Assembly (NCBI GenBank): GCA_018714685.1
Contig: DVNC01000050.1
Coordinates: forward strand, 1-63,720
Source: Candidatus Scatocola faecipullorum
Lineage (GTDB): Bacteria > Pseudomonadota > Alphaproteobacteria > RF32 > CAG-239
DNA length: 63,720 nt
Reading direction: 5' to 3'
The position numbers and the translations under genes are program-made. The first letter of the stretch is position 1; each line of letters starts with the position of its first letter. A model generated the notes under the pieces. The model was not told the DNA's origin, ran no database searches, and saw only the letters and a list, made by a program, of their open reading frames with translations. This document shows positions 1 to 63,720 of the stretch, one piece after another.

Positions 1-60
1 ATACAACAGGAATGCGCACAGGTTATGTCAGCTGGTTTGCCGTCGGTTATTGAAGCATAA

Positions 61-89
61 AAAAATCCCCTCTTTTGAGGGGATTTTTT
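61..89. terminator. Intrinsic terminator downstream of fmt
   Basis: AAAAATCCCCTC-TTTT-GAGGGGATTTTTT hairpin with A/T tails on both sides. Confidence 0.75.
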
Positions 90-98
90 GAAAGTTCT

Positions 99-1010
99 TT
101 ACTCAACTCTGCCGCAGAAATTCATTCCGCGCAAAAGCTCCTCCGTCGGCATTTTTTTCTTTCCCTGACGTTGGATTTCCGTTACTTCCAGCGCCTTGTC
201 TCCGCAGGCAATGACCAACCGCCCGGCTCCGTCCAAAATTGCACCGGCCTCACCGCTCTCGTCAACTACTTTAGCACGCAGAATCTTATAACGTTCACCA
301 CCGTATTCAAAATAAACCGCCGGATACGGATTAAAAGCCCGTATTTTACGCTCCAGAACCTCTGCCGGCATCGAAAAATCCAGTCTGCTCTCCGCCTTGT
401 CAATTTTGGCGGCATAAGTCACTAAACGTTCGTCTTGCGGTTCCGCATGAAGATTTTGCCAATTATCCAAAGCTTTCACAATCAACTCGGCTCCCAGTCC
501 GGCCATCGCGTCATGCAGCGTCTCCCCGGTGGTTTCCGCCGTAATCGGAACCGAGCCTTTAAGCAGCATATCGCCGGCATCCAACTTTTCAACCACCTTC
601 ATAATCGTAATGCCGCTTTCATTGTCTCCGGCTTCAATCGCCCGCTGAATCGGCGCCGCACCGCGCCACCGCGGCAGCAAAGAGCCGTGAATATTGATGC
701 AGCCCAGAGGAAAAGCCTCAATCACGGCTTGCGGCAAAATCAGCCCGTAAGCAGCCACCACCGAAATGTCTGCCTGCAAAGCCTTCAATTCAGCCTGAGC
801 TTCGGCACTGCGCAGCGTTTTCGGCGTCCGTACCAAAATTCCGTGCGCCTCGGCAAATTCATGCACCGGTGACTTGGTCAGCTTTTTGCCGCGACCGGCT
901 TCCTGCGGTTCCCGCGTATAAACGCATACCACTTCATGCCTGGCAGCCAAAGCCTCCAGCGCTTTTACCGCAAAATCAGGCGTTCCCATAAAAACTATTT
1001 TCATTTTCAA
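99..1010 (-). CDS. fmt: Methionyl-tRNA formyltransferase
   Basis: IVFMGTPDFA N-terminus, INIHGSLLPRWRGAAPIQRAI motif; overlaps def stop. Confidence 0.98.
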   Translation of the reverse strand: MKMKIVFMGTPDFAVKALEALAARHEVVCVYTREPQEAGRGKKLTKSPVHEFAEAHGILVRTPKTLRSAEAQAELKALQADISVVAAYGLILPQAVIEAFPLGCINIHGSLLPRWRGAAPIQRAIEAGDNESGITIMKVVEKLDAGDMLLKGSVPITAETTGETLHDAMAGLGAELIVKALDNWQNLHAEPQDERLVTYAAKIDKAESRLDFSMPAEVLERKIRAFNPYPAVYFEYGGERYKILRAKVVDESGEAGAILDGAGRLVIACGDKALEVTEIQRQGKKKMPTEELLRGMNFCGRVE

Positions 1011-1531
1011 CTTTCTTCACGATGTTTTTTCAGCTTTTTCAGCAGCATATTGCGTTTCAGCCGGCTGATACGGTCAATATAAAGAATACCGTCCAAATGA
1101 TCCAGTTCATGCTGAATAACAATGGCTAAAAAGTCATCGGCCAGAATTTCCTGTTCTTTGCCCTCATAATCAAGATAATGTACCCGCACCTGCGCATGGC
1201 GCTCGACCTCTGCCCGCTGATCGGGAACCGACAGACAGCCCTCCTCGCCGCAAACCTTTTCCTCTGACCGCCAGATAATTTCAGGATTAATCAGATACAT
1301 CGGCTTGCCCGTCCGGTGTCCGGCGCCGTCATCTTCCTGCTCGGCATCAATCACCACAACGCGTTTGGACACACCGACCTGCGGCGCCGCCAAACCGACG
1401 CCCACGGCTTCATACATTGTCTCCAGCATATCATCAAGAAAACGGCGCAGCTCATCGTCAACTTTTTCGACTTTGGCGGCTTTTTGCTTTAATATCGGAT
1501 GCGGATACTCATATACTTTTAACTTTGCCAT
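1007..1531 (-). CDS. def: Peptide deformylase
   Basis: GVGLAAPQVG, EGCLS, QHELDHL metal motifs. Confidence 0.98.
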   Translation of the reverse strand: MAKLKVYEYPHPILKQKAAKVEKVDDELRRFLDDMLETMYEAVGVGLAAPQVGVSKRVVVIDAEQEDDGAGHRTGKPMYLINPEIIWRSEEKVCGEEGCLSVPDQRAEVERHAQVRVHYLDYEGKEQEILADDFLAIVIQHELDHLDGILYIDRISRLKRNMLLKKLKKHREES

Positions 1532-1552
1532 CTTATCCAGCTTTCAACTTAA

Positions 1553-2080
1553 CTACACGGAGGCGTCTTTTGCCTCTGCATCCTTATTGACGTCATCGCG
1601 CACGGCATGTGCCACCTGATCCAGCAAAGCATTGACCATTTTTGGCTCCTGCTTGGTAAAAAAGGCATAGGCCAAATCAACATATTCTTTAATAATAACT
1701 TTAGCATCAATGTCTAAAGTCGTTGTAATTTCATAAATTGCGCAGAGGAGCAAAGCGCGCAGTGTCTCGTCCATGCGTTCCAGCGTCCAGCCTTTTGCCA
1801 AATAGGAACTCAGCGATTTTTCAATATCTTCCTTGCGGGCATGCACGCCTTTAACCAAATCGGCAAAATAAGCGCTGTCCATTTCATGAACCGGAACCAT
1901 CTCTTCCTTGTCCATTGATTTTTCGGCAATCACATAACGCCCGACCTTCCCGTCAACAAAATCTTTGATAACTTCCTCAACCGGGTTTTCCGTCACCGCG
2001 ATGACATAAGTTGCCTGAACGGCAGCCAAACGCGCTTCGGTTTTCATTCTGATTTTTTCAGAAATATATTTTTTTGCCAT
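1553..2080 (-). CDS. nusB: Transcription antitermination factor NusB
   Basis: ARLAAVQA.Y, IIKEYVDLA..F, MVNALLDQVA; start moved to MAKKY (2080). Confidence 0.9.
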   Translation of the reverse strand: MAKKYISEKIRMKTEARLAAVQATYVIAVTENPVEEVIKDFVDGKVGRYVIAEKSMDKEEMVPVHEMDSAYFADLVKGVHARKEDIEKSLSSYLAKGWTLERMDETLRALLLCAIYEITTTLDIDAKVIIKEYVDLAYAFFTKQEPKMVNALLDQVAHAVRDDVNKDAEAKDASV

Positions 2081-2081
2081 T

Positions 2082-2570
2082 TTAGTCTTCCTTTTTAACC
2101 GCACCGGCTTCCGAATTCGCCAGTTTATCTATTGTTTCCACAAATTCCTCAAAATCTTTGACTTCCCGGAAATCCTTATATACCGACGCAAACCGGATAT
2201 AAGCGATATGATCGAGCTTTGACAGCGCTTCCATCACATATTCGCCGATGAGCACCGAAGGAATTTCCGTTTCGCCGGAACTCTCCAGCCGCCGCTGAAT
2301 CGAATTGACGATTTTTTCCACCCGCTCAATATCCACCGGACGCTTGCGCACGGCCAGCAAAATGGAATGTTCCAGCTTATCGCGGTCAAACATCACCTTT
2401 TCGCCATTTTTTTTAACCACAATCAAATCCCGCAGTTGGATTCGTTCAAACGTGGTAAAACGCGACCCGCATTCCGGACACTCGCGGCGGCGGCGGATAG
2501 CGGTGTTGTCCTCGGCATTTCGGGAATCTTTAACCTGCGTATCGTCACACCCGCAAAAAGGACATTTCAT
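2082..2570 (-). CDS. nrdR: Transcriptional repressor NrdR
   Basis: MKCPFC...[17 protein letters not shown] zinc ribbon, ATP cone, AYIRFASVY; start at MKCP (2570). Confidence 0.97.
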
Positions 2571-2771
2571 GCTAAACCTCCCGGGATTAATAACATCTTG
2601 TCTCTTTATAAGGATAATGTGCTTATTTTGCAATAGCTTATTTTCACTCTTTTTAAAAAGAAACAGACTTTGCGGGAATTTTGTCTATTGCGCTTTTGAA
2701 AAAAATATGATACGACTGAAAACAAATGCTATTATTTTCCTTATTGTTAAACCCTTTAAAACTTACAAATT

Positions 2772-3443
2772 ATGAAAAAGTTTTATTTTCTGGCTCTTGC
2801 AGCCCTGGTTTTGAGTTTGGCCTCCTGCGGCCCGAAAGTGATTGAGAAGAAGTTTGAAAAAACAAACTTTGCCACGGTAACGGTGGAGGGTTCAGGCAAA
2901 TACGGCGTCAAGGACGTTGTTTCCGGCCGGGAAATCCTTCCCCAAAGCTTCGACAACATCGGTTACTACTACAGCGGATTTTTTACCGCTAAGGACAACA
3001 CCGGCGTTCAGCTTTTCGACGAAGCCGGCAAATGCGTCATTCCCGCCCAAGAACAAATCAGCGCCAAAGAAGGCTATTTCGAATTTACCAAAGGCGACAC
3101 CAAAGGCTTTTATTTCATCAAGGAAAAGAGCACCGTCTCCGGCGTTTACAACAAATTTGAAATTGACGCCGCCGGCAACATTTCTTTCGTGAAAGACGGC
3201 AAATACGGCGTTCTGAACAAAAAAGGCGAAATTGTCATTCCCGGCGAATATGAATTAATTCTATGGGACGGCAAAAACTACAATGCGGCCAAAAACAAAA
3301 ACGACAAGCGGCCGTATTTTGACGCCAAAACCAAACGTTTCAACTGGTACCTGGCTGAAGCCGCCGTTTTTGACGCTGACGGCAAGCTGGTGAAAAAACT
3401 CACCGCGCCGCAAGCCAAAAAAATTTTTGAAGCCAAAAAATAG
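2772..3443 (+). CDS. Lipoprotein with WG-repeat-like motifs
   Basis: Lipobox LASC after hydrophobic signal; GKYGV...G..I.P repeats (GKYGVKDVVSGREILP, GKYGVLNKKGEIVIP). Confidence 0.7.
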   Translation: MKKFYFLALAALVLSLASCGPKVIEKKFEKTNFATVTVEGSGKYGVKDVVSGREILPQSFDNIGYYYSGFFTAKDNTGVQLFDEAGKCVIPAQEQISAKEGYFEFTKGDTKGFYFIKEKSTVSGVYNKFEIDAAGNISFVKDGKYGVLNKKGEIVIPGEYELILWDGKNYNAAKNKNDKRPYFDAKTKRFNWYLAEAAVFDADGKLVKKLTAPQAKKIFEAKK

Positions 3444-3462
3444 ACGGCTTCAAAACGCTCTG

Positions 3463-3500
3463 AAAAAACACCTCCCGCCTCTCCGGCCGGAGGTGTTTTT
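3463..3500. terminator. Bidirectional terminator between lipoprotein gene and glyA
   Basis: AAAAACACCTCC...GGAGGTGTTTTT inverted repeat between convergent genes. Confidence 0.65.
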
Positions 3501-3541
3501 GTTTGTCCGTTTCAGACAGCAAAACCCGATATACAAGTTTT

Positions 3542-4798
3542 TTAACCGTAAATCGGAAACAGTTCACATAAGGCAATAACCTTTTGGCGGATATCGGCAA
3601 TCACTTCTTCCGCATCACCGGCAGCCAAGGCATCAATAATATCGCCGATCCAATTGGCAATAACCTCAAACTCTGTCTCTTTGAAACCGCGTGTCGTTCC
3701 GGCCGGTGTTCCGACACGAATGCCCGAAGTCACCTTCGGCGGCATCGGATCAAACGGAATGGCGTTTTTATTGCAGGTAATGTTGGCGCGCTCCAGAGCG
3801 GCGGCAACCACATCGCCGGTCAGTTTTTTCGGCCGCAGATCAACCAACAGCAAATGCGTATCCGTGCCGCCGGAAACCAAATCCAGACCGCGGGCCTGCA
3901 AGACCTCGCCCATTTTCTGCGCATTTTTAACCACCTGTGCCGCATAGTCCTTAAACTGCGGCGTGAGATCTTCTCCGAAACAAACTGCCTTGGCGGCAAT
4001 CACATGCATCAGCGGGCCGCCCTGAGTTCCCGGGAAAATCGCCGAATTGATTTTTTTTGCAATATCTTCATTGTTAGTCAAAATCATGCCGCCGCGGGGA
4101 CCGCGCAAAGTCTTGTGCGTCGTTGTTGTTACCACATCGGCATATTCCAGCGGATTCGGGTAAACGCCACCGGCAACCAGACCGGCAAAATGCGCCATAT
4201 CCACCATCAGATAAGCTCCGACTTTATCGGCAATTTCCCGAAAACGCTTAAAATCAATCCGCCGCGGATAAGCCGACCCGCCCGCGATAATCAATTTGGG
4301 CTTGTTTTCCAAAGCCAGGCGCTCAACCCCGTCATAATCAATCAGCCCGGTCTCTTTACAAACGCCGTATTGAACCGCCTGCAGCCATTTTCCCGAAAAA
4401 GAAACCTTTGAACCGTGCGTCAGATGTCCGCCCGCATCCAGCGACATACCCATAATCACGTCGCATGGTTTCAGCAGCGCAACATAAACAGCCGTATTGG
4501 CCTGACTTCCCGAATGCGGCTGAACATTGGCAAACTGCGCGTTAAACAACTTTTTAGCCCGTTCAATCGCCAGATTTTCCACCACGTCAACACATTCACA
4601 GCCGCCGTAATAACGGTGCGCGGGATAACCTTCCGCATATTTGTTGGTCATAATCGATCCCTGCGCTTCCAACACTGCATTGGAAACAATATTCTCCGAG
4701 GCAATCAGTTCAATCTGATTCTGTTGGCGTTTCAGCTCACATTCAATTGCATCAAAAACCGCTTTGTCTTCGCTTTGCAAATTTTCTTCAAAATCCAT
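3542..4798 (-). CDS. glyA: Serine hydroxymethyltransferase
   Basis: [36 protein letters not shown] motif; start at MDFEEN (4798). Confidence 0.98.
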
Positions 4799-4808
4799 AT
4801 AGTCCTCC

Positions 4809-5237
4809 CTATTCGTCCAACTTAGAGATGCGGCGTTCATGCCGGCCGCCGTCAAAAGCCGTCTGCAAAAAGATATCCATCCGCCGGGCAGCCTCGGCAA
4901 AAGTCATGGTCCGGCCGCCGAAAACGGCAATGTTCGCATTGTTATGCTGCCGAGCCAAAGCCGCAACCTCATCACTGTACAGAATTGCCGCACGAATACC
5001 CCGGCAGCGATTGGCAGCAATTGAAATGCCAATACCCGTTCCGCAAATCAGAATACCGGTCTCCGCCTCACCGGACAATATCCGGTCACACATCGCCTTC
5101 GCAATATCGGGATAATCGCAAGACTCGGACGAATATGTCCCCAAATCATCCAGTTTAGTCCCTTTTCCGGCATAATATTCTTTCAGCTGTTCCTTTAAAT
5201 CAAATCCGCCGTGGTCGGAAGCAATTGCAATCTTCAT
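4809..5237 (-). CDS. rpiB: Ribose-5-phosphate isomerase B
   Basis: [31 protein letters not shown]. Confidence 0.97.
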
Positions 5238-5391
5238 TCTGCCCTCCTTTGCAAAATTTTCCTTATCATAAAAGATAAGCGCAGTTTTGCAATGTTAAAT
5301 TATTTCCATGCACAAAAGCGCGGGATGAAAGCCGTAAGAATCTGATTTTTAAACAAATTAAAAAAAAGTGCAAAATAATATAAAAAAGTTA

Positions 5392-5419
5392 TTGACGAGA
5401 ACTAAAAAGTTTGTATATA
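5392..5419 (+). promoter_or_regulatory. Probable sigma70 promoter for tRNA-Cys/Asn
   Basis: TTGACG-N16-TATATA with upstream A-rich UP-like tract. Confidence 0.45.
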
Positions 5420-5466
5420 TAGAGGACGTTGAGTGAATGAGGAACTCAAGTTGAGGTATCCCGATT

Positions 5467-5541
5467 GGCCGGTTGGCAGAGTGGCTCATGCAGAGGACTG
5501 CAAATCCTTGTACATCGGTTCAATTCCGGTACCGGCCTCCA
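5467..5541 (+). tRNA. tRNA-Cys(GCA)
   Basis: GGCCGGT/ACCGGCC acceptor stem, GAGGA-CTGCAAA-TCCTT anticodon arm, GGTTCAATTCC T-arm, CCA. Confidence 0.97.
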
Positions 5542-5568
5542 AAATTCATTCGTTACCGCATTTATTAT

Positions 5569-5643
5569 TCCGGCTTAGCTCAGCGGTAGAGCAATCGGCT
5601 GTTAACCGATTGGTCGCCTGTTCGAATCAGGCAGCCGGAGCCA
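5569..5643 (+). tRNA. tRNA-Asn(GTT)
   Basis: TAGCTCAGCGGTAGAGC D-arm, ATCGG-CTGTTAA-CCGAT, GCCTG-TTCGAAT-CAGGC, CCA. Confidence 0.97.
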
Positions 5644-5921
5644 ATAAAAAAACCTCCCTCTGGGAGGTTTTTTTATTGGTTATGACTGCCTTGCCTAGAA
5701 CAACGACTGCCTGTTCGTATCAGGCTCGAGGATAAAAACAACCGCTGCTCCGGTTGTTTTTACCGCAAGAGACGTAGCTTTGCCAGGATATAAGTGCTCT
5801 CGCAGCACGATATATCCGCTGCAAAGCAAGTGACCGACGCGCAGTTAGTGAGTGCTCCCGCACGAACTTACTAAGCTAGAGCCGGAGCCAATAAAAAAAC
5901 CTCCCTCTGGGAGGTTTTTTT
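5633..5921 (+). repeat. tRNA-linked direct repeat (42 bp: tRNA 3' end + terminator) enclosing a palindromic insert
   Basis: AGCCGGAGCCAATAAAAAAACCTCCCTCTGGGAGGTTTTTTT identical at 5633-5674 and 5880-5921; T-arm copy GCCTGTTCGtATCAGGC at 5709-5725. Confidence 0.9.
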
Positions 5922-5982
5922 TAACCGTGACTTCCTTCTGAGCCGGAAATCCAAAGGGAACCTGTCCGAAGCGGATTGTTAG

Positions 5983-6954
5983 CTATTTTTCAAACTCACA
6001 TTTATCCGGAAACATTCTGCTTAGCAACTCATACGCTCTTTCCCGATGTTCATCTGTAGTCATCATATCGTCATTAATACAAAAAACACATGGCTTAGGA
6101 TTTTTGAAAAAACGATCAACATCTATTTTGCGCAAGCAAGAATAATAAGCAGCCTGCCGCGGAAAAAAACGATATCTGATCCTATTCAGCCATTTTTTCA
6201 CACCGGAAAAACAGACACTCCCGGAAAGCTCCCTGTTATCAATTACAATGAATGGCGCTTTATTATGCCATACTTCGTACAAAGAAACACACCACCGCAT
6301 AATATCATCAGAACAACGAAAACGGTTTCGCCTTGTTCGGGTTGTTTCTTGAGAAAAAATATCATAAACCTCTCTATATACACTTTTACGATAAGCATCA
6401 ATATTATGATAAGGTTTGGCTTCAAAGCCGATTCTACACTTTTGCCCAACAAGTTCAAAACATTTTTGTATCAAAAGACTATACCTGTCGCCCTGATTCA
6501 CAAAAGGCACACTCATACGAGAAATCGGAAAATTTTTAGAAAAAAAGAAATCCGGATCAACTTTACGTCCGAAAAAAGTATCATCATTGGCCAACAAAAA
6601 ATGTTCTGACAATCCCCTGATATTATGTATCCCGGTTTCAATAGCCATAGAATTAAAAGTAGGTAAAACCTCTCGGGGCAAAATATCCTCATGATTAACC
6701 AACGTAATTTTAGGATGTTCAACATTTAACCATGAAGGAATTTGATGATCAGTAATCAGATAAATATGATTAACCCAAGGAACAAACTTTGCAACCGAAC
6801 GCATAGAAAACAGCAATTCATTATTATTAATAAATCTGCAATCAGCTGCCGCTGTTTTTTCAATACAATCATATTGCTGAAATCTTTTTCGCTTGGCACT
6901 CCACTCTTCATCAGTAGAATCACACCACAAATAAACCAAATCAATTTTAGTCAT
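5983..6954 (-). CDS. Stealth family (CpsY-like) hexose-1-phosphotransferase
   Basis: IDLVYLWCD (CR1), ELLFSMRSV..FVPWV.HIYLIT, LPTFNS.AIE, FLLANDD.FF (CR2), FCINDD (CR4); AT-rich; start at MTKID (6954). Confidence 0.9.
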   Translation of the reverse strand: MTKIDLVYLWCDSTDEEWSAKRKRFQQYDCIEKTAAADCRFINNNELLFSMRSVAKFVPWVNHIYLITDHQIPSWLNVEHPKITLVNHEDILPREVLPTFNSMAIETGIHNIRGLSEHFLLANDDTFFGRKVDPDFFFSKNFPISRMSVPFVNQGDRYSLLIQKCFELVGQKCRIGFEAKPYHNIDAYRKSVYREVYDIFSQETTRTRRNRFRCSDDIMRWCVSLYEVWHNKAPFIVIDNRELSGSVCFSGVKKWLNRIRYRFFPRQAAYYSCLRKIDVDRFFKNPKPCVFCINDDMMTTDEHRERAYELLSRMFPDKCEFEK

Positions 6955-7033
6955 AAGAAAATTCTCCTTTAGACTAAAATTAACACGGCTCCTTGAAATA
7001 ATTAATACAAAATATTTTTTTATCAACGACTTT

Positions 7034-7447
7034 CTAAAAAAACCAATAATGCAAAGCTTGCTCCAAATCGGCAAAATTCTCAATAACTGTCATTCCCTGC
7101 CGCTCACGTATCTGATATTCCTCCTGCGCGGCATCATAGACCAGCCAATCAAAATCATTTGTTCCCAGCAAAATCATCTCGCCGAAGACATCCGAATTAT
7201 AACGTTCGTTCTGCGTTACAACATCCTCCAGCCCCGGCCAGGATTCCGGCATCACTCCGAACAACAAAGCCCGATCGGAAAAAGCACCGTTCACATATCG
7301 CAGCAAGGCAACATAATCCGGCGGCAGCGCACAACGCTCTTCTGCGGCCAAATACTTCTTGCAATCATCCAGATAACGGGGATTAACCGCCTCTCCGCAC
7401 CAAACGTCCTCATCTTGCATAAGCTGCCGGGCGATATCTTTTATCAA
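7034..7447 (-). CDS. SMI1/KNR4 (SUKH, YrhA-like) immunity protein
   Basis: LPPDYVALLRYVNG motif; LLGTNDFDWLVYD strands; TTG start at 7447 behind GGAG, overlapping upstream ORF end. Confidence 0.75.
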   Translation of the reverse strand: MIKDIARQLMQDEDVWCGEAVNPRYLDDCKKYLAAEERCALPPDYVALLRYVNGAFSDRALLFGVMPESWPGLEDVVTQNERYNSDVFGEMILLGTNDFDWLVYDAAQEEYQIRERQGMTVIENFADLEQALHYWFF

Positions 7448-8975
7448 TGTTTTTCTCCTTTTTAGCCGGGGATTTTGCTTTTTCATTGGTTATTGCAAAA
7501 TCTTTTATCTCTCCGCGGATATTGTCTTCCGCCTTATACCCCATACTGACGGTCCAGTACTTCCCGTCATTTTGGTTGTCATATCTCGTATCGACCAGAT
7601 ATTCAATAAAATCGGAATCTTGCTCATCGCCGGCCAAAACATTTTCATAAAGCTGGTCGCCGTTGCCGAGTTCGCCATGCGCCTTGCGGATAACGGCATC
7701 GGCCTCGTGCCAAATGTCATGCTGCGGCGTATCGTTGGACCAATCGTCGACTGATTTGAATTCGGCAATTCCAACATAATTCTTCTGACTGTTTGCCTTG
7801 CCGCCCAGATATTGAATCGCCCATTTATGATGCAGGGAAAAAAACGGAATAACCCCTTTAAACTTCTTTCGGTCAACTTTGGGATTCGGCCGGCCTTCGT
7901 TTAAAATGCTCGGCAGCAGCACGTCAATATATTCCTGAGAAACGCCGTGTTTCAGCAAAGAGTCGCAAAATTTTTTCTGAGCTTCCGGCGTCGGAATGGC
8001 ATTATATTTCCAAAAAAACGCTTTATGACGGCTGTCCAGCCCGGGAACCACGTCTTCCAGCGCAAGAATATTTCCTCTTCCCGGATGATACGGCTCCTTG
8101 CCATACTCATTGAACAAAATGCGCCCAAAATCCGCCACTTTCATTTTCGGCAACAATTCAGGCGGAACGCCCTGTCGGGCCATTGCCTCACGCAAAGGCA
8201 TTTCAATTGACGACAGCATCGTCGTCCGGCAGCAGGCCTGCCATGCCTTGCTTCGGCTGAAATCATAGCTGAACGGCGAAATATCAATCCGCGACCGGGA
8301 CGGACGACGGCTGAAATCTCTGTATGCTTCCGAATAAGGATTATAACGTTTCAGCTGTTCAACCCCGGGAATCTGAAAAAATCCGTTAAAATCAGCCCGG
8401 GTCGCTTTTATTTCGTCTTCGCTTGCTTTCGTATATGGTTTACACTCGATTTTTTTATGAAAATAAGCCAGAAAGTCATTCGTCTTCGCCCGGTTATAGT
8501 CACTGCGATTCTGTTGATAATTGCGCACGGCCAGCTTAATCAGCGCATTCAGTTCGCTTTGCGGCTTATTGTCGATATATTCCTGAAGCTTAGCCCGTTC
8601 TTCGTCATTTTTGACCGTATGAATCAAATGGGTAATCTTTTTAATTTCCTCGGACTGCAACACATCCCGAACATAATTTCCCAGCTTGCGGCCAAAATAA
8701 ACATTATAGCTCTCACAGTAATTGTTAAACAAAGCTTCCATGTTATTTTTACAGCCGAGGTCAACCAGCTTCAGTTGTGCAAACAACTGCTGAAATTCTG
8801 AACGATAGCCGTTCAGCAGCGTGTTAATCCGCCGCTTTTCCGCCTCGTCGGAACAGGCCCGGCGCCGCTCTTGCAAACGTTGAAATGCACCAAACGCTGC
8901 ATCAAACTTGTTCAAAAGCGCAACCCGTTCCTGATTAGGCAAATCCGATCGGCTGATTCGAGGTCTTTTTCCCAT
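7410..8975 (-). CDS. Large hypothetical protein with C-terminal HNH-like nuclease motif (putative toxin)
   Basis: SLHHKWAIQYLGGKANSQKNYV...QHDIWH; helical N-terminus; immediately followed by SMI1 gene; start at MGKRP (8975). Confidence 0.65.
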   Translation of the reverse strand: MGKRPRISRSDLPNQERVALLNKFDAAFGAFQRLQERRRACSDEAEKRRINTLLNGYRSEFQQLFAQLKLVDLGCKNNMEALFNNYCESYNVYFGRKLGNYVRDVLQSEEIKKITHLIHTVKNDEERAKLQEYIDNKPQSELNALIKLAVRNYQQNRSDYNRAKTNDFLAYFHKKIECKPYTKASEDEIKATRADFNGFFQIPGVEQLKRYNPYSEAYRDFSRRPSRSRIDISPFSYDFSRSKAWQACCRTTMLSSIEMPLREAMARQGVPPELLPKMKVADFGRILFNEYGKEPYHPGRGNILALEDVVPGLDSRHKAFFWKYNAIPTPEAQKKFCDSLLKHGVSQEYIDVLLPSILNEGRPNPKVDRKKFKGVIPFFSLHHKWAIQYLGGKANSQKNYVGIAEFKSVDDWSNDTPQHDIWHEADAVIRKAHGELGNGDQLYENVLAGDEQDSDFIEYLVDTRYDNQNDGKYWTVSMGYKAEDNIRGEIKDFAITNEKAKSPAKKEKNIDKRYRPAAYAR

Positions 8976-9104
8976 AACATTCTCTTTTTTGTCGTTTATT
9001 TGTCTATAAAATACCACATTATGGTAAAGATTTCTATAAAAAAATGCAGACAGAAACAAAAAAAGCGCTATATTAAAGGCAAATGCCACACAAGGAGATG
9101 AACA

Positions 9105-9839
9105 ATGTCACGCCTTTATAAAAATATCGTCATTCTGACCGGAGCCGGAATTTCCGCAGAGTCCGGCCTGGCAACCTTCCGCAGTTCCAACGGTTTATGG
9201 AACAACCATCGCGTTGAAGACGTTGCCTCCGTCGAAGGCTTTCAGCGCAATCCTGCCCTCGTGCACGATTTTTACAATGAACTGAAAATTGAAATTCAAA
9301 AGGCCAAACCAAACCCGGCACATCTCGCCATCACTAAACTGCAAAAAGAATACCCGGGCACCGTCAGCGTTATCACCCAAAACGTTGACACCTTGCACGA
9401 AAAAGCCGGAAATACAAATATCTGCCATATTCACGGACAAATCAACCAGGCCGTCTGCCTTAACTGCGGCCATATCTTGGAAACTTTCGGCGATGTCGAT
9501 ACTGAAACAACCTGCCCTCAATGCGGTATCAGCGGCATGATGAAACCGAATATTGTCTTCTTCGGAGAAAATCTGCTCTGTATGGACAAGGTCGAACAAC
9601 TGCTGCAAAACTGCGACTTATTTATTTCCGTCGGAACTTCCGGCGTCGTTTTTCCCGCCGCAGCCTTTGTGCAGACAGCCAAATACCATGGCGCCGACAC
9701 CTGGGAATTTACACTCGAACCAACCGCCAACAACTATTACTTCGACCACCATATCTACGGCCCGGCCGGACAAACCCTGCCCCCGTTCGTCGATAATCTC
9801 ATCAGAGAATCCCACCCTGAGAACGGACTTCCGCTATAA
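9105..9839 (+). CDS. cobB: NAD-dependent protein deacylase (Sir2)
   Basis: LTGAGISAESG..TFR, TQNVDTLHE.AG, HIHG, two CxxC, KPNIVFFGE, GTSG. Confidence 0.96.
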   Translation: MSRLYKNIVILTGAGISAESGLATFRSSNGLWNNHRVEDVASVEGFQRNPALVHDFYNELKIEIQKAKPNPAHLAITKLQKEYPGTVSVITQNVDTLHEKAGNTNICHIHGQINQAVCLNCGHILETFGDVDTETTCPQCGISGMMKPNIVFFGENLLCMDKVEQLLQNCDLFISVGTSGVVFPAAAFVQTAKYHGADTWEFTLEPTANNYYFDHHIYGPAGQTLPPFVDNLIRESHPENGLPL

Positions 9840-10838
9840 ATCCTGTTCCAAACGGACGGCTTTGAGTTTGGGAATAAAAAGAACTTCGCTGCCGCTGCGG
9901 ACAAAATAACCGCGATTGACCGCCCGGGTCAGATAATGTTCCCGGTTTTCGTCGTCAATAACACGAACTTCCCGCTGTTGCAAATCCTGCCGGCAGCCGA
10001 GCATGCCGCAATAAAAACTTCCCCACACTGCCGCCGTCAGCAGCAAAACGCTGCGATTGTGGTGAACAATCCGCAACGCCAGATCCGCCAGCAGCACAAT
10101 AACCGTAACAAAGAATCCGCCGAAGAAATAAGCCGGAGCCGCTGCCCAGACTTTCCCGTACACCGGAATCAAAAACAAAAAATAAACTGCCGCAACCGCC
10201 ACTGCTCCCAGCAGGCTCCATCCGCCGATACGAAGAGCAATTCCGCCCAGCACTTTTAACTCGGGCCACATTTTCTTCCGCGAAAGCTCATATTTATAAA
10301 CCAGCTTGTCATATTGGCCTTTTTCGGCAGCCAGAAAACGCTGCAAACGCTCTACCGAAACCTTCCGCCCCCGCCGCCGCGATAATTTGCGGTATGTATT
10401 TTTGCCGTAAGCTTTTGCCAATTGCAACCGCAAGAGCCACTGCTCCAAGGCACTGTTCCACAGCTCGGTTTTCAAACGCGCAATTTGCTGCAGGCTGTCT
10501 GCCGGCCCGTCATATTTTGCCCACCAAAAGCGGAGCTTATGCAGCAGTTTCTGATACGGCCCGGAAGAACTGTCTAAAATCTGTACTATCAGAGAAGTGT
10601 ATAAAATCAGCCCCAGAACAAGCCCCGGCAGCGTTCCGCTGTAATAGTCCCTTGTCCGCAGCAGACTCATATAGCGCCAGTCCAACCCGTAAAAATATCC
10701 CAGATTATAAATAAACAGAGCCATAATGACAATCAGGACCAGCATCGGCAGATAAGTCTGAAACAAATCGGCCACCCGAAACGGCTGTTCCCAGCTGCGG
10801 ACAGGCCTGCCGGATTGAATTGTTTTGGAACGGGGCAT
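9834..10838 (-). CDS. Hypothetical multi-pass membrane protein
   Basis: 334-aa ORF with about 5 hydrophobic segments and a basic cytoplasmic helix region. Confidence 0.7.
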   Translation of the reverse strand: MPRSKTIQSGRPVRSWEQPFRVADLFQTYLPMLVLIVIMALFIYNLGYFYGLDWRYMSLLRTRDYYSGTLPGLVLGLILYTSLIVQILDSSSGPYQKLLHKLRFWWAKYDGPADSLQQIARLKTELWNSALEQWLLRLQLAKAYGKNTYRKLSRRRGRKVSVERLQRFLAAEKGQYDKLVYKYELSRKKMWPELKVLGGIALRIGGWSLLGAVAVAAVYFLFLIPVYGKVWAAAPAYFFGGFFVTVIVLLADLALRIVHHNRSVLLLTAAVWGSFYCGMLGCRQDLQQREVRVIDDENREHYLTRAVNRGYFVRSGSEVLFIPKLKAVRLEQDL

Positions 10839-10955
10839 TTTTCTTCCTTCTCAAACTTTCATAACTTGACAACATTATAGACAAAATTTACATTTTCGCA
10901 ACAAAATTTTATGACACAAAAAAACCGGGCTGCACACCCGGTTTTTATCCTCAAG

Positions 10956-11528
10956 TCATTCTTCTATCCGCCAGTTTCCGTCCCAAACAACGTGTATGGC
11001 TTCGGCATTCGGCAGTTTTTCGCCGTTGCCGCCCATTGTCATCAGCAAAAAGCGCAAAGCGGCGCTGTGCGAAGAAATGCCGATAACACTTTCAGGCTTC
11101 TCCAGCAAATCGGCCAGAGCCTGCTGCATCCGCCGTTGAATGGCTGCTTTGCTCTCCCCGCCCGGAAATCCCTGTGCCATCGCCAAACCCGGCTTGTACC
11201 AGCTGTCAATAATCTCCGGCCACCGGCGTTTCACTTCCTCTTTGGACAGCCCTTCCGCCGCACCGAAATTGCCTTCCAGCAAGCGTTCGTCACTGATAAC
11301 CGCAATACAGAGCCGTACGGCCGCAATCTCTGCCGTTTGCCTTGCCCGCCGCAAAGGAGAAGTATAAATCACCTCTATCTCCTTTTCTTCCAGATAAACT
11401 GCCAGTTTTTGAGCCTGCAAACGCCCGGTTTCATTTAACCCGGCGTCAATTCCCTGCCCCTGACGCAGCCCGAGGCGGTTATACTCGGTTTCGCCGTGGC
11501 GGAACAGATAAAAGTCTTTTCTTTTCAT
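10956..11528 (-). CDS. Histidine phosphatase (phosphoglycerate mutase) family
   Basis: YLFRHGET.YN RHG motif, SPLRRARQTA, GGES, SH. Confidence 0.93.
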   Translation of the reverse strand: MKRKDFYLFRHGETEYNRLGLRQGQGIDAGLNETGRLQAQKLAVYLEEKEIEVIYTSPLRRARQTAEIAAVRLCIAVISDERLLEGNFGAAEGLSKEEVKRRWPEIIDSWYKPGLAMAQGFPGGESKAAIQRRMQQALADLLEKPESVIGISSHSAALRFLLMTMGGNGEKLPNAEAIHVVWDGNWRIEE

Positions 11529-11618
11529 AAAAAATAATTTTAAGACAACAATATAAACAAAATTCCTATTTTCACGGAAACTTGTTTAACACTTTTTGAC
11601 TGCCGTGCAAATTAAATT

Positions 11619-11936
11619 TTACAAATTTTCTAAATCTTTAAGATAAATCCAGCGCTTAATCTTGGAAAAATCGGCGGAAGGCGTGCCGTTCAGCGTCGAA
11701 ATCAAATACTTTCCGTCTGCATCCTCAAACAGGCAAAGCGCATCAGCCTGCGGCAGAACGCCGGAATACCAGAGCGTTTTGTCTTTTTGCATTTTGGCCA
11801 AGCTGGACACACAACTGATCCAGCGTTTTTTCATCTTGGCAATCCGCCATTCGGCAATCACCACATATAAAATCACAATCAACCCGGCTATCGGCATTTT
11901 TCCCTCGCTGACAAACATCTGTAATAAATTAAGCAT
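11619..11936 (-). CDS. Small hypothetical membrane-anchored protein
   Basis: 105-aa ORF with one TM segment, fills gap between terminators. Confidence 0.55.
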   Translation of the reverse strand: MLNLLQMFVSEGKMPIAGLIVILYVVIAEWRIAKMKKRWISCVSSLAKMQKDKTLWYSGVLPQADALCLFEDADGKYLISTLNGTPSADFSKIKRWIYLKDLENL

Positions 11937-12008
11937 ATATCGGTTAATTTTAAATTGCCAACAAAAAAATATCCCGCCTTAACGGCGGGATATTTACTGA
12001 TTGAAAAA

Positions 12009-12527
12009 TCAGTCTTTGTCATGAACGTCATGAAGCTTCTTCTCATGGCGGTCACGGCGCATGTCATGACGGGCTTTCCTGGCTTCATGGCGCTTTTTCA
12101 TTTCTTCATGATGCCGGGCTTTGATGTCTTTAAGCTTTTCTTTCTGCTCCGGAGTCAGAATTTTTTCAAACTCCAGCATATTGTCTTCACGCAGCTTATC
12201 CATCTTCTCACGAATGTCTTTCATCTCCTCAAACAGCGGTTTAAGCTTTTCACGGCCTTCTTTGCGGATTTTCTCGGCCTGCTCCTGCTGCTCTTTTGTC
12301 AGTCCCAAATCGTCCGCCAGTTTTTTAGACATCTTTTTCTCCATCTTTTCCATTTTCTTCTCCATCGCTTTATCTGCACCCGGCGGCGGAGGAGGAGGCA
12401 GCATTTCATCTCCGTGATGCGGCGGCGGAGGCGGCAGCGGCATATCATCGGCAGCCTGAACATTCAGGGCGCCCAAAGCCATAACGCTGAAACAAACGGC
12501 AGTTAATAAAACTTTCTTCATTATCAT
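12009..12527 (-). CDS. Spy/CpxP-family periplasmic chaperone
   Basis: Signal peptide, Pro/His-rich N-terminus, two LTxxQ motifs (LGLTKEQ, ILTPEQ). Confidence 0.88.
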   Translation of the reverse strand: MIMKKVLLTAVCFSVMALGALNVQAADDMPLPPPPPHHGDEMLPPPPPPGADKAMEKKMEKMEKKMSKKLADDLGLTKEQQEQAEKIRKEGREKLKPLFEEMKDIREKMDKLREDNMLEFEKILTPEQKEKLKDIKARHHEEMKKRHEARKARHDMRRDRHEKKLHDVHDKD

Positions 12528-13018
12528 TCTCCTTTTAACGGTTGTAACACTTCGCTCAAAAGTTTCCGAGCATTAAAGAGTCTGGATTTGATGGTTCCGA
12601 CCGGATCGCCGGTCTTTTTGGCAATCTGCTCATAACTCATCTCTTCAAACTCAAACAGAATAATCACCTGGCGCAGCTTTTTCGGCAGAGTGTCCACGGC
12701 CTTCAGAATAATTTTCTGGCGCTCTCTGGCATCAAACCGCTCTTCGATTTTTCCGCCGACGGCCACTTTTTCCAAAATCGATTCGTCACCTGCTTTGCGC
12801 AGCTCGGCCCGGTGCTGACTGGATTTCAGATAATCGCGGCAGACATTGGCAGCCAAAGCGCTTATCCACTGAACAAACTTCCCTTCTTCATGATAGCGGT
12901 CCAGATTCCGCCAGGTCTTGATATAAACCTCTTGTTCGATGTCTTCATTATACGAGCCGGTCAATTTTTTGATAATTGCCTTAATCCGGCCCTGATGCGC
13001 TGCAATAATTTCTTTCAT
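12524..13018 (-). CDS. ECF RNA polymerase sigma factor
   Basis: EDIEQEVYIK.W, F..WI..LA.N..RDY (region 2); MSYEQIA...G.PVGTIKSRLFNAR (region 4). Confidence 0.95.
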   Translation of the reverse strand: MKEIIAAHQGRIKAIIKKLTGSYNEDIEQEVYIKTWRNLDRYHEEGKFVQWISALAANVCRDYLKSSQHRAELRKAGDESILEKVAVGGKIEERFDARERQKIILKAVDTLPKKLRQVIILFEFEEMSYEQIAKKTGDPVGTIKSRLFNARKLLSEVLQPLKGE

Positions 13019-13279
13019 TTAGCCGACCATCAACAAGCCGTATTCGTCAACCGGCAAGCCCATATCTTCAATAACCGAACCTTCTTCTATCTGCGCCACC
13101 TGATTTTCAAACTCCATATCCGGCAGCAGGGTATAGGTGTTGTATTTCTGCGGCCACAAGCTGCTCATCATCACCACGCACACCAGCATTCCGAGTGTTG
13201 CTTTAATCCGGTTGTTGCGGCGCTTTCGGGCAAAATACAGCGGCTTGGCCTCCTGTAACAAACGAGAAATGTCATCCAT
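13019..13279 (-). CDS. Small single-pass membrane protein, putative anti-sigma factor
   Basis: 86 aa, basic patch then TM helix; stop abuts sigma start; AAGGAG SD. Confidence 0.65.
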   Translation of the reverse strand: MDDISRLLQEAKPLYFARKRRNNRIKATLGMLVCVVMMSSLWPQKYNTYTLLPDMEFENQVAQIEEGSVIEDMGLPVDEYGLLMVG

Positions 13280-13300
13280 GTTTCAAACTCCTTACCCTTA

Positions 13301-13330
13301 TTAGAACGAGACTGTTGTCATTAAAGTTCA
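13301..13330 (-). promoter_or_regulatory. Candidate ECF-sigma promoter 1
   Basis: Minus strand TGAAC-N17-CGTTCTAA upstream of anti-sigma/sigma/Spy operon. Confidence 0.55.
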
Positions 13331-13347
13331 TTTTATTTGATATTTAA

Positions 13348-13695
13348 TTAATATCCGGTCGTCACACACTGCTGAACCGTTACACCGTTGTTAACGGTAG
13401 TTGTGCAGTTGGAAGTCGCAACCGGCTGCGGCACAACGGCGGCTTGCACCGGCACATAGGTCTGAACCGTCTGCTGCGGCGTCAGCAAATTGGCTAATGC
13501 CGCCATCCCCACAATCGTCCCCGCCACGGCCAGAGCCGTCCCGCTGCGGTGATGCTTGTGCCTGACGGCTCCCGGCCGATGATACGAATAAACAGGCCCC
13601 GGACGGAAATGCGCCCCGCCGTGGCCGGGAAAAGCCTGAACCGTCCCCGTGCTTAACATCGTTACCGCAGCCAACAGCATCAAAAATTTTTTCAT
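13348..13695 (-). CDS. Secreted hypothetical protein
   Basis: MKKFLMLLAAVTMLSTGTVQA signal peptide, His-rich segment, internal hydrophobic helix, C-terminal Cys pair; start 13695. Confidence 0.7.
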   Translation of the reverse strand: MKKFLMLLAAVTMLSTGTVQAFPGHGGAHFRPGPVYSYHRPGAVRHKHHRSGTALAVAGTIVGMAALANLLTPQQTVQTYVPVQAAVVPQPVATSNCTTTVNNGVTVQQCVTTGY

Positions 13696-13731
13696 AAATA
13701 AAACTCCCTGTTTTTTTAAGTCTGACACTTC

Positions 13732-13761
13732 TTAAAACGAACGTTTTTTCTTTTTTGTTCA
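13732..13761 (-). promoter_or_regulatory. Candidate ECF-sigma promoter 2
   Basis: Minus strand TGAAC-N17-CGTTTTAA, same spacing as 13301-13330. Confidence 0.55.
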
Positions 13762-13859
13762 AAATATTTTTTAATCCCGCGTTTTTCCTTCCCGTCCCTC
13801 ACTCGTTGTCCGCCCTCCGCCATTGCTCTGATAACCATATAATTCATGTCCTTTCTCCG

Positions 13860-13971
13860 TGTCATTACCCGGCTTGACTGGATAACCAGTGCTCCCTCTT
13901 CTGTCATTACCCGGCTTGACCGGATAACCAGTGCTCCCTCCCCTGTCATTACCCGGCTTGACCGGGTAATC
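13860..13971 (+). repeat. Three REP-like palindromes, 42-bp period
   Basis: TGTCATTACCCGGCTTGAC(C/T)GG(A/G)TAA at 13860, 13902, 13944; third copy is the perfect palindrome ATTACCCGG-CTTGA-CCGGGTAAT. Confidence 0.85.
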
Positions 13972-14092
13972 TGAATTTATACGCCTTTCCGGTTTTATCC
14001 GAACATTCCGCTCAAACCGGAACATAATAAAAAAACAGCCGGATATATCAATCAAACTTAAAATCATCTCATGGCCTTACATAAATTTCCCC

Positions 14093-14121
14093 TTGCAATT
14101 TAGCCGGCTCTCATTTACAGT
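14093..14121 (+). promoter_or_regulatory. Candidate sigma70 promoter for structured RNA unit 1
   Basis: TTGCAA-N17-TACAGT. Confidence 0.5.
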
Positions 14122-14127
14122 AGAACC

Positions 14128-14340
14128 AGCTTTTAGGCAAGGTAAGTCCGGTTTCGTCCGAACCCCAAACCTGATTAACCGTGAGAGCGGGCGGGAACCT
14201 AGTAATTCTTTCATCAGTTACAAGACCCTCTCATGTGAGGGAGCCTCCAATATAAGGCGGCTTCCGCACGAATAAGGAGGGCTGTCCGACTGGTACAGTT
14301 ACTAGCTCCCTCACACCTTTCAGGTCTGAGGGTTTTGTTT
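14128..14340 (+). ncRNA. Unassigned structured RNA unit 1, ends in intrinsic terminator
   Basis: CTAGTAA(14199-205)/TTACTAG(14299-305); TGTGAGGGAGC(14234-44)/GCTCCCTCACA(14305-15); CCCTCA..TGAGGG+TTTTGTTT terminator (14308-14340). Confidence 0.5.
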
Positions 14341-14405
14341 TGATGGCAGCTCGAAACAAATAAAACCTGATTAAGCTGCTGAATTTTATAAACACGGTAT
14401 TGGCT

Positions 14406-14435
14406 TTGTAAAATTCTTAAGTTATAACATATAAT
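14406..14435 (+). promoter_or_regulatory. Candidate sigma70 promoter for unit 2/HTH operon
   Basis: TTGTAA-N18-TATAAT (perfect -10 at 14430-14435). Confidence 0.5.
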
Positions 14436-14441
14436 AATTCA

Positions 14442-14654
14442 GTGTGGACGGTTTGAAACCCCGACACAGATAAATATGTTACATACCCAACGCAGCAGGC
14501 GTTAATCTGCACTCGTACCCTTTTTAAGGGGAGGAGTATTGCGAATACCCGTACCGTGCCGGCTTCGTCCGGCACGGATACGGTAATAAGCATAACTGTA
14601 TATGGGTATGTACAGGGTTTCAGCTCCTCCCGCCTTTTGAAAGGATAGGTTGTT
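14442..14654 (+). ncRNA. Unassigned structured RNA unit 2 / 5' leader of HTH operon
   Basis: TGAAACCC(14454-61)/GGGTTTCA(14615-22); TACATACCCA(14480-89)/TGGGTATGTA(14603-12); GGGAGGAG(14529-36)/CTCCTCCC(14624-31); long CCGTGCCGG/CCGGCACGG hairpin. Confidence 0.5.
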
Positions 14655-14900
14655 ATGCAAGCTGATTTGTCCCATTTTATCATTGAAGATAAGCAAAATC
14701 TCGGCTGGAGATTTCACTGGCTGCGTGCCGAACAGCAGGAGCCGATTGATATCTGCGCCCAAAAACTCAATGTTTCCGTTGACGTGATTGATAAGATTGA
14801 AAGCGGACAATTTGACAGTCCTCAAGTCAATCTGGACATCTTAATCCGTTATCTCGCACTTTACGGCGAAAAGTTCCGCCTCAGCCTCGGAGACGACTAA
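14655..14900 (+). CDS. XRE-family helix-turn-helix protein
   Basis: LGWRFHWLRAEQ...ICAQKLNVSVDVIDKIESG pattern; SD AGGATAGG. Confidence 0.8.
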   Translation: MQADLSHFIIEDKQNLGWRFHWLRAEQQEPIDICAQKLNVSVDVIDKIESGQFDSPQVNLDILIRYLALYGEKFRLSLGDD

Positions 14901-15190
14901 TGGACGACAGATATATTTTTCACTGGAAAGAGCTCCCTTTTGACGGTGCTTATTACCTGGCGGAAGAACTTTATTCCGCCCGGCGGCAGAAAAAACTCAG
15001 CCTGGAGGAAGTCAGCCGGGCCACAGGCATTCCGCCGGTTCGGATAGACGCTCAGGAAGTTATGTCGGCGGACATAGATTTCCATATCATCGCGCGATTA
15101 TTGGATTTTTATCGGATTAAACTGGGTTTGAGCAAAGGTTTTTTTCCCGGCTTGCCGCAAAACTATCAAAAAAAATATTTCCGCAATTAA
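14900..15190 (+). CDS. XRE-family helix-turn-helix protein
   Basis: LAEELYSARRQKKLSLEEVSRATGIP; TAATG stop/start coupling with the upstream HTH gene. Confidence 0.8.
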   Translation: MDDRYIFHWKELPFDGAYYLAEELYSARRQKKLSLEEVSRATGIPPVRIDAQEVMSADIDFHIIARLLDFYRIKLGLSKGFFPGLPQNYQKKYFRN

Positions 15191-15273
15191 GGCAGGCGCT
15201 CCGAACACTGCCGTTTCTTCCCGGCCGGAACCGCACCGTCTCCCGGCCGGGTCGGAAAATCCTTTTATCAATT

Positions 15274-17535
15274 CTATAAACAGCGGTAAAGATTAGCTTT
15301 TCGACAGTTGGCAACATCTTCAAAGCGGCGGACTTTATTCCAGACTTGCGCAGCCTTGGCTGCTTCATATGATTTATAAACAAAATCAACCCGATAGTAA
15401 TCCGCCTTAATTTCTGCCGCCTCCGCCGCAAAACACAACGGCTGTTCGGCAAACAGCATCGTCTGGCAGTCCTTCGACAAAGCCTGATATTTCTGTCCGT
15501 CTTTCTCCAATTTCAGCCATTTTTCACCGCGCGGACAATCTTTGCAGGCATTACTGCGAATACAGGCGGCACTGGTAAACAATGCCGCATCCTGATAAAC
15601 CACCATTGTCACCGGTAAAGGCGCTTGCGCGGCAATCAGGCTGAGGTTGTCAAGCTGGTCTTCCACCGAAAGCGTCACCCGTCCGACATTCATCTCTTTA
15701 GCCATCTGCATGGCTTGGGTATTCAGCATATATAAAGGCGCGTCAAAGCTTAAATCAATTCCGTTTTTCGGCAGCACCGACAATCCCCAGTAATTGCCTA
15801 TTTCCCATTTTTTATATCCCTGCGCCAGCAAAGTCTCTATCAGCGGCTTAAACTTGTCAACCCGTCGGCAGACCGTCGGCAGCGCCAGACGGAGTTTGTT
15901 TTTAGGCAGCTTTTTCAACTCGTTGGCATCACTTTGTTCATTCAGCAGATAAATAATTTCATCGGCTTCGTCCGGCGCAATGGCGGCAATTTTAGCCAAA
16001 CTGTCGGTTTTTATAACCCATTTGGCGGTTTGAATCCGGTGCGGAGCGTCCGTCTCCGGCAGATTTCCCTTCTTGTTTTCAACACTTATTTGCGCATAAA
16101 GCTGCCGCCGCAGCTCATTGAACAAAGACACCGGAACAAACAAACCTTCCGGATTGCGCACCTCAAACCGTCCCGGCTCCACCGCGGCATCACCGCTTTT
16201 GGCAAAAGCTTTGCGGGCGGCTTCAACCGTTTTCTCAGGATGTTCTGCCGCAGCAAAATCACCTGTTATCCGGCACTCAACATCGCCGCTGCGAGCAACA
16301 ATTTCCCCGCCGGCAATCTCGACGACAATGTCAACCGCCGCTTTCTGCCGAAATTCACCCGGCTTGGGCTTGCCATAATCATAAGCGCCCTTAACTTCGG
16401 AGGCCGAGGCCAGATAAATGTTCCACCCTTTTTCCAAACGCGGCGTCTGCGGCGGCAAATCCATGGTAATTTCTTCCCCTGCCGGCACTTCAAACACGCT
16501 TTGCCCTCTCAGACGCAGCCGCTGGACCGAAAAACCGAACGGCTTTTCCATGCCGGGAATTTCAATTTGTATCCCGTCATAGCGCGCTACCTTATGTTTG
16601 CTGTGAAAAGTCAGACGCCCTTTGCCTGCCTGCTCCACTTTGCCGATCAGCAGTCCCCGATGCCCGACAAATTCACGTTCAATCACATTTTTATCTTTGC
16701 CTTTGAAATGAAATTTGCACCACGGCCGCGAAAAAATCTGTTTGATATGTTCGGCCCGGTTTTCATCAGCTCCTTTGCCGTCCAATATCCGGCGGTAATA
16801 ATCGGTAACCGCGGCCACATAAAGTGCCGTCTTTTTACGCCCCTCAATCTTCAGCGACATTACCGGCATTTTCAGAACATCTTCCTGCAAAGCCATGTCT
16901 TTCATCGAAAAATAATGCTTTTCCCCGGCTTCGCCGGTAAAATTCGCCCGGCAGGGATATAAACATTTGCCGCGGTTGGCGCTGCGTCCGGTTTCCACCG
17001 ACGAAAACAGACAGAGACCGCTGTAAGAATAGCAAAGTGCCCCGTGAATAAAAGCCTCGGTCTCCAACCCCGGAACAGCGGCAATTTCTTTAATTTCTCC
17101 CTGCGTCAGTTCACGGGCTACCACCACCCGGCTGAACCCTTCCTTTTGCAGCGCCAGCGCCCCTTCTTTATTATGAACCGCCATCTGCGTACTGGCATGC
17201 ATTTCCAGTTCCGGATAACTCTCCCGAATAATCCGCGCCACGCCCAAGTCCTGCAAAATAACCGCATCCACTTTGCAGCGCGAACAAATATCCAGACTTT
17301 TCAGCAAATCGGAAAGTTCTTTTTCCTGCACCAGCGTATTGACCGCCGCATACACCTTGCGTCCCAGGTAATGCGCATAACCGACAAATTCATTAAGATT
17401 TTCTTCGCTGAAATTGGTTGCCGTTGCCCGCGCCGAAAATTGCTGCAGCCCCAGATAAACGGCGTCTGCCCCGTAAAACAGCGCCGCATACCCGGCTTCA
17501 ATATCGCCCGCCGGCGCCAGAAGTTCAGTTTTCAT
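15274..17535 (-). CDS. Peptidase U32 family, long RlhA-like form (probable Fe-S RNA hydroxylase)
   Basis: ELLAPAG, GADAVYLG, HASTQM, FIHGALCYSYSGLC..S....RSANRGKC..PCR, LKIEGR. Confidence 0.9.
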   Translation of the reverse strand: MKTELLAPAGDIEAGYAALFYGADAVYLGLQQFSARATATNFSEENLNEFVGYAHYLGRKVYAAVNTLVQEKELSDLLKSLDICSRCKVDAVILQDLGVARIIRESYPELEMHASTQMAVHNKEGALALQKEGFSRVVVARELTQGEIKEIAAVPGLETEAFIHGALCYSYSGLCLFSSVETGRSANRGKCLYPCRANFTGEAGEKHYFSMKDMALQEDVLKMPVMSLKIEGRKKTALYVAAVTDYYRRILDGKGADENRAEHIKQIFSRPWCKFHFKGKDKNVIEREFVGHRGLLIGKVEQAGKGRLTFHSKHKVARYDGIQIEIPGMEKPFGFSVQRLRLRGQSVFEVPAGEEITMDLPPQTPRLEKGWNIYLASASEVKGAYDYGKPKPGEFRQKAAVDIVVEIAGGEIVARSGDVECRITGDFAAAEHPEKTVEAARKAFAKSGDAAVEPGRFEVRNPEGLFVPVSLFNELRRQLYAQISVENKKGNLPETDAPHRIQTAKWVIKTDSLAKIAAIAPDEADEIIYLLNEQSDANELKKLPKNKLRLALPTVCRRVDKFKPLIETLLAQGYKKWEIGNYWGLSVLPKNGIDLSFDAPLYMLNTQAMQMAKEMNVGRVTLSVEDQLDNLSLIAAQAPLPVTMVVYQDAALFTSAACIRSNACKDCPRGEKWLKLEKDGQKYQALSKDCQTMLFAEQPLCFAAEAAEIKADYYRVDFVYKSYEAAKAAQVWNKVRRFEDVANCRKANLYRCL

Positions 17536-17574
17536 GGTCTTTCAGTCTTTCGCTAATGTTTCTTTGCGCTCAGA

Positions 17575-18012
17575 TTATTGCGCCGCTTTGCGAATGTCAA
17601 GCCGATATTCTTCCCGGCTGTATGCCGGAAATTTGGTAAAAAGCCAGCGAATACGCGCATTTTTCGTGCAAATTCCCCACATGCTGCCGTTAACCAGCAC
17701 TTCGGCCGCTCCCGCCTCGGCACCTGCCAAAGCCGAACATAACGCCTCGGAAAGCTGATAAACTTCCACATAACACATTTGAGGGTCTTCGCCCACCGTC
17801 CACGGATGGTTAAATCCGAAAGGCATTCCCGGCATCCGCTCCCTCCGGATCGGCCGATAAGCCGCCGCCAAGGCGCGCATCTCCGCCCGAATAATCCGAA
17901 CGCTCCCGATGATTTCCTTTTGTTCGCGGCATTCTTCCCGCGTCATCTGCAAAACCGGCGAACACCCCGCCGCCGATAAAACAAAAAGCAGAGCCATTAT
18001 TTGTTTCAGCAT
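17575..18012 (-). CDS. Hypothetical lipoprotein
   Basis: Lipobox AAGC; 145 aa; several additional Cys. Confidence 0.6.
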   Translation of the reverse strand: MLKQIMALLFVLSAAGCSPVLQMTREECREQKEIIGSVRIIRAEMRALAAAYRPIRRERMPGMPFGFNHPWTVGEDPQMCYVEVYQLSEALCSALAGAEAGAAEVLVNGSMWGICTKNARIRWLFTKFPAYSREEYRLDIRKAAQ

Positions 18013-18167
18013 CTGTATATCCTTAAATTAAGAATGATACACAGCCAAAACAAAACCCTGCCCGGTTAATCTGTAACCAGCATACCTCTCCCCGGTTTAA
18101 AATATCTTAATTTAAAAATAAAAAACCCCGTCCTTTCCTTAAGACGGGGTTTCCGTTTTCTATCTGT

Positions 18168-18833
18168 CTAAACTGCTTCTTGCAGCAAATCATCCGGAAT
18201 AATTAAATCGGCCGTAATTGTCGAAGTAATATCTTCCAGACTGAACAAAGGATTAATCTCCTGCAGAACCAGCCCCTCCGGTTCTACCCGCAACACGCAG
18301 CGCTCGGTCACAATCAAATCGACTTCATGCGCGGCAGTCAAAGGCAGCGTACATCTTTTCAAAATTTTAATCTGGTCTTTTGCCAAGTGCTCCATCGCCA
18401 CAATTACTTTCTTGGCACCGACGACCAAATCCATGGCGCCGCCCATGCCCGGAGCAAACACGCCGGGAACCAGCCAGTTGGCAATATTTCCTTCCTGGTC
18501 AACCTGCAAAGCCCCTAAAACCGTCGCATCAATGTGTCCGCCGCGAATCATCGCAAACGACATCTGACTGTCAAAAAAGGCCGCCCCCTGCTTTGTCGTT
18601 ACCGGAATACCGCCCGCATTGGTAATTTTCGGATCAACTTTGTCGGGAGCCGGCTTTTTTCCGACGCCGATCAAGCCGTTTTCCGACTGAATCATCACAT
18701 GAACGTTCTCGGGAATATAATTTGCCACTTCTGTCGGCAGGCCGATTCCCAGCGTAACGTAATCGCCTTCTTTCAGCTCCTGTGCCACACGACGGGCAAT
18801 CGTTTCTCTGATTTGTTCTTTGGTCAGTTCCAT
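18168..18833 (-). CDS. atoA: Family I 3-oxoacid/short-chain acyl CoA-transferase beta subunit
   Basis: LGIGLP, catalytic SENG, MIRGGHID, GALQVD, GMGGAMDL. Confidence 0.92.
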   Translation of the reverse strand: MELTKEQIRETIARRVAQELKEGDYVTLGIGLPTEVANYIPENVHVMIQSENGLIGVGKKPAPDKVDPKITNAGGIPVTTKQGAAFFDSQMSFAMIRGGHIDATVLGALQVDQEGNIANWLVPGVFAPGMGGAMDLVVGAKKVIVAMEHLAKDQIKILKRCTLPLTAAHEVDLIVTERCVLRVEPEGLVLQEINPLFSLEDITSTITADLIIPDDLLQEAV

Positions 18834-18840
18834 TTTTCAC

Positions 18841-19482
18841 CTATACAACAATGTAATCAACAAAAATGCCGGGAATAGTTACCATATTCGGATCAAGACT
18901 GTCGTCCACCAGCTCATCGGCTTCAACAATGACCGTATCTGCCGCGGAAGCCATCACCACATTAAAATTACGGGTCGTCCCTTCCAGATAAACATTCCCG
19001 AATTTATCGGCCTTGGTTCCGTATATCAGGGCAAAATCAGCTTTCAGCGGCTTTTCAAACAAATATTTTTTGCCGTCAACTTCCATTGTCTGTTTGCCTT
19101 CCTCAACCGGAGTTCCCACCCCCGTAGGCGTCAAAAAGCCGCCCAAACCGGAACCTGCCGCACGAATCTTCTCCACCAGCGTTCCCATCGGGGTCAATTC
19201 GACCTCCAGTTCCCCGGCGTTCATCTGCTTTCCCGTTTCGGGATTGGTTCCGATATGTGCGACAATCGCCTTTTTGACTCTTTTATTGGCAATCAGCTTG
19301 CCGCGGTCACTGTCGGGAAAACAAGTGTCATTGGCGATTAAAGTTAAACCGCTGACGCCGTTTTTCAAAATTTCCTCAATCACTTTTGTCGGCGTTCCGC
19401 ATTTCAAAAAGCCGCCGATCATAACCGAAGCATTGTTTCCGATAAGTCGGCCCGCTTCCGTGGCTGAAATAATTTTCTTCAA
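18841..19482 (-). CDS. atoD: Family I CoA-transferase alpha subunit
   Basis: MIGGF..CGTP, NDT, HIGTNP, IRA.GSGLGG, TGVGT; TTG start. Confidence 0.92.
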   Translation of the reverse strand: MKKIISATEAGRLIGNNASVMIGGFLKCGTPTKVIEEILKNGVSGLTLIANDTCFPDSDRGKLIANKRVKKAIVAHIGTNPETGKQMNAGELEVELTPMGTLVEKIRAAGSGLGGFLTPTGVGTPVEEGKQTMEVDGKKYLFEKPLKADFALIYGTKADKFGNVYLEGTTRNFNVVMASAADTVIVEADELVDDSLDPNMVTIPGIFVDYIVV

Positions 19483-19730
19483 TGTTTCTTACTTTCCTTA
19501 TTAGCAAATCGGAAAATATTATACTCAAAAAAAGCAAAAAGTACAGCCTTTAATCACTGTCTTATAATTTATTTTTGTCCTTTTGTCAAATAATGATTGT
19601 TTTTCGCCTAAATTTATGTTATAAAATTTCCATTCAATCATTATTATGGGATACATTTATAAATCAGGCGGCTTGCCTTTCCCTAATAATTTGTTCCGAA
19701 AATAATTTACTAACTTCAATATAAACAAAA

Positions 19731-20459
19731 ATGAGAACAAATTTTTTAAACAAAGTTGCCGCAATATCCGGCAAAAATGTGAATGAACTGGTAAGTATGT
19801 CACAAAGCGAAGTTGTTAACAAGGTTATCCTGCCGATAATTGTTCAACCGACCGGACAAGATATCCGCGGCTGGCGCATCGGAGACGACTATATGTCATT
19901 GATGGCCGAATTCGGAGAATATTGCTGGCAACAGGACGCTTTTACCGGAGAAATTCTCCTTGAAATTGCCCTCCAGCGCATTTCCTGCGGTGCAGTTCTT
20001 CACGAAGCCAGCAGTTACAAAATTCTGCCCGAAGCATATCGGAAATATTCCGCAATGTGTGACCAGCCGGGTTTAATGAGCGACGCCTGCTTCAATTTTC
20101 TGCAAAAGCAGATTGTAACCTGCCTGAAGGCCAAACTGACCAGAGAACACGCCAAAAAAATCATCTTTGGCCTGATTGATCACTTGGACGAACAGGGAAA
20201 TGAACTGAACGGCTATATGCTGAAATACGGACATTTCCACACCGACACCCAAACGGTTTTCTCCTGGGCATGGGAAACAGCCGGCAAATACTTCACTTAT
20301 GAAGAATTGTACGACCATTTTGCCACCCCGGAACGCTGGGAACGTTTTATTCCTTTCTTCAAAGAAAACCGCCCCGTCATCTACAAGCCGGATTTCTGCA
20401 AAAGGATCGGCGTCAGCGGTTTCTGGAACAAACGCAAAGTTTGGAAAAGACTGGCCTGA
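19731..20459 (+). CDS. Hypothetical protein
   Basis: 242-aa ORF with coding-like codon usage and downstream terminator (20473-20506); no recognised motif. Confidence 0.7.
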   Translation: MRTNFLNKVAAISGKNVNELVSMSQSEVVNKVILPIIVQPTGQDIRGWRIGDDYMSLMAEFGEYCWQQDAFTGEILLEIALQRISCGAVLHEASSYKILPEAYRKYSAMCDQPGLMSDACFNFLQKQIVTCLKAKLTREHAKKIIFGLIDHLDEQGNELNGYMLKYGHFHTDTQTVFSWAWETAGKYFTYEELYDHFATPERWERFIPFFKENRPVIYKPDFCKRIGVSGFWNKRKVWKRLA

Positions 20460-20599
20460 AACAACATCTGATAAAAAAGGTTCCGAATCATTTTCGGAAC
20501 CTTTTTTATTAATGCACCGTTCGTACAACAAATACAGCAGGATAATCATTTGATATAAAATAATTTTAGCAAAAAAATAAAAATTGTGCAATTTTTTGC

Positions 20600-20628
20600 T
20601 TGATTAATTATTTTTAGAAGTGTATAAA
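20600..20628 (+). promoter_or_regulatory. Probable sigma70 promoter for tRNA-Val
   Basis: TTGATT-N17-TATAAA about 18 bp upstream of tRNA. Confidence 0.55.
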
Positions 20629-20646
20629 CTCTTTCGTAAACACGAT

Positions 20647-20722
20647 GGGAGTTTAGCTCAGCTGGAAGAGCATCTCGTTTACACCGAGAGGGTCGGGAGT
20701 TCGAACCTCTCAACTCCCACCA
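20647..20722 (+). tRNA. tRNA-Val(TAC)
   Basis: GGGAGTT/AACTCCC acceptor, TCTCG-TTTACAC-CGAGA, GGGAG-TTCGAAC-CTCTC, CCA. Confidence 0.96.
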
Positions 20723-20731
20723 ATTAAAAAA

Positions 20732-20941
20732 ACCGCCTTTATGGCGGTTTTTTTAATTGGTGAAATGAAAAGTGAGAACACCCGGAAAAGGGAGTTCGAC
20801 AAGGAGGAGCAGGCGAGACGGGAGTATCGCCGCTCTTGCGACGACGAAGCGGCGGAACGCCAGCCGAACAACTCCCCTATCCGCTAATTCCGCCATAAAG
20901 GCGGTTTTTTTTAATTGATGAAACGAAAAGTGAGAACACCC
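20732..20941 (+). repeat. tRNA-linked imperfect direct repeat enclosing palindromic insert
   Basis: GGCGGTTTTTTTAATTG(G/A)TGAAA(T/C)GAAAAGTGAGAACACCC at 20743-20783 and 20900-20941; GGGAGTTCGA and AACTCCC tRNA fragments in between. Confidence 0.85.
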
Positions 20942-21080
20942 CGCTATCCACCGCATACTTTTCCTCTGTTTGCCGAGAACCTCCTCCATAACAAAAAAGT
21001 GAGCCGAAACCCGGCTCACTATCTCAATAATATTGGACTAATTAAGGAAAAAGGGCTGGAAACCCGGCCCTTTCTTATAA

Positions 21081-21353
21081 TTAGTTAACAGAGTCAACCA
21101 ATACTTTACCAGCTCTGAATTTCGGTTGATTGCGAGCCGGAATTTTGATGCTCTGGCCGGTACGCGGATTGCGGCCGGTAGTAGCAGAACGTTTAGAAAC
21201 AGCAAAAGTACCAAAGCCAACCAGGCGAACTTCGTCACCAGATTTCAATGCAGAAGAAATAGAAGATACAAATGCATCAACAGCTTTAGCTGCATCAGTT
21301 TTGGTCAAGCCGGTTTCGCTAGCAATGCTAGAAATAAGTTCATTTTTATTCAC
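21081..21353 (-). CDS. hupB: DNA-binding protein HU
   Basis: MNKNELI, V.LVGFGTF, GRNPRTG, PKFRAGK. Confidence 0.98.
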   Translation of the reverse strand: MNKNELISSIASETGLTKTDAAKAVDAFVSSISSALKSGDEVRLVGFGTFAVSKRSATTGRNPRTGQSIKIPARNQPKFRAGKVLVDSVN

Positions 21354-21657
21354 GGTGAGGACTCCCTCTAATTATAAGTTATAAACCAATGTCAACAGCA
21401 GAACCGCTGTTTACAAGAAAATTTAAGCCTGAATTTTGACCGAAGTCAAACGAAAACAAGGCCTTACCCTCAAAAAAACCGCTATTTATCCCCAATTTTT
21501 GCTTTTTAAACCTCAAATAACGCTTTTTTGACCGACTTATTCACAGCTAATCCATACCCAGCAATAATTTGCCGCGATTCTGAATCCGCCTGTTGCGAGT
21601 CCGTTTAAACAGCAAAAAGCCCGGCTGTCCGGCCGGGCTTTAACGCCTTATATATAA

Positions 21658-24018
21658 CTAAGACTGCTTTTGAGAACTCTTTCCGGCTTTTCCCTTCTGT
21701 GTTTTGGGCTTGCCTGCCAGCGCAATTTTCAGCACTTCGGACACCTCCGACACCGGAATAATCTTCATTCCCTTCTTAACATTATCAGGAATTTCAGCCA
21801 GATCTTTCTCATTCTCTTTCGGAATAATAACCGTCTTAATTCCGCCGCGCAAAGCTGACAGCAGTTTTTCCTTCAAACCGCCGATAGGCAGAACCCGCCC
21901 TTGCAGCGTAATTTCACCGGTCATTGCCACATCTTTGCGCACCGGTGTTTTTGTCAGCACCGACACCAGAGTTGTGTACATGGCAATACCGGCGGACGGA
22001 CCGTCTTTCGGGGTTGCTCCCTCCGGAACGTGAATGTGAATATCCGTTTTGTCAAAGACTTCCGGATCGATTCCCAAATCTTTTGAATGAGAACGCACCA
22101 CGGAATAAGCCGTCTCAATCGATTCCTTCATCACTTCGCCCAGCTTGCCGGTCTGCGTAATCTTGCCTTTGCCAGGCATATCCACCGCTTCGATAAACAG
22201 AATATCGCCGCCGACTTCCGTCCAGGCCAGCCCGGTCGTTACACCGATATGGTCCTGCTGTTCGGCTTCGCCGTAGCTGTAACGTCTGACACCGAGATAC
22301 TTGTCCAGATTTTTGGAACTGACCTCCAGCTTTTTCTTCTTGCCTTTCGCCAGCAGAATTTCTTTCACCGCCTTGCGGGCAATCGTCGCCAGTTCACGCT
22401 CCAGATTCCGCACCCCGGCTTCACGGGTATAATAGCGGATAATATCGCGGATAGCATCTTCGGTAATCGTCAGTTCTGATTCCTTAACCGCATTTTCGGA
22501 AAAAATCTTCGGAATCAGATGACGCTTGGCAATTTCGATTTTTTCGTCTTCGGTATAACCCGACAAACGAATAATTTCCATACGGTCCAGCAGCGGCCGC
22601 GGCATATCCAGCGAGTTTGCGGTTGTCACAAACATAACGTCCGACAAATCGTAATCAACTTCCAGATAATGGTCGTTAAATGCCGCATTTTGCTCCGGAT
22701 CCAACACCTCCAGCAAAGCCGAACTCGGATCGCCGCGCCAGTCATTGCCCAGTTTGTCAATTTCATCAAGCAAAAACAGCGGATTGGACGTTCCGGCCTT
22801 TTTCATGCCTTTAATAATTTTGCCCGGCATGGAACCGATATACGTCCGCCGATGTCCGCGGATTTCCGCTTCATCGCGCATACCACCCAATGAAGCCCGC
22901 ACAAAACTGCGCCCGGTTGCCTTGGCGATGGATTTGCCCAAAGAAGTTTTGCCCACGCCCGGAGGACCGACCAAACACAAAATCGGACCTTTGATTTTAT
23001 CGGCACGCGACTGCACCGCCAAATATTCGACAATGCGTTCCTTGACCTTTTCCAGCCCGTAATGGTCTTTTTCCAGCACTTCCATTGCCTTGGAAATGTC
23101 TTTGTTAACCTTGGAACGCTTCTTCCAGGGAATGTCCAGCAGCCAGTCCAGATAGTTGCGAATAACCGTTGCTTCGGAAGACATGCCGCTCATATTTTTC
23201 AGCTTTTTGACTTCGGCCAAAGCTTTTTCTTTTGCCTCTTTGGATAATTTGGCCTTTTCGATTTTAGCCATATAATCGCTGATTTCGCCTTCCTCGTCAT
23301 TATCGCCGAGCTCTTTCTGAATGGCTTTCATCTGCTCGTTCAGATAATATTCCTTCTGGCTTTTTTCCATTTGCTTTTTGACGCGGGTTTTGATTTTGTT
23401 TTCCACTTCCAGCAAAGTAATTTCCGCATCCATAAAGCCAAGAATCTTTTCAAACCGTTCCTTCAGCGTCCGCCCTTCCAGCAAAGCCTGCTTGTCGGCA
23501 ATTTTCAAAGCCAGATGCGAAGCTATCGTATCGGCCAGTTTGCTGTTGTCTTCAATCTGATTGACCGAAACCAAAACCTCCGGCGGCGTTTTTTTCGAAA
23601 GTTTGACATATTCTTCAAACTGAGAAAGAACGGCCCGCACCAAAGCTTCAAGTTCGGTACTGTTGTCCTCAGCATCCGGCAGAATTTCGGCTTCCACTTC
23701 CATATAATCGGGATTATCGATAAACTTGGAAATTTTAACCCGTTCCATGCCCTCAATCAGAACTTTCACTGTTCCGTCCGGCAGTTTCAGCATCTGCAAA
23801 ACCGTTCCGACCGTCCCGACGTGATAGACATCGTTTTCGGTCGGATCTTCAATTGCGGCCTCTTTCTGCGTCAGTAAAATAATGTTCTGATCCTGATCAA
23901 CGACCTCCTGCAGCGCCCGAATGGATTTTTCGCGCCCGACAAACAGAGGAACAATCATTTTCGGATAGACCACGATGTCGCGAAGCGGAAGCACGGGATA
24001 AATATTCTTTTTTGCCAT
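21658..24018 (-). CDS. lon: Lon protease
   Basis: PVLPLRD N-domain, GPPGVGKTS Walker A, LLDEIDK, PKDGPSAG catalytic Ser. Confidence 0.99.
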   Translation of the reverse strand: MAKKNIYPVLPLRDIVVYPKMIVPLFVGREKSIRALQEVVDQDQNIILLTQKEAAIEDPTENDVYHVGTVGTVLQMLKLPDGTVKVLIEGMERVKISKFIDNPDYMEVEAEILPDAEDNSTELEALVRAVLSQFEEYVKLSKKTPPEVLVSVNQIEDNSKLADTIASHLALKIADKQALLEGRTLKERFEKILGFMDAEITLLEVENKIKTRVKKQMEKSQKEYYLNEQMKAIQKELGDNDEEGEISDYMAKIEKAKLSKEAKEKALAEVKKLKNMSGMSSEATVIRNYLDWLLDIPWKKRSKVNKDISKAMEVLEKDHYGLEKVKERIVEYLAVQSRADKIKGPILCLVGPPGVGKTSLGKSIAKATGRSFVRASLGGMRDEAEIRGHRRTYIGSMPGKIIKGMKKAGTSNPLFLLDEIDKLGNDWRGDPSSALLEVLDPEQNAAFNDHYLEVDYDLSDVMFVTTANSLDMPRPLLDRMEIIRLSGYTEDEKIEIAKRHLIPKIFSENAVKESELTITEDAIRDIIRYYTREAGVRNLERELATIARKAVKEILLAKGKKKKLEVSSKNLDKYLGVRRYSYGEAEQQDHIGVTTGLAWTEVGGDILFIEAVDMPGKGKITQTGKLGEVMKESIETAYSVVRSHSKDLGIDPEVFDKTDIHIHVPEGATPKDGPSAGIAMYTTLVSVLTKTPVRKDVAMTGEITLQGRVLPIGGLKEKLLSALRGGIKTVIIPKENEKDLAEIPDNVKKGMKIIPVSEVSEVLKIALAGKPKTQKGKAGKSSQKQS

Positions 24019-24055
24019 TTTATCTTAATCCTCACATATTTCCTGTTATCCTTTT

Positions 24056-24084
24056 ATATAGGAAAACTTTTTGTGAACTACAAT
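24056..24084 (-). promoter_or_regulatory. Candidate RpoH (sigma32) promoter of lon
   Basis: Minus strand ATTGTA-N16-CCTATAT, close to alphaproteobacterial RpoH consensus CTTGAA-N15/16-CCTATAT. Confidence 0.45.
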
Positions 24085-24158
24085 AGACACACCCACATAT
24101 TTAAGACTTTTGTGGCATATTTCGAACGGCTCGGCAACGGTTAAACGCTTTAATCCAC

Positions 24159-24228
24159 AACGATATGAGAAACTGCTGATAAACGGCGCCAATAACGATA
24201 TGAGAAACTGCTGATAAACGGCGCCAAT
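24159..24228 (+). repeat. Exact 35-bp tandem duplication
   Basis: AACGATATGAGAAACTGCTGATAAACGGCGCCAAT x2. Confidence 0.95.
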
Positions 24229-24331
24229 ATTGTGGGGAATTTATAATCTTGTATTTAAAATTAAAAACTTTGCTATATGATAGAGACAATTATAAGTCTC
24301 ACCAAATAAATATGCTTGGAGAAAATTTTTA

Positions 24332-24592
24332 ATGGCTGCTTTAAAAAAACAAAGTTTATCCGGAGATGAAATTACCGTTGACATCTCGGTAACGCTCGGT
24401 ACTGCCGATCTCCGGGTGCAGCAACTGCTGAAGCTCGGCCGCGGCGCCGTTGTCGAACTGGACCGCAACGTCAACGACTATGTTGACATTTACGCCAACA
24501 ACATCCTTATCGGCCACGGCGAAGTCGTCATTACCGAAAATGAGACCATAGGCATTTCCGTCACCGATATTGTCAAAAAATCAAAAAGATAA
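24332..24592 (+). CDS. Stand-alone FliN/FliM C-terminal (SpoA) domain protein
   Basis: VDISVTLG.....VQQLLKLGRGAVVELDR....VDIYAN..LIGHGEVV. Confidence 0.85.
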   Translation: MAALKKQSLSGDEITVDISVTLGTADLRVQQLLKLGRGAVVELDRNVNDYVDIYANNILIGHGEVVITENETIGISVTDIVKKSKR

Positions 24593-24596
24593 ATTC

Positions 24597-25364
24597 ATGC
24601 CTTTACGCAAAAGATGTAAAAAGTTTTTCAAATCTCTGCTGCAGTCGCGGCTCGTACTGGCTGCCATCAGCACGCTGATTTACTGGTATGCCCGCCTGGT
24701 CGGACGAACCACCGAATGGCAGACGCAGGGCGTTGACGAACTCTACCGCGTTTGGGAAAAAGAAGGCAGTTTCATCTTCATCGGCTGGCACGGGCGCGCT
24801 ATGATGCTTCCCTATTTTTGGAACCGCTCCCACCCGCTGAATGCCTTGGTTTCCCTTCACCATGACGGCCGTATGATTGCCGGCCTGCTTGAAAAATTCG
24901 GCATGGGAACCATCGGCGGCTCCAGCACCGAAAACGGCAAAAACGCGGCGCTTGAACTGATGCGCTCGCTGCAAAAAGGCGAAGCCATCGCCATCATTCC
25001 CGACGGCCCCAAAGGCCCGAGCATGACACTGAGCCGTTCCGCCGTCTACTTTGCGCAAAAATCGGGAAAACCGATTATCGGTGCCACATACAGTATTGCC
25101 GGCTCCAAAATCGTCGAAAAGAGCTGGGATAAGATGATGCTCCCCAAACCTTTCTCCCGCGGTTGCTATTATGCCACCGAGGCTTTCTATATTCCCGCCG
25201 ACGCAGACGAAACCAGGCTTGAAGAATATCGCCGGACAATCGAAAACCGTCTGAATCAGCTCACCTGGGAAGCTGACAAAGCCATGGGCATCAAACACAT
25301 CGAAAAAGGAACCGTTGCCCGCAAACGCTACCCTGCCCCCGCTCCGAAATCAGAAAAGGCTTAA
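24597..25364 (+). CDS. DUF374 lysophospholipid acyltransferase family
   Basis: WHGR, SLHHDG, IGGSS..NG, IIPDGPKGP, LPKPFSR; start at MPLRK (24597). Confidence 0.88.
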   Translation: MPLRKRCKKFFKSLLQSRLVLAAISTLIYWYARLVGRTTEWQTQGVDELYRVWEKEGSFIFIGWHGRAMMLPYFWNRSHPLNALVSLHHDGRMIAGLLEKFGMGTIGGSSTENGKNAALELMRSLQKGEAIAIIPDGPKGPSMTLSRSAVYFAQKSGKPIIGATYSIAGSKIVEKSWDKMMLPKPFSRGCYYATEAFYIPADADETRLEEYRRTIENRLNQLTWEADKAMGIKHIEKGTVARKRYPAPAPKSEKA

Positions 25365-25366
25365 AG

Positions 25367-26632
25367 ATGTTTATCCGGATTTACAATACCCTAATCAGCA
25401 TACTCTATCCCTTGGTCATCAAACGCTATATCAAAAAACGCCAGGAGCGCGGCAAAGAAGACGTCAAACGTTTCAACGAACGCGTCGGCCGTCCCCTGCT
25501 CAAACGCCCGGAAGGACGTTTTATCTGGTTTCACGGGGCATCGGTCGGTGAATCTCTCTCCATGCTGCCGCTGATTAACAAACTGCTGGAAGCTTATCCC
25601 GACATGCACATCATGGTAACCACCGGCACTACCACCTCCGCCGAACTGATGAGCAAACGCCTGCCCGAGCGGGCTTTTCACCAATATCTGCCGATAGACA
25701 ACCCCTTCTTTACCACGCGCTTCGTCCGCCACTGGCTCCCAGATTTGGTTCTGTGGTTTGAATCGGAATTCTGGCCCGCCATGCTTTCATCCATTAAACG
25801 CAGAAACATCCCCTTGATTCTGGTCAACGGCCGCATTTCCAACAAATCATTCAAACGTTGGCAACAGTTTGACTTCATCAGCAAAGAACTGCTTTCCTGT
25901 TTCACTTTCTGCCTCGGCCAGTCGGAAGAAGACGCCTATCGCCTGCGGGTTCTCGGAGCCAAAGATTCGATGTGTCTCGGCAATATCAAATTCGCCGGCC
26001 TGCCCATTCCCATTGACGCCAAAAAGAAAGCCGAAATCGTCGGCCAGATAGGCAAACGCCCGGTCTGGTGCGTCAGTTCCACCCATGAAGACGAAGAATT
26101 TAAAATCGGGCGTTTTCTAAAAAAACTGGGTCAGACCGTTCCCGGCCTGCTGACTATCATCGCCCCGCGCCATCCTAACCGCGGCGCCGACATCAAACAA
26201 AAACTGGAAGAAAGCTACGGCTTAAAGGTCTCCCTGCGTTCCGCCGGTGAAAAAATCACGCCGGAAACCGAAGTTTACGTGGCTGATACCATCGGCGAAA
26301 CCGGCCTGTGGTACGACCTGTGTCCGCTGGTTTTTGTCGGCGGTTCGCTGATTCCTCACGGCGGCCAAAACTTTATGGAGCCGTCCCGCATGCGTGATGC
26401 CGCCATTGTGGGCCCCCATATGCATAACTTCACCGAAGCGATGAACCGTGCCAAAAAAGCCGATGCGGTTATTCAGGTAAACGATGTTCTCGAATTGGAA
26501 GAAACCGTCACTTCGCTGCTCACCAACAGAGAACTGCTGGAAGCCAAACGCAGCTTGGCTTACAACTGGGCCAACAGCGAGGCCAAAGTGCTTGACGGCA
26601 TTCTGGAAAAAGTCAAAGGATACATCGAATAA
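25367..26632 (+). CDS. waaA: Kdo transferase
   Basis: IWFHGASVGE, QYLPID, ESEFWP, IAPRHP.R, DTIGE, GGSL..HGGQN..EP. Confidence 0.97.
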   Translation: MFIRIYNTLISILYPLVIKRYIKKRQERGKEDVKRFNERVGRPLLKRPEGRFIWFHGASVGESLSMLPLINKLLEAYPDMHIMVTTGTTTSAELMSKRLPERAFHQYLPIDNPFFTTRFVRHWLPDLVLWFESEFWPAMLSSIKRRNIPLILVNGRISNKSFKRWQQFDFISKELLSCFTFCLGQSEEDAYRLRVLGAKDSMCLGNIKFAGLPIPIDAKKKAEIVGQIGKRPVWCVSSTHEDEEFKIGRFLKKLGQTVPGLLTIIAPRHPNRGADIKQKLEESYGLKVSLRSAGEKITPETEVYVADTIGETGLWYDLCPLVFVGGSLIPHGGQNFMEPSRMRDAAIVGPHMHNFTEAMNRAKKADAVIQVNDVLELEETVTSLLTNRELLEAKRSLAYNWANSEAKVLDGILEKVKGYIE

Positions 26633-27585
26633 TGAAAACTCCCGGCTACTGGTCTGATCTTAACCCGCTGTCCCTTTTGCTCTCTCCGCTGGGCCTGCTT
26701 TATAACTTGGGCACCCGTCTGAACATGAGCCTGCACAAGCCCCAAAAGGCTGCCGTTCCCGTCGTCTGTATCGGCAATCTGACCGCCGGGGGAACCGGAA
26801 AAACGCCGACGGCCGTTTCCATTGCCAAACTCATGCAACAGGCAAAACGCAAACCATTTTTTGTTTCCCGCGGTTATGGCGGCAACTTGCATAACGTTTT
26901 GGTCGACCCTCAGCACCATACACCGCAGCAGGTCGGCGACGAACCGCTGCTGCTGGCCCGACAGGCACCGACGGTTGTGAATCCTGACCGTTTTGCCGCA
27001 GCACAAACGGCTGCGGCCGCCGGAGCGGAAATGGTCATTATGGATGACGGTTTTCAAAATCCCGGCCTGCATAAGGATTTGTCATTTCTTGTTTTTGACG
27101 GCGGTTTCGGTTACGGCAATGGTCTGTGCATTCCGGCCGGGCCCTTGCGGGAAAGCCTGCCTGCCGGAATGAAAAGAGCCGATGCCGTCCTGATAATCGG
27201 TGAAGACAGGCATCGCCTTGCCGAACAGATTGCCCTTCCCGTTTTCCGCGGCCAGATAGTCCCGGTCAGGCCGAACTTTTCCGAGCGCAGAGTCATTGCT
27301 TTTGCAGGCATCGGACGGCCGGAGAAGTTTTATCAGTCGTTGCGTGAACTGAACTTTGAACTGGTCGAAACCGTCAATTTTCCCGATCACCATTTTTACA
27401 CCGATACCGAACTTGACCAATTAATCGACAAGGCGGAGAAAAATTCCTGCACCTTAATCACAACGGCTAAAGATCTGGTAAAAATTCCGTCCCGACGCCG
27501 CAGTTTTTTCAAGGTTTTGGAAATAGAAGTCCGCTGGGAAGACGAAGACGCTTTGGCCGGTTTTATTCTGCACCGTCTGCCCTGA
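26632..27585 (+). CDS. lpxK: Tetraacyldisaccharide 4'-kinase
   Basis: CIGNLTAGGTGKTP, SRGYGG, GDEP, MDDGFQN, PAGPLRE, FPDHH, TTAKD. Confidence 0.97.
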   Translation: MKTPGYWSDLNPLSLLLSPLGLLYNLGTRLNMSLHKPQKAAVPVVCIGNLTAGGTGKTPTAVSIAKLMQQAKRKPFFVSRGYGGNLHNVLVDPQHHTPQQVGDEPLLLARQAPTVVNPDRFAAAQTAAAAGAEMVIMDDGFQNPGLHKDLSFLVFDGGFGYGNGLCIPAGPLRESLPAGMKRADAVLIIGEDRHRLAEQIALPVFRGQIVPVRPNFSERRVIAFAGIGRPEKFYQSLRELNFELVETVNFPDHHFYTDTELDQLIDKAEKNSCTLITTAKDLVKIPSRRRSFFKVLEIEVRWEDEDALAGFILHRLP

Positions 27586-28273
27586 AAACACTGTCCTGAT
27601 ATTTCACTGCCGCATGTGAACCGTCGCAAAACGGCTTATTGCGGGAATGCCCGCAGCGGCATAGCGTCTGACGGTTGCGTCGTTCATAAAGTTTTCCGCT
27701 CTCGCTTTCAACCTGTATGCCGCCTTTCACCCACAACGGCCCGCTGCATCCTATTGCCGGATCTTCCAAAACGCCTATTTTCGGCTGTAATTCCGGTTCA
27801 ATCGGCTTACCCGTACGATTGTCAAACATTATCAAACGACCGGACGGACAGTTGCATGCCTCCTTAACGGCCTGCTTGTCTGCTGCCGGCGTTCCTTCCT
27901 GCACCAGGTTCCAAATCCGGCCTTTGGCATCGCAGAAACGGGCATAAGCACAATAATCCTGATTGTCTGCCAAAGTCAGATTCGGCCCCTCTATAGCCTC
28001 GGCACCGTTCAATATCGGCTCAAAAGAAGCTGTTTCCTCTCCGTCCCAATCCGCCTTTTCGTGACTGCCGTCACAAAAAGGCGCATGCCCCGAACGCCCG
28101 CAGCGGCAAAGATGCAACGGATTTTCATCGGCAGTAAACTTCTGTCCCGGAACATATTCTTCCGAAGCCCCCGCCTCGTCAGGCTTAATTGCATACAGCC
28201 TGATGTCTTGAACATTACTGACTTCATAAGGTCCGTTCGCAGTCACTTTTATCTTGGCATAAGATCTATCCAT
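27563..28273 (-). CDS. CDGSH iron-sulfur domain protein with central divergent 4Fe-4S domain
   Basis: LCRCGRS...PFCDGSH and LCRCGHS..KPFCDGSH; CAYARFC...CNCPSGRL. Confidence 0.9.
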   Translation of the reverse strand: MDRSYAKIKVTANGPYEVSNVQDIRLYAIKPDEAGASEEYVPGQKFTADENPLHLCRCGRSGHAPFCDGSHEKADWDGEETASFEPILNGAEAIEGPNLTLADNQDYCAYARFCDAKGRIWNLVQEGTPAADKQAVKEACNCPSGRLIMFDNRTGKPIEPELQPKIGVLEDPAIGCSGPLWVKGGIQVESESGKLYERRNRQTLCRCGHSRNKPFCDGSHAAVKYQDSVFRADGAE

Positions 28274-28321
28274 AGGTCACTCCGTCAATCTTCAGACACC
28301 AAATGCCTTCGGCAATTTTCT

Positions 28322-29248
28322 TCACGCAAAGATGGAGTCAGCCGTATAGTCGCCGAAAGCAAAACTGCTGCCGTCAATAAAACGCTGCCCCCTGTCAAGC
28401 GAAGCAATTTTCTTCATATCCTCATCGTCGAGCTCAACGGCCGAAGCGGCAAAGTTTTCTTTCAGACGCATTTCATGAACCGTCTTGGGAATAACCGAAA
28501 CGCCGCGAGCCAGCTGCCAAGCCAGCAGCACCTGCGCCGACGTGCAGTTCAAACGTCCGGCAATTTCCATAATAATCTCATTGCGGAACAAATCGGTCTC
28601 ATCTCCGTCATGCTGCGAGCCCAGCGGCGAATAAGCCGTAACCGCAATCATATTCTTCCGGCAGAATTCAATTAAATCGTTTTGCTGCAACAGCGGATGA
28701 CTCTCAACCTGATTGACCGCCGGCGTTATTTCCGCTTTTTCAATCAGCTCGCCCAAACGTTTTGCTCCGAAATTGGAAACTCCGGCAGTGCGGATCAGTC
28801 CCTGCTGCTGCGCCTTTTCAATCTCCGCCCAGGTCAAGTCAAGCGGCATATCTTTTAACGAAACCATATCTTCGGCACGATGCGGCATCGGTACTCCTTT
28901 TTTCTGTGCCACCGGCCAATGAATCATATACAAATCAAGATAATCCTGCTGCAAATCGGCCAACGTCTGTTTCAAAGCAGGCAAAACATCTTCCGGCGCA
29001 TGCATATCGTTCCATAATTTAGAAGCAATGAACAGTTCTTCCCGCTTTATGTCTCCTTCGGCAACCGCATCATGCAGCGCCTGTCCGATTTCCTTTTCAT
29101 TGCCGTAAATCGGCGCACAGTCAATATGTCGGTAACCAAGCTTTATTGCCCAGCGAACGGTCTGATACACCTCTCCCGGACCTGAACGCCAGGTTCCCAA
29201 ACCAATCATCGGCATATCATAATCCGTGTTTAACTTAACGCTTTTCAT
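28322..29248 (-). CDS. Aldo/keto reductase
   Basis: MPMIGLGTW, YRHIDCA..YGNE, SKLWN, DLYMIHWP, GVSNF, NQVESHP, YSPLG. Confidence 0.96.
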   Translation of the reverse strand: MKSVKLNTDYDMPMIGLGTWRSGPGEVYQTVRWAIKLGYRHIDCAPIYGNEKEIGQALHDAVAEGDIKREELFIASKLWNDMHAPEDVLPALKQTLADLQQDYLDLYMIHWPVAQKKGVPMPHRAEDMVSLKDMPLDLTWAEIEKAQQQGLIRTAGVSNFGAKRLGELIEKAEITPAVNQVESHPLLQQNDLIEFCRKNMIAVTAYSPLGSQHDGDETDLFRNEIIMEIAGRLNCTSAQVLLAWQLARGVSVIPKTVHEMRLKENFAASAVELDDEDMKKIASLDRGQRFIDGSSFAFGDYTADSIFA

Positions 29249-29400
29249 TCTTCTCTCCCTAACAAAAAATATCTACCTTTTCTATATAATCGCAAAGCCA
29301 TAAGGTTAAAGATTATCCCCTGCAAAAATTCTGCACTGGAAATTTTTTCGCCTCTTCTCTAAAATCTGACCAGACAAATCAACCTGAAAGAGAAAAAACA

Positions 29401-29880
29401 ATGACGGTCAATATTGAAAAATTCCCGGTTTACTACACCAAACTTCCCCACTATAAAGACGTTGCCTGCAATCTGACTTATGCCACGCCCGACGCAGCCT
29501 GCTTTGACATCTGCGCCGCTTTGGAACAGCCGGTAACCCTTCATCCCGGTGAACGCATCAAATGCCCCACCGGCATAAAAATTGCCCCGGAAAATCCGTT
29601 CTGGTGCCGCATTAACGGCCGCAGCGGCCTGGCCGCCAATCATGGCATTATCCCCGTCGGCGGCATTATCGACACTGATTACCGCGGCGAGATTATGGTC
29701 ATTCTGCTGAACACCAATCCGGCAGGCAAAGAAAGCTATACCATCCACCCCGGCGATAAAATTGCCCAGGGAGAATTCCCGTTTCCCTATAAAGCGGATT
29801 TCAAAGAAATCAGCAACGAAGAATTCGATAAACTGACCACCTCCCGCGGAGAAAACGGTTTCGGTTCTTCCGGCAAATAG
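29401..29880 (+). CDS. dut: dUTP diphosphatase
   Basis: AACFD, GRSGLA, GIIDTDYRGE, GDKIAQ, RGENGFGSSG. Confidence 0.96.
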   Translation: MTVNIEKFPVYYTKLPHYKDVACNLTYATPDAACFDICAALEQPVTLHPGERIKCPTGIKIAPENPFWCRINGRSGLAANHGIIPVGGIIDTDYRGEIMVILLNTNPAGKESYTIHPGDKIAQGEFPFPYKADFKEISNEEFDKLTTSRGENGFGSSGK

Positions 29881-30125
29881 ACTTTACGGCAGCAAACAGT
29901 AAAAAAGCTACGAAAAATTTCGTAGCTTTTTTTCACTAACTGTATGGAATGCAGCCTCCGGTTCCCGAACAATCTCTGGGAGCCTGCGCATCGCGGCCGC
30001 AGCACATCTGCCCTGAAGGATAAATACTTATATTCCTCATAATTTCTCTTCTCAAAAACAAATATTCAGGACTCAAATCACGGAAAAATAACAAATTCTG
30101 CTTGCATTAATATTATAATAGATAC

Positions 30126-30905
30126 TTATCTATTTCTTACAGTTCTTCTGTTAATATACCCATAACCAAGATGATGAGTATCTCCAATATCAAATACACT
30201 ATTTAATTTTTTGATATCGGCAGGAAAGTCTAATATAAACTTTTCACTATTAATTGCTTTTTGCATAAATTGCTCTTTAGTCATACCTGTATTCATAACA
30301 CGCGGTCTTCCTGTTTTTTTCGTATTTAAAGGATCATATATAAACATACTATCTTTGTCATGAACTGCCAAAAAATGATGAGCTTCATACAGAATACCAC
30401 CAGAAGTTTCCTGAAATAAATGAGCATCACATAAATAACTATCAATACCATGGCTTTCCAAATATGACTGAGCTAAAATAGAAAACTCAGAACACATAGC
30501 CAGTCCCTTATCAATTAAACTTGATAATTTTATCGGCTTGACTGTTTCTGTACCTAGTCTCTCCGATATCGTTTTTTGCAAAACAGCTTGACGTTCTAAG
30601 GCTTTATCTTCTACTTCACAATTTTTAAAACGATGCAGATTAGCATCTAAAACTTGAATATGAAGAAAGGTTTCTGAAGAAATACCCAGTTCTTCAGCCT
30701 CTTGTTTACACATCCGATAAGAACCGCTTCCCCAAGACATATTTGGTGATTTTTTTTGTATGTTTACAATAGATTCACAAGAAGTAAAAAAATTTTTATA
30801 TGATGAAACATCCGCTAGTATAGGCTTCTCTCCTGTTTCTACCAAATCACCATCTCGCAAACTATGATACATTATAAAATTATCATGAGTACTAACAATT
30901 TCCAT
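30126..30905 (-). CDS. AT-rich hypothetical protein, possible papain/transglutaminase-like C-H-D triad
   Basis: AMCSEFSILAQ..L...G, EAHHFL, IYDP; sequence visibly much more AT-rich than flanks. Confidence 0.65.
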   Translation of the reverse strand: MEIVSTHDNFIMYHSLRDGDLVETGEKPILADVSSYKNFFTSCESIVNIQKKSPNMSWGSGSYRMCKQEAEELGISSETFLHIQVLDANLHRFKNCEVEDKALERQAVLQKTISERLGTETVKPIKLSSLIDKGLAMCSEFSILAQSYLESHGIDSYLCDAHLFQETSGGILYEAHHFLAVHDKDSMFIYDPLNTKKTGRPRVMNTGMTKEQFMQKAINSEKFILDFPADIKKLNSVFDIGDTHHLGYGYINRRTVRNR

Positions 30906-31120
30906 CCAACCTCCTTCATCAAAACATAATAATTATTATAACATGTAACCAATACCAAAACAACTAATAACTATACATAAATAAACATAGTCTGATTCTA
31001 AATTTTCATACACAACTAAACGAACAAAAAACATATTTTTAATATCAACACAGCCTAAGCCCAAGCACAAAAAAATCCCCGTTTCCGGGGATTTTTCATT
31101 CAAACCGGCCGCACAGCGGT

Positions 31121-32383
31121 TTAAGCCGATTTACTTTCTTTTGAAACCGCATATTCCGGCTCGGCACCGTCATTAATAACATTCTCATTAATGACAATTT
31201 CGCTGACGTTTTTCTTATCCGGAATATCATACATAATCTGCAACAGATTTTCTTCCATAATTGCCCGCAAACCGCGCGCACCGGTTTTACGCTCAATCGC
31301 TTTTTTGGCTATTGCTTTCAAAGCTTCCTCGGTAATCGTCAGTTTAACACCTTCCATATCAAACAAAGCTTCATACTGCTTAACCAAAGCATTCTTCGGC
31401 TCGGTCAAAACCCGAACCAAAGCCTCTTCATTCAGATCATCTAATGTGGCAATAATCGGCAAACGGCCGATAAATTCCGGAATCAGACCGTATTTAAGCA
31501 AATCTTCCGGCTGCACGTCTTTTAAAATCTCGCCGATACCTTTGTCTTCCGGACTGCTGACTTTGGCGCCGAAACCGATAGAGGTTTCATTGCCGCGGCG
31601 ATTGACAATCTTCTCCAATCCGGCAAAAGCCCCGCCGCAGATAAACAGAATATTGGTCGTATCAACATGCAAAAATTCCTGCTGCGGATGTTTGCGGCCG
31701 CCCTGCGGCGGAACATTGGCAACCGTTCCTTCGATAATCTTCAGCAATGCCTGCTGAACGCCCTCGCCCGAAACATCGCGGGTAATCGACGGCCCGTCGG
31801 TTTTACGGGTAATCTTATCGATTTCATCAATATAAACGATGCCGCGCTGCGCTTTTTCAATATCATAATTCGCAGCCTGCACCAGTTTCAAGATAATATT
31901 TTCGACGTCTTCGCCGACATAGCCGGCTTCGGTCAGCGTCGTCGCGTCCGAAATGGCAAACGGCACATCCAGAATTTTAGCCAGCGTCTGCGCCAACAGG
32001 GTTTTACCGCTGCCGGTCGAACCGATTAAAATGACGTTTGATTTGGAGATTTCCACATCTTTGTTGGTTTTCTGTGAGTTCAAACGTTTATAATGGTTAT
32101 AAACCGCCACCGACAAAACTTTTTTCGCCTCATCCTGACCGATAACATACTGATCAAGAAATTCTTTAATTTTGGACGGGGTCGGCAGTTTTTCCGGTGA
32201 AATTCCGGCTTCTGCCTTGCGTTCTTCTTCCAGTTCGTCCGCCACAATGTTAATGCATACTTCAATGCACTCATCGCAGATATAAACGCCGCGGCCGGCA
32301 ACTAATTTTTTGACTTCCGCCTGACTCTTTCCGCAGAAAGAACAATGCAGCATTTCACCGTTGTTTTCTTTATCGTCACTCAT
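31121..32383 (-). CDS. clpX: ATP-dependent Clp protease ATPase ClpX
   Basis: CSFCGK..ICDEC zinc finger, [21 protein letters not shown] loop. Confidence 0.99.
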
Positions 32384-32392
32384 TGCTTTATC

Positions 32393-33022
32393 CTATTTGT
32401 TCATCTCATTGCGGGAGGTTACAATCTGGTCAATCAAACCGAACTTCAATGCTTCCTGCGGGGTCATAAAATTATCGCGGTCCATCGCTTTTTCAATCAC
32501 CGACAGCTTCTGCCCGGTATTTTCGGCATAAATCTGATTCAAACGTTTCCGCATATCCAAAATCAGTTTGGCCTGAATTTCGATATCCGCCGCCTGCCCC
32601 TTGGCTCCGCCGGAGGGCTGGTGAATCATAATCTGCGAATTAGGCAGCGAGAAACGCTTGCCTTTGGTTCCGCCGGCCAGCAGGAATGACCCCATTGAAC
32701 AGGCCTGACCGATGCAGATTGTCGCCACGTCACAGCTGATATATTTCATCGTATCATACATCGCCATGCCGGAAGTAATAACCCCGCCCGGAGAATTGAT
32801 ATACAAAGAAATGTCTTTCTTCGGATTTTCCGATTCCAAAAACAACAGCTGCGCACAAACCAGAGAAGAAACTTCATCATTAACTTCACCGGTCAGAAAA
32901 ATAATTCTCTCCTTCAGCAGACGGGAAAAAATATCAAAAGAACGCTCCCCCTTAGAGGTTTGCTCGATAACCATCGGCACCAAAGTGCTGTTATATATTT
33001 CTAAAGGACTTCTCTCAGTCAT
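32393..33022 (-). CDS. clpP: Clp protease proteolytic subunit
   Basis: [34 protein letters not shown]. Confidence 0.99.
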
Positions 33023-33188
33023 TACAGCTTCCTTATTTCAAAAACATTTCAAACTTATACAAGACTACACCAATATAATCAATAAATTATTAATAACCGC
33101 TGCGATTACCCGTTTATCTGATAAAATCACCGGATTTAAACAAAAGCCTCCGACGAAACGGAGGCTTTTGCATTGCATCAACAGATTA

Positions 33189-34562
33189 TTAAGCTGATTT
33201 CTTGGCAGACTTTTTCGCCGTTGTTTTCTTTCCGGCTTTTTTGTCTTCGTCAAAAGAATACAACTCTTCAATACTGACGATTTTTTCGCTGACATTGGAT
33301 TTGCCGATAACATAATCAACAATCTTTTCTTCAAAAACCGGAGCTTTTAAAGCTTCAATTGCCTGCTTGTTTTTCAGATAATAATCAAAGACAGCTTTTT
33401 CCTGTCCCGGATACTTCTTCGCCTCATTCATGATAGCCTTGTTAATATCATCTGGCGTAATGGTAACTTTGGCGTCCTTTCCGATTTCGGAAAGCAACAG
33501 GCCGAGTTTAACCCGGCGGACGGCAATATCCTTATACTCAGCCAGCAGTTCTTCTTCTGACTTGTTCTTTTCGCTTTCGTCCAGCTGATTATATTTCTTC
33601 GCCTGTTCATACTGATCAACGATGCTCTTATATTCGGCATCGACCAATCCGGCCGGAACGTCAAACTTATATTCATTGTCCAGATTATCCAGCAACTGAC
33701 GTTTCAGTTTCATCTTTGAAGCGGCTTCATAATCGCCCTTAATACGTTCGGCAATGGCCGCTTTCAGCTTATCCAGGCTTTCTTCGCCCAAAGATTTGGC
33801 AAATTCATCATTGATTTCAACTTCTTTGGCTGCACGCAGTTCTTTGATTTCAACCGCAAAGACCGAAGCTTTTCCGGCCAAATCCTTGGCATGGTAATTT
33901 TCCGGGAAAGTAACGTTGACATCAACTTTATCACCGGTTTTTTTGCCGATAAGCTGATCTTCGAAACCCGGAATAAAGGAATTGGACCCCAGTTCCAAAG
34001 GATAATTATTGCCTTTGCCTCCCTGGAATTCAACTCCGTCAATCGAACCCGTGAAATCTATCACAACGGTGTCGCCCTTGGCTGCGGCGCGATCTTCTTC
34101 AACCTTAACGGTTTCGCGGCGGCTCTGAGCGATATAGTTCAAAGCTTTCTCAACTTCCTCGGCCGGAACTTCAGCCATCAGTTTTTCCAATTTAATCGCC
34201 GACAAATCGCCGATTTTGATTTCCGGCATCAGTTCAACCGTCAGTGTGAATTCAATATCTTTGCCGTCTTCAAATTTGGTAACTTTGATATTCGGCATCA
34301 TAACCGGATTTAACTTGTTGCTTTTGATAACTTCCTCAGTCGCGTTGCGAACGGTTTCATCCAAAACTTCGCCCAAAACCGAAGCGCGGTATTTCTGCTT
34401 CAGCATTTCTTTCGGAGCCTTGCCCGGACGGAAGCCCGGAATTTTGGTTGTTTTCGCAATCTGGTTGATTTTGGCATCAACTTCTTTTTCAAAATCAGCC
34501 GCCGGAATAACGACGGTGTATTCTTTCTTCAAACTTTCGGATTTTAACTCAGTAGCTTTCAT
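33189..34562 (-). CDS. tig: Trigger factor
   Basis: IPGFRPGKAP ribosome loop, FKBP domain (FIPGFEDQLIG, FPENYH). Confidence 0.98.
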   Translation of the reverse strand: MKATELKSESLKKEYTVVIPAADFEKEVDAKINQIAKTTKIPGFRPGKAPKEMLKQKYRASVLGEVLDETVRNATEEVIKSNKLNPVMMPNIKVTKFEDGKDIEFTLTVELMPEIKIGDLSAIKLEKLMAEVPAEEVEKALNYIAQSRRETVKVEEDRAAAKGDTVVIDFTGSIDGVEFQGGKGNNYPLELGSNSFIPGFEDQLIGKKTGDKVDVNVTFPENYHAKDLAGKASVFAVEIKELRAAKEVEINDEFAKSLGEESLDKLKAAIAERIKGDYEAASKMKLKRQLLDNLDNEYKFDVPAGLVDAEYKSIVDQYEQAKKYNQLDESEKNKSEEELLAEYKDIAVRRVKLGLLLSEIGKDAKVTITPDDINKAIMNEAKKYPGQEKAVFDYYLKNKQAIEALKAPVFEEKIVDYVIGKSNVSEKIVSIEELYSFDEDKKAGKKTTAKKSAKKSA

Positions 34563-34614
34563 AAATATTCTCTTTTTATTGTTGATTGAAACCGTTACAG
34601 TATCAGAACGTAAA

Positions 34615-34699
<85 letters not shown>

Positions 34700-34859
34700 G
34701 CTGACACTTATAGTTGCTTGCATACTACATAAAAAATTTTTTAAATCAAGCAAAATTCACAACGCCAACAAAATTATTGTATTCTTTGAATATATTTAAT
34801 AATATGCTTGGCAAGAGAAGTTTCCGGGCCGAGACAAAGGCTGCCGGGAGCATGACGTT

Positions 34860-36116
34860 ATGATGGGGAGTAAACTTGTGCAGATAACCAGAATTCTTGT
34901 TTCCGCGGCTCTGTCCGCCGGCTTTTTGAGCTCCTGTTCCTACATTGAAAAGAACACCAGCCCGGAAACGTACAACACGCTGACTTTCGGCGACGAAGGA
35001 GCCAAAGAGGCAGCCAAAGCCACCCTTGCCTACTCCCAGGGAAACTTTACCGAAGCGGACGAACATGTCCAAATGTCCCTGCGCCAAAACCCCAAAAATG
35101 CTCAGGCTCTGATGGTCGGCGCCCTTAATGCCGAAAAATTAGGGCTGCCTAACCGTGCCCGCCAGTATTACGAAGAGATTATTCTCTCCGCCGGCGACCA
35201 GACCACCGTTCTCGGCAGCGAAGACATGCAGCCCCGCAAGATGACCGAAGTTGCCCAGAAACGCCTGCGTCTGATAAACATCAACCAAAGCAAACTGATT
35301 ATTGAAGACGACAGCGGCGTCAAAGTTTTCAGCATCAGCGAAGAAGCAGCTGCCAAACAGGGACGCTCTGCCCTGGAAGAAGCTTTGTTTATCCGTGAAC
35401 AGAAAAACGCTGCCAACAACAAAGCCGTTTCCGAAGCTGACGTTAAAGCCGTGGAAGTTCTGTTTACGCCGCAGGAGCAAAATATCATTTCCCGCTTTCT
35501 GATTATGAAAGAACTGGCCGAAAACGATATGATTACCAAAGAGGAGTTTTTGAAAGCGCGCCAGTCCAATATCGGCGGCCTGCTGCCGCTGACTAACGCA
35601 CCGGCCGGCTTCACCGTTGACAAACCGGTTCCCTCGCCCGATATGATTATTGAACGGATTAACGCGCTCAAAACCGCAACCGAAGACCGTGCCATTACGC
35701 CGCGCGAATTCTCGGCCGAACGCAATTTGATTATCGAAGCCATTTTGCCTCCCTCTCCGCGCCAGCGGCTGAAACCTCAGGCTCCGGCCAAAGACCTTCT
35801 CTCAGCGGCCAAAAACCTCCGCAAATTGGAAGTCATTTACGATTTGGGATTGGTAACCTCTAAAGAAAAAGCCAAGGAACAGGCTGCCATTGAGCGCAAT
35901 TTGGGCATCAACGTCCCCGCTAAACCGGCTGCGCCCCAAGCCACCACAACCAAGATTGTCAAAGACATTGAAATCATTCCGGCAGAGTCGTTGGAAGCCA
36001 ACGGAGCCGCTCCGGTAAACACGGCTCCCGCCATGCCCGAAATTACTCCGGCACGCACCCCGACGGTTGAACCCCGTCCGCTGCTGCCGGATGTTTCCAG
36101 CCCGTTTAACGGCTGA
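34860..36116 (+). CDS. Lipoprotein with TPR-like N-terminus and repeated SHOCT-like helices
   Basis: Lipobox LSSC; TPR-like A.....GN...A...NP.NA.AL; three L..L...G/D.IT..E(F) units; Pro-rich tail. Confidence 0.7.
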   Translation: MMGSKLVQITRILVSAALSAGFLSSCSYIEKNTSPETYNTLTFGDEGAKEAAKATLAYSQGNFTEADEHVQMSLRQNPKNAQALMVGALNAEKLGLPNRARQYYEEIILSAGDQTTVLGSEDMQPRKMTEVAQKRLRLININQSKLIIEDDSGVKVFSISEEAAAKQGRSALEEALFIREQKNAANNKAVSEADVKAVEVLFTPQEQNIISRFLIMKELAENDMITKEEFLKARQSNIGGLLPLTNAPAGFTVDKPVPSPDMIIERINALKTATEDRAITPREFSAERNLIIEAILPPSPRQRLKPQAPAKDLLSAAKNLRKLEVIYDLGLVTSKEKAKEQAAIERNLGINVPAKPAAPQATTTKIVKDIEIIPAESLEANGAAPVNTAPAMPEITPARTPTVEPRPLLPDVSSPFNG

Positions 36117-36241
36117 GCCGCATATCCGAATAAATACAGGGCGGGAACTTCCTGCCCTTTGTTTTTATTAAATCTTGCAATTTAGATTTATTTCGGATAA
36201 ATAACTGCTTAAATTGATATTTTAAGAAACAGAGTAAACAA

Positions 36242-37831
36242 ATGCCTGAGAATAAAGTAAATCCCCGCAAAACTTTTGCGATTATTTCACACCCGGACGC
36301 CGGTAAAACCACGTTAACCGAAAAGCTGCTGCTTTTCGGCGGTGCCATTCAGCAGGCCGGAGCCGTCAAAGCCCGCGGTGAAAATCGCCGCGCCCATTCC
36401 GACTGGATGAAAGTTGAACAGGAACGCGGCATTTCCGTCGCCTCCTCCGTCATGACCTTCGATTACCGCGACATTACCTTTAACCTATTGGACACACCGG
36501 GCCACGAAGACTTTTCCGAAGATACCTACCGCGTGCTGACCGCCGTAGATTCCGCCATTATGGTGCTGGATTCGGCCAAAGGTATCGAAACCCAAACGAA
36601 AAAGCTGTTTGAAGTTTGCCGCCTGCGCAACGTGCCGATTTTAACTTTCATCAACAAACTCGACCGCGAAGGGCTGGATCCGTTCCTGCTTCTGGACGAT
36701 ATTGAAAAAACGCTGGCCATGGACTGCACGCCTGCCAGCTGGCCGATTGGCATGGGAAAAGACTTCCTCGGCTGTTACGACCTGATTAACGACCAACTGA
36801 TTTTAATGAACAAAACCGGTGACAAATCAACCATTAATGCGACCATTGAAACCTGCAAAGGGTTGGACGATCCCAAACTTGACAATCTGTTGCCGGCCCA
36901 TGCCGTCGCCAAATTGCGCGAGGACGTTACCATGGTTCGCGAACTATGCCCGGCATTCGACCTGGAGCTCTATCTTGCCGGTGCAATGACCCCGGTCTTT
37001 TTCGGCAGTGCTATCAATAACTTCGGCGTCAAGGAAGTGCTGGAAGGCCTGCACCGGATGGCTCCGTCTCCGCGGCCGCAGCCTGCCGCCGAACGAACCG
37101 TTCAGCCTCAGGAAAACAAGGTTACCGGCTTCGTCTTCAAAATCCAAGCCAACATGGATCCGAAACACCGCGACCGCATTGCCTTTATGCGCATTTGTTC
37201 CGGACACTTCAAACGCGGCATGACCCTCACCCAGGTTCGTACCGGCAAAGGGCTGAAAGTACCTACTCCCGTCATGTTCTTAGCCCAAGAACGCGAACTG
37301 GCGGAAGACGCTTATGCCGGGGACATTATCGGCATTCCCAACCACGGTCAGCTCCGCATCGGCGACACCCTGACCGAAGGGGAGAAAATCCACTTCACCG
37401 GTATTCCTTCCTTTGCCCCGGAACTGCTCAAAAGCGTCCGGGCGCTTGACCCGCTCAAATCCAAACACCTCGGCGCGGCACTTCAGCAAATCGCCGAAGA
37501 AGGTGGCGCCAGTATTTTCAAACCGGTCATCGGTTCGGAATATATCGTCGGCGTTGTCGGCACCCTGCAGTTTGAAGTTATGGCTGACCGTATCCGCACC
37601 GAATTCAACATTCCTGTCATGTTTGAGCCGACATCTTACTACACGGCCCGCTGGGTAACCTGCGAAGATAAAAACGAACTCAAGAAGTTTCTTGATGCCA
37701 ACCAGTCCTGCGTTGCCGAGGACCACGACGGCGCTCTGGTCTTTCTGGCTCGCAACGCCTGGCACTTGGGCAAAATCAAAGAAGACTTCCCCCGACTGGT
37801 TCTGAGCACGACCCGCGAACAAACTTTTTAA
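36242..37831 (+). CDS. prfC: Peptide chain release factor 3
   Basis: FAIISHPDAGKTTLTEKLLL, SDWM..EQERGISV, LLDTPGHEDFSEDTYR. Confidence 0.99.
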   Translation: MPENKVNPRKTFAIISHPDAGKTTLTEKLLLFGGAIQQAGAVKARGENRRAHSDWMKVEQERGISVASSVMTFDYRDITFNLLDTPGHEDFSEDTYRVLTAVDSAIMVLDSAKGIETQTKKLFEVCRLRNVPILTFINKLDREGLDPFLLLDDIEKTLAMDCTPASWPIGMGKDFLGCYDLINDQLILMNKTGDKSTINATIETCKGLDDPKLDNLLPAHAVAKLREDVTMVRELCPAFDLELYLAGAMTPVFFGSAINNFGVKEVLEGLHRMAPSPRPQPAAERTVQPQENKVTGFVFKIQANMDPKHRDRIAFMRICSGHFKRGMTLTQVRTGKGLKVPTPVMFLAQERELAEDAYAGDIIGIPNHGQLRIGDTLTEGEKIHFTGIPSFAPELLKSVRALDPLKSKHLGAALQQIAEEGGASIFKPVIGSEYIVGVVGTLQFEVMADRIRTEFNIPVMFEPTSYYTARWVTCEDKNELKKFLDANQSCVAEDHDGALVFLARNAWHLGKIKEDFPRLVLSTTREQTF

Positions 37832-37883
37832 TAATCGGATACAAAAACCCCGCCCTTAAACGGACGGGGTTTTATTTACAAAG

Positions 37884-38318
37884 TTAGTCCTGAAAGCCGC
37901 TTTCAAGCTGTCGGATAAAATCATCGTACTCCTCGGCCGAAAGACGATTGACCACATGCATAACTGTTGCATGACATTCCTCGTCTCCCAGCCAGCTTTC
38001 AGCCAAAACATCTGCACCGACCAATGTCAGTTTCGGTTTTTCGTCAGACATTTCAATCCTGACCACCGGATGCAGTGTCCTGCTGCCCAACTCAACAACC
38101 GGAAGGCAGCCCAACAGTCCGGCTTCAAACTGATTGGCTATGCGATATTCTTTGCGGTTGTTCTTCCACAACAGAGCTTCACGATACAGTTCCCGATTCT
38201 TTTCCCGGCACTGTTGCTGCTCCTTCATCACATTCTTAAGTTTTGCACGGCCGCGCAGAACCAAAACCGTTGCGGCGGCAGCCCATACGAAAAGGAAAAT
38301 AACCAGATATTCCATCAC
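37884..38318 (-). CDS. Hypothetical N-anchored membrane protein (paralog B)
   Basis: N-terminal TM, coiled coil, ALLW, SAEEY. Confidence 0.7.
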   Translation of the reverse strand: MMEYLVIFLFVWAAAATVLVLRGRAKLKNVMKEQQQCREKNRELYREALLWKNNRKEYRIANQFEAGLLGCLPVVELGSRTLHPVVRIEMSDEKPKLTLVGADVLAESWLGDEECHATVMHVVNRLSAEEYDDFIRQLESGFQD

Positions 38319-38749
38319 TCTTTGATTTTTAATTGCTTTTGGTATTCTTCAACGCTCATCTCATGATTATGCACCCAATTTTCCGAATAACCGTCTTTTT
38401 CGTCATTATCAATGGCTTTAACAAAAACAGACGCACCGGAAAGTGCAAAAATCCAATTGCCATACAAACGGCGAACCATAAACTTCGGACGAAGCTCCAT
38501 CAGTTCACGATGAATAATCGGATAAGGCAACTTAAAACGGGCAACATCCTCATCACTCGCGGGCACAAATTCTTCGCCTTTGCGGCTCCACAGAAAAATT
38601 TCTTTCTGCTGCGCGTCAATCTCCGCCTGCAGCCTTTCATTCTCAGCCGCGGCAGCCAGATAAAGCGAACGATTCTTAAACAGCTTAAACGCCAGATAAA
38701 CCACCAGCAAAACAAACAGCGGCAAGACATAAAAAATAATACGTTCCAT
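38315..38749 (-). CDS. Hypothetical N-anchored membrane protein (paralog A)
   Basis: N-terminal TM, coiled coil, IFLW, SVEEY; 4-bp overlap with next gene. Confidence 0.7.
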   Translation of the reverse strand: MERIIFYVLPLFVLLVVYLAFKLFKNRSLYLAAAAENERLQAEIDAQQKEIFLWSRKGEEFVPASDEDVARFKLPYPIIHRELMELRPKFMVRRLYGNWIFALSGASVFVKAIDNDEKDGYSENWVHNHEMSVEEYQKQLKIKE

Positions 38750-38832
38750 AATTTAATTTTTTAAAGATTTATAATAATGAATTTTGGCTTTCAACTTACC
38801 AACAATATTGACAAAAAGCAAGACAAAAAGAG

Positions 38833-40902
38833 CTAATTATTCCACAATCTCCGGCCGATAGCTCCGCGAACCGTTTTCACCGTCACGTTTTTGCCGTCTA
38901 TATAGAAGTTACTTCCCAAAGCCGACAACAAATCATAATCCTTGCCGTCAATTTCCAAACCGCCGTATTTAATAATCCTGATCCGTTTTTTATACAGGCA
39001 GCTGCGTTCATCACAAACCATGTCAATCCAGGTTCTGTCCGTTTTCCGCCCGTCGTAAATTGCCTTCAGTTTTCGGCTCTCTTTAGCCGTCAGCTTTCGC
39101 GCCGCAGTCTTCTCCAACCAGACTTTCTTCAAATAATTATTACCCCTGGTCGGCAAAATAACCATTTTGCCGCTTTCATCCCGAACCGCAAAAACCTCTC
39201 CGTCGGCATCGGCCATCACATCCGGCACCTTAACCGTCCAAATACTCATTAATCCCGCCGCAATCAAAACAAAACCCCAGCCGCGCCATTTTCGCTGCCA
39301 GATACAAACCCACAAAGCGCCGTAAACAATCAGCAGAAGCCCCCATAACGGCATTGACATCACCTGATAAGCCGCCTCCGGAAGCCCTGCAACATAAGAC
39401 GTTATCCGATTAACCAGATCAATTCCCGCTCCGACCAGTTTCAACGGCCAATAATCCAGCCCTAAAGGCATCAGCAACAGCGCCGCCAGCACAAAAGGCA
39501 TAATCACAAAACCGATAATCGGCCCGGCCAGCAGGTTTGTCAGCGTCGTAAACACGGCAATGCGGTTAAAATGATAAATCGCAAAAGGCAGCGTAGCCAG
39601 ACTGGCCACCAAATCCGAAACCATAATACCGATAAAATAAGCCCATAAAATCCGCATAACCCGCCCCGGCAGCGTAATGTCCCGTCCGTTGCTTCCGGTC
39701 AGAAAGCGATGCAAACTCCCCGCATAACGTTCATAAAAAGCAATCAAAGCCGCCACTGCGGCAAAAGACATCTGAAAGCTGGCACCGATTAAAGCCTGCG
39801 GCGAAACAATCAAAACAATCAGTGCCGCCCAGCCCAGCATTCGCATCGAAATCGCCTGCCTTGCAAACAAGACCCCGAGCAGCACGATAAAAGTCATAAT
39901 GAAAGCTCTCTGGCTGGGAATTTCCGCCCCGGATATCTGCAAATAAACAAAGCTCATCAAAATGGCAAAAAGCGCCGCCGTTTTTTTGGCATCATAACGC
40001 AGCGACCAGGCCGGAACCAAGGCCATTGCCAACCGCACCAGAAAAAACATCATTCCGGCCACCATACTCATATGCAGCCCGGAAATCGACAGAAAATGCG
40101 CCAGTCCCGAATCCCGATAATTTTCGGTTATTTTCCGGGAAATGCCGCCCCGTTCGCCGGCAACGATTGCCGCCGCAATTCCCGCTTCATCACGAGGCAG
40201 AACCCGGTTAATCCGGTTGACAATTCTTTGCCGCAGCCCGGACACGCCTTCCGCCCATAACAGTCCCGCTCCCGGTTTTTGTTCACAAACCGCAGGCAAA
40301 ACCCGGCTTGAAATAAAACCGCCGCCGGTCAACCCTTCAAAATAAGCTTTGCGGTCCAGCTGATAAGCACCGACCGCCACCGCGTGAATATGCGGACGCA
40401 CCGTTGCAACCATTTCCACGCAATCACCGACCCCGGCCCGTGAAGACTTTGAGGTCAGCGTCAGTTTATAACGCCCGGCAACCGAATTCCCGTCATAGTC
40501 TTTCATATTTTCCAGAACCAGACGCTGATTGCCGCGATAATTGGTGTCTGCAGCGACGACACGCCCTTGCAGATAAAGTTTATCCTCGTTTTTGACCTGA
40601 GGCGTTTCACTGAGATAAATCGCTTTAAGCTGAATATTGGTAAAGCCGGCCAGCATAACACCCCAACCGGCCAGCAGCCATAACAGCTTCGCCTGATGCC
40701 GCGCCAGCCAAACCGCCAGCAAAGTCAGCTCAATCACTGCCAGCGTCAGCCACATCGACGGTTCCTGCGGCAAAGCAAAATAAATTCCTATGCCGGTGGC
40801 AAACAACACCGGCAGCCACAGCACCCACCGCTCCCGTTCGGCTTCCAGATTTCGGGTTATATAATACCGCCAGACATGCAGCATAAGCGTCTCCTCCGGC
40901 AT
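38833..40902 (-). CDS. comEC: ComEC/Rec2 competence membrane channel
   Basis: SGLAHFLSISGLHM, PSQRAFIM, GASFQMSFAAV; no C-terminal beta-lactamase domain. Confidence 0.95.
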   Translation of the reverse strand: MPEETLMLHVWRYYITRNLEAERERWVLWLPVLFATGIGIYFALPQEPSMWLTLAVIELTLLAVWLARHQAKLLWLLAGWGVMLAGFTNIQLKAIYLSETPQVKNEDKLYLQGRVVAADTNYRGNQRLVLENMKDYDGNSVAGRYKLTLTSKSSRAGVGDCVEMVATVRPHIHAVAVGAYQLDRKAYFEGLTGGGFISSRVLPAVCEQKPGAGLLWAEGVSGLRQRIVNRINRVLPRDEAGIAAAIVAGERGGISRKITENYRDSGLAHFLSISGLHMSMVAGMMFFLVRLAMALVPAWSLRYDAKKTAALFAILMSFVYLQISGAEIPSQRAFIMTFIVLLGVLFARQAISMRMLGWAALIVLIVSPQALIGASFQMSFAAVAALIAFYERYAGSLHRFLTGSNGRDITLPGRVMRILWAYFIGIMVSDLVASLATLPFAIYHFNRIAVFTTLTNLLAGPIIGFVIMPFVLAALLLMPLGLDYWPLKLVGAGIDLVNRITSYVAGLPEAAYQVMSMPLWGLLLIVYGALWVCIWQRKWRGWGFVLIAAGLMSIWTVKVPDVMADADGEVFAVRDESGKMVILPTRGNNYLKKVWLEKTAARKLTAKESRKLKAIYDGRKTDRTWIDMVCDERSCLYKKRIRIIKYGGLEIDGKDYDLLSALGSNFYIDGKNVTVKTVRGAIGRRLWNN

Positions 40903-41169
40903 TTAATTTAATGCCGGCTAAATTTAAAAGCAAAAAAAAAGTTGTTAAACCCTATATTGTTTAACAACTTTTTCTAATGTATCCAGTTAAGGAAATCACT
41001 ATACCGAAACAGCTTCTCGAGCTATTTTGTTATCCTTCGGTGTCTCCCGATACCGGCAAAACGATTCTTTCATCAACTTCGCCGATTACTTTTTCATCTT
41101 TTTTCATAACTGATAAAGATTTGAAATTAATACTCGTGTTAACTAACTCCGGATTCTCCCGCCGGAAAA

Positions 41170-41532
41170 TCAAATACAAATCTCATTGACAATAATATCC
41201 TCGTCTTTACGGTTGAGAACATAACTTGCATTATTGATATTGACACGCATTCCGTCTTCAATTGAAGAAACAAAATGCAGCGAAATCAGACAATCGCCGA
41301 TTGAAAGCGATGACACCTTGTCAATCCGCCCGTCTAACTTAACCAGCCAATAATTTTTCCCTTTAAGGTAAACAAAAGCCAAATCGCGCTTTTCCTCCGG
41401 ACTGTCATGGTCAATAATCAGTCCGACTGCCATGTTTTTCAACTCAACCTGAACGGTTTTCTTATCTTCAGCCGAAAAAAACTTTTCCAAAACGGAAACG
41501 GCTCTCGATAAACTTGCTTTACTTGTATTCAT
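41170..41532 (-). CDS. AT-rich hypothetical protein, possibly frameshifted
   Basis: 120-aa ORF; a second open frame 41030-41182 continues across its stop. Confidence 0.5.
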   Translation of the reverse strand: MNTSKASLSRAVSVLEKFFSAEDKKTVQVELKNMAVGLIIDHDSPEEKRDLAFVYLKGKNYWLVKLDGRIDKVSSLSIGDCLISLHFVSSIEDGMRVNINNASYVLNRKDEDIIVNEICI

Positions 41533-41723
41533 CTTTAAATGTTATTTAGTTAAACATAAAACATATAAAATAATTCAAAATTGCCTTAACTATAAACAAT
41601 TTTGTCCAAATGTCAATGAGACTGTTGGTGTTTTGAAACTGAATCTATCTTAAACTTGATAAAGCATTATGCGGCGCCGTTAATCTTTTTCGCCGCGTAA
41701 AACAAGTACATTAAGAACAAAAA

Positions 41724-43238
41724 TTAATCGGCACGAAAAGGCTTTTGCAAGTTTATGACACGTTCAGTCGCCTTTATCGCCGCCTTAACCTGATCCGATG
41801 AAACGGCATGCGTCGTCTTGCCGTTGTCCCATTTGATAACGGCCTCGACCAAAGCATTGGTACGTCCGCCGGGCGGAATGGAAATTTCAAAATCCGTCAG
41901 CTTGGGAATGGTCAGCCCCATTTTCGGCGCCAGCTTGTGCAGGGCATTCATAAAAGCGTCATAACCGCCGCTGCCTTGCGCCGTGTCTTCATAAATTTTT
42001 CCGTTGTATTCAACCTGAATATTGGCACAGGGTTTCATCCGCATGGTGGTGGTCACCACACAGTTCAACACCCGAAATGTTTTATAGCGCTGACCGCCCA
42101 GCATATCCGCCACCAAAAAAGGCAGATCGTCAACCGTAACGCTTTTCTTCAAATCACCAAGCTCGACAATTTTCTGCAGCAGCTTTTCTTTCTGCTCATC
42201 ATTCAGATTAATCCGCAGTTTCTGCAGGTTGATTTCCAAACTGGCCTTGCCGGACAGCTTACCCAGCGCATAATCGCGGTTACGGTCAAAACGGTCAGGA
42301 GTCAGCCGGCTGACATAAAGGTTGCCCTTTTTGTCACCGTCGGCATGAATTCCCGCCGTCTGCGTAAATACGTCATTGCCCAGCACAGGCATATTGGCGG
42401 CGATTCGTTTGCCGCTGAACGTCTCAACCAGCATACTGATGTCTTTCAGCTTCTTTTCTTTCACTTTTGTCGTCAAACCGGTATGGTCATGAATATTGGT
42501 CACAATCTGAGCCAAATCGACATTGCCCGTACGTTCGCCCAAACCGTTCACCGTCACATGCACCCCTTTAACCCCTGCTTTAACCGCCGCCAGCGAGTTT
42601 GCCGCCGCCAAACCGTAATCATTATGGGCGTGGAACTCAAATTCCACACCGGGATAACGTTTAACCGTCTCCGTCACCAGTTCAAACGTGTTAAACGGAT
42701 TCAGCACGCCCAGCGTATCGGGCAAAATAATCCGCCCGAACCCGGCGGCGGCATAGCAGTCAAGCATTCGCCATACATAATCCGGCGAATTCAAGATACC
42801 GTTTGACCAGTCCTCCAGATAAACATTTGCCGCAAAGCCGTTGTCTTGGGCATATGCCAGCGTCTTCATCACATCGGACAAGTGTTCTTCCTGCGATTTT
42901 TTTAATTGGATTTCACAATGTTTCCGCGAACCTTTGGTCAACAGATTAAGATGACGGCACCCTGTCGGCAACAGCCAGTCAACCGATTTGTTGAAATCTG
43001 TAAAACTCAGCACTTCCACCGCATCGGCAAACCCGTCCGACTTTGCCCAGTCCATAATCCGCGCCAGCGAGTTCTGTTCTTCCCGGCTGACTTTGGCGCT
43101 CGAAACCTCACAACGGGTAACGCCGGCTTCCGCCAGCAGATGTTTGACAATAATCAGTTTTTCTTCCGGTTTGAAAGACACGCCGCTGGTCTGCTCGCCG
43201 TCACGAACGGTCGTATCTACAACATCAATCACATTCAT
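41724..43238 (-). CDS. cimA: (R)-citramalate synthase / LeuA-family DRE-TIM enzyme
   Basis: DTTVRDGEQTSGV, YLEDWSNG, HAHNDYG, GLGERTGN, QTAGIHADGD, C-terminal allosteric domain. Confidence 0.8.
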   Translation of the reverse strand: MNVIDVVDTTVRDGEQTSGVSFKPEEKLIIVKHLLAEAGVTRCEVSSAKVSREEQNSLARIMDWAKSDGFADAVEVLSFTDFNKSVDWLLPTGCRHLNLLTKGSRKHCEIQLKKSQEEHLSDVMKTLAYAQDNGFAANVYLEDWSNGILNSPDYVWRMLDCYAAAGFGRIILPDTLGVLNPFNTFELVTETVKRYPGVEFEFHAHNDYGLAAANSLAAVKAGVKGVHVTVNGLGERTGNVDLAQIVTNIHDHTGLTTKVKEKKLKDISMLVETFSGKRIAANMPVLGNDVFTQTAGIHADGDKKGNLYVSRLTPDRFDRNRDYALGKLSGKASLEINLQKLRINLNDEQKEKLLQKIVELGDLKKSVTVDDLPFLVADMLGGQRYKTFRVLNCVVTTTMRMKPCANIQVEYNGKIYEDTAQGSGGYDAFMNALHKLAPKMGLTIPKLTDFEISIPPGGRTNALVEAVIKWDNGKTTHAVSSDQVKAAIKATERVINLQKPFRAD

Positions 43239-44416
43239 CGGGTCTGTTTCTTTTCTTCAATCAATTTTAAAACCGCATCACAGGCATTTTCACTCGGCGT
43301 CTGTTCACCCAGCCCCAAAATTTCCCGCACTTTCTGAAAGCCTTCCGTCTGCCGTTCAAAAATATCGTCTTTAGCCAAAAACCGCTTAATATAGCGGCAG
43401 ATATTTCCCGGCACACACTGCTCCTGCAACAGTTCGGGCACCACTTCCCGCCCCAGCATGATATTTGACAGATTCACAAACTGAATATGCATAAACTTCC
43501 GCACCAGCACGGCCGTCAGCGGCGAAACCTTATAACCGATAATATGCGGTACGCCGGCAATCGCCAATTCCAGCGCCACGGTTCCCGAAGCCGCCATTGC
43601 AGCTGCCGAGGCTTTAAAGGCATTATGCCGGTCGTCTTCGTCTTCAACAATTGTTATCGGCAGCCCCGAACCGCCGACCATCTGCCGCACCATTCCGGCC
43701 ACGGTTTTCACCGTGGGAATCACAAAACACAGACTGTTGTCCTCAAGATAAAGTTTTTGAGCCGCTTCCAGAAAGACCGGCAGCATTTTGGCAACTTCAG
43801 TCTTGCGCGACCCCGGCAGCACGGCGATAATCTTTTTATCGGCAGAAATGGCAAACTTTTTGCGAAAATCGTCGCCGCTGCCGTGAATAACCTTGCTTTC
43901 AATAACCGGATGCCCGACAAAAGTCGCCGCCAGACCGTAAGGCGTAAAATATTTCGGTTCCTGCGGCAACAGCGTCAACAGATGATCGACATATTTATAC
44001 ATCGTCCGCGCCCGTTTCTTTTTCCAGGCCCAAACCTGCGGCGCCACATAATGCACCTGCGGAATGCCGAGTTTTTTGCGGCGCAGAATTTTCTGCACCC
44101 GGGAACCGAAACTCCAGCTGTCAATCGTTATCACCACATCGGGCTTCACTTTCTCAATGTCCGCCACCGTCTGTTTAATCAGCCTCAAAACTTTGGGAAT
44201 ACTGGGAATAACTTCCGCCAGCCCCATAATCGCCAAATCAGAAATATCGAACAGTGATTTGAGACCGGCTTTTTCCATACTTTCACCGCCCACGCCGTAA
44301 AATTCAACTTGCCCATTGGTCTTCTTCACCATCGCCCGCATAAAGCGCGACCCAAGCAAATCCCCGGACGGTTCTCCGGCAATAATATAAACCTTAAGAT
44401 TTTTCACATCTGTCAT
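43235..44416 (-). CDS. lpxB: Lipid-A-disaccharide synthase
   Basis: IAGEPSGDLLG, YVAPQVWAW, FVGHP, LPGSR..E, ASGTVALE. Confidence 0.98.
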   Translation of the reverse strand: MTDVKNLKVYIIAGEPSGDLLGSRFMRAMVKKTNGQVEFYGVGGESMEKAGLKSLFDISDLAIMGLAEVIPSIPKVLRLIKQTVADIEKVKPDVVITIDSWSFGSRVQKILRRKKLGIPQVHYVAPQVWAWKKKRARTMYKYVDHLLTLLPQEPKYFTPYGLAATFVGHPVIESKVIHGSGDDFRKKFAISADKKIIAVLPGSRKTEVAKMLPVFLEAAQKLYLEDNSLCFVIPTVKTVAGMVRQMVGGSGLPITIVEDEDDRHNAFKASAAAMAASGTVALELAIAGVPHIIGYKVSPLTAVLVRKFMHIQFVNLSNIMLGREVVPELLQEQCVPGNICRYIKRFLAKDDIFERQTEGFQKVREILGLGEQTPSENACDAVLKLIEEKKQTR

Positions 44417-45261
44417 TATTTTTCCCTCTGGCGGATAAATTCTGCCGGATCAATTCCCATGACAAACAGTCCGAGCTTATCGGCCAGTTTGACAGTTTCC
44501 TTTTCATTAACAATCAAACCGTTCCCAGCATGCAGGGCAATTCCCGACAAACCGGCCTCATAAGCCGCCTGTACCGTTTTGTCGCCGATAGTCGGCAAAT
44601 CTACCCGCATATCCTGCTGCGGCTTACGGATTTTTACCAAAACGCCGCCCTCGCCTTTTCGCTTATAATCACCGCAGCGGCGAACCAGCTCGCCTGTTCC
44701 TTCAATTCCTTCCACACCGAGCACCAGTCCTTGCTGCACGACTACCGCCTGGCCGACATCCAGCCGCCCCAGTTCCGTTGCAACTTCCGCCGCCCGGCGA
44801 ATATCTTCTTTTGCCTGTTTCGACGGCTTGACCTTGCCCAACACGCCTTTTTTTATCAGCAGTTCGGGCAAAACTTCATGAATGCCGCGGACGGTCATGC
44901 CCTCGCCTTCAATCTCCTTAACCAAAGCGCGCAAAATACCGTCATCGCCGAGAGATTTCATTCCGACCTTGGCAAAAAAAGCCGCCGTTCGCATATCCGG
45001 CACCAAATCCTTAAGCGTCGGCCGCTTGATTGTGCCGATCATAATAACTTCTTCAACTTTTTCTTCCGCCAGTTTTTTAAAACCGGTACCCGCCTGCCCG
45101 ATACGTATCCAGGCATGGGGAATGCTGTCATCAATCAAAGCCTTGTCGGCATTGCCTTCAATCGCAATCACAAAATAGTCGCGTTTATTTTCTTTGCAAA
45201 AATTAATCAAATCCTGCGGAATAGCCCCGCCGCCGGCAATAATGCCCAGTTTTTTATGCAT
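44416..45261 (-). CDS. lpxI: UDP-2,3-diacylglucosamine pyrophosphatase LpxI
   Basis: LGIIAGGG.IP, LDVGQAVVV, EGIEGT, KPQQD.RVDLPTIG. Confidence 0.96.
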   Translation of the reverse strand: MHKKLGIIAGGGAIPQDLINFCKENKRDYFVIAIEGNADKALIDDSIPHAWIRIGQAGTGFKKLAEEKVEEVIMIGTIKRPTLKDLVPDMRTAAFFAKVGMKSLGDDGILRALVKEIEGEGMTVRGIHEVLPELLIKKGVLGKVKPSKQAKEDIRRAAEVATELGRLDVGQAVVVQQGLVLGVEGIEGTGELVRRCGDYKRKGEGGVLVKIRKPQQDMRVDLPTIGDKTVQAAYEAGLSGIALHAGNGLIVNEKETVKLADKLGLFVMGIDPAEFIRQREK

Positions 45262-45433
45262 AATCGTCCTGCCTTAAAGTTTTTCTTTGATAATAAATAA
45301 ACCCGTCTCCACGGTCAAGCAATAATAAAAGGCTGTAATAAAAATCACAGCCCTTTATTTTAATGATACAAAAAGTTTGGCGTTTCTGCGCTGATTGCCA
45401 CAAAGCGAACTTTTATAAAAATGTGGAGAATGA

Positions 45434-45524
45434 GTCGTATAGTAAGGAATAAAGGTGGAAGTACCGGAATGTACACTTTAGTACATGAGGACACTTCCAT
45501 CCTGCTATTTCTGTACTAGACGAC
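45434..45524. repeat. Single ~90-bp palindromic element, RPE-like
   Basis: Nested stem GTCGT/ACGAC, TAGTA/TACTA, TGGAAGT/ACTTCCA, ATGTAC-ACTTTA-GTACAT with ACCGGA/GAGGAC internal loop. Confidence 0.7.
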
Positions 45525-45539
45525 CATTATACACTTTTT

Positions 45540-46370
45540 TTATTCGGCGACCATAACGTTACGTCTTCCTTTCAGAGAAAACTCTATGAAATCAAGCTGT
45601 TCCTGAACCATATCATTGTCTTTGAACAGCTTGCGGGCTTTCTGAACGCGGGTTTCAAAATTATCTTCTTTGCCTTTGAAGATATACATAAAAGCGCGAC
45701 TGATGGCTTTAACAACTTCCGGCGCATAACCGCTGCGCTTCAGACCGATAACATTCAACCCGCGCAGCTTGCCGCGTTCACCGGTCACAATGGCAAAAGG
45801 AATAACGTCGCGGTCAACACCCGACAATCCTCCGATCATTGCTTTGCGGCCGATACGGCAGAACTGGTGAACCGCACTGTTTCCGCCCAGGATAGCTCCG
45901 TCGCCGACACGAACATGTCCGCCGATAACCGCGTTGTTGGTCATAATCACATTATTGCCGACCACACAGTCATGCGCCACATGAGAGTTAACCATAAACA
46001 TCCCGTCATCACCGACACGGGTAATCATCTTCTCCGGCGTGCTGCCGTCCTGCGGATCCGACTGGCCTTTCGGCGTTCCCGCATGCATGGTTACGTTTTC
46101 GCGAATAACATTGCGCTTACCGATAACCAGCTTGGCATCATCCTGAAATTCATTGCCATGATCCTGCGGACCGGTTCCCAACACAGCCCCGGGGAAAACG
46201 ACCGTTCCTTCCCCGATTGTCGTATCGCCGTAAACCGTTACCCGGGCCAGCAGTCGGACATTCTCGCCGATTTTGGCTTTGGAACTGATCCAGCAAAACG
46301 GACCGATTTCGGCACTGGCGGCAATCTGGGCACCATCTTCAACAACAGCAGTCGGGTGAATTTTAGTCAT
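45540..46370 (-). CDS. lpxA: UDP-N-acetylglucosamine acyltransferase
   Basis: IHPTAVV hexapeptide repeats, HVAHDC, VHQFCRIG. Confidence 0.97.
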   Translation of the reverse strand: MTKIHPTAVVEDGAQIAASAEIGPFCWISSKAKIGENVRLLARVTVYGDTTIGEGTVVFPGAVLGTGPQDHGNEFQDDAKLVIGKRNVIRENVTMHAGTPKGQSDPQDGSTPEKMITRVGDDGMFMVNSHVAHDCVVGNNVIMTNNAVIGGHVRVGDGAILGGNSAVHQFCRIGRKAMIGGLSGVDRDVIPFAIVTGERGKLRGLNVIGLKRSGYAPEVVKAISRAFMYIFKGKEDNFETRVQKARKLFKDNDMVQEQLDFIEFSLKGRRNVMVAE

Positions 46371-46552
46371 GACAATAACTTCCTTTCCGTAAAATTAATA
46401 TTACGCACAGCATAACCGTGCGGTGAACGATTGTAAACACACATTAACTTACAAATTATTACCAATCCCGAACAACATCGCAACAAACGATAAATCTTTA
46501 CAAAAAAGAAATCCCCGCTATAATCTGCCCGTCTTAAATCAGGGAGGAAAAC

Positions 46553-47149
46553 ATGCCGCATATTGAAAACCTGCTTGAAGGCTACCGGCAGTTTTATCAA
46601 AAATATTATATTGAAAACCCGGAAACCTATAAAAACCTTACCGAAAAAGGGCAGACACCGCATACGCTCGTCATTGCGTGCAGCGATTCCCGCGTTGATC
46701 CGTCCATTATTCTGAATACCGGCCCCGGCGACATCTTTGTCATTCGCAATGTTGCCAACCTAGTTCCGGCTTATGACAGCGATTTTTCCCACTGCCACGG
46801 AACCTCCGCCGCCATTGAATACGCCGTCAAGCACCTGAAGGTAAAAAATATCCTGATTTTGGGGCACACTCACTGCGGCGGCATTCATAACCTGCTTTGC
46901 CAACCCCTTAACCGGCACGATTTTATTGACACCTGGCTGTCCATTGCCGAAGAAGCCCGCCGGGAAGCCTCAAAACAAACGTCGGAAACCGACAGACAGC
47001 ACATCTGTGAAAGGGAAGCCGTTCGCGTGTCGCTGCGCAATCTGCTGACTTTTCCCTTCGTTGCCGAAGCCGTCAGCCAAAACCGCCTCAAGCTCCATGG
47101 CTGGCTGTTTGACCTCGCCGGCGGCAGTATCGAAAAACTCAGTCTTTAA
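46553..47149 (+). CDS. can: Beta-class carbonic anhydrase
   Basis: ACSDSRV, IRNVANLV, LGHTHCGG zinc ligands. Confidence 0.95.
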   Translation: MPHIENLLEGYRQFYQKYYIENPETYKNLTEKGQTPHTLVIACSDSRVDPSIILNTGPGDIFVIRNVANLVPAYDSDFSHCHGTSAAIEYAVKHLKVKNILILGHTHCGGIHNLLCQPLNRHDFIDTWLSIAEEARREASKQTSETDRQHICEREAVRVSLRNLLTFPFVAEAVSQNRLKLHGWLFDLAGGSIEKLSL

Positions 47150-47164
47150 ATAAAAAAACGGCTG

Positions 47165-47767
47165 TCATTCGACAGCCGTTCTGATATCTATCACAAAATT
47201 TTTTCCCAGCAGTTCAAAACGATCAAACTCGGGAATTTTTCCGCCTTCGCAAATCAGTTTGACCCCGCAGGAAACCAATCGTGACGTTGCCAGCGGACAA
47301 TAGGCCACCGGAACAACGTAACAACCGCGGCAACGGAAATAAACCGTCCCCGCAAGCTGCAGCTCATGCCGGGGATAAATGCCGGCATATTGTCTGTAAC
47401 GCTGAGCCCGGGACTCATAAACTTTGATTTCGGCAAAAATATTTTCCAAAACGGCACAACGACCGTTTATCTCAAATACGGCCTGCATTCGGTCTGCGGA
47501 AGGATAGCTGTTTGCCGCAACATCGATTTTCAGATTTTGAACCTTACTGAATTCTTCCAAAAAAATCACACTGCGCGCCTGATCCTCAAAATTAAATTTC
47601 AGTCCGCTGAATTTATCCGCCCCTCTGACAATCTGCCCGCTACGGAGATAAATCGGACGACCTGCACAGGCAATCATGCCGCTGACGATAATAATGTCTG
47701 CTTCCAAAATCTCAACCGCCCGAACCAGCTGTTCGTAAGTTTTAACAATAATTTCCTTTCTTTCCAT
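47165..47767 (-). CDS. Hypothetical protein
   Basis: 200-aa ORF, beta-rich; no recognised motif. Confidence 0.6.
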   Translation of the reverse strand: MERKEIIVKTYEQLVRAVEILEADIIIVSGMIACAGRPIYLRSGQIVRGADKFSGLKFNFEDQARSVIFLEEFSKVQNLKIDVAANSYPSADRMQAVFEINGRCAVLENIFAEIKVYESRAQRYRQYAGIYPRHELQLAGTVYFRCRGCYVVPVAYCPLATSRLVSCGVKLICEGGKIPEFDRFELLGKNFVIDIRTAVE

Positions 47768-47896
47768 TTCGATAAAGGTTTTTAATTAATAATTTCACAT
47801 TGCTTTCCTCTTACCATAAATTCCGCTCACTGGCAAGCCAATTATTGACAAAATTCAACAAAAATGATATTTTACAGCAAATACTGAAAGCCGGAC

Positions 47897-49135
47897 ATGA
47901 TAAGTTATACACTCAAACATCTGCACCAGGATATCAAACAACATCTGTTTTGCGGCAGGGTTCTGACAAACTGGAATCCGCATTATTTTTGCGCGCTTAA
48001 AGAATATATTGCCGCAGACATGGCCAAACTGAACAACTTATGCAACCATGGAAACAGCCGCTCCTTTGCCGTTTGTTTTAACGACTTTATGCTGACAGAC
48101 GCTCGGGGACGCAGAAAATTTGACCAACAGCGTTTCTTACAGTTGTGTCGAACCAAATTCGGCTCCGAAGCCGACGGCCTGCTGAAAAGCATGCAGCTGA
48201 CCGACCCGGCACAAAAATTCCGCTCCTTCCGAAAAGGGAAAAACGGCTATTGTTTTATATCTCCCGACTTCAAACAAACAATCATCATCTATTGTGTTTC
48301 CGGCTTTAATCCGGCTGACAGTATGAGTACGCCATATCACGAATACGGCCACGCCCTCGATTTCAAATACAGCCTGCTGGAACAAACCGAAGCCTACCGA
48401 AACTACCGCCGCCACAGCAAAAACAGCCGCAACAATACCGAACAAAAAGAACTGGCCGACAGCTATTTTCAGGAATGGCACATGCTGCAGGAAAGCTTTG
48501 CCGATTGTTTTGCTTACGGCTGTCTGGCTCTTAAAGAACCGGACAATCCTGCAATCTACCGGTGGGCTCTCTACAATATGGCTGTCAAATTCCGCAACGT
48601 TGTCGAAAACAAACACAGTCCGCTTTACTGCGGTTATGCGGCAACCCGAACCGTACTGAACCGAATTCGGCTGGACTGCCGCTGCCGCAACTTGAAAAAA
48701 TATTACCTTAATGACGGAAGCATCGATTTTCTGTCGTTTGCCGAAACCTGTGCCGAAGCGGTCAAAGAACAAGGTTATAATCATGACAACTATCAAACTC
48801 TGACAACTTATCCGCTGCTCAGCACGCCGCCGGCAACGAACTTATCACCCCGACAGTTTGACCAGTGGCATTATGACTATCTTGACGCTCAAATCACCGC
48901 CCGGCAGAACCGGGTTGCCAATCCGTTTTATCGCCTGCTCTACGGCATCGGGCAGGAAATACTCCAAACCGCTGACAATAACAAAATCTTATCCTTGCTT
49001 GACAAATATGAAATACCCGCTTTTAAAAATTGCTTTAACGAATACCGTTTCATCATAAAGCAGCAAAGCTCATACCGCCCGCACAATCTTGCTCAGTTAC
49101 GGCACAACAAAAAAGCCGGACATAATCCGGCTTAA
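47897..49135 (+). CDS. Hypothetical protein with gluzincin-like metallopeptidase motif
   Basis: YHEYGHALD (HExxH) plus downstream QESFADCF third-ligand motif; no signal peptide. Confidence 0.7.
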   Translation: MISYTLKHLHQDIKQHLFCGRVLTNWNPHYFCALKEYIAADMAKLNNLCNHGNSRSFAVCFNDFMLTDARGRRKFDQQRFLQLCRTKFGSEADGLLKSMQLTDPAQKFRSFRKGKNGYCFISPDFKQTIIIYCVSGFNPADSMSTPYHEYGHALDFKYSLLEQTEAYRNYRRHSKNSRNNTEQKELADSYFQEWHMLQESFADCFAYGCLALKEPDNPAIYRWALYNMAVKFRNVVENKHSPLYCGYAATRTVLNRIRLDCRCRNLKKYYLNDGSIDFLSFAETCAEAVKEQGYNHDNYQTLTTYPLLSTPPATNLSPRQFDQWHYDYLDAQITARQNRVANPFYRLLYGIGQEILQTADNNKILSLLDKYEIPAFKNCFNEYRFIIKQQSSYRPHNLAQLRHNKKAGHNPA

Positions 49136-49176
49136 TAAATAAAATCGCTCCGGCTGCCTTACCGGCCAGACAAATT

Positions 49177-49626
49177 TTATTCAACGATCATAGCTGTAAA
49201 CTCAGCCTCCGACACCACCTGTCCGTCAACCATCGACTGGCCTTTGAACACAAAGATGTTGCGGCGTTCTTTGATTTTTTCAACGTGCATACGCAGCTGA
49301 TCTCCCGGTTTAACCGGCTTGCGGAATTTTACTCCGTCAATTGACATAAACAGCACGCTGCGTTTTTTATCGGCAAAGTCACCTTTGCCTGCAACCACAA
49401 TTGCCCCGGCAGTCTGCGCCATCGCTTCAATCTGCAGAACGCCCGGCATAACCGGATTTCCCGGGAAATGCCCCTGGAAAAACTCTTCGTTCATGGTAAC
49501 GTTTTTGATGCCGACGCCCTTTTCGCCCGGAATTTCAACTTCCAGACGGTCAACCAGCAAAAACGGATAACGGTGCGGCAGCATCTGCATAATTTCTTCA
49601 ATATGATAAATTTTAGTCTCTGACAT
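49177..49626 (-). CDS. fabZ: 3-hydroxyacyl-ACP dehydratase
   Basis: LPHRYPFLLVD, FFQGHFP..PVMPGVLQIEAMAQ. Confidence 0.98.
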   Translation of the reverse strand: MSETKIYHIEEIMQMLPHRYPFLLVDRLEVEIPGEKGVGIKNVTMNEEFFQGHFPGNPVMPGVLQIEAMAQTAGAIVVAGKGDFADKKRSVLFMSIDGVKFRKPVKPGDQLRMHVEKIKERRNIFVFKGQSMVDGQVVSEAEFTAMIVE

Positions 49627-49651
49627 TTCTGTTCCTTTTCAGTTAATTAAA

Positions 49652-50665
49652 CTACTTTTTCGACAGTTTCTGCAAATATGAAACCTGTCTCATAAAATCT
49701 TTCAGCGGGATAGCCGGATATCCCATCATAACGGCACCCGGTTCAACATCGCGCAACAAACCGGACTGTGCCCCGATCTGCGCACCGCTGCCGATATTCA
49801 AATGGTCGGCAAAGCCGGTCTGCCCGCCGCAAACCACATAATCGCCGAAGGTGCAGCTTCCGGCAATGCCGGTCTGTGCCACAATCACACAACCGCGCCC
49901 CAGCTTGTCATTATGGGCAATCTGAACCAGATTGTCCACCCGGCAACCGTCGCCGATAACCGTATCGTCCAAAGCCCCGCGGTCAACGCAGCTGTTGGCT
50001 CCGATTTCAACATCGTTCCCGATAATAACCCGGCCCAGCTGCGGAATGCGCTTATGCTGACCGTTAATCACCTGAAAACCGAAACCGTCCTGGCCGATTC
50101 GCGCTCCGGTAAAAATATAACAGTTATTGCCCATAATCGTATAGCAGACCGAGGCATTAACCCCGATGCGGCAATTATCACCGATTTGGCAGCCGCTGCC
50201 GATAACGGCGCCTGCTTCAATCACACAATTGACACCGATTTTGACTTTTTCGCCAATCACAACATTATCGCCGATACTGGCATTTTCACCGATAATCGCC
50301 GAGGGATGAATCCTTGCCGTTGACGCAATGTCACGTTTAGGCTGTTTTTCGGCATAAAAGGCCTCATTCAGCTTAATAAAGGCTATCTTCGGATTGGCCG
50401 CAATCAGCGCCGTCACGCCCGAAGGCAGAAACGGAGCCAGCTCAGCGGTTGTCACACAAGCGGAAGCTTTGATTTCTGCGGCTTTTCCTTTGGCTTTCTT
50501 ATCATAAAAGAAACAGATTTCCTCCGCTCCGGCTTTGGCCATGGTCGCAATGTCTTTGATTACGACATCGGCTTTGCCGGAATCCGCCAGCTCGGCCTCG
50601 CAGATTTCTGCAATCTGCCGCAGAGAAAACGGCCCTTTGTTAATATAAAACTGTGTATCAACCAT
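49652..50665 (-). CDS. lpxD: UDP-3-O-acylglucosamine N-acyltransferase
   Basis: [36 protein letters not shown]; start at MVDTQ (50665). Confidence 0.97.
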
Positions 50666-50684
50666 TAATCCTCTCCTGTTGAGA

Positions 50685-52949
50685 TTACAGTCTCGAACCA
50701 AAGTTCAAACGGAAGACTTCCGTCTCGTCATAATCTTCTTTAACAATCGGGAACGCCAAATCAACATCGATTTGCCCCATCGGCGACTGCCACTGGAAAC
50801 CGAAACCGGCTGCAACACGCGGCGTATCCGAATATTCGACATAGTCTTCATTAATGTCATCCGGCTTACCAAGAATACCCATATCGACAAAGGTACGTCC
50901 GCGAACACCGACCTCGTCCAAACCGATCGGGAAAGACATCTCGGCACCGGAATAAATCATCCAGTTGCCGCCCAGCGCGTCTTTGGTAAACTTATCACGC
51001 GCACCGATACCGGCAAATTCAAAACCGCGCAGAGTTGAACCGCCCAAATAATAACGGTTGGACAAGCGGACGTTTTCATCACCGTAACCGGTAATATAAC
51101 CGCCGTTGATGAACAGCTTAAAGGTATAATAGTCAGCCAAAGTAAAATACTTATAAGCCTTACCGTCAAACTTCAGATACTTCTCGTCTCCGCCCAAACC
51201 GGCAACGTCGTTGCCGAATGACAGATAATAACCTTCTTTCGGGTTAATCGCACTGTCGCGCTTGTCATAAACCATCGTCTGACCGATTGAAGAGTTTGAA
51301 TAACGCCCCTCTTCTTCTTTAATGTAGATGGAAGCGTTGCGGTCAACGTTGCTGATTTTGTCTTCTTTCAGCGTATAACGCAGATACTGGGCAAAATCAT
51401 CGGTATAGTTCCAGCCTAAGCGCAAACGGCCGCCGGTAGATTCGCTGTCATAAGAACCTTCGTCCTGATAATCTTCTTCCGTACGGAACAAATCAATACC
51501 GGCACTCAGACGCCGTCCCATAAAATACGGCTCGGTAAAGCTCAGGTCATACTCGGACGTACGCTGCGAAACAGCTACGTCTGCACTCAGTTTCTGCCCC
51601 TTGCCCTGGAAGTTGTTTTCGGCAATACCGGCCCGGAACAAAGCTCCGTTCACCGTTGAATAGCCGACGCCGACATTGAAGGCACCCGTCGATTTTTCTT
51701 CAACATTGACATTGATGTCGGCCTTGCTGTCATCATTCGGATTCGGCTCAGTCTGAATATCAACCTTGCTGAAGTAGTTCAGATTTTCCACATTTCGGCG
51801 GGAAGCTCTGATTTTGGCCGCGTTAAAGGCATCGCCTTCGTCAATGCGGAACTCACGGCGGATAACTTCGTCTTCGGTACGGGTGTTTCCGGTAATGTTA
51901 ATCCGGTCGACAAACACGCGCTGGCCTTCGGCAATATTGAACGTCAACACCATTTTATTGCCTGAAGTTTTCTCCAGTTCCGGCGTAACATCCACAAAGG
52001 CAAAGCCTTTTTTGCCGAGTTCTTCCGTCAGAGCATAAACCGAACGCTCCGCCAAATCGGCATTATACCAGTCGCCTTTTTCCTGCTGAACCTGACCGCT
52101 CAAAGCCGCAACATCCACATCTTTAATCATCGACTGAATGCGGACGTCTTCCAGTTTATAACGGGGACCTTCGTCCAACACATAAGTAACAACAAAAGAT
52201 TTCTTGTCAGGGCTCAGTTCCGCCACCGCCGAAAGGACGCGAAAATCGGCATAACCGCGCTTCAGATAAAAGCGGCGCAGCAATTCCTTATCATAATTGG
52301 TCTTTTCGGGATCATAATTTTCCGAAGAAGAAAACAGACGGTACCAGCGGCTTTCCTTGCTCATGATTTCAGACTGCAGGTCATCGTCGGAATAATGGTG
52401 ATTGCCGATAAAGTTCACCTTGCTGATGGCTGCCGTCGGCCCTTCGCTGATTTCATAAACCAAATCAACGCGGTTTTGATCGCGTTTGATAATTTTGGGT
52501 TCTACGACCGTGGCATAACGGCCGGAACGTTTATACACTTCCAAAATTCGCTGAACATCGTCCTGAACTTTGGCAATATTATAAATGGAGCCTGATTTTA
52601 ACTGAACTTCGCTTTCCAGCAGCGTATCGTCAACTTTGTCGTTGCCGTCGAAAACCCGCTTATTGATAACCGGATTCTCCACGACTTTAACTGCCAGCAC
52701 CCCGTTGCCGCGGGCATCAATGTTTACATCGGCAAACAAACCGGTCTCAAACAGGCGTTTCATTGAACTGTTCAGATATTCCTGCGAGACGGAACTGCCC
52801 TGCTCGACATTCAGATAAGAGAGAACCGTTTCTCTTTCGACGCGCTGCAAACCGTCAACCTCAATCTGGCTGACATAAATTTCTGCGGCTTCAACCCGGC
52901 AAGACAATGCCAGACTGAACATTAAAGTAGCTAAACTAATCTTTTTCAT
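50685..52949 (-). CDS. bamA: Outer membrane protein assembly factor BamA
   Basis: POTRA repeats, LGGSTLRGF loop 6, W.SPMG, C-terminal FNFG.RL. Confidence 0.97.
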
Positions 52950-52976
52950 AAGTCAAAATCCTAAAATACGGCTCAA

Positions 52977-54110
52977 TCAGGCGAACCATCTATGAAATAA
53001 ACGAACCATGTCGTTCCAGGTTGCAAATACCATTAAGGCAATTATTAAACTAAAACCGACTTTAAATAAAGAGTCTTTCAACTTGTTGTTGATTTCTTTT
53101 CCCGTAACTATTTCTATCAGGTAAATAACCACATGTCCGCCGTCCAGAACCGGTATCGGAAACAGGTTAATCAGTCCCAGATTTATCGACAGCAGGCACA
53201 TAAATACAATAAAATCCAGCAAGCCGCTTTTCTTGGAAATATCACCCGACATTTCGGCGATTCGGACAATGCCGCCCAATTCCTCGCCGCTGCGTTTTCC
53301 GGTAATCATCTGCCCAACCCCGCGCAGCGTGGCTTCGGTCACGTCCCAGGTCTCCTGACAGGCTTCCTTGACGGCCCCCCACAAAGACAGTTTTTCCTGT
53401 TCGACTTCAATCGCGTTAACCGATTTAACCCCCAGCATCGGACGCTTGGAGGTTTGTCCGTCATATTCCTGAACTTCAATTTCTTTCAACGGAAAAGTCA
53501 GCGTCATCTTTTTCCCGTCGCGCAACAGCTCAACCGTAGCGCGGCCGTCGGTAATTAAATCGACTTCTTTGCGGATGTCTTCAAAATAAGTAATCTTATG
53601 GCCGTTAATCGTCAAAATGCGGTCATTGGGAATAATCCCCGCCGCGTCGGCGGCACTGTCTTTAAAAACCTCACCAACCACCGGCGGAAAAGCAATTTTG
53701 CCGACAAAATAAAAGATTGCCGCAAAAACAACAATCGCAAACAGATAATTTGCTCCCGGACCGGCCAGCACGATTGCCAGTTTTTTAAACGGATTCTGAT
53801 AAGGAAAGGCAACCTTTTTCTGTTCCTCGCTCAGTTCTTCCGCCTTTTCGTCGGCCGTTGAGGAAGAAGCGTCGGCATCACCCAGAAACTGACAGTACCC
53901 CCCCAGAGGAACGGCCGAAATTTTCCAGGTAGTTCCCTTGGCATCTTTCCTGCTCCACAGTGTCTTGCCGAAACCGATAGAAAAAGCCTCAACCTGAACA
54001 CCCGTCAGCCGCGCCACGATAAAATGGCCGAATTCATGAACAAAAACCAAAATTCCCAGTAAAACGATAAAGGGAACGACATAATATACCGTATTAACTA
54101 ACCAATCCAT
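52977..54110 (-). CDS. rseP: Site-2 intramembrane metalloprotease
   Basis: HEFGH, PLGGY, AGPGAN, PDZ, NLFPIPVLDGGH. Confidence 0.97.
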   Translation of the reverse strand: MDWLVNTVYYVVPFIVLLGILVFVHEFGHFIVARLTGVQVEAFSIGFGKTLWSRKDAKGTTWKISAVPLGGYCQFLGDADASSSTADEKAEELSEEQKKVAFPYQNPFKKLAIVLAGPGANYLFAIVVFAAIFYFVGKIAFPPVVGEVFKDSAADAAGIIPNDRILTINGHKITYFEDIRKEVDLITDGRATVELLRDGKKMTLTFPLKEIEVQEYDGQTSKRPMLGVKSVNAIEVEQEKLSLWGAVKEACQETWDVTEATLRGVGQMITGKRSGEELGGIVRIAEMSGDISKKSGLLDFIVFMCLLSINLGLINLFPIPVLDGGHVVIYLIEIVTGKEINNKLKDSLFKVGFSLIIALMVFATWNDMVRLFHRWFA

Positions 54111-54121
54111 TTTTCCATACC

Positions 54122-54910
54122 TTAAAATAATAAGAAACCATATCTTAACACTAAGGCGACCAACGGCGCAGCAAAAATCATGCCGTCAATCCGATCAAAA
54201 ATTCCGCCGTGTCCCGGAATCAAATTACTGGAATCTTTCAATCCCAAATGCCGTTTTATTGACGATTCGATTAAATCGCCCATCTGCTCAACCACGGCAA
54301 TAATCATACCGAACAGGGCAAAAGCCAAATAAGCCTGCTGACTGCCCAGCCAGTGCGAATAGCCGACGCTGACGGCAGCCGCAAACACCATTCCTCCGAG
54401 CAGCCCCGACCAGGTTTTGTTCGGGCTGATTTTCGGCGCCAGTTTCGGACCTTTAACATTGGAACCGACCAGATAACCGCCGATATCCACGCTCCAGATA
54501 ACCAAAACGAACCAGATCGTCGTATAAGCCCCCACCAGATTAAACAGCCAGACCAGAGAACCGATGCCCAGCGAAATATAAGGAACCCCCAACGTCAGCA
54601 GGCGGCGGTGTTTCTCCTCCCCGGCCTTAAGCCAAACCAGCAGTGTTGCTGCCAGAATAACCGTCGCAATAACCGGTGCACTGCTTGTCAAAACCGCCGT
54701 TGCAACGGAAACCGTATAAATAATGCCGTAAACCGAAGCCTTGCCGTTGGGAACCATTGCCGCCCACTCCCAGGCCAGCAAAGCCCCGCCCGTCAGAGCC
54801 AGAAGATTAATCACCGGCGAACCGCAATAAACGGCCCACAAAACAACCGGAGCCAAAATCAGAGACGTAACGATTCTCTTCACGATTGCCGCCGCTTTAG
54901 TTTTTTCCAT
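54122..54910 (-). CDS. cdsA: Phosphatidate cytidylyltransferase
   Basis: DIGGY, KLAPKISPNKTWSG, GDLIES.IKR..G.KDS..LIPGHGG.FDRID; start 54910. Confidence 0.97.
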   Translation of the reverse strand: MEKTKAAAIVKRIVTSLILAPVVLWAVYCGSPVINLLALTGGALLAWEWAAMVPNGKASVYGIIYTVSVATAVLTSSAPVIATVILAATLLVWLKAGEEKHRRLLTLGVPYISLGIGSLVWLFNLVGAYTTIWFVLVIWSVDIGGYLVGSNVKGPKLAPKISPNKTWSGLLGGMVFAAAVSVGYSHWLGSQQAYLAFALFGMIIAVVEQMGDLIESSIKRHLGLKDSSNLIPGHGGIFDRIDGMIFAAPLVALVLRYGFLLF

Positions 54911-55607
54911 ATCTTCTCTCCCGGGTTTTAAAGTCATTAATAATGGCTGTCAGCTCATCTTTATTGAAATCAGGCCATAACGTTTTGGTAAAGAACAACT
55001 CGCTGTAAGCAATCTGCCATAACAGATAGTTGCTGACGCGCTGTTCGCCGCTGGTGCGAATAACCAGATCAGGATCCGGCATCGCCTGGGTATAGAGCAT
55101 TTCGGAAAACATTTTGGCGTCAATATCCTCCGCCTGCAAATCGCCTTTTTTAACCAATGCCGCCGCTTTTTTGACTGCGCTGACAATTTCCTGCCGCGAC
55201 CCGTAGCTTAAAGCCACGCAAAGCGTCAAACCGTCATTGCCCGCCGTATCAGCCTCCAGCTTGGCCATTGCCGCCGTAATATCCGGAGCCAGCATGTCAC
55301 GCTCGCCGATAAAACGGATGCGGACATTGTTCTTCTGCAGTTCCTGCAAATCGCTTTTCAAATATTGGCGCAACAGCCCCATCAGTGTTTCCACCTCATC
55401 GGGACTGCGCTGCCAGTTTTCAGTCGAAAAGGCATAAAGCGTCAGATATTTGACCCCCAGTTCTCCGGCGGCACGGGTAATTTCTTTCACCGTCTCGGCA
55501 CCTTTTTTATGTCCCATCGAACGCGGCAGCCCCCGTTTGGTCGCCCAGCGGCCGTTCCCGTCCATAATTATCGCAATATGCGTTAAACTGTTGTCTTCCT
55601 TAGTCAA
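54897..55607 (-). CDS. uppS: Undecaprenyl diphosphate synthase
   Basis: HIAIIMDGNGRWA, YAFSTENW.R, RTSGEQRVSNYLLWQ. Confidence 0.98.
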   Translation of the reverse strand: MTKEDNSLTHIAIIMDGNGRWATKRGLPRSMGHKKGAETVKEITRAAGELGVKYLTLYAFSTENWQRSPDEVETLMGLLRQYLKSDLQELQKNNVRIRFIGERDMLAPDITAAMAKLEADTAGNDGLTLCVALSYGSRQEIVSAVKKAAALVKKGDLQAEDIDAKMFSEMLYTQAMPDPDLVIRTSGEQRVSNYLLWQIAYSELFFTKTLWPDFNKDELTAIINDFKTRERRYGKN

Positions 55608-55680
55608 AACTTAAAACCTTGAATTAAGATAATATGTCATTATTCAAACTCCGGATCCGGCAAAACGCCGGTCACCCGGT

Positions 55681-56253
55681 TTAAACCTGCAAAATGTCCT
55701 TTTCCTTGGCAGACAGCATTTCTTCTATCTTTTTGATTGATTCGTCCGTCAGCTTCTGAATTTCGTTTTCAAAGCGTTTTTCTTCGTCCTCGGAAATCTG
55801 ATTGTCTTTTTTCAGTTTTTTGACATCATCCAGCGCATCGCGGCGAATGTTGCGGATAGCCACTTTATTCTGCTCGGCGTATTTGCCGGCGATTTTAACC
55901 AGTTCCTTGCGGCGTTCTTCGCTCAACGGCGGAATGGGAATACGGATAAGCTGGCCGTCGGATGCCGGATTCAGCCCCAAATCGGATTCGCGCAGCGCTT
56001 TGTCAACCGCCTTGGCCAGGCTGCGGTCCCAAATGCTGATAGACAGCGTCCGCGGATCGGGCACACTGACCGTTCCCACCTGAGACAACGGCGTCATTGA
56101 ACCGTAAGCCTCAACCATAATGCCGTCCAGCAGGCTGACATGAGCCCGGCCGGCCCGCAGGCTTCCGAAATCTCCTCTTAATGTTTCAATGGTTTTATCC
56201 ATTCTGCTTTTGCTGTCGCTTTTAATCTCACTGAAATCAGCCATATCTTTCAT
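55681..56253 (-). CDS. frr: Ribosome recycling factor
   Basis: LRAGRA, DLGLNP, IPPLSEERRKEL, IRNIRRD. Confidence 0.98.
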   Translation of the reverse strand: MKDMADFSEIKSDSKSRMDKTIETLRGDFGSLRAGRAHVSLLDGIMVEAYGSMTPLSQVGTVSVPDPRTLSISIWDRSLAKAVDKALRESDLGLNPASDGQLIRIPIPPLSEERRKELVKIAGKYAEQNKVAIRNIRRDALDDVKKLKKDNQISEDEEKRFENEIQKLTDESIKKIEEMLSAKEKDILQV

Positions 56254-56969
56254 ACCTCTTGCTTAATGATTGTAAAATTTCCCTGTCCCGAAACGGCATC
56301 GGCCAGCGCTTGATCGCCTTTTTGGGCAAACACGATAATCGGAATATTGTTTTCTCGCGCCAAGGCAACCGCAGCCGTGTCCATCACTTTCAGCTGCCGG
56401 TTGATAACCTCGTCATAAGTAACGGCCGTATAGCGCTGCGCACCGGAATTTTGCCGCGGATCGCTGTCATAAACGCCGTCCACCTGCGTTGCCTTGAACA
56501 AAGCATCGCACTGCATTTCGGAAGCGCGCAAAGCAGCTCCCGTATCGGTCGTAAAGTAAGGATTTCCCGTTCCGCCGGCAAAAATAATTACCCGATTCTT
56601 TTCCAAATGCCGCAGAGCCCGCCGATAAACATAATTTTCGCAGACATCGGGAATATGAATACCCGACATAACCCTGACGCTCACTCCGATTTTTTCCAGC
56701 GCGTTCTGCATTGACAGCGCATTCATCACCGTCGCCAGCATGCCGATTTGATCGGCCACCGTGCGGTTCATGCCGTTGACGGCTTCTTTTGCACCGCGGA
56801 AAATATTGCCGCCGCCGATAACCAGACAAATCTGCACGCCGTTTTCATGCACTTCTTTAATCTGCCCGGCCAGACGCTGGATAACCTCGGCAGACATTCC
56901 GAAGTTTTTGTCTCCCATCAGCCCTTCGCCCGACAGCTTCAGCAAAATTCGTTTATAGATTGGTTTCAT
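56250..56969 (-). CDS. pyrH: UMP kinase
   Basis: RILLKLSGEGL, GGGNIFRG, GMLATVMN, GTGNPYFTTD; start 56969. Confidence 0.98.
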   Translation of the reverse strand: MKPIYKRILLKLSGEGLMGDKNFGMSAEVIQRLAGQIKEVHENGVQICLVIGGGNIFRGAKEAVNGMNRTVADQIGMLATVMNALSMQNALEKIGVSVRVMSGIHIPDVCENYVYRRALRHLEKNRVIIFAGGTGNPYFTTDTGAALRASEMQCDALFKATQVDGVYDSDPRQNSGAQRYTAVTYDEVINRQLKVMDTAAVALARENNIPIIVFAQKGDQALADAVSGQGNFTIIKQEV

Positions 56970-57158
56970 TACCTTTTCCAGTTTATGAACAGTTTTCCTC
57001 ATATTAACTGTTTTTATTCTCTTGTCATCAACAAATTTCAGCTTTTATGCAGAAATTATCAATCACTCCATGCACATGTTACAAAAATAAGGTTGAAAAT
57101 TCGTTACGATGCGTTTAACAATTAAGTGCAGTTTTAACAACAGAATAGGCCATTAACA

Positions 57159-57800
57159 ATGACAATTACTTCAATATTTGCACTCTGCGCGCTCGGCGGT
57201 TATCTTCTGGGTTCAATTCCTTTCGGACTGGTGCTGACCCGTCTGGCCGGCCTCGGCGACATCCGCAAAATCGGCTCCGGCAACATCGGCGCCACCAATG
57301 TTCTGCGCACCGGACGCAAAGACTTGGCCTTGCTCACCGTTCTGCTTGATGCCTCCAAAGCGGGTATCGCCGCCTTTGTTGCCGCCAGCCTTGCTCCGGC
57401 GGCTGATTACGTCTTTCTCGGCAACATGACCCAGGTTAATGTTATTGCCGGACTGATTGCGGGTTCCGCCGGCGTTGTCGGACATAACTTTCCCGTCTGG
57501 CTGAAATTCAAGGGCGGCAAAGGCGTTGCCTCCACTTTCGGCTTTATTCTCGCAACCAATCCCCAGATTGCCCTGCTGGCTCTGGCCACCTGGCTGGTTT
57601 GTGCCGTCATCACCCGCTATTCTTCCCTTTCGGCCATCACCGCGGCAATCGCCACGCCTGTTTATGCTTTCTTTTTGGTAGAGCCGACTTATACCATCTT
57701 TTATACGGCCATCGCCCTGCTCGTTTTGCTGCGCCACCGCGCCAACATAGTCCGTCTGGCCAAAGGCGAAGAAAGCAAAATCAGCTTCAAGAAGAAATAA
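57159..57800 (+). CDS. plsY: Glycerol-3-phosphate acyltransferase
   Basis: YLLGSIPFG, GSGNIGATNVLR, GHNFPVW..FKGGKGVA, HRANI.RL..GEE. Confidence 0.98.
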   Translation: MTITSIFALCALGGYLLGSIPFGLVLTRLAGLGDIRKIGSGNIGATNVLRTGRKDLALLTVLLDASKAGIAAFVAASLAPAADYVFLGNMTQVNVIAGLIAGSAGVVGHNFPVWLKFKGGKGVASTFGFILATNPQIALLALATWLVCAVITRYSSLSAITAAIATPVYAFFLVEPTYTIFYTAIALLVLLRHRANIVRLAKGEESKISFKKK

Positions 57801-57806
57801 CTGTCG

Positions 57807-58931
57807 ATGGCGGCCGAAAACAAAATACTTGATTACATTCAGCTGATTAATTCTGCAAACATCGGCCCCGTCACTTTCTACAAACTGCTGCGGCAATATG
57901 GCTCGGCAGAAGCCGCTTTGGCGGCTCTTCCTGCCGGCAGGCGTACTTTTTCGCGTTCGGCCGCTCAAAAAGAATTCGAACTCGCCCGCCGCCAAAATAT
58001 CAGGCTCCTCGCCTTTGACGACCCGGAATATCCCGAAAACCTTCGCGCCGCAGAAGACGCTCCGCCCGTCATCTATGTGAGGGGACAGATAAACTGTCTG
58101 CGGCAGCCGCTCAGCCTGTCAATCGTCGGAGCCCGCAACGCCTCGCTCAACGGCCGTAAACTGGCTTCGCAAATTTCCTGTGAGCTGACCTCTCAGGGGA
58201 TTATGATTGTCTCCGGCATGGCACGCGGCATCGATACCGCGGCACACAAAGGCGCAATGTTCGCCCTGAACCGCAGCGGAAGCACCGTTGCCGTCCTCGG
58301 AACCGGCATTGATATCGCCTATCCCGCCGAAAACCAAAAGCTCTGCGAACAAATTGCCGGGCAAGGTGCCGTTATTTCCGAATTTCCGCTCGGAACCGAA
58401 CCGTCGGCAGGCAACTTTCCCCGCCGTAACCGCATTGTTTCCGCTCTCACCGACGGCACATTGGTCGTCGAAGCTTCGCTGCATTCCGGTTCGCTGATAA
58501 CCGCCCGGCTGGCATTGGAACAGGGACGTGACGTTTTTGCCGTTCCCGGTTTTCCCACCGACGAGCGTTCCGCCGGCCCCAACAAACTGATAAAAGACGG
58601 CGCCTTTCTGGTTGAAAATGCCGAAGACATTCTTAATGTCTTGAGCGCGGACGCCCGCCGGAAAATTCCCCGGACACCCCGTCCCGTTCAAACGGATTTA
58701 TTTGTTAAACCTCTTGACAAAGAATCAAAAACTGCCGATATTCCAGACACCGCATCGCCGGATCGGGAAACGGACATTCTCAGCCTGCTGACCCCTGCCG
58801 GCGTTTATGTGGACGAACTTATCCGGGTTTCCGGTCTGGATTCGGCCGCCGTCTCGCTCCGGCTGTTGGAGTTGGAAATGGAAGGGCGGATTGAGCGCCA
58901 GGTCGGCAACAAAGTCGCGTTAATTAAGTAA
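57807..58931 (+). CDS. dprA: DNA-processing protein DprA
   Basis: IVGAR.AS, IVSGMARGID.AAH, FPRRNRIV, SGSLITA..A.EQGRDVFAVPG. Confidence 0.98.
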   Translation: MAAENKILDYIQLINSANIGPVTFYKLLRQYGSAEAALAALPAGRRTFSRSAAQKEFELARRQNIRLLAFDDPEYPENLRAAEDAPPVIYVRGQINCLRQPLSLSIVGARNASLNGRKLASQISCELTSQGIMIVSGMARGIDTAAHKGAMFALNRSGSTVAVLGTGIDIAYPAENQKLCEQIAGQGAVISEFPLGTEPSAGNFPRRNRIVSALTDGTLVVEASLHSGSLITARLALEQGRDVFAVPGFPTDERSAGPNKLIKDGAFLVENAEDILNVLSADARRKIPRTPRPVQTDLFVKPLDKESKTADIPDTASPDRETDILSLLTPAGVYVDELIRVSGLDSAAVSLRLLELEMEGRIERQVGNKVALIK

Positions 58932-58947
58932 AGATGGAAGTAAGGTT

Positions 58948-61401
58948 ATGAAATTAGTTATTGTGGAATCACCCGCCAAAGCCAAAACCATTAACAAATA
59001 CCTCGGCAGCGATTACAAAGTTCTTGCCAGCTTCGGCCACATCCGCGACTTGCCCAGCAAAGACGGCTCGGTCAATCCTGACGAAGACTTTGCCATGACA
59101 TGGGAACTCAGCCCCGGCGGCAAAAAACGCCTGAATGATATTATCGCCGCGGTTAAAGATGCCGACACGATTGTCCTCGCCTCCGACCCGGATAGAGAAG
59201 GAGAAGCCATTGCCTGGCACATTCTGGAGGAACTGACCGCCCGCAAAAAGATCAAAGACAAAAAAATCGAGCGCGTCGTTTTTCATGAAATTACCAAATC
59301 CGCCGTCACCGAAGCCATCAAAAATCCGCGGCAGATTGACAACAATCTGGTTTCGGCCTACATGGCCCGCCGCGCTTTGGACTACCTTGTCGGATTTACT
59401 CTGTCGCCGGTTCTCTGGCGCAAACTTCCCGGTTCCAAATCCGCCGGCCGCGTTCAGTCTGTCGCATTGCGCTTGATTTGCGACCGCGAAACCGAAATTG
59501 AGAAATTTAAGGCCGAAGAATATTGGACCGTCGATGCCGATTTAATCACCAAAACCCAGGCTTTGATAAAAACCCGCCTGATTACTCTTGACGGCAAAAA
59601 ACTCGAAAAATTTGACTTAAATACAGAGGCCAAAGCCCTTGATGCCAAAGCAAAGATTGAAGCGCAGGACTTTGCCGTCTCCAACGTCGAACGCAAAAAG
59701 ACCAACCGATATCCTGCACCGCCGTTCACCACTTCCACTCTGCAGCAGGAAGCGGCCCGCAAACTGCGTTTCAGCGCCAAGAAAACCATGCAGATTGCCC
59801 AAAAGCTCTATGAAGAAGGCTTAATTACCTATATGCGTACTGACGCGGTCAACCTTTCTAAAGAAGCAATTGAAGCCTGCCGCGCCGCTATTTTGAAATA
59901 TTTCGGTGAAGCTTATCTGCCCAAAACGGCCAAGGAATATAAAACCAAATCCAAAAACGCGCAGGAAGCGCACGAGGCCATCCGTCCCGCCCATGTTGAC
60001 GAGACGCCGAAAAAACTGGAAACCAAGCTGGATTCCGACGCCCACAAGCTCTATGAACTGATTTGGAAACGCACCGTCGCCTGCCAGATGAACCCGGCAA
60101 TTATGGACAAGGTAACCGTTGACGCCACCTCAGCCGACGGAAAAATTGTTCTCCGTGCCAACGGACAGGTCATTAACTTCGACGGTTTCCTTAAATTATA
60201 TGTCGAAAGCAAAGACGACAGCGACGAAGATGACGAAAACCGCATTTTGCCGAACGTTGAAACCGGCGAAAGCGTCACCAAGGGCGAAATCCGCCCCGAA
60301 CAGCATTTCACCACGCCGCCGCCGCGTTTCACCGAAGCCAGCCTGGTCAAAAAACTTGAAGAACTCGGCATTGGCCGTCCGTCAACCTATGCTTCGATTA
60401 TCGCCGTTTTGCAGGACCGTAAATATGTACGGGTTGAAAAGTTGCGTTTCATTCCGGAAGACCGCGGACGCATCGTTACCGTTTTTCTTGAAAACTTCTT
60501 CAAAAAATATGTTGAATACGACTTCACCGCCCAGCTGGAAGAATATCTCGATGATATCTCTAACGGCGAAATGGAATGGAAAAAACTGCTCGGCGGTTTC
60601 TGGACCAAGTTCATCAAAAACATAGACGCCGTCCAGCCGCTGCAAATCAGCGAAGTTATTGAAAAGATTGACGAAGTTTTGTCTTATCACCTCTTTCCTC
60701 CGCGCGAGGACGGTTCCGACCCCAGAATCTGCCCGGAATGCGGCAAAGGACGTCTGAGCATCAAACTCGGCAAATTCGGCGCCTTCCTCGGCTGCTCCAA
60801 TTATCCGGAGTGCAAATATACCAAACCGCTGACCGACGTCACCGAAGAAATGAGCAGCGACACGCCGAAAGCTCCCAATCCGGAAGACAAAACAATGGGC
60901 GAACTCAACGGCTTAAAGGTTTACCTTAAGAAAGGGCCTTACGGTTTTTACATTCAGCTCGGCGAAGATGCCACCGCCACCACAGAAAAACCCAAACGCG
61001 TTGCGCTGCCCCGCAATCTCAAACCGGAAGACGTAACCCCGGAACAGGCTTTGATTCTGGCTTCCCTCCCCCGCCAGCTCGGCAACGGCATTGAAGCCAA
61101 TATCGGCAAATTCGGCCAATATCTGAAACAAGGCAACAAATCCAAATCGCTGACCGGCAATGACAACATTTTCAACATAACGCTGGAACGCGCCGAAGAA
61201 ATTTTGAAAAACGTGGCTGAGCGGCCGGCCGGAAAAATTCTGGGACAAAATCCCAAAGATAAAGCCGACATCACCGTCTTAAGCGGACGTTACGGCCCCT
61301 ATATCAAATGCGGCAAAAACAATTACGCCATTCCCCGTGAGTTTAAAGACAGGGAGCTCACCTTGGAAGACGCATTGAAAATTATCGCAGCCAAAAAATA
61401 G
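58948..61401 (+). CDS. topA: DNA topoisomerase I
   Basis: LVIVESPAKA, DPDREGE, SAGRVQS, ITYMRTD, one C4 zinc finger, C-terminal repeats. Confidence 0.99.
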   Translation: MKLVIVESPAKAKTINKYLGSDYKVLASFGHIRDLPSKDGSVNPDEDFAMTWELSPGGKKRLNDIIAAVKDADTIVLASDPDREGEAIAWHILEELTARKKIKDKKIERVVFHEITKSAVTEAIKNPRQIDNNLVSAYMARRALDYLVGFTLSPVLWRKLPGSKSAGRVQSVALRLICDRETEIEKFKAEEYWTVDADLITKTQALIKTRLITLDGKKLEKFDLNTEAKALDAKAKIEAQDFAVSNVERKKTNRYPAPPFTTSTLQQEAARKLRFSAKKTMQIAQKLYEEGLITYMRTDAVNLSKEAIEACRAAILKYFGEAYLPKTAKEYKTKSKNAQEAHEAIRPAHVDETPKKLETKLDSDAHKLYELIWKRTVACQMNPAIMDKVTVDATSADGKIVLRANGQVINFDGFLKLYVESKDDSDEDDENRILPNVETGESVTKGEIRPEQHFTTPPPRFTEASLVKKLEELGIGRPSTYASIIAVLQDRKYVRVEKLRFIPEDRGRIVTVFLENFFKKYVEYDFTAQLEEYLDDISNGEMEWKKLLGGFWTKFIKNIDAVQPLQISEVIEKIDEVLSYHLFPPREDGSDPRICPECGKGRLSIKLGKFGAFLGCSNYPECKYTKPLTDVTEEMSSDTPKAPNPEDKTMGELNGLKVYLKKGPYGFYIQLGEDATATTEKPKRVALPRNLKPEDVTPEQALILASLPRQLGNGIEANIGKFGQYLKQGNKSKSLTGNDNIFNITLERAEEILKNVAERPAGKILGQNPKDKADITVLSGRYGPYIKCGKNNYAIPREFKDRELTLEDALKIIAAKK

Positions 61402-61446
61402 TCATAAAAAAAGCTTTCGGAAATCCGAAAGCTTTTTTTCTTACTT

Positions 61447-61785
61447 TTACAACCAGCGGCGAATTTGCTCTGCCCGTTGCTGCCTTTTTCGTTCAAGCTC
61501 CAACCGGCGTTTATATTCGCGTTGTTCCCGCTTAATATAATACCAGACGGAAAAATAAACCCCGAACCACACGATAACGGCCGTCCAGCCGACAAACGCT
61601 CCATAATTAAAAGCAGCCACCAGAATTGCCATTCCCAGCAAATACAAACAAACGCCGAAAATTCCGATAATCGGTTGATCTGCCGGAGCTTCACAACATT
61701 TGGAATGCTTGTTGGGGTTGGTAAAAATCATTGAACAAAGAACCGAAAAGGCAATAAGCAAAACAAAAAGAATAAGGAGTTTCAT
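61447..61785 (-). CDS. Hypothetical membrane protein
   Basis: Three hydrophobic segments, charged helical tail. Confidence 0.55.
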   Translation of the reverse strand: MKLLILFVLLIAFSVLCSMIFTNPNKHSKCCEAPADQPIIGIFGVCLYLLGMAILVAAFNYGAFVGWTAVIVWFGVYFSVWYYIKREQREYKRRLELERKRQQRAEQIRRWL

Positions 61786-61991
61786 ACGATAAAATTTTTA
61801 TGATTACGATTAATTTAATTCACGTTAAAATTTATGATGAATCCCCGTTTTGCAACAGTCGGTTAAACATCATAATAAAACAACAAAATATAAACTGTAA
61901 TTTTATTATATCATACTTTCATAGCCGGAGCAAATAAATTTTAGACAAAAAAAGTCCCGGAAAACCGGGGCCTGATCAGCTTAAGTCAGAT

Positions 61992-62627
61992 TTACCAGCC
62001 GTAAACGGTCAACCACAAACCGGCACCGAAAATAAAGCCGAAAACAATCTCCGACAAATTTTTTGACTGACCGATCCATGCCGGCAGACAATACATTTCA
62101 TTATGATGATCAAACAGCTTATAACTGCCGAAATAAACCGGACCGGACAGCAAACCGATAACAATCAGCCCGGCATAGCTCGGTTCTTCCGGCATAATGC
62201 CGAAACGGATCAATAAAGCATTCACACCCCACACCGCAATCATCGGGAAACCGTAACGCATCTCCGAAAACCAAAAATCATAACTCTTCTTATAGCGTGT
62301 GTCTTTGCGCTCTGCCCGATAAAACCAGTTCAGCGGCCGAACATACCAGCGGTTATAATTTCTTTTCGTCTGCGTATGATTGCGGCCGCAGTCCAAAATA
62401 GCTCCCACCGCGCGGCTCCAAAACTGAAATTGAATCCATAAAGCATAAAGCAGAGATATCGCTATTAACTTAGGCGATGACCAGTCATAAACCAAAACCG
62501 CAGTCATTGCCGTCACCATGACAATCGTTTTCACAAAACGCTTGTTCAGCAATTGTATCTTAAATTCCAGCCCGCCATACCAGCGGCGAAGAAATGCCCA
62601 CAAAATTCCGTTCAGCAAAATATCCAT
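61992..62627 (-). CDS. Hypothetical multi-pass membrane protein
   Basis: About 5 TM segments, aromatic-rich loops; GGAGG SD before MDILL (62627). Confidence 0.7.
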   Translation of the reverse strand: MDILLNGILWAFLRRWYGGLEFKIQLLNKRFVKTIVMVTAMTAVLVYDWSSPKLIAISLLYALWIQFQFWSRAVGAILDCGRNHTQTKRNYNRWYVRPLNWFYRAERKDTRYKKSYDFWFSEMRYGFPMIAVWGVNALLIRFGIMPEEPSYAGLIVIGLLSGPVYFGSYKLFDHHNEMYCLPAWIGQSKNLSEIVFGFIFGAGLWLTVYGW

Positions 62628-62744
62628 AACAACCTCCTTCAAGATAAGCCAACATAACCGAGCTGCGGCAAGTTGCAAACAACAATTGAACTTTTTCCAT
62701 AAAAAACCCGGACAATGCCGGGTTTAATACTGCGTCTGCCAAAA

Positions 62745-62993
62745 CTATTTCAAAATAATTTTACGCATCAGTTGCAAACTGTCTTTTTTCTTCGCATCCG
62801 CCTTAATCCGGGAAGCCAGATAAGCCGCTTTGTAAACCGACGAAATCTGCTTGGCCGTACTCAAAGCATCTCTCTGTTCCAGCTGTTCAATCGCCGCATT
62901 CCAGTCATGAGCGCTGCTGTTAGCCGGACAGCCGTTGTTCTTCCAAATATAATAAGCCGTTTCGCGAATAGTTTTTTCATCAAATTGTGTCAT
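62745..62993 (-). CDS. DUF2934-like small protein
   Basis: IRETAYYIWKNNGCP..SSAHDWNAAIEQL. Confidence 0.8.
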   Translation of the reverse strand: MTQFDEKTIRETAYYIWKNNGCPANSSAHDWNAAIEQLEQRDALSTAKQISSVYKAAYLASRIKADAKKKDSLQLMRKIILK

Positions 62994-63099
62994 GGTCGTT
63001 TCCTTCTGTTTTCATAATGAAACCAACATACAACTAAATATTTAATTTTCTATGAAAAAAGGCTCCGCATACGGAGCCTTTCGTTTACCAAAAGAAAAA

Positions 63100-63381
63100 T
63101 TATTTGGAAGATTTTTTCTTGGTTGTTTTGGAAGCAGTCTTGACCAAGGTCTTCTTAACCAAAGCAGAAGCTTTGCTGGCCAGTGTTTTGCTGGAAGAAG
63201 TCTTGCTGCTGGAAGAAATGCTTTTGGCGGCGCTGTTCAAAGTTGCCAGAGAAGTCAGCTGATTAATTGCGGCATTCCAGTCCTGCAGGCTGGTGTTGGC
63301 CGGGCAGCCGTTGTTCTTCCAAATGAAATAAGCAGCTTCGCGAATTGCATTTTCGTTTAACGTGATGTTTGAATTTTTCAT
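63100..63381 (-). CDS. DUF2934-like small protein with Lys/Ser/Thr-rich tail
   Basis: IREAAYFIWKNNGCP..TSLQDWNAAINQL; tail SSSKTSSSKT...KTTKKKSSK. Confidence 0.8.
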   Translation of the reverse strand: MKNSNITLNENAIREAAYFIWKNNGCPANTSLQDWNAAINQLTSLATLNSAAKSISSSSKTSSSKTLASKASALVKKTLVKTASKTTKKKSSK

Positions 63382-63662
63382 AGTCGTTCCTTTCAAGTTA
63401 AATTATTATTTTCTGTATATAATCAATAAGTTAAAAAAATATTTATATTTGAAGGAATACGCCGCCTTTCCGAAAAAAATTTTTAAACATTTCCCATTTC
63501 CGGCAAACACAGAAAAACCAAAGCATTGACATCGGTAAAAGCGCTTTTCCCCGTCGGGTTCCGCACAAAAACGATATGGATAAATCAAAACGGCAACATC
63601 TCAGAAATGACGCCGCAATAATGCCGGATACAAAAAAACCTCCGCAAGGGAGGTTTTTTGAA

Positions 63663-63720
63663 TGGTGCTCGGGGACGGGATCGAACCGCCGACACGAGGA
63701 TTTTCAGTCCTCTGCTCTAC
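63663..63720 (-). tRNA. tRNA-Phe(GAA), 5' end beyond the window
   Basis: Reverse strand GTAGAGCAGAGGA-CTGAAAA-TCCTCGTGTCGGCGG-TTCGATC-CCGTCCCCGAGCACCA. Confidence 0.95.

Follow-up and report, generated by a model that had tools for sequence, protein, structure and literature searches.

Tandem sRNA-Xcc1-related RNA modules with a c4-like layout upstream of a small HTH operon in a gut alphaproteobacterium

What are the two structured units that lie in tandem upstream of a pair of small genes in Candidatus Scatocola faecipullorum? They occupy some 560 nt, positions 14093 to 14654, of the window (the whole stretch of DNA that we analysed, 63,720 nt), and all features described below are on its + strand. 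A preliminary description of the sequence had listed an ordered set of elements common to both units, had proposed that they are homologous RNAs held together by two long-range pairings (X with X' and Y with Y'), and had concluded that they represent a new motif, matching nothing known. Direct reading of the sequence found all of the listed elements in both units. The neighbourhood holds an ECF sigma operon, a small secreted protein, two HTH ORFs and a U32 peptidase. REP-like repeats lie just 5' of the unit 1 region (13860-13985).

Layout of the two units

Unit 1 begins with a promoter-like site, P1 (14093..14121), made of a -35 box TTGCAA (14093-14098), a 17-nt spacer and a -10 box TACAGT (14116-14121). 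The box is conserved in both paralogous copies of the cassette (alignment A1, three cassettes), and TTGCAA-N17-TAnAAT likewise precedes other family copies in the same genome. The 5' leader (14128..14198) consists of a variable hairpin region and a conserved GTGAGAGCGGGCGGGAAC (alignment A1). This segment is Y-like and pairs with the Y' region in the nested minimum-free-energy fold; it may be an extra partner of unit 1 Y'. The element GGGCGGGAACC spans 14189-14199. X, CTAGTAA (14199-14205), is an a1-like site whose partner is X', TTACTAG (14299-14305). A further site, b1 (ATCAGTTACA, 14213-14222), is complementary to 14283-14294, the 5' strand and loop of hairpin 2 (H2), and the b1 pairing and hairpin 2 are mutually exclusive. 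Next comes a hairpin that we call anti-Y (ACCCTC/GAGGG, 14226-14230 with 14237-14241; RNAfold -8.9 kcal/mol), which occupies the 5' strand of the closing stem of the core.

The unit 1 core (14235..14317) matches both Rfam RF02221 and a covariance model described below, and is an sRNA-Xcc1-like three-way junction. Y (TGTGAGGGAGC, 14234-14244) forms 11 bp with Y' (GCTCCCTCACA, 14305-14315), of which 9 bp make up the closing stem (14235-14243 with 14306-14314). Within it lie H1 (14245-14280) with the internal loop AAUAUAAGG/CACGAAUAA, H2, the CTGT..GTACAG hairpin (14282-14298 by direct reading), and the junction strand J, which is X' itself (TTACTAG, 14299-14305). An ACC tail stands directly 3' of the closing stem (14315-14317), and the element CCTTTCAGG covers 14316-14324. 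The unit ends in an intrinsic terminator (14308..14341; CCCTCA-C-ACCT TTC AGGT-C-TGAGGG, then TTTTGTTTT; RNAfold -13.7 kcal/mol), identical in all three cassettes, which a simple terminator scan overlooked because of its 1x1 mismatch. The terminator and Y' share 8 nt (14308-14315).

Unit 2 has a promoter-like site of its own, P2 (14400..14435), with TTGGCT (14400-14405), 17 nt and TATAAC (14423-14428). The site is present in 3/3 cassettes, both paralogs reading TTGGCA-N17-TATAAA (alignment A1); an overlapping scan hit, TTGTAA-N18-TATAAT (14406-14435), is peculiar to the window. The a1-like X (TGAAACCC, 14454-14461) is partnered by X' (GGGTTTCA), the junction strand J at 14615-14622. The b1 site (TACATACCCA, 14480-14489) has the hairpin-2 loop (14603-14611) as its partner, a perfect complement of 10 nt with a duplex z score of -4.7 against shuffles. 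The anti-Y hairpin (CCCUU/AAGGG, 14518-14522 with 14526-14530) has an RNAfold energy of -5.3 kcal/mol. The core (14529..14634) comprises Y (GGGAGGAG, 14529-14536) with its partner Y' (CTCCTCCC, 14624-14631), an H1 with an AAUACC../..UAAUAA loop and a 31-nt inserted hairpin, H2 (14596-14615) and a GCC tail (14632-14634).

In the place that the terminator holds in unit 1, unit 2 carries the RBS region of the first downstream gene (14633..14654), where RNAfold predicts a CCUU/AAGG hairpin (14633-14644) over the Shine-Dalgarno sequence AAGGA (14641-14645). With Y' free, this hairpin could in the model extend by pairing CCU 14626-14628 with AGG 14647-14649. Downstream are ORF1 (14655-14900, 81 aa) and ORF2 (14900-15190, 96 aa), which overlap at TAATG. 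Each encodes a weakly recognizable XRE-type HTH protein (sub-threshold Pfam HTH_25/HTH_3 matches), and the two proteins resemble each other distantly (hhalign E 3e-4). A protein search found their homologs in very close relatives only, at 85% identity or more, and a contig scan for relatives in other genomes returned G004 alone, a congeneric mouse-gut alphaproteobacterial MAG.

Family membership and spread

Searched at Rfam gathering thresholds, the whole window yielded tRNAs alone, with no match in the unit region. In a 1.2-kb scan (13700-14900), unit 1 aligned to RF02221 (sRNA-Xcc1) over model positions 1-87 of 87 with 28 bits (E 0.021), below the gathering cut-off of 53 bits, and unit 2 had no Rfam match at E up to 10. 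A covariance model, R1, was built from 37 other family members; it contains no copy of the cassette and includes two sequences, G002a and G051a, that reach 53 bits or more. (The genomes G002 and G051, from the same bacterial family, carry members above the Rfam cut-off, at 56 and 58 bits.) Across the 63.7 kb of the window, exactly two R1 matches are significant, and they are the two units: unit 1 scores 47.7 bits (E 2.5e-9), unit 2 35.0 bits (E 2.7e-6, filters off; 34.4 bits in a 157-kb search). The next-best match scores 14 bits. Both units align to R1 positions 1-89 of 89, R1 recovers 6/6 units of the three cassettes, and the full-length three-way-junction architecture is present, with its AAUA../GAAUAA loop and CACC-UUU tail. 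Because R1, built from relatives that include above-cut-off ones, recovers both units, they can be linked to sRNA-Xcc1 despite the sub-threshold Rfam score. Units 1 and 2 are divergent members of this known but poorly understood family. The proposed homology of the two units thus stood, whereas the claim of a motif without known counterpart fell: the Rfam hit of unit 1 stays under the curated score (28 bits against a cut-off of 53), but the relationship to sRNA-Xcc1 is clear, and the layout is that of the c4 RNA of phage P1 (see below).

Rfam riboswitch, ribozyme, tmRNA and RNase P models had no match in the region at E up to 10, and weak matches to snR65, mir-3492, PreQ1, Twister-P5 and SQ2397 were discarded as noise. 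We also rejected an IS110/IS1111 bridge (seek) RNA, there being no recombinase nearby and no support in any of the listed papers that mention sRNA-Xcc1. Leader-peptide attenuation was dismissed for want of a plausible leader ORF; a 60-aa TTG ORF at 14093 begins inside the -35 box.

To our knowledge, sRNA-Xcc1 has stood in Rfam for more than ten years as a 'trans-acting sRNA', and we know of no target or mechanism for it. The RNA, of about 87 nt, is found in Xanthomonas campestris integron cassettes and also in Xylella islands and APSE phages. In the Xanthomonas cassettes it sits upstream of symE; ORF6N genes have also been reported downstream, as have tandem copies in Xylella. The Rfam model and the literature consulted describe a stand-alone trans-acting sRNA; a 5' domain with X and b1, an anti-Y and a terminator overlap are not described there. 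The family has been detected experimentally, according to Chen et al. 2011 as cited in PMC12189769. Unit 1 shares its closing stem, H1 with the AAUA../GAAUAA internal loop, H2, junction strand and CaCC-UUU tail, and both units, like sRNA-Xcc1, precede a small gene in the same orientation. They differ in the sub-cut-off score of unit 1 (28 bits) and the failure of Rfam to detect unit 2, in the 31-nt insertion in unit 2 H1, and in being chromosomal rather than borne on an integron or phage.

The RNA family is very strongly expanded in this bacterial family: of 24 genomes searched, 23 carry RF02221-like matches, 1-17 in each. R1 found 16 matches in the 1.74-Mb genome of the window itself, a lower bound, so that the genome holds at least 16 copies. 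BLAST with the leader against 60 relatives reached G004 only; a covariance model was needed to find relatives. The widespread part of the locus, as these searches indicate, is the RNA and not the ORF1 and ORF2 proteins. The terminator recurs in other members, where an RBS and an ORF come 30-50 nt after it, and some members have a longer anti-Y of about 13 bp. The genes behind them encode lipoproteins, pilin-like, outer-membrane-type, small HTH and antirepressor-like proteins. An RCC follows the closing stem in 47/54 family rows, and the first base is G in 51/54.

Helices between each leader and its own core

Both units fold with better energies than shuffled sequences (z -3.2 for unit 1 and -3.8 for unit 2), and their G.U pairs are consistent with an RNA of the + strand only, in agreement with the reading of the units as structured + strand RNAs. 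Two further copies of the whole cassette, one in the same genome (G000:C11, L014) and one in G004 (C3, L020), allowed us to follow the long-range helices. In the paralogs, unit 1 X/X' is GTAGCAA/TTGCTAC, compared with CTAGTAA/TTACTAG in the window, and unit 2 X/X' is CGAAAACC/GGTTTTCG. X:X' and Y:Y' are preserved through compensatory changes in both paralogous cassettes. Homologs that keep these pairings thus exist, and the interleaved order X..Y..X'Y', which the preliminary description had called a pseudoknot topology, is a real one, kept by covariation.

The b1 helix (14213-14222/14283-14294) is absent from the earlier list of elements. RNAalifold on the three copies detected compensatory changes in it as well as in X:X': of the 10 pairs of the unit 1 b1 helix, 3 (36/115, 38/113 and the 39/112 region) are changed on both sides, and U.G to C-G changes occur besides. 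In unit 2, the paralogs have TTCCTACACA and TTCCAACACA as b1, with loops changed to match. Across the family, 91% of core-helix cells are paired, versus 75% in shuffled and 34-42% in slid alignments, and 17 of 21 core-helix pairs show double changes.

Does each leader recognize its own core? For 53 non-redundant family members, we compared the upstream region with the junction and hairpin 2 of the same member and of the others. The perfect complement was 8.3 nt (junction) and 8.5 nt (hairpin 2) for self, versus 5.4 and 5.25 nt for non-self; 0 of 10000 permutations attained the observed values. A genome-wide pattern search of the 1.74-Mb genome showed that the sole perfect bipartite site for each core is its own leader, and we found no cross-addressing of unit 2 sites by the unit 1 core or the reverse. 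Exact-complement, RNAduplex (against shuffles) and genome-wide bipartite searches found no downstream a2/b2-like complement above chance for the window units. A unit 2 duplex with ORF1 codons 17-28 (p~0.01) was taken as chance among 8 tests.

This arrangement recalls the c4 RNA of phages P1 and P7 (immI operon). The c4-a1b1 motif was described by Weinberg et al. 2010 (PMC2864571; Rfam C4, RF01695), and c4 is processed by RNase P according to an entry in the reference list of PMC4919922. The P1 annotation (AF234172) puts a1 at -88 and b1 at -74 relative to the start of the RNA; within c4, b' precedes a', and the 9-bp stem has an ACC tail behind it. The window units have the same order of promoter, a1, b1 and RNA; the order a1-b1-b'-a' holds in both when X is read as a1, hairpin 2 as b' and X' as a', and the upstream sites likewise fall 36-90 nt before the RNA. 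Each closing stem of 9 bp followed by RCC (ACC 14315-14317, GCC 14632-14634) resembles, by analogy with c4, a tRNA-like RNase P substrate, and the RNA appears laid out for co-transcription with the gene behind it. Unlike c4, the window units lack a2/b2 target sites over the downstream RBS, share Y' with a terminator or RBS hairpin and add an anti-Y competitor, and precede HTH genes rather than icd-ant. Rfam C4, c4-2 and isrK had no match in 13700-14900 at E up to 10, and R1 scored P1 c4 at 7.3 bits (E 0.55, not significant). The resemblance between the family and c4 is thus architectural only, with no model-level homology demonstrated.

A proposed two-state leader model and its alternatives

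The likely role proposed earlier, a cis-regulatory or small RNA, is upheld as likely. The reading that we favor, with a probability of roughly 60%, is that the two-gene XRE-HTH operon is gated by two leader RNAs, both self-addressed and two-state and each under a promoter of its own. The analysis establishes the family membership, the covarying helices, the sequence that Y' shares with the terminator and the lack of another cognate site. The 560-nt stretch would then be two complete c4/sRNA-Xcc1-type modules. The 3' part of each would be the core, a three-way junction closed by the 9-bp Y:Y' stem and followed by RCC, which corresponds to the sRNA-Xcc1 of Rfam; the 5' part would be a leader with X and b1, complementary to X' and hairpin 2 (b'). 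Because X and b1 complement X' and b' of the same core, the module would address itself. In the closed state, Y and Y' would be paired and the core clamped onto its own leader through X:X' and b1:b'. In the open state, the upstream anti-Y would take Y and free Y' to enter the intrinsic terminator in unit 1 (14308-14341) or the RBS-masking hairpin in unit 2 (14626-14649). Transcription and translation into the two small XRE-HTH genes would be permitted in the closed state and stopped in the open state. We infer that closed is on and that the switch acts in cis. The trigger may be cleavage by RNase P at the tRNA-like stem and RCC, a protein that binds the conserved AAUA/GAAUAA loop, or free processed core acting back on new transcripts.

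Like classical terminator/antiterminator leader switches, such as riboswitch expression platforms and attenuators, the units set four segments in competition (anti-Y, Y, Y' and the 3' strand of the terminator), have alternative structures of near-equal predicted stability, and combine one sensor domain with either a terminator or an RBS mask. They differ from such leaders in having no leader peptide and no known ligand, and in using as sensor domain an antisense-RNA scaffold whose address helices are specific to the locus. The energies of the alternative folds differ by no more than ~5 kcal/mol in a nested energy model, which cannot score the pseudoknotted closed state, so these energies do not give the relative stability of the closed and open states. 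Some observations go against the favored reading. In unit 1, b1 pairs with the hairpin 2 stem and not with the loop alone, and because it takes this stem, the clamp and the Xcc1 fold cannot fully coexist. In unit 2, the hairpin that would mask the RBS is weak (-5 kcal/mol), and family members precede genes so diverse that they point to no single signal.

The strongest alternative, which we nonetheless consider unlikely, is that the units are, by analogy, true c4-type trans-acting antisense RNAs. RNase P would release the core by cutting at the start of Y, and the 3' end would be formed behind RCC or by the terminator. In trans, the excised core would then bind X and b1 on leaders freshly transcribed from its own locus, a feedback specific to that locus; unit 1 would be a free-standing sRNA gene. 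The tRNA-like 9-bp stem with RCC, as in c4, fits this scheme, and unit 1 does have its own promoter and a strong terminator. The canonical members G051, G002, G014 and G093 repeat the b site 10-20 nt before the start codon in c4-like fashion, and one instance of a second a site in that position was seen among canonical members. In G017, an orphan core fits X/b1 sites lying 3' of it better than the adjoining core does. The hairpin-2 loop is hypervariable among otherwise near-identical paralogs (edit distance 0.50 vs 0.03-0.17), as expected if at least 16 copies must avoid cross-talk. However, neither the window units nor the lipoprotein-type members have a downstream a2/b2, pairing in cis is always kinetically preferred to pairing in trans, and neither R1 on P1 c4 nor the Rfam C4, c4-2 and isrK models on the region gave a significant match.

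We find it improbable that the units are ligand-sensing riboswitches, in which the H1 loop (AAUA.AAGG/GAAUAAG) and the junction would make up the pocket of a small-molecule or ion ligand, whose binding would close Y:Y' as a P1-like helix, and the tandem would sharpen the response. One core with two expression platforms, terminator and RBS masking, is found in riboswitch classes; H1 loop sequences are strongly conserved across subtypes, and tandem arrangements recur within the family. Against this, the downstream genes share no metabolic or transport theme, long and freely varying Watson-Crick address helices are unusual in ligand pockets, no Rfam riboswitch matched, ORF-less copies exist (the C50 doublet), and some copies lie in phage antirepressor operons with c4-like target sites. 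Finally, a repeated DNA element (MITE-/REP-like or a recombination site) whose inverted repeats only resemble RNA helices would account for the multiple copies, some at contig ends (C10:142-225, C5:142-225), and for the REP-like repeats just upstream (13860-13985), but is very hard to reconcile with copies that are co-oriented between a 5' promoter and a 3' RBS/ORF (the ORF-less C50 doublet apart), with G.U wobble pairs and strand-specific covariation, with a U-tract terminator 3' of the cores (an RBS-masking hairpin in unit 2), and with a full-length match to the covariance model of an experimentally detected sRNA family.

Returning to the two-state leaders, a bolder extension seems to us possible though doubtful. 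The alphaproteobacterial branch, both window units included, might be a portable, self-addressed gene switch of a new kind, in which a c4-type antisense RNA is fused to its own two-part target mimic and to an RBS mask or terminator. Each locus would have its own address in the hypervariable b1/b' (and X/X') helices, against cross-talk among at least 16 paralogs, and the two switches in series would gate a heterodimeric XRE-HTH regulator that possibly feeds back. Conserved CTGATTA/CTGAATT motifs close to both promoters would be candidate operators.

Taken together, these results show that the catalogued 87-nt sRNA-Xcc1 makes up only the 3' half of a larger module, whose construction is that of the c4 immunity RNA of P1. 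Gut Alphaproteobacteria with tiny genomes have multiplied this module, to at least 16 copies in the 1.7-Mb genome studied here, and have rewired it with terminators before genes for surface proteins and small regulators. Annotation can now label about 1% of the intergenic space in these MAGs. An unexplained RNA family thereby becomes a directly testable switch model with four named helices, and it offers a naturally orthogonal set of RNA 'addresses'.

Two tandem members of the sRNA-Xcc1 family

The two units lie on the + strand within 930 nt of intergenic sequence (13729-14654). Two small overlapping ORFs follow in the same orientation: ORF1 (14655-14900, 81 aa) and ORF2 (14900-15190, 96 aa), each with a weak XRE-type HTH match. 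All elements listed for them in the preliminary description were found in place on reading the sequence. Both units were more stable than dinucleotide shuffles (z of -3.2 and -3.8).

We compared the units with Rfam. At curated thresholds nothing matched in their region, and C4, c4-2 and isrK had no match in the window. The earlier view that the units match no known RNA does not stand: under relaxed thresholds, unit 1 (14235-14322) gave a full-length alignment to sRNA-Xcc1 (RF02221) at 28 bits (E 0.021; cut-off 53). Among 301 genomes of the class, whole-genome searches with RF02221 gave matches in 49 (8 above cut-off); in the window's bacterial family 24 genomes were searched, and 23 had matches, with 1-17 per genome. 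We took 46 matches with their flanks and aligned 37 non-redundant cores into a covariance model, R1, whose training set held no sequence from the cassette (both units plus ORF1 and ORF2) or its paralogs. With filters off, R1 was run on both strands of the entire 63.7-kb window and gave exactly two significant matches, to unit 1 (14235-14328, 47.7 bits, E 2.5e-9) and unit 2 (14528-14645, 35.0 bits, E 2.7e-6); no other match scored above 14 bits. Thus, as proposed, the units are homologous to each other, and both belong to the sRNA-Xcc1 family. R1 also recovered 6/6 units of the three cassettes in a 157-kb search and found 16 copies in the window's own genome. The non-significant 14-bit match (20677-20721, - strand) is antisense to the T-arm and acceptor end of a tRNA (20647-20719), because the family's 3' end, UUCGAAC-stem-RCC, resembles tRNA.

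The cassette has two promoter boxes, one before unit 1 and one in the spacer between the units; unit 2 is followed by both ORFs. Our sample is three copies only: the window, a second whole cassette in the same genome (G000:C11) and a third in G004, a congeneric MAG titled uncultured mouse-gut alphaproteobacterium. The flanks differ at each copy. Three family copies (G000:C10:142-225, C5:142-225 and C55:5202-5289) are each no more than about 150 nt from a contig end and are followed by near-identical small HTH genes. The assembly probably breaks at these repeated modules, and 16 may therefore be an underestimate of the copy number. The genome's second tandem doublet (G000:C50:4102-4470, - strand) has a TTGCAA-N17-TATGAT-type promoter per unit and no convincing ORF within 350 nt after it; these copies may be ORF-less and free-standing.

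Several other elements surround the cassette. A palindromic REP-like element (TGTCATTACCCGGCTTGACCGGRTAAYC...) stands just upstream in 3 head-to-tail copies with a period of 42 nt (13860-13985); related TGTCATGCTCCGGCTTGACCGGAGCATCC copies occur in G014 and ahead of a further family member at G000:C35:44313. By eye, an exact 12-nt repeat, AAACCTGATTAA, is seen in the unit 1 leader (14167-14178) and in the spacer (14363-14374), and a GCTGAATT motif, kept in both paralogs, precedes the second promoter box by ~20 nt; both are possible candidate operators for the HTH pair. An envelope-stress-type operon (12009-13279, - strand) adjoins the cassette. It encodes an ECF sigma factor (12524-13018) and an LTXXQ/Spy-like periplasmic protein (12009-12527), and its third ORF, which is small, is putatively anti-sigma (13019-13279).

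Upstream segments pair with the core and covary

All full copies share one order. The 5' part runs from a promoter-like box through a variable hairpin and then X, presented by a short hairpin or segment, to b1 and anti-Y. The core then follows as Y, hairpin 1, hairpin 2 with b' in its loop, the junction strand X' and Y', then RCC. After RCC come a terminator sharing bases with Y', a U-tract and, 30-50 nt on, an RBS and ORF. The distance upstream of the core is 36-93 nt for X (mostly 55-90 nt) and mostly 45-67 nt for b1. The hairpin 1 internal loop (AAUA../GAAUAA) is conserved across full copies. Among distinct rows, RCC follows the closing stem in 47/54 and G opens it in 51/54.

The proposed X/X' pairing is preserved between cassette copies: CTAGTAA/TTACTAG becomes GTAGCAA/TTGCTAC in unit 1, and TGAAACCC/GGGTTTCA becomes CGAAAACC/GGTTTTCG in unit 2. 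RNAalifold revealed a further unit 1 helix, absent from the preliminary description, in which b1 (14213-14222) pairs with 14283-14294. The latter segment takes in the loop and 5' strand of the CTGT..GTACAG hairpin, and several positions of the helix show compensatory changes. The unit 2 equivalent of this helix pairs TACATACCCA (14480-14489) with the hairpin-2 loop; in the paralogs this b1 reads TTCCTACACA and TTCCAACACA, and the loop matches in each. The fifth pair of hairpin 1 varies as C-G, U.G and U-A across copies.

These helices and their covariation extend to the family. We scored the longest perfect complement in the 126 nt upstream, free of any alignment, in 53 members. This sequence was complementary to the member's own hairpin 2 over a mean of 8.5 nt versus 5.25 nt for other members' hairpins, and to the junction over 8.3 versus 5.4 nt; these values were reached by 0 of 10000 permutations. 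In a 56-row alignment, itself fitted to the model, core helices were 91% paired (75% in shuffles, 34-42% with slid partners), with double changes in 17/21 core pairs. The hairpin-2 loop is hypervariable, with a normalised edit distance of 0.50 versus 0.03-0.17 for other parts among 31 near-identical "lipoprotein-type" members.

Expression platforms and a proposed switch

In unit 1, Y' (14305-14315) has 8 nt in common with a terminator (14308-14341; 10-bp stem, then TTTTGTTTT; -13.7 kcal/mol) that is unchanged in 3/3 cassettes. Anti-Y, CCCTC (14226-14230), pairs with GAGGG of Y (-8.9 kcal/mol); in many members anti-Y also pairs with the hairpin 1 5' strand (about 13 bp). The uses of Y and Y' are mutually exclusive. 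Nested folding, whose scoring does not extend to the pseudoknotted state, placed three states within about 5 kcal/mol: X:X' with b1:b' (-77.5), the terminator (-73.7) and Y:Y' (-72.6).

Unit 2 has, at the terminator's position, a weak predicted hairpin over an AAGGA Shine-Dalgarno sequence; the hairpin is predicted to lengthen into Y' if that strand is free. A promoter-like box, TTGGC(T/A), 17 nt, TATAA(C/A), separates the units in 3/3 cassettes, so unit 1 is a putative self-contained promoter-to-terminator gene. As judged from sequence, unit 2 appears to head the ORF1-ORF2 transcript, to which read-through from unit 1 may also contribute.

We infer that each unit toggles in cis between two forms. 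The closed core, in which X:X' and b1:b' clamp Y:Y', would let transcription and translation proceed; in the open form, anti-Y would take Y, and Y' would enter the terminator or the RBS mask.

Phage P1 c4 and the wider family

The family shares its order and geometry with phage P1 c4. The annotated P1 record places a1 and b1 at -88 and -74, respectively, relative to c4 RNA, with a2 and b2 just 3' of it and icd 50 nt downstream; on our reading, b' (CACTAAC) lies 5' of a' (CTGTCAA) inside c4, which is closed by a 9-bp stem and followed by ACC. Like c4, canonical members (G051, G002, G014, G093) keep a downstream b site that precedes the start codon by 10-20 nt, joined in G002 by an a site, whereas the window units and lipoprotein-type members have no downstream a/b sites. 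R1 scored P1 c4 at 7.3 bits, and no model-level homology was found.

c4 represses icd-ant in P1 (PMC8198154), and its processing by RNase P is cited in PMC4919922. The main rival to a cis switch is c4 action proper, in which a core processed by RNase P would act in trans on the X/b1 sites of newly made transcripts. Three observations favor it: the RCC tail, the hypervariable "address" and an orphan core in G017 that matches sites 3' of itself. Across the whole genome, a perfect two-part site for each window core occurs in its own leader only; each core is self-addressing. The lack of a common theme among the family's downstream genes makes a ligand-sensing riboswitch less likely.

Published descriptions treat sRNA-Xcc1 as an integron-encoded trans-acting sRNA with target unknown. 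A Xylella island carries five homologs in tandem (PMC12189769), APSE phages a copy upstream of an ORF6N gene, and Xanthomonas cassettes one upstream of the toxin gene symE. Weinberg et al. 2010 list c4 and the c4-a1b1 motif separately (PMC2864571). Our literature search returned no report tying sRNA-Xcc1 to an a1/b1-type leader or a terminator switch.

Two tandem doublets have an upstream core that lacks its own X/b1 leader: L061 (G017:C4, 450-541 and 716-807) and L066 (G003:C12, 812-903 and 1053-1143). The G017 orphan core matches the downstream unit's X (TAGAAAACC) and b1 (TATGTGTTTA) better than that unit's own core does. A prophage-like region (G051:C1:748500-754500) holds three tandem 994-bp repeats. 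Every repeat contains a canonical sRNA-Xcc1, scoring 56-58 bits, together with an ORF of 104 aa and a Rha/ORF6N-like antirepressor ORF; between repeats, the hairpin-2 loop covaries with a site just before the RBS (CUUUUGUUAG/CUAACAAAAG versus UGUUUUAG/CUAAAACA).

A type IV prepilin-like N-terminus (GRSMIEMLGVLAIxGVLS) follows several leaders (L076, L087, L088 and L092, G015), and lipobox lipoproteins follow most others. The family's main links are therefore with envelope proteins and small HTH regulators.

Follow-up and report, generated by a model that had tools for sequence, protein, structure and literature searches.

The two RNA units that precede a pair of small regulator genes in the stretch of DNA analysed here (the window, 63,720 nucleotides, to which all coordinates refer) are, judged by sequence and predicted structure, members of a multi-copy leader-RNA family of uncultured gut Alphaproteobacteria that is absent from Rfam. 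Each unit can take two competing folds, both of them evolutionarily conserved, and the choice between these folds probably decides whether transcription stops (unit 1) or whether the SD sequence is hidden (unit 2). We therefore favour, with moderate confidence, a reading in which both units are copies of a cis-acting, two-state leader RNA whose outputs run through termination or the SD. With both of its folds fixed by covariation, the family offers a clean and testable two-state RNA.

Organisation of the locus

The module is compact, lies on the plus strand between two minus-strand genes, and runs in the order promoter, unit 1, promoter, unit 2, HTH1 and HTH2 (Table 1). The first-pass annotation had given each unit a sigma70-like promoter, and both are present; that of unit 2 is as it described, with 10 of 12 consensus positions matched in our scan, but the hexamers of unit 1 had been placed 2 nt out of register. 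The unit-1 promoter matches the consensus at 8 of 12 positions, which is under the scan threshold, and was read from the sequence. Its TTGCAA is kept in all homologues that reach that far (the 5'-truncated L027 stops short), and its -10 element retains the form TAnnnT in those whose sequence extends there. Copies of the paralogue type carry a promoter in the equivalent position (TTGGCA-17-TATAAA). Transcription would accordingly be expected to start near 14128 for unit 1 and near 14442 for unit 2.

Table 1. Features of the two-unit module and its flanking genes in window coordinates.
Feature	Position	Strand	Details
Secreted-protein gene	ends 13728	-	Upstream neighbour
Unit-1 promoter	14093-14121	+	TTGCAA 14093-14098, 17-nt spacer, TACAGT 14116-14121
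Unit 1	~14128-14341	+
Unit-1 5' domain	14128-14198	+	Hairpins GTCCGG..CCGAAC (~14145-14163) and CCG-TGAGAG-CGG (14179-14190); conserved GCGGGA (14191-14196)
Unit-1 boxes	14199-14219	+	a1 CTAGTAATT 14199-14207; b1 ATCAGTT 14213-14219
Unit-1 anti-P1 hairpin	14226-14244	+	CCCTC 14226-14230 with GAGGG 14237-14241; overlaps P1 5' strand
Unit-1 P2 domain	14245-14281	+	Stem CTCC/GGAG, internal loop AAUAUAAGG / CACGAAUAAGG, variable distal hairpin
Unit-1 P3 region	14282-14305	+	b' GACTGGT 14288-14294; a' AGTTACTAG 14297-14305
Unit-1 P1 3' strand and terminator	14305-14341	+	P1 3' strand 14305-14315 overlaps terminator 5' arm
Unit-1 terminator		+	CCCTCACACCT 14308-14318, loop TTC 14319-14321, AGGTCTGAGGG 14322-14332, U-tract TTTTGTTTT 14333-14341
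U-tract hairpin	14337-14357	+	Terminator U-tract with downstream A-rich stretch, GTTTTGA / TCGAAAC
Unit-2 promoter	14406-14435	+	TTGTAA-18-TATAAT
Unit 2	~14442-14654	+
Unit-2 boxes	14453-14489	+	a1 TTGAAACCC 14453-14461; b1 TACATACCCA 14480-14489
Unit-2 linker hairpin	14518-14537	+	CCCTT/AAGGG 14518-14530; overlaps P1 5' strand GGGAGGAGT 14529-14537
Unit-2 P2 domain	14538-14595	+	Stem, internal loop AAUACCCG / UAAUAAGC, long distal hairpin 14544-14583; RNAalifold, compensatory pairs
Unit-2 P3 to P1	14596-14631	+	CTGTA/TACAG; loop b' TGGGTATGTA 14603-14612; a' GGGTTTCAG 14615-14623; P1 3' strand GCTCCTCCC 14623-14631
Putative SD-sequestering hairpin	14630-14657	+	Inner CCTT 14633-14636 / AAGG 14641-14644; outer CC 14630-14631 / GG 14648-14649
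Unit-2 SD and start codon		+	AAGGA 14641-14645; ATG 14655
HTH1	14655-14900	+	81 aa, XRE-type
HTH2	14900-15190	+	96 aa, XRE-type
U32 peptidase gene	15274-17535	-	Downstream neighbour

The stop codon of HTH1 overlaps the start of HTH2 (TAATG). Pfam HTH matches of both proteins are weak, pairwise BLASTP among HTH1, HTH2 and one HTH protein of the family returned no match, and PADLOC gave nothing useful on the HTH proteins; profile comparison succeeded, hhalign against a profile of the leader-associated HTH proteins giving probabilities of 94.8% for HTH1 and 97.4% for HTH2. The HTH1 family itself is tiny (22 proteins among 5.8 billion). Since both proteins match the family HTH profile, and both units are family members, the locus looks like two leader-plus-regulator modules that may have been rearranged to leader-leader-gene-gene.

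Two sets of repeats in this region were considered as elements of the module and set aside. The direct repeat AAACCTGATTAA, with copies at 14167-14178 and 14363-14374, is not preserved in L024, a syntenic homologue, and the 42-nt repeats at 13860-13985 belong to a repeat that is dispersed genome-wide.

Two conserved folds compete in each unit

In one of the predicted folds, State B, the RNA would form a three-way junction that is closed by P1, with the conserved AAUA / GAAUAAG loop in P2 and a short hairpin as P3. In the other, State A, it would form two long-range helices, helix b between box b1 and the P3 loop (b') and helix a between box a1 and the joint of P3 and P1 (a'), with a small hairpin holding the 5' strand of P1. 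Each unit folds at z = -3.85 relative to dinucleotide shuffles.

For unit 1, the strands of P1, TGTGAGGGAGC (14234-14244) and GCTCCCTCACA (14305-14315), are complementary at 11 of 11 positions and covary in L034 (GGGTG/CACCC). The P2 stem covaries as CCTCC/GGAGG, CCTCT/AGAGG and GTCTC/GGGAC around a loop (AAUA / GAAUAAG) that is conserved family-wide, and the local P3 hairpin is backed in most lineages and absent in L024. In alignments inspected by eye, the stems of the 5' domain change in compensatory fashion (CCGG/CCGG to CTGG/CCAG, and CCG/CGG to CTG/CAG), and the anti-P1 hairpin is possible in every lineage, with one-sided changes only. The predicted terminator hairpin alone has an energy of -13.7 kcal/mol; it is kept in L024 with both arms changed, and six of the seven pairs in its stem are compensatory across the family. 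A simple consensus terminator scan missed it, presumably because of an internal C.C mismatch.

For unit 2, RNAalifold recovers the three-way junction (P1, P2 with its distal hairpin, and P3) together with the SD hairpin, and 15 junction pairs are compensatory. P1 is invariant among unit-2 copies; family-wide, seven of its nine pairs are compensatory. P3 covaries as CTGTA/TACAG, CTGTT/AACAG, CTGCT/AGCAG and CTGCTT/AAGCAG. The b' segment TGGGTATGTA is complementary at 10 of 10 positions to TACATACCCA (14480-14489), and the local alternative is the hairpin of CTGTA (14596-14600) with TACAG (14611-14615). The SD hairpin keeps a stem of 4 to 7 bp in homologues, in which its loops vary, and aligns positionally with the terminator of other family members; in unit 2 the hairpin remains, the terminator U-tract is gone and the 3' arm has become the SD, and the copies L125 and L130 look alike in this respect.

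These results bear out every pairing named in the first-pass annotation, at the coordinates that it gave. Its Y' strand (14305-14315) was said to double as the 5' arm of the unit-1 terminator, and strand and arm both lie where it had put them. The CCTT-TTGA-AAGG hairpin that it drew over the SD is present at 14633-14644, and the either/or pairing that it proposed for TGGGTATGTA is evolutionarily real, in that the long-range and the local partner are both kept by compensatory changes.

The long-range helices vary greatly between lineages. Helix a of unit 2 occurs in three versions (TTGAAACCC/GGGTTTCAG, TCGAAAACC/GGTTTTCGG and CTAAAAAC/GTTTTTAG) and helix b in six among seven lineages (TACATACCCA/TGGGTATGTA and five more, e.g., TTCCTATCAAGC/GCTTGATAGGAA). 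Unit 1 behaves likewise, its cognate duplex differing by lineage, with, for example, CTAGTAATT/AGTTACTAG against TTCGAAAAC/GTTTTCGAA for helix a and ATCAGTT/GACTGGT against GCATCAACA/TGTTGATGC for helix b. Because MAFFT alignments mis-register these variable helices, we scored them by permuting cognate against non-cognate strands instead of counting columns. The cognate pairing was reached in 2 of 5040 permutations for helix b and 48 of 5040 for helix a in unit 2, and for unit 1 the counts out of 720 were 4 for helix a, 2 for helix b and 12 for P1; for helices a and b the observed totals were reached only by permutations within classes of identical sequence. When 36 distinct family members were scored, in which a1 and b1 stand at fixed offsets, none of 20000 permutations did so for either helix.

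The two folds draw on the same nucleotides. The b' segment consists of the P3 loop and part of the P3 3' strand, such that P3 and helix b share nucleotides and yet both covary; in L116, a copy in the window's own genome, the entire 6-nt P3 loop is b'. As a' abuts the 3' strand of P1 with a linker of zero length, and P1 crosses helices a and b, the states should exclude each other, a conclusion that is reasoned from pseudoknot geometry as opposed to computed. Modelled energies put the two states nearly level: at the decision point of unit 1, -65.3 kcal/mol with P1 and -66.0 kcal/mol with helices a and b, and in unit 2, -76.0 kcal/mol for the P1 state and -80.8 kcal/mol for the state with both long-range helices. 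Across 37 copies the family stems (junction and terminator) are paired in 92.5% of cells, with 19 of 32 pairs compensatory, counts that are inflated by the fitting of the family alignment (A9) to the structure of the model; none of 500 shuffles scored as high, and slid controls were 37-52% paired. The frequent G.U pairs in the sense orientation indicate that the RNA is made from the plus strand.

A multi-copy family in gut Alphaproteobacteria

From the contigs of HTH1-family proteins and a metagenome scan with the unit-1 pattern we gathered approximately 57 metagenomic and genomic loci related to the window, which carry both units wherever the sequence reaches and which represent about seven lineages plus mosaics. 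In one mosaic (L078) a unit 1 of the window's type is joined to another type of unit 2, while in L034 only the variable centre of unit 1 has been swapped. The window's genome has a second full module on another contig, a third is found in one congener genome, and three further family copies are present in the window's genome.

A covariance model of the unit-2 core (R1) matches in at least 84 of the 151 genomes searched from the same bacterial family, covering 18 of 23 genera; genomes of approximately 1.2-1.9 Mb carry up to 12 copies. The RNA is thus common in uncultured gut Alphaproteobacteria, occurring in most genera of one bacterial family, and yet it is missing from Rfam, which had no family for it when the window region and five homologous loci were scanned. 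A second covariance model (R2), built from 37 copies with the window's units excluded, places unit 1 at 14233-14341 with 54.0 bits (E 1.8e-12) and recovers unit 2 at 14526-14657 with 39.6 bits (E 1.7e-8), so that the membership of both is established by an independent test.

The typical copy is a junction of ~100 nt with P1 GGGCGGAG/CUCCGCC, a P2 loop CUAAUAU..GAAUAA, P3 ACUGU..ACAGU and the joint UUUGAG, followed by a terminator that overlaps P1 and then by an SD and a gene. A terminator overlapping the P1 3' strand is found in unit 1 and is lacking in unit 2. The genes directly 3' of family copies encode XRE proteins of ~80-113 aa or lipoproteins, the latter following about a third of the copies examined in place of an HTH gene; that is, small transcription factors and surface lipoproteins are what has been placed behind these leaders. 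Unit 2 conforms by preceding HTH1 and HTH2, while unit 1 precedes unit 2 and has no ORF behind it; tandem arrays of ORF-less units occur in other genomes.

Resemblance to known RNAs

The nearest described relative is sRNA-Xcc1 (Rfam RF02221), which was reportedly first described in an integron cassette of Xanthomonas campestris. It has been reported from integron cassettes, where symE follows it (bioRxiv 10.1101/2025.06.18.660453), and from APSE phages, where it precedes an ORF6N gene (bioRxiv 10.1101/2020.03.17.996009). The window matches RF02221 at 14235-14322 with 28 bits (E 0.069), below the gathering threshold of 53 bits, and the five homologous loci have no match to it; over the window region and these loci, Rfam gave nothing beyond sub-threshold sRNA-Xcc1 matches and chance hits. 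The junction architecture of sRNA-Xcc1 is recovered in a full-length alignment to the model, and the same features recur in the family alignments: a three-way junction with a G-rich/C-rich P1, an AAUA / GAAUAA loop in P2, a P3 hairpin, and a U-rich joint (UUUGAG) that leads into the P1 3' strand and then RCC-UUU. Both RNAs lie in sense orientation just 5' of a small gene, and both can have upstream boxes complementary to the P3 loop and joint, which in sRNA-Xcc1 are seen in Bartonella members. The gut family differs in having a strong terminator that overlaps P1, in lacking a2/b2 boxes at the ribosome-binding site, and in its chromosomal, multi-copy occurrence in front of XRE and lipoprotein genes. 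By these comparisons the family appears only distantly like sRNA-Xcc1.

On the plasmid pBGR3 of B. grahamii, R1 and R2 weakly match an element before a beta-solenoid gene. An 18-mer from this element recurs in 11 Bartonella loci, of which nine were inspected together with pBGR3. When four Bartonella copies were scanned with the Rfam model of sRNA-Xcc1, two reached the threshold (61.3 and 55.6 bits) and two fell just below it (49.5 and 47 bits). These copies have a1/b1 upstream and a2/b2 at the ribosome-binding site, and their b1, b' and b2 change together (CCATTAG, TAACTAG, CCAACAG, CCTAAAG, CCATAAG). The C4 immunity RNA of phages P1 and P7 has the same layout of a1/b1 and a2/b2 (PMC5320573).

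C4 had been invoked by the first-pass annotation as an analogy. The part of this comparison that stands is the arrangement of boxes, a1/b1 being complementary to a'/b' family-wide; the trans mechanism is not supported here, with no a2/b2 in the gut-family members searched and no pairing between the units in the window. Since the box layout is shared by the gut family (a1/b1), the Bartonella copies (a1/b1 and a2/b2) and C4, the analogy reflects real kinship of design. The gut family and C4 (PMC5320573) also have in common a fold of ~77-100 nt with three stems, variable a'/b' complementary to a1/b1 upstream on the same transcript, and variable elements that differ between copies on a conserved scaffold. 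They differ in that a' of the gut family lies in a junction strand rather than a hairpin loop, that the family is without a2/b2 targets at the downstream ribosome-binding site, and that it would act through an intrinsic terminator or an SD hairpin and not by antisense occlusion. We suggest that the family has put a scaffold like that of Xcc1/C4 to use as a terminator/antiterminator leader.

A further parallel is the Brt/Trp circuit of Bartonella, which regulates the adhesin BadA (PMC5387305). Brt RNAs, reported as specific to this alphaproteobacterial genus, are multi-copy, strongly folded and ~200 nt long, end in a terminator-like stem directly before a poorly transcribed small XRE gene (Trp), and have been proposed to act both as a riboswitch-like attenuator and as a trans-acting RNA (Tu et al. 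2016, PMC5387305). The gut family likewise combines a multi-copy folded RNA, a terminator-like end and a small XRE gene downstream, but neither R1 nor R2 has a significant match 5' of the XRE gene of pBGR3, the assumed Brt site, and we regard Brt/Trp as an analogue by arrangement only. The family also ties together sRNA-Xcc1 of integrons and phages, the phage C4 immunity RNAs and, by arrangement, Brt/Trp, each of them still poorly understood.

Alternative explanations

The units might instead be antisense RNA genes of the C4/Xcc1 type, in which termination, or processing of the RNase P type, sets the junction free as a stable small RNA; its exposed a'/b' would find their target boxes on other transcripts, a1/b1 would be no more than an internal decoy in the precursor, and the ORF-less unit 1 would be one such trans-acting RNA. 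Full-length sub-threshold matches to sRNA-Xcc1 (28 bits for the window, 34.5 and 28.3 bits for two members of the family) speak for this, as do the weak matches of R2 to true Bartonella members of sRNA-Xcc1 (19.9 and 19.7 bits, E ~0.005), the presence in Bartonella members at the Rfam threshold of a1/b1 and a2/b2 that covary with b', the promoter and terminator that unit 1 has for itself, and the ORF-less tandem arrays elsewhere. It also counts against a cis reading that a unit which has a promoter to itself and is followed by no ORF would suit a free-standing small RNA equally well. Against the antisense reading, downstream a2/b2 boxes are absent from the 36 gut-family members, in which cognate pairing was equal to non-cognate (7022 and 15625 of 20000 permutations), and none was seen by eye at the ribosome-binding site of HTH1 in the window. 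Nor does unit 2 offer a target: a search for complements of unit-1 a'/b' in six lineages found no consistently placed site, and unconstrained duplex prediction between the units was uninformative. Types of unit 1 and unit 2 moreover reassort (L078, L034), and Rfam C4 (RF01695) has no match between 12500 and 16500 at E values up to 10. We therefore consider an antisense function rather unlikely, and the earlier proposal that unit 1 acts in trans on unit 2 finds no support here, as unit types reassort and the copies searched have neither covarying complementarity nor a2/b2.

A leader that is bound by a protein, whether by the XRE proteins in autoregulation or by a housekeeping RNA-binding factor, with unit 1 as a titrating decoy, would account for a P2 loop that is conserved in all copies regardless of the gene downstream, for the tight linkage of most copies to one family of small HTH proteins, and for the existence of orphan ORF-less units. 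We think it improbable, since lipoprotein genes, and not HTH genes, follow roughly one in three of the copies examined, and XRE-fold proteins are DNA binders, for which we found no sign of RNA binding. Palindromic elements near both promoters, and the mosaic recombinants between lineages, could also be read as placing the inverted repeats at the DNA level, for instance as HTH operators or recombination sites, and not in RNA structure. This is very hard to reconcile with helices that tolerate G.U but not the equivalent C.A, that form a strand-specific structure, that reach across up to 130 nt with RNA-like nesting, and that are bracketed by a promoter and a terminator; we give it almost no credence.

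A proposed model for the switch

In proposing how a cis-acting two-state leader would work, we begin with the overlap between P1 and the expression platform. The claim of the first-pass annotation that each unit has a switch-like platform agrees with our results, in that the P1 3' strand feeds the platform and the competing pairings are kept by compensatory changes. In State A of unit 1, the 3' strand of P1 would be free to become the 5' arm of the terminator, and an RNA of ~213 nt would be released. In State B, P1 would occupy that arm and allow read-through into unit 2 and the two XRE genes. P1 would thus act as an antiterminator, as its 3' strand supplies the terminator arm, and the a1/b1 pairing together with the hairpin on the P1 5' strand would be an anti-antiterminator.

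Unit 2 would have the same sensor, followed by a terminator remnant that covers the SD 10 nt before the ATG, from which its output is probably translational. The coupling should be weaker than in unit 1, since P1 and the SD hairpin have only the two outer base pairs (CC/GG) in common. Translational control in unit 2 is accordingly plausible but less secure, and the locus may plausibly be under two-tier control, with unit 1 working at the level of transcription and unit 2 at that of translation. Termination and translation would follow the state of the switch, and State B may be favoured by a common ligand or factor that binds at the junction and the conserved P2 loop.

Similar features occur in terminator/antiterminator riboswitches and attenuators whose aptamer is a three-way junction, such as the purine riboswitch: P1 closes the junction, its 3' strand is common to the terminator or SD-sequestering helix, and variable helices accompany a conserved junction core. 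The gut family departs from them by the conserved anti-antiterminator layer (a1/b1), and by its many copies per genome, which precede paralogous regulators rather than metabolic genes. It is tempting, as a tentative suggestion on the speculative side, to see in the junction with its AAUA / GAAUAAG loop a sensor that defines a new riboswitch-like class and derives from mobile antisense RNAs of the Xcc1/C4 type. In gut Alphaproteobacteria with small genomes, one cellular signal would then gate a battery of paralogous XRE regulators and lipoproteins in parallel through a three-layer switch (a1/b1 as anti-antiterminator, P1 as antiterminator, and the terminator). If so, the two sensors stacked here would give transcriptional and then translational control.

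The hairpin between the terminator U-tract and the downstream A-rich stretch covaries, being GTTTCGG/CCGAAAC in L024 and GTTTTAT/ATAAAAC in the paralogue, which suggests that read-through transcripts exist and hints that they matter.

Distribution and variants of the leader RNA

Arrays of leaders alone, resembling units 1 and 2 (the tandem folded RNAs before the XRE genes HTH1 and HTH2), recur in other genomes. Two members of the same bacterial family, G084 and G100, carry two or three RNA units in tandem at a spacing of ~210-245 nt, which leaves no room for an HTH gene between them. One leader sub-type, with the P1 junction stem given in the table, sits before lipoprotein or small membrane-protein genes, not HTH genes; in two of its copies, L125 and L130, a platform like that of unit 2, with the SD within a hairpin, lies upstream of a 197-aa lipoprotein.

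Three human gut metagenome contigs (L034, L078 and L088) are mosaic versions of the window locus, in which the flanks are almost identical to those of the window, but other types take the place of the variable centre of unit 1, of the entire unit 2, or of both. In L088 the upstream b1 box of one type is combined with the b' of another, and this mismatch would break helix b, or L088 may be an assembly chimera.

Similarity to phage C4

In Bartonella, loci from genomes and plasmid pBGR3 (L143, L146, L152, L155, L157, L159 and a segment of L112) carry a1/b1 boxes upstream, a second box pair, a2/b2, that overlaps the downstream gene's ribosome-binding site, and b boxes that covary with the P3 loop. 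The copies scanned match sRNA-Xcc1 (Rfam RF02221), two of them reaching the Rfam threshold and the other two scoring just under it. The downstream genes encode beta-solenoid proteins and, in one case, an antirepressor-like protein. This box layout is the same as that of C4, the antisense RNA of phages P1 and P7, and it suggests a function for the Xcc1 family, hitherto without explanation.

Elements around the unit-1 terminator

Base pairing is possible between the unit-1 terminator's U-tract and an A-rich stretch downstream, and this pairing covaries among homologues. In a typical member of the family, the A-rich strand is located immediately 5' of the SD. A direct repeat has one copy within unit 1 and one past its terminator, the latter absent from the syntenic homologue L024; TCAGG motifs at the 5' end and in the loop of the terminator are possible pairing partners for the CCTGA core of the repeat. 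Repeats of 42 nt beside the module also occur as scattered single copies in this genome and related ones, and are thus a dispersed palindromic element, not a component of the RNA module.

Coordinates of the features described
Feature	Sequence	Location
Tandem family RNA units		G084:C7 26458-27042; G100:C9 47434-47744
Lipoprotein-linked sub-type (P1)	GGGCGGAUGU/ACAUCCGCCC	G000:C21 16800-16907; G000:C48 17321-17435; L125; L130
Bartonella segment		L112 25835-26100(-)
U-tract/A-rich pairing	GTTTTGA/TCGAAAC	window 14337-14357
Exact 12-nt direct repeat	AAACCTGATTAA	window 14167-14178 and 14363-14374
Tandem 42-nt repeats (n=3)	TGTCATTACCCGGCTTGACYGGATAACCAGTGCTCCCTC..	window 13860-13985
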